Below, piece after piece: positions 1 through 35,218 of a stretch of DNA of 35,218 nucleotides. Every line of letters starts with the position of its first letter. Position 1 is the stretch's first letter. The notes under the pieces are model-generated. The model did not search any database and was not told the origin of the DNA. It saw only the letters and a program-made list of their open reading frames with translations. This DNA is from Lysobacterales bacterium (lineage in GTDB: Bacteria > Pseudomonadota > Gammaproteobacteria > Xanthomonadales > S139-57): assembly GCA_026993285.1 (NCBI GenBank), contig JALWTZ010000433.1, positions 1 through 35,218 of the forward strand, given 5' to 3'. The position numbers and the translations under genes were made by a program.

Positions 1-433
1 GCAAGACCAGCCGATACTGGAACACCTGTGCGGCAGCCGTGGGGAGAATGCGCAATTCATGGACGGCCAGACCGGGGTTTTGCACGCTTTCGGCCATGAG
101 GTTGTTGAAAAACAGCAACTCGTTATGTGCCTGATCCAGTTGCCGATTCACCTCCGCCATCTGCTGGCGCAGATCCTGGATGGCGGCTGCACGGACTTTC
201 TCCTGCTGTTGCAGGTCGATATTCTCTTCCCGGTAACGCTGGTTGTCCTGTTCCAGCCGATCCACCTGCAGCGACAGGGTACGGACCTGCTGGCGCAAGG
301 CTTGCAGCTGAGCCGAGTGGTAGAACCAGCCCAGCCCCCAGCCGGAGAGAAACAGCAGCAGCGCCAGTCCATAGAGGCCCAGCCTGCGCCGGCGCACGGC
401 TTCCGGGCGATGGGGCTTGACCACGAACTTCAT
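1..433 (-). CDS. hypothetical membrane-anchored coiled-coil protein (partial; C-terminus lies beyond window start)
   Basis: Absent from the ORF track because it has no stop inside the window. The reverse-strand ATG at 433 overlaps the hslR stop (ATGA at 430-433). Hand translation gives MKFVVKPHRPEAVRRRRLGLYGLALLLFLSGWGLGWFYHSAQLQALRQQVRTLSLQVDRLEQDNQRYREENIDLQQQEKVRAAAIQDLRQQMAEVNRQLDQAHNELLFFNN..., open to position 1. It has a basic N-terminus, one TM helix and a Q/L/R-rich coiled-coil-like segment. Confidence 0.5.
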   Translation of the reverse strand, partial: MKFVVKPHRPEAVRRRRLGLYGLALLLFLSGWGLGWFYHSAQLQALRQQVRTLSLQVDRLEQDNQRYREENIDLQQQEKVRAAAIQDLRQQMAEVNRQLDQAHNELLFFNNLMAESVQNPGLAVHELRILPTAAAQVFQYRLVL

Positions 434-819
434 CGCTTGCCCCGCATGGCTTGCAGCTGGCGACGGGATTTCTTGTCCGGGCGATGGTCCGGCGCCGGGC
501 GGCTGTGGTATTCCATGCGCCGCAGGGCCTGTTCCCGCTCCCGCCGCTGGCGGCTTTCTGCCGTTTCCTCGTACAGGGTTTGCGCAACTTTTGCGGGGCC
601 GCGTTGTTCTGAAAGCGCCAGTACCCGTACGGTAAAACGCTCCAGGTTACGCTGGATTTCCAGCATTTCTCCACCCTTGAGCAGCTTGGCCGCCTTGGCC
701 CGCTGGCCATCACAGTGCACCTTGCCGCCGTCCACGGCCGCCCGGGCCAGGGCGCGCGTCTTGAAAAAACGCGCCGCCCACAGCCACTTGTCCAGCCGCA
801 CACTTTCTGTCGCGGTCAT
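430..819 (-). CDS. hslR: heat shock protein 15 (ribosome-associated, S4-domain RNA-binding protein)
   Basis: 129-aa ORF. RLDKWLWAARFFKTRALARAAVDGGKVHCDGQRAK and the C-terminal tail APDHRPDKKSRRQL closely parallel E. coli Hsp15. It lies downstream of htpG. Confidence 0.9.
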   Translation of the reverse strand: MTATESVRLDKWLWAARFFKTRALARAAVDGGKVHCDGQRAKAAKLLKGGEMLEIQRNLERFTVRVLALSEQRGPAKVAQTLYEETAESRQRREREQALRRMEYHSRPAPDHRPDKKSRRQLQAMRGKR

Positions 820-916
820 TCAGGCCACTCCGGGTATGCACATGGGCGGCATTGTAGCAGGGCGCCGGAAGCCTGTGCCGGCCCGCGCGCCCTGCCCCGC
901 CGTGATGCACGCGGGT

Positions 917-2845
917 TTACTCGCCGCTGTCGGTCGCCTCGCCACGGTTCAGTTGCAGCAGGATGCGGTTCATGCGCCGCACGAAACCGGCCGGGTCGTC
1001 CAGCTGCCCGCCTTCGGCCAGCAGGGCCTGTTCAAACAGCAGGTGGGCCCATTCGGCAAATTCGGCGGTGTCTTCCAGCCCCTTCATGCGTTGCAGCAGC
1101 GGGTGCAGCGGGTTGATTTCCAGCCGCGGCTTGCTGGCGGGCATGCCGTGGCCGGCCTGCTGCAGCAGTTTCTGCATGTGTACGGCCATTTCGTGCTCGT
1201 CCAGCATCAGGCAAGCCGGGGAATCTTCCAGCAGATGACTGACCTTGACCTCGCTGACCTTGTCTTCCAGCGCCTGCTGAATGCGCTCGGGCAGGTCGTC
1301 GGCGGCCTTTTCACGCGCCTCGCGCTCGGCCTTGTCCTTTTCGTCTTCCAGCTTGCCCAGATCCACTTCACCCTTGGCGATGGACTGGAAGGGCTTGCCC
1401 TCGTACTCGCGGAAGTAACCCATCATCCACTCGTCCACCCGGTCGGTGAGCAGCAACACTTCGATGCCCTTCTTGCGGAAAGCCTCCAGGTGCGGGCTGT
1501 TGACAGCTGCCTGCCAGCTGTCGGCGGTCAGGTAGTAGATTTTTTCCTGCTCCGGCTTCATGCGCGAGAGGTAGTCATCCAGCGAGACCGTTTGTGCGTC
1601 GTCACTGTTATGCGTGCTGGCAAAGCGCAGCAGCTTTGCAATCTTGCCCTGGTTGGAAATGTCCTCCACGATGCCTTCCTTGAGCACCTCGCCGAAATTG
1701 TTCCAGAAGGTGGCGTATTTTTCCGCATCGTCTTTCGCCAGCTTGGCCAGCATGTCCAGCACCCGCTTGATGATGCCGGCACGGATGGATTTCACCAGCT
1801 TGTTCTCCTGCAGAATCTCGCGGGAGACATTCAGCGGCAGGTCGTCGGAATCCACCACCCCGCGCACGAAGCGCAGGTACATGGGCAGCAGTTGTTCGGC
1901 CGCGTCCATGATGAATACCCGGCGCACATAGAGCTTGAGCCCCTTGCGGCCTTCATCCCGGCTCAGGAACAGGTCGAAGGGAGCCTTTTCCGGCACATAC
2001 AGCAGGGTGGTATAGCTCTGGTTGCCTTCCACCCGGTTGTGCGACCAGAGCAGCGGGTCGGAAAAATCATGGCTGACATGCTTGTAGAATTCCTTGTATT
2101 CCTCGTCCTTGATTTCATTCTTGGGCAAGGTCCACAGGGCCCTGGCCTCGTTGACCACTTCCCATTCGTCATCGGCATCCTCCTCGCCGCGCTTGCGCAT
2201 TTCGATGGGGAAGCCGATGTGGTCGGAATAACGGTGGATGATGTCGCGCAAGCGGAAATCATCGAGAAAGTCCTTGTCTTCCTCGCGCAGGTGGAGAATC
2301 ACCTCGGTGCCCCGGTCGGCCTTTTCCGCGGGCTCCAGGGTAAACTCGCCCTGGCCGTTCGATTCCCAGCGCCAGGCCTCGTCGCTGCCGGCCCGGCGGC
2401 TGATCAGGGTCACCCGGTCGGCAACAATGAAGGCGGAATAAAAGCCCACGCCGAACTGGCCGATGAGCTGGGTGTCGGCCTTCTGGTCGCCGGTGAGGGA
2501 TTCGAGGAACTTGCGCGTGCCGGAACGGGCAATGGTGCCGATGTTGTCGATGATTTCTTCCCGGCTCATGCCGATACCGGTGTCGCGGATGCTCAGGGTA
2601 CCGGCATCCTTGTCGAAATCCACCCGAATCTTCAGTTCGGGCTGGTCGCCATAGAGCGACTCGTCGGCCAGGGCCTCGAAACGCAGCTTGTCGCAGGCAT
2701 CCGAGGCGTTGGAAATCAGTTCACGCAGAAAGATCTCCTTGTTGGAGTAGAGGGAATGGATCATCAGATCCAGTATCTGGCGGGCTTCCGTCTGGAAGGC
2801 ATGGGTTTCTTTCTGCTGCTTGAGATCTGAGCTTTCCACTGTCAT
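917..2845 (-). CDS. htpG: molecular chaperone HtpG (Hsp90 family)
   Basis: 642-aa ORF with GHKL ATPase motifs ([36 protein letters not shown]). Full-length Hsp90 architecture. Confidence 0.97.
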
Positions 2846-2879
2846 CGCTTCCTCGTTGGCGGTTTGGAACTGCCCCTAC

Positions 2880-2908
2880 AGATGAGGGCGGGGCCACGGC
2901 TTTTCAAG
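2880..2908 (-). promoter_or_regulatory. sigma32 (heat-shock) type promoter for htpG
   Basis: The minus strand reads CTTGAAA (2908..2902), a 13-nt spacer, then CCCTCATCT (2888..2880), against the consensus CTTGAAA-N13-14-CCCCATnT. It sits about 35 nt upstream of the htpG ATG, with a GAGGAA Shine-Dalgarno between them. Confidence 0.5.
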
Positions 2909-2984
2909 CACGCAGGCCGCGGGGCATTGAAAAGAAATCAATGGTAAAATCAGCGGTTTGTCCTTGCGAAGCAGCAGGCTTGTC

Positions 2985-5825
2985 ATGGAATCCATACGCA
3001 TACGCGGCGCGCGCACCCATAATCTGGCCAACATCGACGTGGACCTGACCCGGGACCAACTGATCGTGATTACCGGCCTGTCCGGCTCCGGCAAGTCCTC
3101 CCTGGCCTTCGACACCATCTATGCGGAGGGCCAGCGCCGCTATGTGGAATCCCTTTCCGCCTACGCGCGCCAGTTTCTCTCCATGATGGAAAAGCCGGAT
3201 GTGGACCACATCGAAGGGCTGTCGCCGGCCATTTCCATCGAGCAGAAATCCACCTCCCACAACCCCCGTTCCACCGTGGGCACCATTACCGAAATCTACG
3301 ACTACCTGCGCCTGCTCTACGCGCGGGTGGGCACGCCCCGCTGCCCGGAGCACGCGGTGGAGCTGGCAGCGCAGACCGTCAGCCAGATGGTGGACCAGGT
3401 GCTGGCCCTGCCCGCTGACCGGCGTTACATGCTGCTGGCCCCCATGATTCGCGGCCGCAAGGGGGAGCATGTGCAGCTGTTCGACCAGTTGCGCGCCCAG
3501 GGCTTTGTGCGGGTGCGGGTGAACGGTGAGGTGATGGATCTGGACCAGGTGCCGGAACTGGAACTGCGCAAGAAGCACCATATCGAGGCGGTGGTGGACC
3601 GCTTCCGCATTCGCGAGGATCTGCAGCTTCGGCTGGCGGAATCCTTCGAAACCGCCCTGCGGCTGGCCGACGGCCTGGCCATGGTCATGGACATGGACGA
3701 CCCACAAGCCGAGCCACTGCTCTTTTCCGCCCGTTTTTCCTGCCCGCACTGCGGTTACAGCCTGGAAGAACTGGAACCTAGGCTGTTTTCCTTCAACAAC
3801 CCCGCCGGCGCCTGCCCGGAATGCGATGGCCTGGGGCTGACCCGCTTTTTCGACCCGGAACGGGTGGTACAGCACCCGGAGCTGAGTCTGGCCACCGGTG
3901 CCATTCGCGGCTGGGACCGGCGCAACGCCTTCTACTACCAGATGTTGATGGCCCTGGCCAAACATTATGATTTCGACCTGGAAACGCCCTTTCAGGAACT
4001 GCCCGAGGCCATTCGCCAGGTCATTCTCTACGGCAGCGGTGAGGAGAACATCCGCTTCCGCTACCTCAACGACCGCGGCGGGCGCTACGAAAAGGTCAAG
4101 CCCTTTGAAGGCATCATTCCCAATCTGGAACGCCGTTACCGCGAGACGGAATCCTCGCTGGTGCGGGAGGAAATGAACAAGTACATCAGCCAGAAGGCCT
4201 GTGACCACTGCCAGGGTGAACGGCTGAACGAAGCGGCCCGCCATGTGTTTGTGCAGGGCGTAAACCTGCCGCAGGTCACCGCCCTTTCCATCGAGGACGC
4301 GCTGGCGCATTTCCAGCAACTGACCCTGCCGGGCTGGCGCGGGGAGATCGCCGGCAAGATTCTCAAGGAGATCCGCGAACGGCTGCAGTTCCTGGTGAAT
4401 GTGGGGCTGGATTATCTCACCCTGGACCGCCAGGCCGACAGCCTCTCCGGCGGCGAGGCCCAGCGCATCCGCCTGGCCAGCCAGATCGGCGCCGGCCTGG
4501 TGGGCGTGATGTATGTGCTGGACGAGCCTTCCATCGGGCTGCATCAGCGCGACAACGACCGCCTGTTGAAAACCCTGTTCCACCTGCGTGATCTGGGCAA
4601 TACCGTCATCGTGGTGGAACACGACGAGGATGCCATCCGCTCCGCCGACCATGTGCTGGACATCGGCCCCGGTGCCGGCAGCCACGGGGGGCGCATCGTG
4701 GCCCAGGGCAAGCCGGAAGACATCGAAAAACACCCGGAATCCATTACCGGCGCCTTTCTCTCCGGGCGCAGGCACATTCCCGTGCCTGAACGCACTCCGG
4801 CCCCGCCGGAAGCACGCTGGTTCCATCTGCGCGGCGCGCGGGGCAACAACCTGAAATCGGTGGACCTGGCCCTGCCCGCCGGGCTGTTTACCTGCATCAC
4901 CGGCGTTTCCGGCTCGGGCAAGTCCACCCTGATCAACGATACGCTCTACCGGCTGGCGGCGCGTGAACTGAACCGGGCCAGCAGCCAGCCGGCCCCCTTC
5001 GACCGCTACGAAAACCTGGATCTGTTCGACAAGGTGGTGGATATCGACCAGAGCCCCATCGGCCGCACGCCCCGTTCCAATCCGGCCACCTATACCGGCC
5101 TGTTCACCCCCATACGCGAGCTGTTTTCCGGCACCCAGGAAGCCCGTTCACGCGGCTACAAGCCCGGTCGCTTCAGCTTCAATGTCAAGGGCGGGCGCTG
5201 CGAGGCCTGCCAGGGCGATGGCGTGATTCGGGTGGAAATGCATTTTCTGCCAGACATCTATGTACCCTGCGATGTCTGCAAGGGGCAACGCTACAACCGG
5301 GAAACCCTGGATATTCGCTACAAGGGCAGGAACATTCACGAAGTGCTGCAGATGACGGTGGAAGAAGCGGTGGAATTCTTCCACGCCGTACCGGCCATTC
5401 ACCGCAAGCTGGAAACGCTGATGGACGTGGGGCTCAGCTACATTCAACTGGGCCAGAACGCCACCACCCTTTCCGGCGGCGAGGCCCAGCGGGTCAAACT
5501 GGCCAAGGAGCTTTCCAAGCGTGATACCGGCAGCACCCTCTATATTCTCGACGAACCCACCACCGGCCTGCATTTCCACGATATCGAGCAACTGCTGGCG
5601 GTGCTGCACCGCCTGCGTGATCACGGAAATACCGTGGTGGTTATCGAGCACAACCTGGATGTCATCAAGACCGCGGACTGGATCGTGGATCTGGGCCCGG
5701 AAGGCGGAGCCAAGGGTGGGGAGATCCTGATCGCCGGCACACCGGAGGAAGTGGCCGCCTGCCCGCGCTCCCACACCGGCCGCTTCCTCCGGCGCATGCT
5801 GCCGGCACTGGCGGAAACGGCCTGA
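2985..5825 (+). CDS. uvrA: excinuclease ABC subunit UvrA
   Basis: The track ORF is 2958..5825. The start is placed at ATG 2985 ([21 protein letters not shown]...). Two ABC modules are present (GLSGSGKSS and GVSGSGKST Walker A, two LSGGE signatures) along with CxxC zinc modules. Confidence 0.97.
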
Positions 5826-5840
5826 AGGCCTTGCCTCCCC

Positions 5841-6950
5841 TCAGGGAGCGGGTTCCTCCACCACCCGCTTTTCCAGATAGGCCCGGCCCTGTTCCATGAT
5901 GCGCACAAAGGCCGCTTCATCCTGGCTGCGAATACTTCGCAACAGTTGTGCCAGCGCCTGTTCCAGCCCCTGCAGGGCCTCTTCCCGGTAATCGTTCAGC
6001 GTCTGGATTTCAAAGTAGAGATGGGGGTTTTCTCCCGCCACCCGGGAAGCCACCGCCAGTTGCTGGTCGAAAGTGGTACTGGACATGCGCGCCAGCTTGT
6101 CCGCCGACTCGCCGCTTTCGGCCAGGGTAGAAAAAAACAGGATGTTGATGGCATGGGAAATGCCCAGCACATAGGCAATCAGCCGGTCGTGCTCTTCCAG
6201 GCCCATGTCCACCTGCACCGCCATGGTGGAACGGAACAGTTCATGGGTGACGGCATTGGCCCGCTCACAACCCAGATCGATGAAAATCACATGCTTGCCG
6301 GAAAGCAGCTGGGCATCCGGGCCAAACATGGGGTGAATGGAACTGACCTGGCAGCCAGCCGCCTTCAAGGCCAGCAGGCCCTCGCGCACCGGGCTTTTCA
6401 GCGAAGCCAGATCGAAGACCACGCCTGCCGGCTTGCGTTCGGCCAGTTGCAGCAAAATTTCCCCGCTGGCCTTCAGCGGCGCGGCCACCACGATCAGGTC
6501 GTGGTCCAGCTCCAGTGCCTGCCAGTCACTTGCTACCCCTGCCTGGCCCGCTCCGGCCGGGTCGGCCACCTCAACCTGATAACCCTGGTTACCGAGAAAG
6601 GCAGCAAACCAGCGCCCCAGCTTGCCCAGGCCGCCGATCACCAGCGCCCGCCGGCCACTGCCACTGCCCTGAGCCATGACCATTTCCTGTTCCTGCCGGG
6701 TGAGCGAGGAGCGAATCAACAGCTGCATCAACTGCTCGGCCACCTGCGGCGGCAGGCCGAAACGTTCCGCGTTGGCGCGGGCGGTGTCGATGACCACCTT
6801 CTCCCGCTGATAATCCCGCGTGCCCCGCCCCTGGCGTATCTTGCTCTGCCCGATCTCCCCCACAATACGCTGCCGCTCGGCCGCCAGCCGGATCAACTCG
6901 GTATCCAGCCCGGTCAAACGCGCACGCAGTTTTTCCAGTTCTTCTTGCAT
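5841..6950 (-). CDS. tyrA: bifunctional chorismate mutase / prephenate dehydrogenase (T-protein)
   Basis: 369 aa. The N-terminal AroQ chorismate mutase helix pattern (LRARLTGLDTELIRLAAERQRIV) is followed by a Rossmann GGLGKLG and the HPMFGP motif, co-linear with E. coli TyrA. Confidence 0.88.
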   Translation of the reverse strand: MQEELEKLRARLTGLDTELIRLAAERQRIVGEIGQSKIRQGRGTRDYQREKVVIDTARANAERFGLPPQVAEQLMQLLIRSSLTRQEQEMVMAQGSGSGRRALVIGGLGKLGRWFAAFLGNQGYQVEVADPAGAGQAGVASDWQALELDHDLIVVAAPLKASGEILLQLAERKPAGVVFDLASLKSPVREGLLALKAAGCQVSSIHPMFGPDAQLLSGKHVIFIDLGCERANAVTHELFRSTMAVQVDMGLEEHDRLIAYVLGISHAINILFFSTLAESGESADKLARMSSTTFDQQLAVASRVAGENPHLYFEIQTLNDYREEALQGLEQALAQLLRSIRSQDEAAFVRIMEQGRAYLEKRVVEEPAP

Positions 6951-7195
6951 GAGATGACATCACCCTTGGCTCTGAAACCAACAGAGTGTAGTGCATCCGT
7001 CGAGTGCCTCAATATGCAGTTGTCGATAGCAAGCCCATAGGGCTCTTCAGGAGCAAATGCAAAAAAATTACACTTCTGCACTTTTATATATCTATAGATA
7101 AAACAAACAGTTATGGTGCAACTTGTGATCGACATCTCTTTTCCAGGATCTCCATACTTTTATGATCGCGAGGAATTTGCCAAGGAAAAGCTCCG

Positions 7196-8944
7196 ATGTC
7201 TCTTTTCGCACGCCATGTTCTCAACCGCCTGAGCTTTGGACCCACAACCAGCAGCATGAATGCATTTCAGAATGCAGGTAGTACCGATAGCCAGCGGTTG
7301 CAAAATTGGCTCAACGACCAACTGAACTGGCAAGCGGTCAGTGACACCAGTTTTCAGAATCAGCTCAATCAACATTCCTACCAAACGTTGAACTGGCCTC
7401 TTGCCACTGCCTGGAACAACCTGCGAACCAACCGTGCCGATGGCGTGGATTACCGTATGGCCAATCGGGAAGCCGTGCGTTTCAAGCTGGCCAGGGCCGT
7501 GCACAGCAATCGACAGTTGCTGGAAGTGTTGGCGGATTTCTGGCACGACCATTTTTCCCTTAATGGCTGGGATGGCTACGCCATCTACACCCTGGTCAGT
7601 TGGGACCGGGATGTGATTCGCCCGGACAATAACCCGAATCGTACTGGCCATATCTTTGGCAATTTCCGCAAGATGCTGGAACTGTCTAGCCAGCACCCGG
7701 CCATGCTCTACTACCTGGACAATTACATCAACACCAACAACAGCCCCAATGAGAACTACGCTAGGGAAATCATTGAGCTGCATACCCTGGGTGCCATGCA
7801 CTATGTCAGCCTGGGTAACCCAAATTCCATTCCCCGCATCACGGTCAATCTGCCCTGGGGCCCCGGCGGCAGTGATATCGCCGTGGACATCGCGGAAAAC
7901 TATGTGGATGACGATATCTACGCCGCCATGCGCATGCTCACCGGCTGGAAGGTCAAGGACAACGAGAACAACGAATCTTCCAACTTTGAAAATACTGGCG
8001 AGTGGTACTTCTACGAAACCTGGCACGACAAATTTGAAAAAACCATTCTGGGCTATCACTGGCTCAGTTTCGAACCCGCGCCGGCAGATATCTACCAGTT
8101 TCTTGACCTGATCGGTTATCACCCCGGTACGGCCCTGCATATTGCCAGCAAACTGTGCCGCCGTTTTGTATCTGAAAGCGCTGCGGACCTGGCCGGTATC
8201 CAGCCTGGAGACCTGTTGCAGACACCGGCACCCAACGAACCACTGGTTTTGCGCGTGGCCAGAACCTTCTACAGCAACCGCTACGCAGACGATCAACTCA
8301 GCCAGACCTACCGTACCTTGTTCCTTTCACCGGAATTCATGGATATGAACAATGCCGGAGGAAAACTGAAACGCCCGTTCGAGCTGGTTGCCTCAACCAT
8401 GCGCGCGAGCATGAGTGATTACTTCCCCCAATATGTACCTGGGAGTATCTACGACGAATCCTATCGAATTCTGGAAGACAATCTGTATTACGCCGGCAAT
8501 CGTCCCTTCAACTGGGCAGCGCCCAACGGCTACCCTGACAAAAACGACTATTGGGAAAATCCGGTGACCCTGATCAAGGCCTGGCGGACTATTGATTACA
8601 TGTGCGATCAGAACTCGAACGGCAATTACAATGTATTACCCATCGTTCAGGTTACACAACAGAATCTACAAGCGGCAGATCAGACACCGGAGAAAATAGT
8701 TGCATTCTGGCTGAAACAGTTGCTGCAGTACGAACCTACCGGTGGCTGGATTGGCACCAGCCTGCATACCAAGCTACTCTGGTTCATGACCCACAGACCC
8801 GACTCCAACGTTGACCCCTCCGTCTGGCCTGCGGATTACCCCATCCCCGACATCAGCAGCAACAACTCTCCTCACTACTGGCATGAACGCCTGCGTGGCC
8901 TGTTCAAACTCATTGTGGCCAGTCCGGAATTCATGGTTCGCTAA
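7196..8944 (+). CDS. DUF1800 domain-containing protein
   Basis: 582 aa. HVLNRLSFGP near the N-terminus, FWHDHFS and ELHTLG motifs are typical of DUF1800. AAGGAAAAG Shine-Dalgarno is present. It is followed 11 nt later by its usual DUF1501 partner. Confidence 0.8.
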   Translation: MSLFARHVLNRLSFGPTTSSMNAFQNAGSTDSQRLQNWLNDQLNWQAVSDTSFQNQLNQHSYQTLNWPLATAWNNLRTNRADGVDYRMANREAVRFKLARAVHSNRQLLEVLADFWHDHFSLNGWDGYAIYTLVSWDRDVIRPDNNPNRTGHIFGNFRKMLELSSQHPAMLYYLDNYINTNNSPNENYAREIIELHTLGAMHYVSLGNPNSIPRITVNLPWGPGGSDIAVDIAENYVDDDIYAAMRMLTGWKVKDNENNESSNFENTGEWYFYETWHDKFEKTILGYHWLSFEPAPADIYQFLDLIGYHPGTALHIASKLCRRFVSESAADLAGIQPGDLLQTPAPNEPLVLRVARTFYSNRYADDQLSQTYRTLFLSPEFMDMNNAGGKLKRPFELVASTMRASMSDYFPQYVPGSIYDESYRILEDNLYYAGNRPFNWAAPNGYPDKNDYWENPVTLIKAWRTIDYMCDQNSNGNYNVLPIVQVTQQNLQAADQTPEKIVAFWLKQLLQYEPTGGWIGTSLHTKLLWFMTHRPDSNVDPSVWPADYPIPDISSNNSPHYWHERLRGLFKLIVASPEFMVR

Positions 8945-8955
8945 GGAGGCCCACA

Positions 8956-10245
8956 ATGAGCAGAATCACAAGACGCGCATTTCTCAAAGGTACCAGCTTT
9001 GGTTTACTCCTGCCTTCCATGGCCGGTCAACTGTGCTTCAGCCTGGGTTCAGCCCGTGCTGCAGCCAAGGGGGTGGGTGGCCAGAAAACCCTGGTCTATC
9101 TGTTTTTCCGTGGCGGCATGGACACCCTGAGCTGGCTGGTACCCATCTCCGGTCAGAATCGCGTGGAATATGAAAGCAAGCGACCCAATATTCGCGTACC
9201 ACTCACCGGAAACGATGCGGCAGTTCCATTAGACAATGCCTTTGGCCTCAATGCCGGCGCCAGCGCCCTGACCAATCTCTACAACATGGGCAGTGGGGCC
9301 TTTATTCAGGCCTGCGGCATGCCTTCCGGAACGGGTTCACGCAGCCATTTCGAGTCCATGCGTTTGTTTGAAACCGGTACCATTGGCGGCAACAATCAGA
9401 TCACCGGGTGGCTGGCCCGTTATCTGGATACGTCCCCTTCCCTTTCTCCCAGCGCCATCTTCCCCAGCCTCACGCCCGGCGTATTGCCGGATGCACTCAA
9501 GGGCAGTACCCAATCCGTGGCCGTGGACGACCCGTCCAATTTTCACCCCAACAGCGGGCGTTATGGTGATGAATATCTGACTACCCTGAACACACTTTAC
9601 GATGGAAACACCTCCCTGGATGCAACCGTGCGCACGGCAGTGGATACGGTCAATCAACTGGAAAACAGCAACCTGACGGTTCCTGCCAGCTACCCCAATA
9701 CCTCACTGGCTCAAGATCTGGGCCTGGTTGCCCAGGTCATCAAGGGCAACTATGGCCTGGAGGTAGCCACCGTGGATTTTGGAGGCTGGGATACCCACGA
9801 AAACCAGGGCAACAACGGTGCAGGCTACTTCCGCGACCGAATTCGTACCGTCTCCGAGGCGATTGACGCCTTTTTTGCCGATTTGGCTGCCAGTGGTTTG
9901 ATGAATGATGTGGTGCTGGTTACTCAAACCGATTTTGGCCGCCGGGTACGGGAAAACGGTAACCGGGGTACTGACCATGGTACCGGTCAAGTTATGTTCG
10001 TAGCCGGTGGTGCCGTACAAGGTGGACAAATACTGGGCACTTTCCCCGGCATTGCCGACGAACAGCTCTATTTGAATGCCGATCTGGCCGCAACAACGGA
10101 CTACCGCACGGTACTCAGTGACATCGTGGTCAATTTCATGGGCAACCCCAACATCCAAACCATATTCCCGGGCTATACCGGCAGAGACGGCTTGGGGTTG
10201 TTTCCCACCGAGCGCATCTTCAGCGACGAGTTCGAGTCGCTCTAA
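8956..10245 (+). CDS. DUF1501 domain-containing protein (sulfatase/alkaline-phosphatase-like fold, Tat signal)
   Basis: 429 aa. It has a twin-arginine signal (MSRITRRAFLKGTSFGLL) and GGWDTHENQ and GTDHGTG motifs. A strong TAAGGAGG Shine-Dalgarno lies 7 nt upstream. Confidence 0.85.
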   Translation: MSRITRRAFLKGTSFGLLLPSMAGQLCFSLGSARAAAKGVGGQKTLVYLFFRGGMDTLSWLVPISGQNRVEYESKRPNIRVPLTGNDAAVPLDNAFGLNAGASALTNLYNMGSGAFIQACGMPSGTGSRSHFESMRLFETGTIGGNNQITGWLARYLDTSPSLSPSAIFPSLTPGVLPDALKGSTQSVAVDDPSNFHPNSGRYGDEYLTTLNTLYDGNTSLDATVRTAVDTVNQLENSNLTVPASYPNTSLAQDLGLVAQVIKGNYGLEVATVDFGGWDTHENQGNNGAGYFRDRIRTVSEAIDAFFADLAASGLMNDVVLVTQTDFGRRVRENGNRGTDHGTGQVMFVAGGAVQGGQILGTFPGIADEQLYLNADLAATTDYRTVLSDIVVNFMGNPNIQTIFPGYTGRDGLGLFPTERIFSDEFESL

Positions 10246-10460
10246 CCCTCTACCCTCCCCTTTCCAGCAATCCCGGAACACAAGTGATGTTCCGGGCCTG
10301 GCCTGATCTTGCCCAGAAACCGCAAGCTCCACCAGGGCTTTTCCCCAGTCAACCATGTAGCAACACCACAATCCTGTTCGTACGATCTGCAGATCCATCT
10401 AATGCAAGCCATTGTTTTTTCTTTAATTTCAACATATTTGTATTTTTTCCAATTTATGTT

Positions 10461-10489
10461 TTGCATTTTTACAAAACAGATTGTATAGT
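10461..10489 (+). promoter_or_regulatory. sigma70-like promoter for the EAL/HTH/repeat-protein operon
   Basis: TTGCAT (10461-10466), a 17-nt spacer, then TATAGT (10484-10489), inside a very A/T-rich tract about 30 nt upstream of the ATG at 10518. Confidence 0.4.
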
Positions 10490-10517
10490 TAAAGAAAACA
10501 CTGATGAGAACCTAGGC

Positions 10518-11279
10518 ATGAAATCCTGGCAACGCCCACCAAGAATAGAGGGGAGACAGCTCACATTCGGGCTTGCCAGCCAGCGCATACTGCAACTTCG
10601 CTCAGGTCTGCCTGGAAGAAAGGAAATGCTCTCGCGTCCTCAGGATGGCAACATGCCACTGGATGCCTTCCGCTTTTTCCAGGACATCAGAAAAAGGCGA
10701 ATGGAAGTATGTACCGACCTGCATGTGGCCCATTGCATACAGAAGGAAATCCAGCCCAAGCATGTCAGGCAGATTCATCACATCAATGTCTCTGCGGTCA
10801 CCCTGGTGAACCCCCGTTTCCGAGAATTTATCCAACATCTCGTTGAAGATACGGCCTGGCAGGCTGAACAGCTCTGCTGGGAAATCACCGAGATGGAACC
10901 CTCACCCGATCTCCACGGCATTGTGAAAATCAGCGAATGGTTGCTGAAACAAGGCTTTCATGTAGCCCTGGACGACTATGAGCCCGGAAACCCCTATGAA
11001 CCCTTGCTGCGTTTCCCACTGCCCTGGCTGGTCAAACTGGATCAGTCCCTGCAGAAAAAGCCGGAGACCATGGCAAGGGTCATCGACCTGCTCCACCAGA
11101 AAAACCTGCCCATCGTGGCAGAAGGTGTGGAAAACCTGCAGCAGATGGAATTCTGCATTCAGCATGATGTGGAGTATGTCCAAGGCTACTACATCGAAAA
11201 GCCCCAACGACTAACCCCCGATGCCCCTGTAACCCTGAACAATCTCAATAACCCGGAACCTGACGGAGTACAACCGTGA
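10518..11279 (+). CDS. stand-alone EAL-domain protein (putative c-di-GMP phosphodiesterase)
   Basis: The track ORF 10284..11279 is trimmed to ATG 10518 because the upstream part crosses the A/T-rich promoter region. EAL-domain landmarks appear in order: EMLSR (the EALxR position), P..F, INVS, EITE, DDYEPG (the DDFGTG position), VKLD, AEGVE and VQGYY..KP. A start at ATG 10626 would delete the EML glutamate. Confidence 0.72.
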   Translation: MKSWQRPPRIEGRQLTFGLASQRILQLRSGLPGRKEMLSRPQDGNMPLDAFRFFQDIRKRRMEVCTDLHVAHCIQKEIQPKHVRQIHHINVSAVTLVNPRFREFIQHLVEDTAWQAEQLCWEITEMEPSPDLHGIVKISEWLLKQGFHVALDDYEPGNPYEPLLRFPLPWLVKLDQSLQKKPETMARVIDLLHQKNLPIVAEGVENLQQMEFCIQHDVEYVQGYYIEKPQRLTPDAPVTLNNLNNPEPDGVQP

Positions 11280-12130
11280 ATCAAAATCAACAACCCTTGC
11301 AACAGGATCAAACGCTGGTCGACGGCGTACTGAACATGTTGCGACGAATGGTGCGGCCCATCGTGCGCATATGCCTGCGACAAGGTGTGCGCTTCGACAC
11401 CCTGAGCCGGATCATTGAAGAGGAAATGGTTCGTGCATCAGCACATGACCCCGCACTCAGAACCCCTGGCCATGCACAGAATGTATCCCGCATCGCCTTC
11501 CAGACCGGCCTTTCACGAAATGCGATCAAGAAAGCGCTGGAACACATTGAGGCCAATCAAGATCTGCTGGACAAGGAGCGCTGGAGCATCGAATCGCGCG
11601 TACTGCTCATGTGGTCGGAAGACCCGATTTTTCAGGATGAGGAAGGGCGCCCAAAAACCCTGGAAATACGGGGTGGGCCACAATCCTTCCAGGGCCTGGT
11701 TCAGCGGATTGGCAAGGGAACCAGCTACGGACCCGTGCTGGAAAGCCTGGAAGCTGCGGGTTGTGTGCAGAGAGACGGAAAGAAAGTCACTTTTATAAGC
11801 TCTATATTTGTGCCCAGTAATGTATCAAATAAATCCAGGCTGGAAGTAGCCAATCGAGCAGCTCAATTTTACTCATATTATCTTTCAACTCTGGATGAAA
11901 ACCTCAAATCTGATGGAGATTGGGCATATCAGCAATCGATGTATACACGATATTGTCCAAAGGAAAAAGTACCAGAGTTTTTAGCTATGGTAAGAGATAA
12001 ACTAGATCAATATATGGATGACTTCGAACCTGAATTAAAAAAATTCGAGGAACTGCCAATAGAAAAATCACTTGTTGGCATCGGCATGTTTGCCTTCACA
12101 GATGATAATAGCGAGGATACTGACTCATGA
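11276..12130 (+). CDS. hypothetical protein with putative helix-turn-helix / winged-helix segments
   Basis: 284 aa. The GTG start overlaps the EAL stop (GTGA at 11276-11279); an alternative ATG is at 11336. NVSRIAFQTGLSRNAIKKAL looks like an HTH, and GPVLESLEAAGCVQRDGKKVTF like a winged-helix wing. I cannot name a family with confidence. The C-terminal third is much more A/T-rich. Confidence 0.6.
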   Translation: MNQNQQPLQQDQTLVDGVLNMLRRMVRPIVRICLRQGVRFDTLSRIIEEEMVRASAHDPALRTPGHAQNVSRIAFQTGLSRNAIKKALEHIEANQDLLDKERWSIESRVLLMWSEDPIFQDEEGRPKTLEIRGGPQSFQGLVQRIGKGTSYGPVLESLEAAGCVQRDGKKVTFISSIFVPSNVSNKSRLEVANRAAQFYSYYLSTLDENLKSDGDWAYQQSMYTRYCPKEKVPEFLAMVRDKLDQYMDDFEPELKKFEELPIEKSLVGIGMFAFTDDNSEDTDS

Positions 12131-12978
12131 GCAACCAAACAACCAATCAAATATTGACCTACCACCATACACGCATTGAAAAAGAAGGTACCGGAAAAGG
12201 TCCATCCAAAACAAAAATCAACAGAAATTTACTGGCTACCTCTTTGTTACTTGCACTTACAGCTGGAGCAGCGGCATCCGATAAGATGCTCAATAACTTT
12301 ATTGCATCACAGTCGGATAACACCCTGCAAATTTCCTGGCATACCGAAACCATTTTTGGAGAGAATCTACATATCATTGGCCAGAAAAACCTCATGGATG
12401 GGGATGCCCCCATGGATCTTTATTCTATCAACCTGACAGAGGGTTACCCAACACTGGAAAAAATCGGAACACTCGCCATGGGCGCTCGCTGTGGCATGCA
12501 AAAAGTAGAACTTACGACCAGTGCAAACTGGTCCAAATTAATTGCCTTTGACTGGATAGACGAATCCTATTTCAAAACTCCTGAACGTGAAGGTACCGGC
12601 ACACCCGAACGCGAAGGCACTGGCACACCCGAACGCGAAGGCACTGGCACACCCGAACGCGAAGGCACTGGCACACCCGAACGCGAAGGCACTGGCACAC
12701 CCGAACGCGAAGGTACTGGCACTCCCGAACGCGAAGGTACTGGCACTCCCGAACGCGAAGGTACTGGCACTCCCGAACGTGAAGGCACTGGCACTCCCGA
12801 ACGTGAAGGTACTGGCACACCCGAACGTGAAGGTACTGGTGCCCCCGAACGCGAAGGTACCGGAAGCCCCGAGTGGGAAGGCACTGGTGGCATTGATCCG
12901 ATCATGGATAACGATTCCATCGAAGTGCTGATCAACCTGCAATGCGGCATGCAGAAAGGTGAGCCCTTTGGTGGATAA
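12127..12978 (+). CDS. secreted protein with 13 tandem TPEREGTG octapeptide repeats
   Basis: 283 aa. The ATG overlaps the upstream stop (ATGA at 12127-12130). It has a signal-peptide-like segment (NLLATSLLLALTAGAAASD), a domain of about 100 aa, 13 repeats of 8 aa, and a 29-aa tail. A CGMQK motif occurs on each side of the repeats. Confidence 0.7.
   Translation: MSNQTTNQILTYHHTRIEKEGTGKGPSKTKINRNLLATSLLLALTAGAAASDKMLNNFIASQSDNTLQISWHTETIFGENLHIIGQKNLMDGDAPMDLYSINLTEGYPTLEKIGTLAMGARCGMQKVELTTSANWSKLIAFDWIDESYFKTPEREGTGTPEREGTGTPEREGTGTPEREGTGTPEREGTGTPEREGTGTPEREGTGTPEREGTGTPEREGTGTPEREGTGTPEREGTGAPEREGTGSPEWEGTGGIDPIMDNDSIEVLINLQCGMQKGEPFGG
12577..12888 (+). repeat. 13 x 24-bp in-frame tandem repeat (ACN CCC GAA CGY GAA GGY ACY GGC)
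   Basis: Counted directly: 13 contiguous 24-nt units. Units 1-11 encode an identical TPEREGTG and differ only at third codon positions. Unit 12 encodes APEREGTG and unit 13 SPEWEGTG. Confidence 0.97.
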
Positions 12979-13013
12979 TCCATAGGCTGGTCTCAAACGG
13001 CCAATACCCGATC

Positions 13014-13040
13014 AACGCCCCGGTTTGTTGCCGGGGCGTT
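13014..13040. terminator. bidirectional stem-loop terminator between convergent genes
   Basis: AACGCCCCGG (13014-13023), a 7-nt loop, then CCGGGGCGTT (13031-13040): a perfect 10-bp stem. It lies between the repeat-protein stop (12978) and the argH stop (13046). Confidence 0.7.
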
Positions 13041-13045
13041 GTCAT

Positions 13046-14341
13046 TTATGCCGTTTGCAAGACCCGCAGGCGTGCCTGGAGCTGATCCAGTTCCAGGGCC
13101 GCGCAGGCACCGGGCGAGACCCGGGCTGCCAGGCTCTGCTCGGGTGTCCGGTCCTTCAGCTGGTCATATTCCCGCACCACCTGCCGGTAGGCTTCCCGGA
13201 ACGGTACCTGTTCCGCGGCCAGTTCCACCGCCCGGTCGGTGGCGTACATCTCCACCGAAATGGCTTTTTTGCAGTTTTCCGCATCGAAGACCACATGCTG
13301 GAGGAAATCCGGCACCAGTTGCATCAGCTGTTGCGCGTGCTGCAGGGCATGCAGTACCGGCCCCTTGCCGAACTGCAGATCCCGCTGGTAGCCGCTGGGC
13401 AGGGAAAGCAGGCTCAGCAGTTCCACTTGGGCACCCTGCAGGCGCGCGGCACTGGCGCGCATCAGTTCGACGAAGTCCGGATTGCGCTTGTTGGGCATGA
13501 TGGACGAACCGGTGGTGTAGCGGTCCGGCAGGCGTACCAGGTCGAATTCCGTGGTGGTGAACAGGCTGATGTCCCAGGCCAGACGGCGCAGGTCCAGCAG
13601 GGGCTGCAGCCAGGCCATCAGTGCCTGCAATTCAAACTTGCCCCGGCTGTTTTGGGTGTAGATGGGGTTGACCTGCATGCGCTCGAAGCCCAGGGTTTCA
13701 GTAGTGTGGGCACGGTCCAGCGGCAGATTGACCCCGTAGCCGGCGGCCGTGCCCAGCGGGTTGGCGTTGAGCCATTGCCAGGTCTGTTGCGCCAGCCGCG
13801 CATTGTCGATGAAGGCTTCGGCAAAACCGGCAAACCACATGCCCACCGATGACACCACGGCCCGTTGCAGATGGGTGTAGCCGGGCATGGGCTGGGTGCG
13901 GGTTTCTTCCGCCCGCCGCAGGCAGATTTCAGCCACCTCGGTACAGTGGTCTTGCAGCTGTTGCAGGCTGTCGCGCAGATACAGGCGCATGGCCACCAGT
14001 ACCTGATCATTGCGGCTGCGGCCGGCATGCACCTTCTTGCCCAGATCCCCCAGCCGTTCCGTCAGCCAGAACTCGATGGCCGAGTGCATGTCCTCAAAAC
14101 GCGCATCCAGCTGCAACTCACCCTGTTCGAAGGCCTTGCCAATGGCCTGCAGTTGTTCTTCCAGCCTGGCCGCCTCCTCTGTAGTGAGCAGGCCGATACG
14201 GCCCAGGCCCTGTACATGGGCGATGGAGGCCTGAATGTCGTAGGGAAAGAGGATGCGGTCCAGCACCACATCCTCACCGGCCATGAAGGCCATGATGGCC
14301 CGGTCCACATCCACCTCGCCCTTCTGCCAGATCATGCTCAC
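13046..14341 (-). CDS. argH: argininosuccinate lyase
   Basis: 431 aa with the fumarate-lyase signature context and GRSRNDQV. The GTG start at 14341 overlaps the argC stop (GTGA), with GGAGG 7 nt upstream. An alternative ATG is at 14335. Confidence 0.92.
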   Translation of the reverse strand: MSMIWQKGEVDVDRAIMAFMAGEDVVLDRILFPYDIQASIAHVQGLGRIGLLTTEEAARLEEQLQAIGKAFEQGELQLDARFEDMHSAIEFWLTERLGDLGKKVHAGRSRNDQVLVAMRLYLRDSLQQLQDHCTEVAEICLRRAEETRTQPMPGYTHLQRAVVSSVGMWFAGFAEAFIDNARLAQQTWQWLNANPLGTAAGYGVNLPLDRAHTTETLGFERMQVNPIYTQNSRGKFELQALMAWLQPLLDLRRLAWDISLFTTTEFDLVRLPDRYTTGSSIMPNKRNPDFVELMRASAARLQGAQVELLSLLSLPSGYQRDLQFGKGPVLHALQHAQQLMQLVPDFLQHVVFDAENCKKAISVEMYATDRAVELAAEQVPFREAYRQVVREYDQLKDRTPEQSLAARVSPGACAALELDQLQARLRVLQTA

Positions 14342-15297
14342 GGCTTTTCCTCCAGATCGATACCTGCCAGTTCGTCCAGACCAAAAGCCAGGTTCATGTT
14401 CTGTACTGCTTGGGTGGCCGCGCCCTTGAGCAGGTTGTCCAGGGTAGCCACCAGCACCACGCGCTGGCCGGAGTCGGCTAGGGTCAACCCGCCCACCACG
14501 GCATGGTGGTGACCGGCATTGGCTTTCACCTCCGGTATCTCCTCCGTAACCCGCACCAGCGGTTCGTTCTCGTACCGTTCACGCAGCTGCTGCAGGGCCT
14601 GGGCATAGGTCACCGCGGTTTTCAGTTGCAGGTGGATGGTAAGGCTGATGCCACGGAAAAACTGGGCCACATGCGGTGAAAACCGCACCGGCTGGTTCAT
14701 CTGGTGGCTGACTTCTTCCTCGTGCAAGTGGTTGGCCAGCGCGTAGGGCAACAGATTGTCGGCCAGCACATTCAGATCATTTTTGGGGCTGGGCTTGGTG
14801 CCGGCGCCACTGTAGCCGGATACGCCAAAGCAGACCGGCGCTTCGGCCAGCCAGTCCAGATAGGGGCGTATGGCCAGCTGCATGCCGGTGGCATAGCAGC
14901 CGGGGTTGGAGATTCTGCGCGCCCCGGCAAGGGCCTTGCGCTGGTATTCGCTCAGGCCGTAAACCCAGTCCTCATCAAAACGGTGGTCACCGCTGAGGTC
15001 GATCAGGCAGGTTGCCGGGCTGCCCTGCTCCACGGCCTGAACGAACTCCGAGGCATAGCCGTTGGGCAGGGCCAGAAAACAGACATCCAGCCCGGCCTGG
15101 GCCAGTTCTTCCGGCCCCACATTGCGAAAATGCAGCGCTGATTCCGCCTCCGGCACCATGGCCTGTACCGGCTGGCCTTCCAGCTCGCGTGAACTGATCA
15201 ATACCAGTTCCACTTGCGGATGGTTCAGCAGCAGGGGAATCAGTTCCTTGCCCACATGGCCGCGGGCGCCTATCAATCCAGCTTTCAGTGTTTTCAT
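14338..15297 (-). CDS. argC: N-acetyl-gamma-glutamyl-phosphate reductase
   Basis: 319 aa with an N-terminal Rossmann (GLIGARGHVGKEL) and the active-site PGCYATG. Confidence 0.92.
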   Translation of the reverse strand: MKTLKAGLIGARGHVGKELIPLLLNHPQVELVLISSRELEGQPVQAMVPEAESALHFRNVGPEELAQAGLDVCFLALPNGYASEFVQAVEQGSPATCLIDLSGDHRFDEDWVYGLSEYQRKALAGARRISNPGCYATGMQLAIRPYLDWLAEAPVCFGVSGYSGAGTKPSPKNDLNVLADNLLPYALANHLHEEEVSHQMNQPVRFSPHVAQFFRGISLTIHLQLKTAVTYAQALQQLRERYENEPLVRVTEEIPEVKANAGHHHAVVGGLTLADSGQRVVLVATLDNLLKGAATQAVQNMNLAFGLDELAGIDLEEKP

Positions 15298-15306
15298 TGC
15301 ATGCTC

Positions 15307-16617
15307 TCAAATGGTTGCCGGTTGTTCGGCGGCGAAATCCACACAAGCCTGGATCTGGTCGATATCTTCCAGGCCGTACCAGAACACCACCCAGTCACCG
15401 CGTTTGAAACAGCCATCGGCCTCCTGAAAATAGAAGGGGTTGACCACATTGCTGCGCCGTGCGCGCCAGAACATGTGTGCATGCTGCTGACGCATGTGCT
15501 GCCACACCGCCCGGCCCAGCCCTTCCCCGCGCGCTTCCTCGTCCACCACGAACTTGTCCAGATTGGGCACGCCGTTTTCCAGTGTCAGGATGGCGGCGGC
15601 ACGGCAGGATTCGCTGACATACAGGCGGTACAGGCGGGTTTTCTCGAAATAATCGTGATCCAGCGTGCGGCCAAAGGCCGATTCAATCAGTGCGCGCAGC
15701 TTGTCCAGGTTCACCTCGTCCCAGCTTTCGTGGCAGGCGATGCGCTCACCCATGCGTATCAGCGTGCCTGCCCCCCGGTGGGTAAACAGTTCCTTGGCCA
15801 GGTGCGCGGGCTTGGTGATGGAAACCGAGGAAGAAAGCGGCAACTCCTTCAACAGCCCGTGAATCTGGCGCAGTTTCAGTTCCATGCCGCCGGAAACCCA
15901 GTCCTGGGCAATCAGCTGCTCGAAATCGGTACTCAGGTTCACCGAGGGGATGATCCGGCCCTGCTCATCCAGCAAGCCGCCGGTGCCGGTGAGGAAGATG
16001 ATCTTGTAGGGCCGGACCTCACGCACCAGTTCATGCGCGGCCATGTCGGCATTGATGTTGACGATCTGCCCGCCACGGGTCACGCCCAGGCAGGTCAACA
16101 CCGGTATGCTGCGGGCCTGCAGGGCGGTGCGCACCGCCGAAAGGCGCACGCCGGTGACCTCACCCACCAGCCCCAGCTTGGTATCTTCGCTCAGCCTGGC
16201 CTCGAACACCCCGTCGGTGATGGAAGTGGCACGGGTATCCTGGGCCTGCAGGGCTTCCACCAGCGACAGGTTGGCCTGCTGCATGACGATGCGCGCATGA
16301 TAAAGCGTTTCCTCATCCGTAACACGCAAGCCATTGATAAACTTGGGAGTAATACCGGCCTCCTCCAGGGCTGCCGTCAACTGTGGGCCGGCACCGTGAA
16401 TGACAATGGGCGTCAGGCCGACGCGCTGCAGAAAGGAAAGGGCCGAAGCCAGTTCTTCCAGCTCGTCACGGATGATGGCGCCACCTACCTTGACCACGGC
16501 AAAGCGGCTGACATCCAGGCTGGAGAACCGCTTGAGGTACTGGTGGACTTCCTTCTGGCTGCCCATGTTGCTGAGCAGCTTGACGATGGTATCCCGGGTT
16601 TTCAGATCCGCGCTCAT
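15307..16617 (-). CDS. argB: bifunctional N-acetylglutamate synthase/kinase (amino-acid kinase domain + C-terminal GNAT domain)
   Basis: The track ORF 15307..16677 is trimmed to ATG 16617, which overlaps the argE stop (ATGA). It has an AAK fold ([20 protein letters not shown]) plus a C-terminal acetyltransferase-like region of about 150 aa. The size of about 436 aa matches Xanthomonas-type NAGS/K. Confidence 0.82.
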
Positions 16618-17696
16618 GAGGCCAGTATCCTGCAATAGTGGGCATGTACGGTTTCCAGCTGCTCCAGCAGCACCCATTCATCCGCGGTATGGGCCTGGGC
16701 GATGTCACCCGGGCCGAAGACGATGGCGGCACAGCCGGCTTCGGAAAACAACGAGGCTTCGGTCCAGAAATCCACGGCTTCACCCGGTGGCAGGCCCAGG
16801 CTTTCGGCCAGGGCTTCCCCGGCAGCCAGTGCCTGGGGGTCGGCACAGGCCGGCAAGGCCGGAGCGAGAAAGCCGGTTTCCCAGTGGCGAATCCAGTCCG
16901 GTTCGGCCAGCGCCACCAGTTCTTCCAGCAGGGCTTCCGGGTCCTGCGCCGGCAGGGAGCGCACGCCCAGTTTCAGTTCACAGTCACCCGCAATCATGTT
17001 GGGCTTGATGCCACCCACCACCCGGCCGGCGTTGAACCGCACGCCGCGCAGGTTCTGGAAATGGGCCTCCTGCCGGGCTTCCACCTGCTCCAGCGCCCGG
17101 TTCAGCCAGCGGGCCATGCGGTGGATGGCGCTGTCTGACAGGGCGCGCTCCGCCGAGGCATGGCCGGGAATACCGGCAAATTCCACCATGGCGGTGCCGA
17201 TGCCCCGGTGCGCGGTCACGGCACGGGCACAGGTCGGTTCGGCCACCACCACTTTTCGATAGCGGTTGTTTTTCAGGTAATTGCGGATGCAGGTGCTGTT
17301 GCCGGCTTCCTCGTCCGAGGAAAACAGCAGGGCCACCGGACGGTCGTTCTCGGCCACGGCGGCCAGCATGCAGGCCGCCGCGCCCTTGATGTCGCAGGCA
17401 CCCAGGCCATAGGCCCGCTCCCCTTCCACACGCAGACGGAAGGGATCACGCTGCCATTTTTCATTGGCCGGCACGGTATCCACATGAAAGTTGAACAGCA
17501 GATCCGGCTCGCCCCGTTCGGCCAGCAGGCTGATGCAACCGTTGCCGCTGTCCTGCAACTGGAAGCGGAAACCGGGCAACTGCTGCTGCAACCAGGGAAA
17601 CAGGCCCTGGTCGGCCTGGATGTTGCGCGGCGGGTTGCAGGTATCGAAGGCAACCAGCGACGACAGGCGTTCCAGAATGCCGTCCATGGCGCTCAT
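16614..17696 (-). CDS. argE: acetylornithine (acetylcitrulline) deacetylase, M20 peptidase family
   Basis: 360 aa with an M20 pattern ([11 protein letters not shown], ...SSDEEAG...). The ATG overlaps the argG stop (ATGA at 17693-17696). Its position matches Xanthomonas-type arg clusters. Confidence 0.82.
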
Positions 17697-18901
17697 TTGC
17701 GAATCCGGTCACGGTTGACCTGGGCCCACAGACGCGAGCTCATGCCAAAGAGCTTGATGAAGCCTTCCGCCTCGCGGGAAGTCCAGGCGGCCGACTGGGC
17801 ATAGGTGGCATCCGGGCTTTGCAGGATGTGCGGTGAATCGATGGCGATGGGATGGACCACGCCGCCGCTGGTTTCCACGGTCACCTCGCCGTTGACCACC
17901 TGCTGGGAGGATTGCAGGTAGGCTTCCAGATCAAACTTGAGCGGATCATAGAAGAAACCCTGATAGACCAGTTCCACCCATTTTCTGGCCACCATGGGCT
18001 TGAAGCCGTTCTGCTGGCGGGTGCAGACTGCTTCTTCCAGCGCCCGGTGGGCGATCATCAGCGTGGTCATGGCCGGAGCAATGAAGACGATGCGCCCCTT
18101 CAGGCCGATGGTGGTATCCCCGGTGTACAGGCCACGGCCCACGCCATAGGCGCCCATTTCCGCATTCAGGCGCGAGAGCATCTCCACACCGCCCAGGCGC
18201 TCGCCATTGATCGATACCGGCCGGCCCTGCTCGAAACCAATTTTCATCTGCAGAGGCTTGTCGGGCCATTTTTCCCGTGGCTCGGCCAGTACCCAGGTGT
18301 CCGGCCCCGGTGGCTGGAATTCGTCGATTTCAGAACCGGAAATGGTAATGCCGAGAATATTCTCGTTGATGGTGTACTGCGCGGTCTTGGCCCGCACCTC
18401 GAAGCCGCGCTCCTGCAGATAGGCCATTTCATAGGCACGCACGTTGTCATGCTCGGCCTGGATTTCACGGATGGGCGCGATGACCTCGTAATCACCCAGC
18501 GACTGGGCGGTGAGATCGAAGCGCACCTGGTCATTGCCCATGCCGGTGCAGCCGTGGGCGAAAAAGCGCGTGCCCAGCTCATCGCACAGTTCCAGCGACT
18601 TGCGCACGATCAGGTAGCGGTCGGAACAGAGCATGGGGTACTGGTACTGGTACCACTCGCCGGCGGCCAGTGCCGGCACCACGATTTCATCCCAGATGGC
18701 CTCGCCAATATCGGCCACATGATGGGCCGCCGCCCCCAGCTCCAGCGCCCGCTGTTCGATGTAGTCGCGCTCTTCCGCGCTGACGCCACCGGTATCGACG
18801 AACAGGGTGTGGACCTCGTAGCCCTGGTCCATCAGCCACGGCACACAGAAGCTGGTGTCGAGACCACCTGAAAAGGCCAGTACAACCGGTTGTTTTTTCA
18901 T
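17693..18901 (-). CDS. argG: argininosuccinate synthase
   Basis: 402 aa with the N-type ATP-PPase motif AFSGGLDTS and full-length similarity to ArgG. Confidence 0.95.
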
Positions 18902-18904
18902 GAT

Positions 18905-19912
18905 TTACCTCGTGTTTTCTTCAATCAGTTTGCACAACATGCCCTTTTGCGCATGCAGGCGGTTTTCGGCCTCGTCGATAATCAGCGAGTTGGGTGAATC
19001 CACCACCGCATCGGTGGCCTTCACGTTTCTGCGCATGGGCAGGCAGTGGCTGAACAGCGCGTTGTTGGTCATGGCCATCTTGGCTTCATCCACGATGAAA
19101 TGGCGCAACTTGGCGCGCATGGGCAGCTCTTCTTCCCAGCGGCCAAAATAGGGGATGGCGCCCCAGCTCTTGGCGTAGACCACATCGGCGCCGGTGTAAG
19201 CTTCCTCGATGTCATGGGTAATGGTCAGGCTGCCACCGGCCGCTTCCGCATTGGCACGGGCCTGGTTCAGGTAACGCTCGTCCAGCAAATATTCCTCGTT
19301 GGGGCACAGCAGGGTGACATCCATGCCGAACCGGGTGGAAATCAACAGGCTGGAATTGGCCACGGCGGTATTCAGGGGCTTGGGGTGCCAGGTCCAGGTC
19401 AACACGTATTTCTTCTTTTTCACCTCGCCCAGGCGGTCCTGCACCGCCATCATGTGTGCCAGTTCCTGGCAGGGATGGGTGATGGTTTCCATGTTGAATA
19501 CCGGCACCTCGGCATGGGTGGCAAAGGCATGGAGAATCTTGTCCTGCCGGTCTTCCTGCCAGTCCTGGAATTTGGGAAAGGCGCGAATGCCGATCAGATC
19601 CACATAACGGGAAAGGACCCGCGCGGCTTCTTTCACATGCTCTTCGGCATCCCCATCCATGATGGCACCCATGTCGAAGGCCATGCCCCAGGCATCCTTG
19701 CCCGGCTGCAAGACAATGGCATGGCCACCCAGTTGCCAGGTGCCGATATCAAAGGAGGAACGGGTACGCAGCGAGGGGTTGAAAAACATTAGCGCAACGG
19801 CCTTGCCCTGCAACTGCCGGCCCATGGGGTTTTCCCGAAAGGCACGCCCCAGGTCGATCATGGACTGCAGTTCTTCCAGGCTCCAGTCCTGCGTGGTGAG
19901 AAAGTGTCTCAT
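18905..19912 (-). CDS. argF': N-acetylornithine carbamoyltransferase (AOTCase-type transcarbamylase)
   Basis: 335 aa. FFNPSLRTRSSF, GGHAIVLQPGKDAW, MDGDAEEH, IRAFPKF and NMETITHPCQELAH closely track my recollection of the Xanthomonas campestris acetylornithine transcarbamylase rather than classical OTCase. Confidence 0.88.
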   Translation of the reverse strand: MRHFLTTQDWSLEELQSMIDLGRAFRENPMGRQLQGKAVALMFFNPSLRTRSSFDIGTWQLGGHAIVLQPGKDAWGMAFDMGAIMDGDAEEHVKEAARVLSRYVDLIGIRAFPKFQDWQEDRQDKILHAFATHAEVPVFNMETITHPCQELAHMMAVQDRLGEVKKKKYVLTWTWHPKPLNTAVANSSLLISTRFGMDVTLLCPNEEYLLDERYLNQARANAEAAGGSLTITHDIEEAYTGADVVYAKSWGAIPYFGRWEEELPMRAKLRHFIVDEAKMAMTNNALFSHCLPMRRNVKATDAVVDSPNSLIIDEAENRLHAQKGMLCKLIEENTR

Positions 19913-19938
19913 GTTTGTTGTTCCCGTTTTTCAGCCAT

Positions 19939-19964
19939 AAAAAAACCCAGCACAGGCTGGGTTT
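19939..19964 (-). terminator. rho-independent terminator 26 nt upstream of the argF' ATG
   Basis: The minus strand reads AAACCCAGC-CTGT-GCTGGGTTT followed by more U (7 consecutive T in total): a 9-bp stem and 4-nt loop. Confidence 0.7.
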
Positions 19965-19985
19965 CATTCATGCGCGCAGCAGCAC

Positions 19986-20108
19986 TTACCCAGCCGTCGA
20001 TTGCGAAACTCGGCGTCGGCGCGGGTTGGTGCGGATGGAAATGGCGGCATGTGCATTCATCATGCGCAACTTATACCATGCGGCGGACAACAGGCTCAAG
20101 GATTGCAT
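19986..20108 (-). promoter_or_regulatory. candidate arg-operon leader peptide ORF (40 codons; RRRR run) with antiterminator element
   Basis: Hand translation of the minus strand gives MQSLSLLSAAWYKLRMMNAHAAISIRTNPRRRRVSQSTAG*. The Arg codons CGC CGA CGC CGA lie at 20021..20010. The last codons and stop (GCT GGG TAA) form GGCTGGGT, identical to the 3' arm of the downstream terminator. See findings. Confidence 0.4.
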
Positions 20109-20122
20109 GGCCTTCCCCCCCA

Positions 20123-21535
20123 TCAGGGAGAGCCCAGCGCGCGGATTCGCGCAGCCAGCTGGCGGATGGTTTCCAGCGTGGTGTTGCGGTGCATGACCAC
20201 CAGCCGCAGCCAGCGCTTGCCCTGATAGATGGTGGTGGAGAGATGAAACGCTCCTTCTTCGATCAGGGCATCCCGCACGGCAATGGGGTCGCTACCCACA
20301 TGCTCAAAACAGAGAATATTGGCCTCTGGTTCCACCGGGCAGTGAAAATCCGCCTGCTGTTCAAACCAGGCCCAGGCCTGGTGGGCCAGATCCACGGTAT
20401 AGGCCAGGTCCTCGGCCAGGGCACGCGGCCCCTTTTCCGCCAGGGTGAAAAACAGCTTCAGCGCCTGCCCGGCCCGGGTACATTCCACCGTGCGGTGCAT
20501 GAAATCAAAACCGGGCTGGCGCTTTTCATGAAACAGATAGCTGGCCTCCTGCTCGAAAGCCTGGTCCAGATAGCGCGCCTGCCGCAGCAGCACCGCCGTG
20601 CACAGGGGCGGGGTCTGCATCATCTTGTGCGCGTCCCAGATCATGGAATCCGCCAGCTCCAGGCCATCCAGCCGCTGGCGCAGTTCAGGGTGCAGCAAAA
20701 AGGCACCGCCGTGGGCCGCGTCCACATGCAGCCAGACGCCCTGCTCCCGGCAGATCTCGCCAATGGGTCGCAACGGGTCAAACAGGCCGGCGGCCGTGGA
20801 ACAGGCATTGGCCACCACGGCCATGATCCGCCTGCCCTGCTCGCGCAGCCGGGCAATCTGCTGCGGCAGGGCCTCTGGCCGGATCACCCCCCGTTCGTCC
20901 ACGGCCAGCGCTTCGATCTGTCGGCGGCCCAGGCCCAGCAGGCCACAGGAACGGGCCACCGAATAGTGGCTCTGGGGCGTGGCCAGCACCACCAGGTCAT
21001 CCGGCACGCCATTTTCCCAGGCATCGGGTGCCTCATGGGTGCGCGCGGCCAGCAGGGCAGTCAAATTGCCCAGCGAGCCACCGTGGGTCAGCACACCGGC
21101 CCCGCTGTGATCATCCGGGCGGCGATCGCGTGGCCAGGGCGCCGGCTGCCAGCCGCAGTGTTCCAGCATCCAGTTGATCAGCACATATTCGATGGCTGCC
21201 GTGGCCGGCCCCATTTCATAGATGTTCATGGGGTTGTTGATCAGGCCATCCACCAGCGCGCCGATCGTGCCGCCGGTACTGCTGGCACAGGTCTGGTGGG
21301 CCAGAAAACCCGGTGCATGCAATTTGGTGGAGGCCGGCAGGAACGCCTGCAGGAAATCCCGCAGCTGTGGTTCGTCCATGCCACCCTGCTCGATCCACTG
21401 GCGTACCGAAAGCCGCTCCGCCAGTTCACGCAAGGGCGGCAGGGCCACCGCACCCAAGGCACCACCGCGGCTTTCATGCAGGTATGTCTGCAGCTGCGGC
21501 AAAATCTGCTCGATGGCCTGTTGCACGTTTTTCAT
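20123..21535 (-). CDS. pyridoxal phosphate-dependent decarboxylase (group II family), substrate unknown
   Basis: The track ORF 20123..21574 begins at a GTG. The ATG at 21535 (MKNVQQAIEQIL...) avoids overlap with map. Motifs HVDAAHGG and the PLP-lysine DAHKMM are present. Confidence 0.82.
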   Translation of the reverse strand: MKNVQQAIEQILPQLQTYLHESRGGALGAVALPPLRELAERLSVRQWIEQGGMDEPQLRDFLQAFLPASTKLHAPGFLAHQTCASSTGGTIGALVDGLINNPMNIYEMGPATAAIEYVLINWMLEHCGWQPAPWPRDRRPDDHSGAGVLTHGGSLGNLTALLAARTHEAPDAWENGVPDDLVVLATPQSHYSVARSCGLLGLGRRQIEALAVDERGVIRPEALPQQIARLREQGRRIMAVVANACSTAAGLFDPLRPIGEICREQGVWLHVDAAHGGAFLLHPELRQRLDGLELADSMIWDAHKMMQTPPLCTAVLLRQARYLDQAFEQEASYLFHEKRQPGFDFMHRTVECTRAGQALKLFFTLAEKGPRALAEDLAYTVDLAHQAWAWFEQQADFHCPVEPEANILCFEHVGSDPIAVRDALIEEGAFHLSTTIYQGKRWLRLVVMHRNTTLETIRQLAARIRALGSP

Positions 21536-21560
21536 TCGAATGGAAATTCCGGGCAGTGCT

Positions 21561-22328
21561 TCAGGGCTCGTCACCGGGCAGGCAGGTCAGAATTTCATGC
21601 CCGTCCTCGGTGACCAGTATGGTGTGCTCGTACTGGGCCGAAAGTGAACGGTCTTTCGTCACCACCGTCCAGCCGTCTCCCAGCGTCTTGCAGGCGGCCT
21701 TGCCCACATTCACCATGGGTTCGATGGTGAAAATCATGCCCGGCACCATTTCCACCCCGGTGCCGGGGCTGCCGTAGTGCAACACCTGCGGGTCCTCATG
21801 AAAGCCCCTGCCAATGCCATGTCCGCAATACTCGCGCACCACGGAAAAGCCCTGCTTTTCCACAAAACGCTGAATGGCATGGCCAATATCGCCCAGATGC
21901 TTGCCGGGGGCGACCTGTTCAATGCCCAGCAGCATGGCCTTGTGCGCGGTCTCGCAGACCCGGCGGGCCATGATGGAAGGCTCGCCCACATAGAACATCT
22001 TGCTGGTATCCCCGTGGTAGCCATCCTTGATGACAGTGATGTCGATATTGATGATGTCGCCTTTCTTCAGCTTCTTGTCACCGGGGATGCCATGGCAGAT
22101 CACATGGTTGACCGAAGTGCAAATGGACCTGGGGAAGCCATGGTAGTTCAGCGGTGCCGGTATCGCGTTTTGCTCATTGACGATATAGTCATGACAGATC
22201 CGATCCAGTTCATCGGTGGTGATACCCGGTTGCACATGGGGCCGGATCATCCGCAGCACCTCGGCGGCCAGACGGCCGGCCACGCGCATTTTCTCGATTT
22301 CTTCCGGGGTCTTGATCTTGATATCCAT
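21561..22328 (-). CDS. map: type I methionine aminopeptidase
   Basis: The track ORF is trimmed to ATG 22328 (MDIKIKTPEEIEKMRVAGRLAAEVL...). It is nearly co-linear with E. coli Map, including the metal-ligand regions. Confidence 0.95.
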   Translation of the reverse strand: MDIKIKTPEEIEKMRVAGRLAAEVLRMIRPHVQPGITTDELDRICHDYIVNEQNAIPAPLNYHGFPRSICTSVNHVICHGIPGDKKLKKGDIINIDITVIKDGYHGDTSKMFYVGEPSIMARRVCETAHKAMLLGIEQVAPGKHLGDIGHAIQRFVEKQGFSVVREYCGHGIGRGFHEDPQVLHYGSPGTGVEMVPGMIFTIEPMVNVGKAACKTLGDGWTVVTKDRSLSAQYEHTILVTEDGHEILTCLPGDEP

Positions 22329-22371
22329 TAAAAGGTCTCGGGCAAAAGCTCTCTGGTATTCAGGGTTTTTC

Positions 22372-22400
22372 TTGATTGATATGTCTGCGCGTGGTATAAA
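22372..22400 (+). promoter_or_regulatory. sigma70-like promoter for rpsB-tsf (extended -10)
   Basis: TTGATT (22372-22377), a 17-nt spacer, then TGg-TATAAA (22395-22400). It predicts a 5' leader of about 185 nt before rpsB. Confidence 0.45.
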
Positions 22401-22590
22401 GCCGCGGCTTTCCGGCCGATGCCGGGAAAACGCAGCCATTATGCATGAATTTGCAGGTTGCTGAAATCTGCTGCCATCGCCCAATCACGGGACCGGGTGC
22501 CCAGTGACACCGACCAGAGTCCGTGTCGAGGAGGGTCGTTACCGTGGGGCCGTGGCAGGTCAACCCAACCCGTTACAACGAGGAAATACC

Positions 22591-23562
22591 ATGCCCAAGA
22601 TCACCATGCGTGAGATGCTGGAGGCTGGCGTTCATTTTGGACACCAGACCCGTTTCTGGAACCCGAAGATGGCCGAGTACATCTACGGTGCCCGCAACAA
22701 GATTCACATCATCAACCTGGAAAAGACCCTGCCCCTGTTCGAAGAGGCGCTGAACTTCATCAGCTCTCTGGCCGCCCGTCGTGGCACCATCATGTTCGTG
22801 GGCACCAAGCGTTCTGCCCGCACTGCCATCAGTGAAGAAGCCCAGCGCGCCAAGTCCCCCTATGTTTCCCACCGCTGGCTCGGTGGCATGCTCACCAACT
22901 TCCGCACCGTGCGCCAGTCGGTTCGCCGCCTGATGGATCTGGAAAAGATGGAAGAAGACGGCAGCTTTGACAAGCTGGTGAAAAAGGAAGTGCTGACCCT
23001 GCGGCGGGAAAAAGACAAGCTGGAGCGTTCCCTTGGCGGTATCAAGGACATGAAGAAGCTCCCGGACGCACTGTTTGTCATCGACATCGGGCATGAATCC
23101 ATTGCCCTGAAAGAAGCCAAGAAACTGGGCATCCCGGTCATAGGCATTGTGGATACCAATGCTGACCCGGACCTGGTTGATTACCTGATCCCCGGCAACG
23201 ACGATGCCATCCGCGCCAACCGTCTCTATGCCCGCGCCGTGGCCGATGCCATTCTGGAAGGCCGTCTCTCCGCCCCCACCGCTGGTGGCTCGGAAGAAGA
23301 GCTGGTTGAAGTGGATGAGGAGGGCAACCCCATCGTCAAGGAAGAAACCGCTGAAGCCAAGCCCAAGAAGAAAGCGGCCGCGAAAAAGAAAACCGCAGCC
23401 AAGAAGACCGCTGCCAAAAAGACCACTGCCAAGAAAACCGCAAGCAAGAAAACCGCCAAGAAGGCGGCTGCAAAAACCGAAGAAGCACCCAAGGCAGAGG
23501 ATGCTGCCCAGGCTGAAGCAGAACAGCCTGCTGCAGACGCGGAAGAAGGCAAGGCCGAATAA
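22591..23562 (+). CDS. rpsB: 30S ribosomal protein S2 with Lys/Ala-rich C-terminal extension
   Basis: The track ORF is trimmed to ATG 22591 ([27 protein letters not shown]), with AGGAA Shine-Dalgarno 5 nt upstream. It is 323 aa. The last ~95 aa are an acidic linker, then [40 protein letters not shown], then an acidic tail. Confidence 0.95.
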
Positions 23563-23688
23563 GCTCCGATGGATGCGCCCGCCCTGCAGCGGGCCATTCC
23601 CGATATCTACAGGTCCCGCACTGCTGCAAACCCAGGTTTTGGTGGCAGGGCGGGCAGTTCGAACAAGTATTGAACAGAGGTGAAAATC

Positions 23689-24567
23689 ATGGCGATTACA
23701 GCCGCAATGGTGAAAGAACTGAGAGAGCGCACGGGCGCTGGCATGATGGAATGCAAGAAAGCCCTGACCGAAACCGGCGGGGACATGGAAGCGGCCATCG
23801 AGCACCTGCGCAAGACCGGCCTGGCCAAGGCTGACAAGAAAGCTGGCCGCACGGCTGCCGAAGGTGTGATCATCATGGCTCAGAGCGATGATGGCAAGAC
23901 CGCCGTGCTGGTGGAAGTCAACTCCGAAACCGATTTCGTGGCCAAGGATGAAAACTTCAAGGCCTTTGCCGACAAGGTGGCACAGATTGCCCTCAACAGC
24001 GGCGCTTCCACTATCGAAGAACTGCTGGCAGCCGAATACGAAGCTGGCAAGAGTGTGGAACAAGCCCGTCAGGAACTGATTGCCAAGGTGGGTGAAAACA
24101 TCCAGGTGCGCCGCATGGTGCGGGTGGAAACCGAGCATATGATCGGTGCCTACATCCACGGTGGTCGCATCGGCGTGCTGGTGGAGCAGGAAGGCGGTGA
24201 CGCCGAGCTGGCCAAGGATATCGCCATGCATGTGGCCGCCATCAACCCGGCCTATGTGGATGCCGACAGTGTGCCCGCCGAGGTGGTGGAAAAGGAAAAG
24301 GCCATCCTGGTTGCCCAGGCCGAGGAATCCGGCAAGCCGGCTGACATCATCGAAAAAATGATTCAGGGCCGTCTGCGCAAGTTCCTTGCTGAAATCACCC
24401 TGCTGGGTCAGCCTTTCGTGAAGGACGGTGACATTACCGTGGAAAAACTGCTCAAGAACAAGGGTGCCAGCGTCAAGGGCTTCCAGCGCCTGGCCGTGGG
24501 CGAAGGCATCGAGAAGAAGGAAGAGAACTTTGCCGAGGAAGTGATGGCCCAAGTCAAGGGCGGCTGA
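23689..24567 (+). CDS. tsf: translation elongation factor Ts
   Basis: The track ORF starts at GTG 23680. ATG 23689 gives [26 protein letters not shown]..., the canonical EF-Ts N-terminus. Confidence 0.95.
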
Positions 24568-24595
24568 TCCGGCCCCATCCCCTGAAAGCCTGAGG

Positions 24596-24625
24596 AAACC
24601 GGGGCCATGCGCCCCGGTTTTTTTA
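24596..24625 (+). terminator. rho-independent terminator after tsf
   Basis: AAACCGGGGC (24596-24605), loop CATGC, GCCCCGGTTT (24611-24620), then TTTTT. Confidence 0.8.
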
Positions 24626-24708
24626 TGCCTGTGGCACCGGGCTTACACATATTCCATTCTGGATAGATAGCAGGTATAGTGCCGCCTTTCATTCACTGGA
24701 GAGCCCCG

Positions 24709-26261
24709 ATGAGTGACGCACATTCCGAAGTCAACGATCGTCTGGCTGATACCAAGCAACTGGGTCTGTTTGCTGCCCTGGCCAGCCTGTCCTGGGTGTT
24801 CTGGGTCGTCGGCGGCATGGAAATGGTCGAACGACTGGCCTTCTATGGCGTAAAGGCCGTGGCCACCCTGTATGCCAAGGCGCCCGCTTCCGAAGGTGGC
24901 CTGGGCGTTACACTGACCGACTTCGGCTACATCCTCACCGTCTGGGCCTTTGTACAAACCTTCGTGCCCGTGTTCACCGGTGGGCTTTCCGACCGTTTCG
25001 GCTACAAGGAAACCATTTTTGCTTCCACCATCATCAAGATCCTCGGCTATCTCACCATGGGGTTCTTCCCCACCTACTGGGGTTTTTTTGCCGGGGCGGT
25101 GATCCTGGCCATCGGCACCGGCATTTTCAAGCCGGGCATTCAGGGCACGCTGGTGAACGCCACCAGCCGCAAGAACTCCTCCATGGCCTGGGGCGTGTTC
25201 TACCAGACGGTCAACATCGGTGGCTGGATGGGGCCATTGCTGGCCGCCAAGCTGCGGGTACTATCCTGGGAACACCTGTTCTTTGCCTGTGCCGCCATCA
25301 TCTCCATCAACTTTCTGCTCCTGCTGCTCTACAAGGAACCACACAAGGAAGAACGCCTGCGGAGAAGGGCGAGATGCAAGCCAGCGGGGAGCAAGAGGAA
25401 CCACTGTGGAAAGCGGCCCTGCATGAGCTGAAAAACCCGGTGCTGGCCTGGTACATGGTGCTGTTTTCCGGTTTCTGGTTCATGTTCAACTCATTCTTTG
25501 ACGTGCTGCCCGCCTATATTGATGACTGGGTGGATACCTCCACCATCATCCATACCCTGTTTGGCCCGGATGGCACCGACAACATGGCTGCCCGCTTCTT
25601 CCTGGGCATGAATTCGGCCACCACTATCAGCCCGGAAGGCCTGCTCAATCTCAATGCGGGCCTGATCATGCTCACCTGCTTCCTGTTTGCCGCACTGAGT
25701 GCCAAGATGCGCGCGCCCACCTCCATCCTGGTGGGCACCATGCTCTCCACCGGTGCCCTGTTCATTATCGGCAGCCTGCCGTGGGCCTGGTTCATGGTGC
25801 TGGGCATCCTGACCTTCAGTGTGGGCGAAATGCTCTCCAGCCCCAAAAGCTCGGAATTCATCGGCAACATCGCCCCGCCGGACAAGGTGGGCATGTACCT
25901 GGGTTTCACCCAGTTTCCCATCGGCATCGGCTGGACGCTGGAAGGCATGGTCGCCCCCCGCCTGTATGACATTTTCTCCTCCAAGGATCATTTCTCCCGC
26001 GAATTACTGCAGCAGATGGGCATGAGTGCGGATCAGGTCGCCGCCATCCCGCAAGGGGAAGCCTTTCAACATCTGGTGGAATTCTCCGGTCAACCGGCGC
26101 AGGTTCTGACCCAACAGCTCTACGAAACCCACACGGTGGGCATGGGTTGGTACATCATGGGCGTGGTGGGTATCATCACCTGCGTGGGACTGTATCTGTA
26201 CAGCCGCTGGATCTACCGCATGGCACAGGCCCGAATCACGGCGGAACCACAGCCTGCCTGA
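24709..26261 (+). pseudogene. POT/PTR2-family (MFS) peptide:H+ symporter, reading frame interrupted in the central loop
   Basis: Two overlapping ORFs lie in different frames. The N-half is 24709..25431 (ATG after GGAG; ExxERxxYY-type MEMVERLAFYG, GGLSDRFG, FKPGIQG). The C-half is 25374..26261. Together they make about 515 aa, the size of a POT transporter. The frame change lies around 25350-25375, just after ...LLLYKEPHKEE. Confidence 0.6.
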
Positions 26262-26354
26262 CGGGCAGAACAGTACATGGCCCTCTGTTGCAGGGGGCTA
26301 TCCTGCCCTTCAATGTACTCGTCAGGTTTCACGCCTGACGGCACAAGTAGTACC

Positions 26355-26437
26355 GTAGGGTGCAATAGCGCAGCGTATTGCACCGGGACCATTTCAATCC
26401 CAATGGCCGGAATACGGCGTCCCCGATTCCGCCCTAC
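26355..26437. repeat. REP-like palindrome doublet (two GTAGGG-headed imperfect palindromes in inverted orientation)
   Basis: Unit 1 (+) is GTAGGGTGCAATAGCGCAGCGTATTGCACC (26355-26384), with a 9-bp stem 26359-67/26376-84. Unit 2 (-) is GTAGGGCGGAATCGGGGACGCCGTATTCC (26437..26409). The pair lies between convergent genes. Confidence 0.4.
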
Positions 26438-26450
26438 GGCAGGCTTGGAT

Positions 26451-26885
26451 TTATTTCCTGGGAAAGTCCTTGAGGCAGCAGCGGCCGGCCGGATTGCGGA
26501 TGGTGCAGTCACACTGGCCGCTGCGGGTCATCTGTACCACGAATTCACGAACTACCGGGTCGGTGGCCTGTTGGCGTGACACGCCGAAACAGAAACAGAC
26601 CGGGGCTTCGGGACTGGCATTCTTTCCGGCCGGCAGGTCGCGCAGTTGCGCAGTCGTCAATTGCTGTCGTTCGTGGATATACACCTGATCACAGGCGGGG
26701 TTTTCACACACCCACCAATGGCCTTTCCATTCCAGCAGCCAGGGCTGTCTGGCATGATGCAGCACGGTGATGGGTTCGATGGGCATGGCTCGCTGACCAC
26801 ATTGCGGGCAGTCTGTCGGCTTGCGCTTTGCGGTTTTATTGCCTGCTTCAGGTGGCGGCGTGTTGCAGCAACTGCTCATTTTCAA
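26451..26885 (-). CDS. Cys-rich metal-binding protein (CopZ N-terminal-like zinc-ribbon + Fe-S/metallochaperone-type domain)
   Basis: 144 aa with CPQCG...C..PAC (zinc-ribbon-like) and a C-terminal CFCFGV...GQCDCTIRNPAGRCCL pattern. As I recall it, this matches the 'copper chaperone CopZ family / putative Fe-S metallochaperone' proteins. The 5' end overlaps the alr 3' end by 38 nt. Confidence 0.5.
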   Translation of the reverse strand: MKMSSCCNTPPPEAGNKTAKRKPTDCPQCGQRAMPIEPITVLHHARQPWLLEWKGHWWVCENPACDQVYIHERQQLTTAQLRDLPAGKNASPEAPVCFCFGVSRQQATDPVVREFVVQMTRSGQCDCTIRNPAGRCCLKDFPRK

Positions 26886-27957
26886 GGCCCTCGTGGATCA
26901 CCTGGACACGGGAAGTCAGCCGCAGTACCAGTTCATAGCCTATGGTACCTGCGTACCCGGCTACGGTGTCTACAGCCACTTCCCTGCCCCACAGTTCCAC
27001 GGGCATGCCCGGCCGAATATCACGCTCCAGCCCCACATCCACAGCCAGCATGTCCATGGAGACCCGCCCGGCCAGGGGATAGCGGTGGCCATCGATGGCT
27101 ACAGGGGTGCCATCCGCCGCATGTCGTGGGTAGCCATCGCCATAGCCGGCGGAAACAATGGCGATTCGGCTATCACGCGGGCTTTGCCAACGCGCACCAT
27201 AGCCCACCTGTTCACCAGCCTTGACCGGATTGACGGCCAGCACCTGTGCCTGAAAGCACATGGCCGGCTGCAAACCCAGATCGGTAGCGGTTTTGTCCGC
27301 AACCGGGGAGATGCCATACAACATGGCTCCGGCACGCACCCAGTCATAATGGCTTTCCGGCCACTGCAGAATGCCGGCGGAGTTGGCCAGGGAGCAGGCA
27401 CCGGGCCAGTTTGCCGCCAGTTGTGCAAAGCGTTCGATCTGCAAACGCGTCCGGGTGTCGCCTGGCTGGTCGGCACAGCAGAAATGGCTCATGAGAAGCA
27501 CTTCCCGTGCGGGGACCGGCAATTTCAACAGGCGTTCCGTCAGAGAAGGCAGATCTTCCAGCGGAAAACCCAGACGATGCATGCCCGTATCCACCTTCAG
27601 CCAGAGGGAAAAGTCCAGCCTTTGCTGTTCCAGAAGCGCCAGTTGGTAGGGCTGGTGTACGACAAGATCCAGAGACCATTGATGCGCCTGCTGCAATTCC
27701 GCCGCCGATCCAACACCTTCCAGCAGCAGAACACGACCGGTAAAGCCGGCACCGCGCAGCTTGCCCGCTTCCTCCAGGGTGGCCACGGCCAGCGCATCCG
27801 CCTGCGACAAAACCGGCAGGCAACCGCGCAAGCCATGGCCGTAGGCATTGGCCTTGACGACCGCCATAACCTTCGCGCCTGCTGCCAGTTCGCGCGCACG
27901 CCGCAGGTTGTGCTGCAAGGCGACCAGGTCGATACGGGCCTGTACACGGGGTTCCAT
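26848..27957 (-). CDS. alr: alanine racemase
   Basis: 369 aa with the PLP-lysine motif AVVKANAYGHG. It sits in the typical position immediately downstream of dnaB. Confidence 0.93.
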   Translation of the reverse strand: MEPRVQARIDLVALQHNLRRARELAAGAKVMAVVKANAYGHGLRGCLPVLSQADALAVATLEEAGKLRGAGFTGRVLLLEGVGSAAELQQAHQWSLDLVVHQPYQLALLEQQRLDFSLWLKVDTGMHRLGFPLEDLPSLTERLLKLPVPAREVLLMSHFCCADQPGDTRTRLQIERFAQLAANWPGACSLANSAGILQWPESHYDWVRAGAMLYGISPVADKTATDLGLQPAMCFQAQVLAVNPVKAGEQVGYGARWQSPRDSRIAIVSAGYGDGYPRHAADGTPVAIDGHRYPLAGRVSMDMLAVDVGLERDIRPGMPVELWGREVAVDTVAGYAGTIGYELVLRLTSRVQVIHEGLENEQLLQHAAT

Positions 27958-27959
27958 GC

Positions 27960-29330
27960 CTATTCCATGCCCTGCTGGTCGGGGTAGTATTCCGGCGCGT
28001 AGTTTTCGAAGCGGGTGTATTCGCCACGAAAGACCAGATTGACCTTGCCGGTTTCACCGTTGCGCTGCTTGGCGATGATGACTTCTGCCTTGTTCTTGTG
28101 CGGCGTTTCCTTGTTGTAGACATAATCGCGGTAGATGAAGGCGATCAGGTCGGCATCCTGCTCGATGGAGCCGGATTCGCGCAGGTCGGACATCACCGGT
28201 CGCTTGTCGTTACGGGAATCCACGCTGCGGTTGAGCTGGGAGAGTGCAATCACCGGTACATCCAGTTCCTTGGCCAGTGCCTTGAGCCCACGGGAAATCT
28301 CGCCGATTTCCTGGGTACGGTTTTCCTTGCTGCCGGGTACCTGCATGAGCTGGATGTAGTCCACGACTACCAGCCCCAGCCCATGCTCGCGCTTGAGCCG
28401 GCGTGCCTTGGCCCGCAGTTCGTTGGGGGATTGGGCCGGCGTTTCATCAATGTAGATTTTTGCCCGATCGAGCATGGGCTTGGCATGGACCAGCGCATCC
28501 ATCTCCATGTCGGAAAGGTTGCCATTGCGCAAATGGCTCATTTCCACCCGGCTGACGGAGCTGAGCATGCGGGTGGTCAGTTGGATGGCCGACATTTCCA
28601 TGCTGAATACCAGTACGGTCTGTGCTTCCTTGATCGCGGCATGTTCCGCGATGTTCATCGCCAGTGTGGTCTTGCCCATGGAGGGACGACCGGCAATGAT
28701 GATGAGATCGGAACGCTGCAGGCCGGCAGTAATGGTGTCCAGATCGGCAAAGCCGGTGGGCAGGCCGGTAATGGTACCTTCCATGGAGCACAGTTCGGTG
28801 ATGTGTCGCATGGTGTCCCGGACGGCGGTATCCATGGAGATGAGCTCGCCCTTGCCACGCGCGTGACGCTCGGCAATGGAAAAGACGGCCTGTTCGGCGG
28901 ATTCCAGCAGTTCCGGCGCATCCCGGCCATTGGGGTGGAAAGCGTTTTCGGTGATTTCACTACCGGCGTCAATCAGTGCCCGCAGCACGGATTTTTCCCG
29001 CACGATCTCCGCATACGAGGCAATATTGGCTGCGCTGGCAACACTGTTGGCCAGTTCGGTCAACTGCGCCAAACCACCGGTTTCTTCCAGCAGGTTGTGC
29101 TGTACCAGCCACTCGTTGACCGTAACGATATCACCGGGCTTGTCCCGGTTACGCAAATCGGCAATGGCACGCCAGATGACGCGATGATCCTTGCGGTAGA
29201 AGTCCTCTTCCACCAGCTTGTCCGAAACCCTTTCCCAGGCACGGTCATCCAGTAACAGGCCACCCAGCACGGCCAGCTCGGCTTCCATGCTGTGGGGTGG
29301 CAGTTTCATGCTTTGCTGCTTGACATTCAT
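27960..29330 (-). CDS. dnaB: replicative DNA helicase DnaB
   Basis: 456 aa with PPHSMEAELAVLGGLL at the N-terminus, Walker A GRPSMGKTT, and the RecA-like C-terminal domain. No intein is present. Confidence 0.97.
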   Translation of the reverse strand: MNVKQQSMKLPPHSMEAELAVLGGLLLDDRAWERVSDKLVEEDFYRKDHRVIWRAIADLRNRDKPGDIVTVNEWLVQHNLLEETGGLAQLTELANSVASAANIASYAEIVREKSVLRALIDAGSEITENAFHPNGRDAPELLESAEQAVFSIAERHARGKGELISMDTAVRDTMRHITELCSMEGTITGLPTGFADLDTITAGLQRSDLIIIAGRPSMGKTTLAMNIAEHAAIKEAQTVLVFSMEMSAIQLTTRMLSSVSRVEMSHLRNGNLSDMEMDALVHAKPMLDRAKIYIDETPAQSPNELRAKARRLKREHGLGLVVVDYIQLMQVPGSKENRTQEIGEISRGLKALAKELDVPVIALSQLNRSVDSRNDKRPVMSDLRESGSIEQDADLIAFIYRDYVYNKETPHKNKAEVIIAKQRNGETGKVNLVFRGEYTRFENYAPEYYPDQQGME

Positions 29331-29431
29331 ACAGGCATTCTAGCGGGTTCCACTACGGCGGTCAGGGGAAAAACCGGGGATAATCGGTGGAAAAGTTGTG
29401 CATAAACAATTTTTTGCAGCCCCGGAAACCA

Positions 29432-29457
29432 CAAACCCCGGCCAGGGCCGGGGTTTG
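29432..29457 (-). terminator. GC-rich palindromic hairpin downstream of rplI (possible terminator/attenuator before dnaB)
   Basis: CAAACCCCGGCC (29432-29443) and GGCCGGGGTTTG (29446-29457) are perfect complements. On the minus strand the hairpin is followed by TGGTTT only, a weak U tract. Confidence 0.45.
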
Positions 29458-29482
29458 CAAGGGCCAAAGCGAAGGGTATCAA

Positions 29483-29935
29483 TCAGCCTTCGTCTTCCAC
29501 CACAATCAGCTTGATGGCCGTGCTTACATCCGCATGCAGCTTGAGAACGATCTCAAACTCGCCGATGGTACGCACCGGGCCATCGCCCATGATGACTTCG
29601 CTCTTCTGCACGGGCTTGCCCTGTTCGGTCAGGGCTTCGGCAATTTCGCGCGGGCCGATGGAGCCATAGAGCTTGCCTTCGGCACTGGCCTTGGCCGGCA
29701 TGGTCAGCTCGGTACCGTCCAGCTCATCTGCACGGGCACGGGCGGCCACCAGACGGTCGTTGGCGGCTTTTTCCAGTTCGGCACGGCGTTTTTCAAAGGC
29801 TGCCTTGTTTTCGGCAGTGGCCGGAATGGCCTTGCCCTGGGGCAACAGATAGTTGCGGCCATAGCCATTCTTGACCTTGACCACATCACCCAGTTCGCCC
29901 AGGTTCTGTACTTTTTCAAGCAGAATCAGTTCCAT
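29483..29935 (-). CDS. rplI: 50S ribosomal protein L9
   Basis: The track ORF is trimmed to ATG 29935 (MELILLEKVQNLGELGDVVKVKNGYGRNYLLPQGKA...). 150 aa. Confidence 0.95.
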   Translation of the reverse strand: MELILLEKVQNLGELGDVVKVKNGYGRNYLLPQGKAIPATAENKAAFEKRRAELEKAANDRLVAARARADELDGTELTMPAKASAEGKLYGSIGPREIAEALTEQGKPVQKSEVIMGDGPVRTIGEFEIVLKLHADVSTAIKLIVVEDEG

Positions 29936-29945
29936 GTCGGGCTCC

Positions 29946-30170
29946 TCAGTGGTTGTCGGTGTACGGCAGCAATGCCAGGTAACGGGCCCGCTTGATGGCA
30001 GTGGCCAGCTGACGCTGGTATTTGGCGCTGGTACCGGTAATGCGGCTGGGAACGATCTTGCCGGTCTCGCCCACATAGTGTTGCAGAGTGGCCAGATCCT
30101 TGTAATCGATTTCTTTCACGCCTTCGGCAGTGAAACGGCAGTACTTTCTGCGACGGAAAAAACGGGACAT
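29946..30170 (-). CDS. rpsR: 30S ribosomal protein S18
   Basis: 74 aa: [25 protein letters not shown]...[13 protein letters not shown]. Confidence 0.97.
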
Positions 30171-30173
30171 GGC

Positions 30174-30620
30174 TTACTCCTCGGTCTCGGCGGCCGCTTC
30201 TTCGGCCGGGGCTTCTTCAGCGGTTTCAGCCGGTGCTTCAGCAACCGGTGCCGCAGGCTTCTGCTCGGCTTCGCGCTCGGCTTCGCGGCGGTTCTTTTCT
30301 TCCTTGCTCTTGGCAATCAGCGACTGCTCGGTGATGGCCTCGTCACGCTTGATTACCAGATGACGCAACACGGCATCGTTGTAGCGGAACAGGCTGGTAA
30401 TTTCATCGAGCACGTCCTGGCCGCATTCCACATTCATCAGAATGTAGTGTGCCTTGTGCAGTTTCTGGATGGGATAGGCCAGACGACGACGGCCCCAGTC
30501 TTCCAGGCGATGGATGGAACCACCACCGTTTTCAATCATGCCACGGTAACGTTCCACCATGGCAGGCACTTGCTCGCTCTGGTCCGGGTGGACCAGGAAC
30601 ACGATTTCATAATGTCTCAT
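30174..30620 (-). CDS. rpsF: 30S ribosomal protein S6 (with Ala/Glu-rich C-terminal tail)
   Basis: 148 aa, [25 protein letters not shown]..., with an acidic tail ending ...AAAETEE. Confidence 0.95.
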
Positions 30621-30722
30621 GTGTTTTCCTTTCGGTTTAACAGCTACCCGGCGTTCCGGTGCAGCAAGGAAATCCGTGCATCTGGATCAATTGGATACAG
30701 GCGCACGGGGTGAAGCCCGCGT

Positions 30723-30750
30723 ATTCTACGGCTTTCCCACCGAAATTCAA
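30723..30750 (-). promoter_or_regulatory. sigma70-like promoter for rpsF-rpsR-rplI
   Basis: The minus strand reads TTGAAT (30750..30745), a 16-nt spacer, then TAGAAT (30728..30723). It predicts a leader of about 95 nt before rpsF. Confidence 0.4.
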
Positions 30751-30765
30751 GAAGTGCGTGATATT

Positions 30766-31764
30766 TTAGCCGCCTTCCGTGCCTGTCACTGCCGCAGAAG
30801 GGGGTTCTTGCACGCCAGCAGGCTGACTGGACCTGGCTTCCTCGGCTGCCTTTTCAGGCCCGCTTTTTTCAGGTGATACAGGCGCCTGACCCTGTGCTCC
30901 CAGAAGCGTGACTTCCACACGGCGGTTTTTTCGCCAGGCAGCCGGGTCATCTCCGGCCGGATCGGGCTGGCTTTCACCCAGGGCAAGAATACGCAGTTTC
31001 TCTTCGGGCACCCCCCCTTCCACCAGGGCTTCCGCCACGGCCTGAGCCCGGTCTTCTGACAGACGCTGGTTGTATTCCTCTGTACCGCGTTCGTCCGCGC
31101 GAGCCTGCAGCAATACCTGTTGTACGGCATCACCGTAGCGCTTGACCCCGTCGCAGATTTTCCGAATCTGACGTGTGGCATCTTCCGTCAGTTCAGCGCG
31201 GTCGGTAGCAAACCAGATGGCATAGCGCGGCGGTTCCGGCGGCAATTCCACTTTGGGTGGGGGTGGCAGCTGGTCCGGGCAGGCCAGAAAGTCCTGCAGT
31301 GCCGGGCGAAAGCCGACCGGTAGCAGGCGAATAGTCAGCGCATGTTGCGCATCGGCCCAGTCCGGAAAGAACAGGCTGATCACCTGCCCATGTTCCAGCT
31401 CCTGCAACAGCCGGTTGGCCAGACGGGGTTGCAGCAACGCCAGTTCTCCGGAGGGTGACAGGCGGATTTCCTGCAGGGTTTCAGCTTGACGGTCGTGCTG
31501 CCAGGCCGGTGGGTCCAGGCGAATCAGGGCCAGGGTATCGCCCGCCGGGTGGCGGAAACCCTGCAAGGCAAACTGCAGGCTGCCCTTTCGGCCCAGTACA
31601 AAACTCGCATCTCCCACACGCGGCACATGCTGAAACAGCCGGCATTGCTGACCGGCTTGTTCAAACTGCCAGGGTGCTTCTTCCAGTGCCGGGCTGTATA
31701 CCTCCCGTTCCGTCGCATGCACGAAGGAGACCAGCCACAGCCAAGATAACCATGCCATTTTCAT
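30766..31764 (-). CDS. MotY-like protein with C-terminal OmpA/peptidoglycan-binding domain
   Basis: 332 aa with a signal peptide (MKMAWLSWLWLVSFVHA). The N-domain W.F....QC.LFQHVPRVGDASF...PPAW mirrors my recollection of Vibrio MotY (W......EC.L.H.IP.FGDA.F...PPPW). The C-terminal OmpA-like part carries ...NQRLSEDRAQAV...NRRVEV. A Pro/Ala/Glu-rich tail of about 45 aa follows. Confidence 0.65.
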   Translation of the reverse strand: MKMAWLSWLWLVSFVHATEREVYSPALEEAPWQFEQAGQQCRLFQHVPRVGDASFVLGRKGSLQFALQGFRHPAGDTLALIRLDPPAWQHDRQAETLQEIRLSPSGELALLQPRLANRLLQELEHGQVISLFFPDWADAQHALTIRLLPVGFRPALQDFLACPDQLPPPPKVELPPEPPRYAIWFATDRAELTEDATRQIRKICDGVKRYGDAVQQVLLQARADERGTEEYNQRLSEDRAQAVAEALVEGGVPEEKLRILALGESQPDPAGDDPAAWRKNRRVEVTLLGAQGQAPVSPEKSGPEKAAEEARSSQPAGVQEPPSAAVTGTEGG

Positions 31765-31768
31765 AAAG

Positions 31769-31809
31769 CCTGTATCGGCTCAAGCTGGTACAACTTGAGC
31801 CGATACAGG
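31769..31809 (-). terminator. long perfect stem-loop between the giant lipoprotein gene and the motY-like gene
   Basis: CCTGTATCGGCTCAAG (31769-31784), a 9-nt loop, then CTTGAGCCGATACAGG (31794-31809): a perfect 16-bp stem. It starts 23 nt after the upstream stop and ends 4 nt before the motY-like ATG. Confidence 0.6.
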
Positions 31810-31832
31810 GAGGCTGATGAAAACAGAAGGGC

Positions 31833-34800
31833 TCACGGCCCTTCAAAACTGTCACTGAAAATAGTCTCATCCAGTTGAACAGTAATCACAAAGGTCTCCA
31901 CAGCCGTGCTGTCAATGCCATCGGAAAGACTCACGCTGACCGTGGCTTGCCCTGTCTGGCCGGGGATAGTGGCAAAACTCAGCACGCCACTGGCATCGAT
32001 GGCCGGCTGGGTGGCAAACAGGGCGTTGTTGTCATTGCTGACCGTGAATGTCAGCGTCTGTGAAGACTCATTGGCTGGCCCCACACTGAGATTGCTGGCC
32101 CAGGCGGCACTGTAACTGCCCTGGGTATCGCTGACTTGCACATCACCACCTGCGGTAAAGCTCGGCGGATCGTTGACCGAATTGATGGTGAGATTCACCA
32201 CCAGCGTATCGGTTCCACCGTTGCCATCACTGACCTGTACGGTAAAGCTGTCCGAGCCGTTGTAGTCAGCGTTGGGGGTGTAGCTGACATTGCCACTGGC
32301 ATCCACACCAGCCGTACCACGGTTGGCCGTTGTGCTGATACTCCAGCTCAATGGGTCGTTATCGATATCGCTGGCCAGCAGCTGTGCCAGAGAGAAGGCA
32401 GTCGGGCTACCGTCTTCATCCATGCTCACGGCTGTCTGACCATCATCGGTGCCATCCGGGTCGGTGAGAACGGGGGCATCGTTAACAGGGTCGATGGTGA
32501 CATTGACCACCAGCGTATCGGTTCCACCGTTGCCATCACTAACCTGTACGGTAAAGCTGTCCGTACCGTTGTAGTTGGCATTGGGGGCGTAGCCGACATT
32601 GCCGCTGGCATCCACGGAAGCGCTGCCATTGCTGGCGGCGGCACTGATACTCCAGCTCAAGGGGTCGCTGTCCGCATCAGTGGCGGTCAGTTGTGCCAGA
32701 GAGAATGCCGTCGGGTTGCCGTCTTCATCCATGGTCACGGCCGTCTGGCCATCATCGGTGCCATCCGGGTCGGTAATCACCGGCGCACTGTTGCTGGCAC
32801 TGGAAAGCGGTGCCTTCCAGGCGCCGCGACCATGGGTAAAGGCAAAGAGCACCGGCTGGCCGGAGATGATCTCCATATCCAGTGATTCCACCACCACATT
32901 GGCAAAGCCGGTATTTTCCTGCGCCCAGTTGGTCCCACCGTTTACCGAGACAAACATGCCCAGATCGGTGGCCAGCAACAGGCGGTTGCTGTTGTTGGGG
33001 TCCACCATCAGGTCATGGGCGGGAATATCCGGCAAGTCGTTGCTGATGTCTGTCCAGTTGACGCCGCCATTGCTGGTCTTGAACACATGGCCACAGCCAA
33101 AGGCGGACGAAGTGGCGTAGGCCACCTGATCACTGCCCGGGGCGAAACGCACCGAGGAGATGTAGCAACCCGCTTCCGGCGTGGCCACAGGCCAGTCAGT
33201 GGTTGCATCCGCACTCAGGGCCGCAGTCTGGTAGCGTATCTGCCCGTCTGTAAAACCTGCCAGTACCGCATTGGAATTGATGGGTGAAACCCCAATGGCA
33301 CTGAGGGAAGCGCCATTGTTGGTGCTGGCCTGCACCCAGCTGCCCGCCGCATCCGTGGTGCGCCACAGGTAATTGCCGCCAATCCAGAGGTTGTTGGCAT
33401 TGCCCGGATCCATGGTATGTGGGGTGATAAACAGAAAGCCAGTGTCCAGTGTGGTGTTGATGCCCGTTATGGCATCCGCCCAATTACTGCCGCCATCGCT
33501 GGATTTCTGCAAACTTAAACCTGTGTATGAGGCGTACAGAATCTGCATATTATTGGGATCGATAGAGACATAGCCACCATCACCACCAAGAATTTGCGAC
33601 CATAGATTTGGGCCATCAAGGTCATTACCCCGCAGGGTGCCATTGTCCTGGGCACCGGCAAAGTATTGTATGGAATTCGGGTAAGCCTGACCGTGGTAGA
33701 ACTGGGTAGCACCATAGCTGTTGTTCAGGTTGACCCAACCGATGCTTTCAATCCACTGTACATCTGAATAAAACGAAGGGCAGATTTCCGATGTGAGTGT
33801 TGTCCCGGCAGCAGTCGCATTATTAGCACGGTAAATGCCACCATCATTAGCCACATACATTTTGGTGTTGGTGACCCCATCATAACCGGGGTCAAACACA
33901 ATCACATGCTGGTCAGCATGGGGAGAATCGGAATTGATGCCCCCATCCCTTGGGTTAATCCACCAGTAAGAGGCAATCATCCAGTTCTGCCCGGCATCAT
34001 CGGATACCATCAAATCAACCCCACCAACCCAAATACGATTGGGATTGACCGGATCCACGGCAATCACATTATCGTACCAGCCCTGGTTGAAATAGCCCTG
34101 ACTCCAGCAAAGCAGTGCAGCCGGGTTGGTTAACTGCAAAGTATTGAGTTGATTGGCATTGTTGTTGTCCACCTGTGTAGACCAATTCGTCCCACCATCT
34201 ATCGTTCTGTAAACTGCCTGCAATCCATCTGTGTATGTTGCGTTGCTGCTGCCATCATGGGAGGCCAACACATAAAGAATATTCTGATTGGAAGGCGCCA
34301 AGGCCATGGAAGAACGACCCATTCCAGGATCATTCAACACTGCTTCCCAGGATGGGATAAACGCCTCTGCATCGTAAGAACGCCAGATCATGTGGTCATT
34401 GCGGCTGCCATCGGTGGAGAAGCAGCTGGCAAAGAGCACATCCTGGTTATTCAGATCCGTGCGCAACTGCAATTGGGTGCAACGACCAATACGGGTATTG
34501 GTGCCATCATCCAGATACATGGGTATCCAGTTTGCTCCACCATCGGTACTGCGAAACAGACCGCTGTTGGTGGCCGCATAGATACGGTTGCTGTTCCAGG
34601 CCGAGATTTTCAGGTCATTGACATAGTAGAAGCTGGAACCCGTGGTGGAAGCCAGTTGTGTCCAGGTCGCACCTCCATCGGTGGTCTTGAAGATGCCCGC
34701 GCCACGGACAGCATCCACGTTATAAAACCCCTCACCGGTGCCGGCATAAAGTATTTGGTTGTTGTTGGGGTCCATCACCAGTGAACTGACAGCCAGGTTG

Positions 34801-35218
34801 CCCATCAGGTCATCCAGTGGCTGCCAGTTGGCTCCCCCATCGGTGGTTTTCCACACACCACCGGCTACCGCCGCGGCATACATCGTGTTGCTATTGTTCG
34901 GGTCAATCACCAGCTGCCGGGTGCGGCCGCCGATATTGCCGGGGCCGAGAAAGGTCCAGTTGACAAAGGCCGCCCGGCTACCCGGCTCCACAAACTGGCC
35001 CAACAGGCTGGAATACAGTGGCAACTGATCGGCCTGTACACGGGCCTGCTGGTACAGCGCATAATCCAGCGTGGTCTCACCCCGGGGTGCGCGCTTGTAG
35101 ATAAAGAAATTACTGGCTTCCTGCGGCTGGTCGGCACGTTCCTCTGCCTGTTTGGCTGGTGGTTGGATGTTAGAGGTTTGCTGGCAGCCGGCCAGGGCTA
35201 CGGCCAGCACCACAGGAA
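31833..35218 (-). CDS. large surface lipoprotein: Asp-box (BNR/sortilin-Vps10-like) beta-propeller region + tandem cadherin-like/Ig-like domains (N-terminus beyond window edge)
   Basis: More than 1126 aa, with the frame open to the window end. A lipobox is present (LAVALAGC). There are nine S/T-x-D-G-G-x-x-W type Asp boxes (e.g. KTTDGGANW, KTTDGGATW, RSTDGGANW, KSSDGGSNW). Two 103-aa repeats follow (DxDxDPLSWS...Y.P...YNG.DSFTVQVSDGNGGTD...VNDAP), then a further Ig-like domain. Confidence 0.85.
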   Translation of the reverse strand, partial: PVVLAVALAGCQQTSNIQPPAKQAEERADQPQEASNFFIYKRAPRGETTLDYALYQQARVQADQLPLYSSLLGQFVEPGSRAAFVNWTFLGPGNIGGRTRQLVIDPNNSNTMYAAAVAGGVWKTTDGGANWQPLDDLMGNLAVSSLVMDPNNNQILYAGTGEGFYNVDAVRGAGIFKTTDGGATWTQLASTTGSSFYYVNDLKISAWNSNRIYAATNSGLFRSTDGGANWIPMYLDDGTNTRIGRCTQLQLRTDLNNQDVLFASCFSTDGSRNDHMIWRSYDAEAFIPSWEAVLNDPGMGRSSMALAPSNQNILYVLASHDGSSNATYTDGLQAVYRTIDGGTNWSTQVDNNNANQLNTLQLTNPAALLCWSQGYFNQGWYDNVIAVDPVNPNRIWVGGVDLMVSDDAGQNWMIASYWWINPRDGGINSDSPHADQHVIVFDPGYDGVTNTKMYVANDGGIYRANNATAAGTTLTSEICPSFYSDVQWIESIGWVNLNNSYGATQFYHGQAYPNSIQYFAGAQDNGTLRGNDLDGPNLWSQILGGDGGYVSIDPNNMQILYASYTGLSLQKSSDGGSNWADAITGINTTLDTGFLFITPHTMDPGNANNLWIGGNYLWRTTDAAGSWVQASTNNGASLSAIGVSPINSNAVLAGFTDGQIRYQTAALSADATTDWPVATPEAGCYISSVRFAPGSDQVAYATSSAFGCGHVFKTSNGGVNWTDISNDLPDIPAHDLMVDPNNSNRLLLATDLGMFVSVNGGTNWAQENTGFANVVVESLDMEIISGQPVLFAFTHGRGAWKAPLSSASNSAPVITDPDGTDDGQTAVTMDEDGNPTAFSLAQLTATDADSDPLSWSISAAASNGSASVDASGNVGYAPNANYNGTDSFTVQVSDGNGGTDTLVVNVTIDPVNDAPVLTDPDGTDDGQTAVSMDEDGSPTAFSLAQLLASDIDNDPLSWSISTTANRGTAGVDASGNVSYTPNADYNGSDSFTVQVSDGNGGTDTLVVNLTINSVNDPPSFTAGGDVQVSDTQGSYSAAWASNLSVGPANESSQTLTFTVSNDNNALFATQPAIDASGVLSFATIPGQTGQATVSVSLSDGIDSTAVETFVITVQLDETIFSDSFEGP
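32169..32786 (-). repeat. 2 x 309-bp tandem duplication encoding two 103-aa cadherin-like domains
   Basis: The period was measured from matching strings (CACCAGCGTATCGGTTCCACCGTTGCCATCACT at about 32200 and about 32509, an offset of 309 nt). Each copy ends with the VND codons (32169-32177 and 32478-32486). The copies are highly similar at the DNA level. Confidence 0.9.

Follow-up and report, generated by a model that had tools for sequence, protein, structure and literature searches.

Three genes lie close together on the forward strand of the window, by which we mean the whole 35,218-nucleotide stretch of DNA that was analysed, and with them go a promoter, a palindrome, several features of the third gene and a hairpin:

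10457-10478, no strand: palindrome TGTTTTG-N8-CAAAACA with perfect 7-bp arms, overlapping the -35 element
10461-10489, + strand: sigma-70-like promoter TTGCAT-N17-TATAGT, read from the sequence
10518-11279, + strand: gene 1, from ATG 10518 to TGA 11279, 253 aa, a stand-alone EAL domain protein
11276-12130, + strand: gene 2, from GTG 11276 to TGA 12130, 284 aa, a DUF6502 protein
12127-12978, + strand: gene 3, from ATG 12127 to TAA 12978, 283 aa, an exported motif-repeat protein
12175-12195, + strand: N-terminal motif IEKEGTG of gene 3, aa 17-23, before the hydrophobic core of the signal peptide
12229-12276, + strand: hydrophobic core of a Sec-type signal peptide (LLATSLLLALTAGAAA), 16 residues, read from the sequence
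12577-12888, + strand: tandem repeats, 13 units of 24 bp encoding xPE[RW]EGTG, aa 151-254
13013-13041, + strand: intrinsic-terminator-like hairpin with a 12-pair stem, 9 G-C pairs and a 5-nt loop

Genes 1 and 2 overlap in GTGA (11276-11279) and genes 2 and 3 in ATGA (12127-12130), exactly reproducing the coordinates given by an earlier note, which had described the three ORFs as chained by these overlaps into a single coupled unit. The same stop/start coupling of all three genes is found in four loci of relatives (L001, L002, L003 and L005), and the genes are near-coupled in L004, L007 and L145; because the coupling recurs in this way, the chaining exceeds chance. Genes 1 to 3 are one coupled unit, and the operon is real. 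The TTGCAT-N17-TATAGT promoter of the earlier note is present as well. Our promoter scan matched the neighbouring register TTTGCA-18-TATAGT at 9 of 12 positions, and promoter-like matches in this region were not enriched over shuffles (2 seen versus 2.7 expected), so that the promoter is credible not because of the scan statistics but because its block is identical in L001 and L002, the remaining intergenic DNA having diverged. The stem that had been read as closing the operon corresponds to the 12-pair hairpin, which lies between gene 3 and a convergent argH-like gene, is common to both, and is followed by a weak T-tract (TCATTTAT).

Gene 1 matches PF00563 over residues 24-229 (78.9 bits against a 31.3-bit cut-off), and a profile of 7 members of its clade finds solved EAL structures with E-values down to 9e-35. 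Every EAL motif that we tested is present (E-x-L-x-R, N, E-x-x-E, DD, K-x-D, E-G-V-E and Q-G), in keeping with the earlier claim that the catalytic landmarks are retained, and E36, R40, N90, E122, E125, D152, D153, K173, E202, E205 and Q222, all invariant in these seven members, align with the catalytic residues of MorA, YahA and Lmo0131. Loop 6 is non-canonical, reading DDYEPGNPYEP, not DDFGTGYSS, in the window as in L001, L002 and L003; it is DDFG[TE]G in L004, L005 and L007 and DDFGAG in L145. The canonical loop 6 (DFG[TA]GYSS) is required for activity in the EAL enzymes that have been studied, and an atypical loop often goes with lost catalysis. Gene 1 is probably a c-di-GMP phosphodiesterase or receptor.

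Gene 2 had been left without an assignable family. It belongs to DUF6502 (PF20112; 71.9 bits against a 27-bit cut-off), which is matched by all 80 aligned relatives; a wider search gives 2,129 clusters of relatives at E<=1e-3, and DUF6502 is a family without literature. AlphaFold2 models of gene 2 (pLDDT 85) and of a 29%-identical relative (pLDDT 88) were compared to the PDB with Foldseek. Both the HTH and the winged-helix segments that had been suspected in gene 2 appear in its model, and the protein is predicted to bind DNA, with an HTH unit at the N-terminus, a winged-helix or flap-like domain in the middle and a C-terminal helical domain. For each of the two models the top four PDB matches are HetR, a likeness that the earlier note had missed; these are full-length alignments of 264-325 columns with E-values of 5e-4 to 5e-3 and probabilities of 0.84-1.00, whereas the best match other than HetR has E>=0.078 and the next in line are the winged helices of CRP, FNR and MarR. 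The TM-scores are only 0.25-0.40 and the rmsd 9-13 A, so the fold match is not decisive, and it could in part be the match of one generic combination of HTH, winged helix and long helices to another. At the level of profiles, hhalign places DUF6502 116-231 colinear with HetR 137-268, the flap and hood region, with P=0.016 and 0.006 and a probability of only 3-6%. None of 80 DUF6502 members matches the HetR families PF03574 (Peptidase_S48) or PF18460 (HetR_C), even at E<=10, and in the reciprocal profile search HetR matches only its own two families and not DUF6502.

The palindrome over the -35 element is a candidate operator of the DUF6502 protein, to judge from where it occurs and is kept. 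It is found once in the 35-kb window, even when 2 mismatches are allowed, and a search of 143 fetched loci returned it only in L001, L002 and L003, each time 5' of the EAL gene. It is thus conserved in four loci including the window, identical in L001 and L002 and with its arms kept in L003 (TGTTTTGCGTTTACACAAAACA), while the other intergenic DNA differs.

No Pfam or NCBIfam family was found for gene 3 in profile searches; its homologues occupy the same position in L001-L003. The signal peptide ascribed to it earlier has, by inspection, a Sec-type layout, with a basic n-region (KGPSKTKINRN), then the hydrophobic core, and a likely AXA cleavage site (AAA/S) just before Ser51, and, again by inspection, all clade partners show an equivalent n-h-c layout and AXA site. 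Of the motif that precedes the core, I17, E18, K19, G21 and G23 do not vary among four homologues, and 1-4 copies of an equivalent motif stand before the core in L002, L003, L005, L006, L007 and L145. Gene 3 also has a folded-looking middle region, and with the repeats its motif copies number 14 altogether. The earlier count of 13 repeats holds, but only 11 are strictly TPEREGTG, the other two being APEREGTG and SPEWEGTG; Tandem Repeats Finder reports a 24-bp unit in 11.6 copies with 94% matches at 12583-12860. The 11 identical peptide units differ synonymously at 5 of their 8 codons, and it is therefore the peptide sequence that is kept. The number of copies in proteins of this type varies, from 4 in L002 to at least 10 in L001 and 13 in the window.

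Whether these three genes occur together elsewhere, a question the earlier note had raised, can be answered in the affirmative. The order EAL gene, DUF6502 gene, motif-protein gene is found in the window and also in L001, L002, L003, L004, L005, L007 and L145. These 8 loci represent at least 6 distinct genomic contexts; their surroundings differ, and regulator identity goes down to about 27%. Among about 99 metagenomic DUF6502 loci, by comparison, not one has an adjacent EAL gene. The EAL gene is accessory, limited to a small clade around the window, and the core is the DUF6502 gene with a motif-bearing exported protein.

YdiV is a stand-alone, catalytically degenerate EAL protein that binds FlhDC, and in PdeL an HTH is fused to an EAL domain; the window resembles both in the genetic link between a single-domain EAL protein and a DNA-binding protein, an arrangement suggestive of transcription control through c-di-GMP, and it differs from YdiV in that its EAL domain keeps all catalytic residues and the partner regulator is of another family. 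If the EAL protein were mainly a c-di-GMP sensor that attaches to the DUF6502 protein in the way YdiV does to FlhDC, making it responsive to c-di-GMP, gene 3 would be no more than regulated cargo, a surface protein with repeats whose number varies by slippage. The GTGA-type overlap of the EAL and DUF6502 genes in several lineages, the atypical loop 6 in the window and in L001, L002 and L003, and the different repeat numbers of close relatives would all be consistent with such a c-di-GMP-responsive complex, but complete retention of the catalytic residues argues for an enzyme and not a degenerate receptor, and the EAL cannot be the core of the system because it is missing from almost all DUF6502 loci while the motif protein stays. 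We consider this arrangement improbable, and it is in any case compatible with the HetR/PatX-like reading developed below, not exclusive of it. The c-di-GMP module suggested in the earlier note is supported in part, in that the EAL gene does belong to the trio and has kept its residues and gene 2 is predicted to bind DNA, but the DUF6502/motif-protein pair, not the EAL gene, is the core.

Clustering the neighbours of 99 DUF6502 loci gave a single recurrent partner family, present at 56 loci and at 46 of them directly downstream on the same strand. Its members are multi-DUF5666 lipoproteins that carry GI-x-G-[TS]-G just after the lipobox. These DUF6502/DUF5666 pairs, uncharacterised and seen here in metagenomes, resemble the window in having the same PF20112 regulator, the same gene order and coupling, and an exported partner with a Gly-Thr/Ser-Gly motif near its N-terminus. 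Gene 3 differs from the lipoprotein partners in that it lacks DUF5666 (PF18914) and the lipobox cysteine and has its motif before the signal-peptide core, with 13 repeats near the C-terminus; the window differs further in the EAL gene that precedes the pair. The motif takes the form I-x-G-[TS]-G in most of the DUF6502 family and E-x-x-G-T-G in the window's clade. Searched for as [IV]x[GR][TS]G within the first 90 residues, it is found in 36 of 61 downstream partners as against 21 of 1,068 other ORFs (2%). Part of this conservation must be common descent, because most partners are homologous DUF5666 proteins, but the motif also occurs in dissimilar ones, namely a DUF4382 lipoprotein (L136) and the small partners of L004, L005, L006, L007 and L145, and tandem amplification of it has taken place independently in several lineages (13 copies in the window and in L043, 35 in L126, 10 in L137 and 7 in L072). 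What the earlier note had taken for a generic charged, disordered region is thus an amplified short E-x-x-G-T-G / I-x-G-[TS]-G motif. About a third of the DUF6502 genes with downstream room have no obvious partner.

One way to account for the pair is that DUF6502 is an ordinary local regulator that controls its neighbour, a surface protein, and that the motif acts outside the cytoplasm without ever touching the regulator. It might be a flexible tether behind the lipobox, a sequence recognised by an enzyme that processes or modifies the protein, or an ion-binding linker; the likeness to HetR would then be superficial. Both models clearly contain an HTH and a winged helix, with CRP, FNR and MarR next among the fold matches, the motif sits in a Gly-rich linker just after the lipobox in most partners, TM-scores to HetR are below 0.5, and the sequence comparisons did not establish homology to HetR. 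Yet this account leaves unexplained why the same short motif is kept in non-homologous partners and why the pair is so frequently coupled in translation. Two models of proteins only 29% identical both match HetR over their full length, and the window's clade has motif copies at the cytoplasm-facing end of the signal peptide, which could do nothing outside the cytoplasm until they were cleaved off. We therefore regard an ordinary regulator with a surface protein as possible but somewhat doubtful.

Activator-inhibitor patterning in bacteria has its textbook example in HetR and the RGSGR-type peptides: DNA binding by HetR is switched off by ERGSGR or HRGTGR peptides derived from PatS, HetN and the exported PatX. 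The fold of HetR, made up of HTH, flap and hood domains, has been called 'unique', and it is the hood that binds PatS (PMC7476756). PatX, which carries a Sec signal, has to leave the cell's cytoplasm and undergoes cleavage; the hexapeptide HRGTGR from it binds to HetR and prevents DNA binding, whereas signal-less PatX fails to interact with HetR (PMC12756182). The gene 3-type partner is like PatX in combining a Sec signal peptide with a short Gly-Ser/Thr-Gly motif (PMC12756182). The DUF6502 protein is like HetR in its size of about 285-300 aa and in its layout, with an HTH unit at the N-terminus, then a middle domain and last a helical domain, and the candidate target of the one, like the target of the other, is an inverted-repeat DNA site. 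The differences are also considerable. By sequence, no membership of DUF6502 in PF03574 or PF18460 is detectable, and its partners' motif is E-x-x-G-T-G or I-x-G-[TS]-G without flanking arginines; RG[ST]GR is absent from the gene 3 sequence, which has E-x-x-G-T-G instead. The partners are proteins of 160-660 aa, often lipoproteins, and not small peptide precursors, and gene 3 itself, at 283 aa and with many motif copies, is unlike a small protein ending in a single RG[ST]GR. The gene for the DUF6502 partner sits next to the regulator gene and is coupled to it in translation, whereas in two Nostoc genomes hetR has no RG[ST]GR ORF closer than 10 kb, so that tight partner linkage is not a property of the cyanobacterial system. 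Finally, the hetR-patX module has been described as confined to filamentous cyanobacteria (PMC7476756, PMC12756182), whereas here the host is proteobacterial and an EAL gene is attached.

With these differences in view, our tentative preference, held at somewhat under an even chance, is that the locus is a HetR/PatX-like regulator and peptide-motif module which here drives a c-di-GMP phosphodiesterase, a three-gene version, particular to this clade, of a widespread two-gene module. Its core would be a cytoplasmic DUF6502 regulator with a HetR-like predicted fold and the downstream, usually coupled, exported Gly-Thr/Ser-Gly protein. The regulator would bind TGTTTTG-N8-CAAAACA over the -35 element and so control its own operon, and a motif peptide from gene 3 would bind the regulator and set its activity, in parallel with HetR and the peptides of PatS, HetN and PatX. 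In most of the family, however, the motif stands behind the lipobox cysteine of a large lipoprotein and faces the periplasm, and for this reason a cytoplasmic regulator could meet it only prior to export or once it had been processed and taken up; this counts against the reading, as does the finding that no peptidase or importer gene is a conserved neighbour of the DUF6502 genes. In the window the peptide might come from two sources: the cytoplasm-facing extension of the signal peptide, IEKEGTG, could be freed upon signal-peptide cleavage and degradation, and the 13 C-terminal copies could serve as a multi-copy precursor that is exported, proteolysed and taken up again. Because the first gene of the regulated operon encodes a probable EAL phosphodiesterase, we propose an altered c-di-GMP level as the output of the switch in the window's clade. 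In this HetR/PatX-like reading, we infer rather than observe that the regulator binds DNA and the peptide, that the peptide is released and that the EAL protein acts as a phosphodiesterase.

If, on the other hand, the DUF6502 protein bound the motif on its partner's unexported precursor, it could report on export and adjust the operon, EAL gene included, with no diffusible peptide at all. Such a secretion-feedback sensor would suit the position of the motif, which is always near the precursor N-terminus, within about the first 60 residues (it precedes the signal-peptide core in the window clade and otherwise follows the lipobox by 8-25 residues), and translational coupling would bring the two proteins together at synthesis; nor did neighbour clustering of the 99 DUF6502 loci find a conserved peptidase or importer gene nearby. 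It gives no role, however, to the large C-terminal motif arrays (13 copies in the window, 10 in L007, 7 in L006 and 3 in L145), and it has no precedent in HetR, with which signal-less PatX does not interact (PMC12756182). Feedback from secretion strikes us as an unlikely basis for the system.

A bolder form of the HetR/PatX-like reading would make the DUF6502 proteins distant relatives of HetR and, with their motif partners, a widespread proteobacterial signalling system of the HetR/PatX type, of which the cyanobacterial module is one specialised branch of something older and broader; gene 3 would be a 13-unit precursor with a further copy of the ligand on its signal peptide, and the EAL protein would convert the signal into a change in c-di-GMP. 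We think this rather less than likely, but were the likeness to HetR real, the evolutionary origin of the HetR system would become directly testable, DUF6502 and its DUF5666-type partners would have a working hypothesis, and a peptide-sensing route into c-di-GMP signalling would be indicated. Here is a large proteobacterial family of more than 2,000 sequence clusters, without literature, that combines a HetR-like predicted fold with a tightly linked exported motif partner, and even without a link to HetR the conserved pair and its modular, repeatedly amplified motif constitute an uncharacterised system.

Peptides that are exported, processed and re-imported are found in RRNPP systems and among the enterococcal pheromones, which are cut from lipoprotein signal peptides, and yeast alpha-factor is made from a multi-copy peptide precursor. 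The loci described here have tandem copies in common with these, and they would also share a peptide gene beside that of its cytoplasmic receptor-regulator and perhaps the derivation of the peptide from a signal peptide. They differ from the RRNPP and pheromone systems in that DUF6502 is not a TPR protein, that processing sites and an importer are not conserved, and that the peptide is predicted only. A further likeness is confined to one locus, L145, where oligopeptide-type ABC transporter genes lie directly upstream of the trio and adjoin it. The host of the window is proteobacterial, and its nearest genome is a Lysobacterales MAG.

The operon consists of three plus-strand ORFs chained by GTGA and ATGA overlaps, which bears out the translational coupling read from the sequence in the earlier note, and a terminator-like hairpin lies where the note placed a terminator behind them. 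The promoter it proposed is present as written, but promoter-like matches in this region are no more frequent than in shuffled sequence, so the credibility of the promoter rests on conservation of the block containing it in L001 and L002, two other loci that carry relatives of the window genes.

Features of the operon (window coordinates, strand where assigned)
10457-10478: palindrome TGTTTTGCATTTTTACAAAACA, with 7-bp inverted arms and an 8-bp spacer, overlapping the -35 element
10461-10489: promoter-like TTGCAT-N17-TATAGT
10518-11279, +: gene 1, EAL protein, 253 aa
11276-12130, +: gene 2, DUF6502 protein, 284 aa
12127-12978, +: gene 3, exported motif-repeat protein, 283 aa
12583-12860: 24-bp tandem array, 11.6 copies, 94% matches
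13013-13041: terminator-like hairpin of 12 pairs, closing the unit

Gene 2, which the note could not assign to a family, matches DUF6502 (PF20112, 71.9 bits), which is mentioned in no paper that we found. A word-indexed protein search with gene 2 gave 3 close relatives, to which an 80-sequence profile version added little, and a scan of the genome collection with the single protein returned one locus. An exhaustive profile search gave 2,129 clusters of relatives, just two of them at E<=1e-30, so the window's subfamily is rare inside a large family. Several metagenome contigs (L041, L043, L080, L084, L111, L120, L137, L139 and L143) carry 2-3 DUF6502 genes in tandem or close together, and one single relative, P0005 (398 aa), has two DUF6502-like halves. 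In another, P0043 (387 aa), DUF6502 runs on into a hydrophobic stretch resembling a signal peptide and then a tail rich in Gly; this protein is either a true regulator-partner fusion or a gene-calling read-through.

The AlphaFold2 model of gene 2, built with 80 relatives (mean pLDDT 85, pTM 0.73), has three parts: a helical unit at the N-terminus in which a helix-turn-helix is clear (residues 70-92), a middle part that resembles a winged helix (residues 138-173), and two long C-terminal helices. Both of the DNA-binding-type segments suspected earlier are present in it. Asn209 is conserved, and the protein has a C-terminal G-x-G-x-Y-Y-F-E strand. A Foldseek search with this model, as the earlier note had proposed, gave HetR, the heterocyst master regulator of cyanobacteria, for all of the top four PDB matches, the best being 4hri_A (E=5.3e-4, probability 1.00, 304 aligned columns); CRP/FNR winged helices came next as a family, from E=0.11 and over just ~120 columns. 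The search was replicated with P0008, a family member 29% identical to gene 2 (model pLDDT 88), and HetR again took the top four places (E=5.3e-4 to 4.9e-3, 264-325 columns), with the next match at E=0.078. TM-scores of the DUF6502 models to HetR are 0.25-0.40. Pfam cross-scans between the two families were negative both ways and no sequence profile joins them; hhalign gave weak matches in one colinear region, DUF6502 residues 116-231 against HetR 137-268 (flap and hood; P=0.016 and P=0.006). A search for HetR homologues gave just sequences at least 86% identical, too close to deepen the HetR profile. Judged from the models, a HetR-like fold of DUF6502 is probable, not proven.

A DNA pattern representing the conserved W..DP.F.D..G.P..L segment was run over metagenome contigs and gave 120 loci, about 99 of them with a true DUF6502 gene; on viral contigs, a looser version matched 13 times, in no case with a DUF6502 gene. 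Clustering of the neighbouring ORFs yielded one recurrent partner family, found in 56 loci and lying directly downstream on the same strand in 46, often with a 4-bp overlap, and no third conserved neighbour, for example a peptidase or transporter, was found in the clustered neighbourhoods. The recurrent partners are lipoproteins with 2-5 DUF5666 domains, a domain mentioned merely in passing in the literature, and about 8-25 residues past the lipobox cysteine they carry G-I-x-G-[TS]-G. Within the first 90 residues, [IV]x[GR][TS]G occurs in 36 of 61 partners compared with 2% of other ORFs. The motif is present in two copies in L033 and L110, and related units have been amplified in several lineages (AIVGGDSR x13, DAIIGGDK x7, SIQGSN x35, GQAGSDKLVS x10). 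In L120, every DUF6502 copy has a separate DUF5666 lipoprotein gene behind it. In L136 (2361-3575), DUF6502 is followed by a DUF4382 lipoprotein, not a DUF5666 one, with GGIGGSG right after the lipobox; retention of the motif in so different a partner shows that it is modular and travels independently of the rest of the protein.

None of the about 99 metagenomic DUF6502 loci has an adjacent EAL gene, and in one of them an EAL gene lies 600 bp upstream. Since the motif-bearing partner recurs without an adjacent EAL gene, the conserved unit is the pair, DUF6502 plus an exported protein with the motif near its N-terminus, and the EAL gene is an addition in the window's clade. We take the finding to be real, and of more interest than the note's own reading implied. 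What comes to light is a two-gene module, large and so far unstudied, whose peptide motif is modular and has been amplified repeatedly and whose regulator gave a replicated fold match to HetR; the functional steps discussed here are proposals.

In the window's clade the EAL gene, the DUF6502 gene and a gene for a small exported protein lie in the same order, with overlapping or almost overlapping ends, in L001 and L002, which have the DUF1800/DUF1501 neighbours in common, and likewise in L003, L004, L005, L007 and L145, where the surroundings are unrelated and regulator identity falls to ~27%. The co-occurrence that the earlier note had suggested looking for is thus found in seven loci, and in every one the third protein carries a related motif. 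In L006, which is without an EAL gene, a convergent neighbour has KVEHAGTDS x4 before its signal peptide and QENGGTSG x7 near its C-terminus. The core common to these partner proteins is E-x-x-G-T-G.

Motif copies in the third protein of trio loci, ahead of the signal-peptide core and later in the protein
L002: ahead, IEKEGTG x3; later, SPEWEGTG x4
L003: ahead, IEK[NSD]GSG x3; later, contig ends
L004: ahead, ESDGTD; later, ESVNDGTGGST x3-4
L005: ahead, GIEKNGTG and IEKSGLG; later, none noted
L007: ahead, IVQETGTG x4; later, KVVDAGTG x10
L145: ahead, PEQGGTG x3; later, KSESGGTG x3, the last at the extreme C-terminus

In the region 345-5442 of L145 (GC-rich genome GCA_035444205.1), oligopeptide/dipeptide-type ABC transporter genes for an OppC_N permease and an ATPase with oligo_HPY adjoin the trio on its upstream side; they might be a peptide-uptake component or a coincidence, a single case that fits an uptake step.

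No family assignment was found for gene 3. Read against its relatives, the protein begins with an extension containing IEKEGTG (aa 17-23), continues through a basic stretch to a hydrophobic core of 16 residues that has a cleavage-type site, AAA|S, in agreement with the signal peptide claimed for it, and then has a middle region of ~100 residues, 13 repeat units and a conserved 30-residue tail. Few positions are invariant across four homologues, and I17, E18, K19, G21 and G23 of the motif belong to them; Cys122 and Cys272 lie in similar CGMQK contexts. The earlier count of 13 octapeptide units stands, but just 11 are exactly TPEREGTG, the others being APEREGTG and SPEWEGTG. The 11 identical peptides are encoded with synonymous changes at 5 of 8 codons, so what has been conserved is the peptide sequence and not that of the DNA. 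The possibility that the repeats form a DNA-level operator was rejected, since the units vary synonymously and their DNA is unrelated to the palindrome.

The fold of HetR, with HTH, flap and hood domains, has been described as unique, and its hood binds the peptide inhibitor PatS (PMC7476756). ERGSGR (PatS-6) and HRGTGR block its DNA binding; the source of HRGTGR is PatX, which has a Sec signal peptide, requires export and undergoes processing by the periplasmic peptidase PatP, and the patX-hetR module is reported only from filamentous cyanobacteria (PMC12756182). The DUF6502 module resembles this system in its HetR-like predicted fold, in the export of the partner and in the partner's short Gly-Ser/Thr-Gly motif. 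It differs in that DUF6502 has no sequence membership in the HetR families, the motif lacks the flanking arginines of the HetR peptides, the partner, unlike PatX, is a sizeable protein and often a lipoprotein, the motif copies are many, and the host is proteobacterial with an EAL gene attached. It also differs from hetR of two Nostoc genomes in its tight gene linkage: we had assumed that patX adjoins hetR, and dropped this when neither genome showed an RG[ST]GR ORF closer than 10 kb to hetR. Given these parallels and differences, the module may work like HetR/PatX, and we do not file it as a HetR family member.

The block bearing the palindrome is identical in L001 and L002, whereas other intergenic DNA has diverged, and in L003, whose regulator is 59% identical and whose genomic context differs, TGTTTTGCGTTTACACAAAACA lies upstream of the EAL gene. 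Even at two mismatches the window contains the pattern just once, and of the 143 fetched loci only L001-L003 have it; in L145 another inverted repeat, perfect over 11 bp, lies upstream of the promoter-like elements. We regard the palindrome as a candidate operator; its position over the -35 element suggests, by inference, autorepression.

The Pfam comparison proposed earlier confirms gene 1 as a stand-alone EAL domain (PF00563, 78.9 bits). E36, R40, N90, E122, E125, D152, D153, K173, E202, E205 and Q222 are invariant in an alignment of seven clade members and align with positions that serve catalysis, metal binding or substrate binding in EAL enzymes of solved structure, so the catalytic landmarks noted at first sight hold up. 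In the window, as in its three closest relatives, loop 6 has the unusual form DDYEPGNPYEP; more distant clade members have the canonical form. The protein probably binds c-di-GMP, and hydrolysis is likely but uncertain. A search for a c-di-GMP riboswitch or other RNA element gave no Rfam match anywhere in the window, and none at E<=1 within 10100-13200. The trio could also be an EAL-centred, c-di-GMP-responsive complex with gene 3 as its cargo, which we consider improbable.

The reading that we tentatively favour is that the DUF6502 protein would bind the promoter palindrome, that a motif peptide from gene 3 would switch it, and that in the window's clade the switch would drive the EAL phosphodiesterase, tying c-di-GMP to the state of the exported protein. 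Such a peptide could arise in two ways. One is a direct cytoplasmic route, made possible by the placing of the motif before the signal-peptide core: once cleaved, the signal peptide has its motif-bearing N-terminus facing the cytoplasm, and membrane proteases degrade signal peptides. The C-terminal arrays could, in the second route, serve as multi-copy precursors following export. If the same N-terminal motif were instead bound in the unexported precursor, the regulator would be a secretion-feedback sensor, to which we give little credence. An ordinary local regulator, with the motif of the exported partner acting solely outside the cell, is possible and somewhat doubtful. Our favoured reading and these rivals are partly compatible, and not all are mutually exclusive.

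The operon lies in a low-GC stretch (GC 0.45-0.57 over ~6500-13000 vs 0.60-0.64 either side) that also holds a DUF1800/DUF1501 gene pair (7196-10245) and has chromosomal housekeeping genes on its flanks: uvrA, a gene for chorismate mutase/prephenate dehydrogenase, an argH-like gene and an argC-like gene, the last assigned by reading its translation. No tRNA genes, sought as mobility markers, were found in the window. The DUF1800/DUF1501 pair adjoins the operon in L001 and L002 and not in L003, L004, L005, L007 or L145, and is therefore a neighbour, outside the module. Just past the DUF1501 stop, a 9-bp perfect inverted repeat, CCCGGAACA-N7-TGTTCCGGG (10272-10296), which is in L001 too, is probably the terminator of this pair, in which case the EAL operon would be transcribed as a unit of its own. 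Elsewhere in the window, the ribosomal protein S2 gene (22504-23562) encodes 352 aa, about 100 longer than usual, the extra length being a C-terminal Lys/Ala-rich tail from 15-18-bp tandem repeats (23363-23456). A large cadherin-like/Big_9 surface protein gene (31833-35213, minus strand), which continues beyond the window end, contains a 309-bp tandem duplication of 84% identity at 32184-32774.
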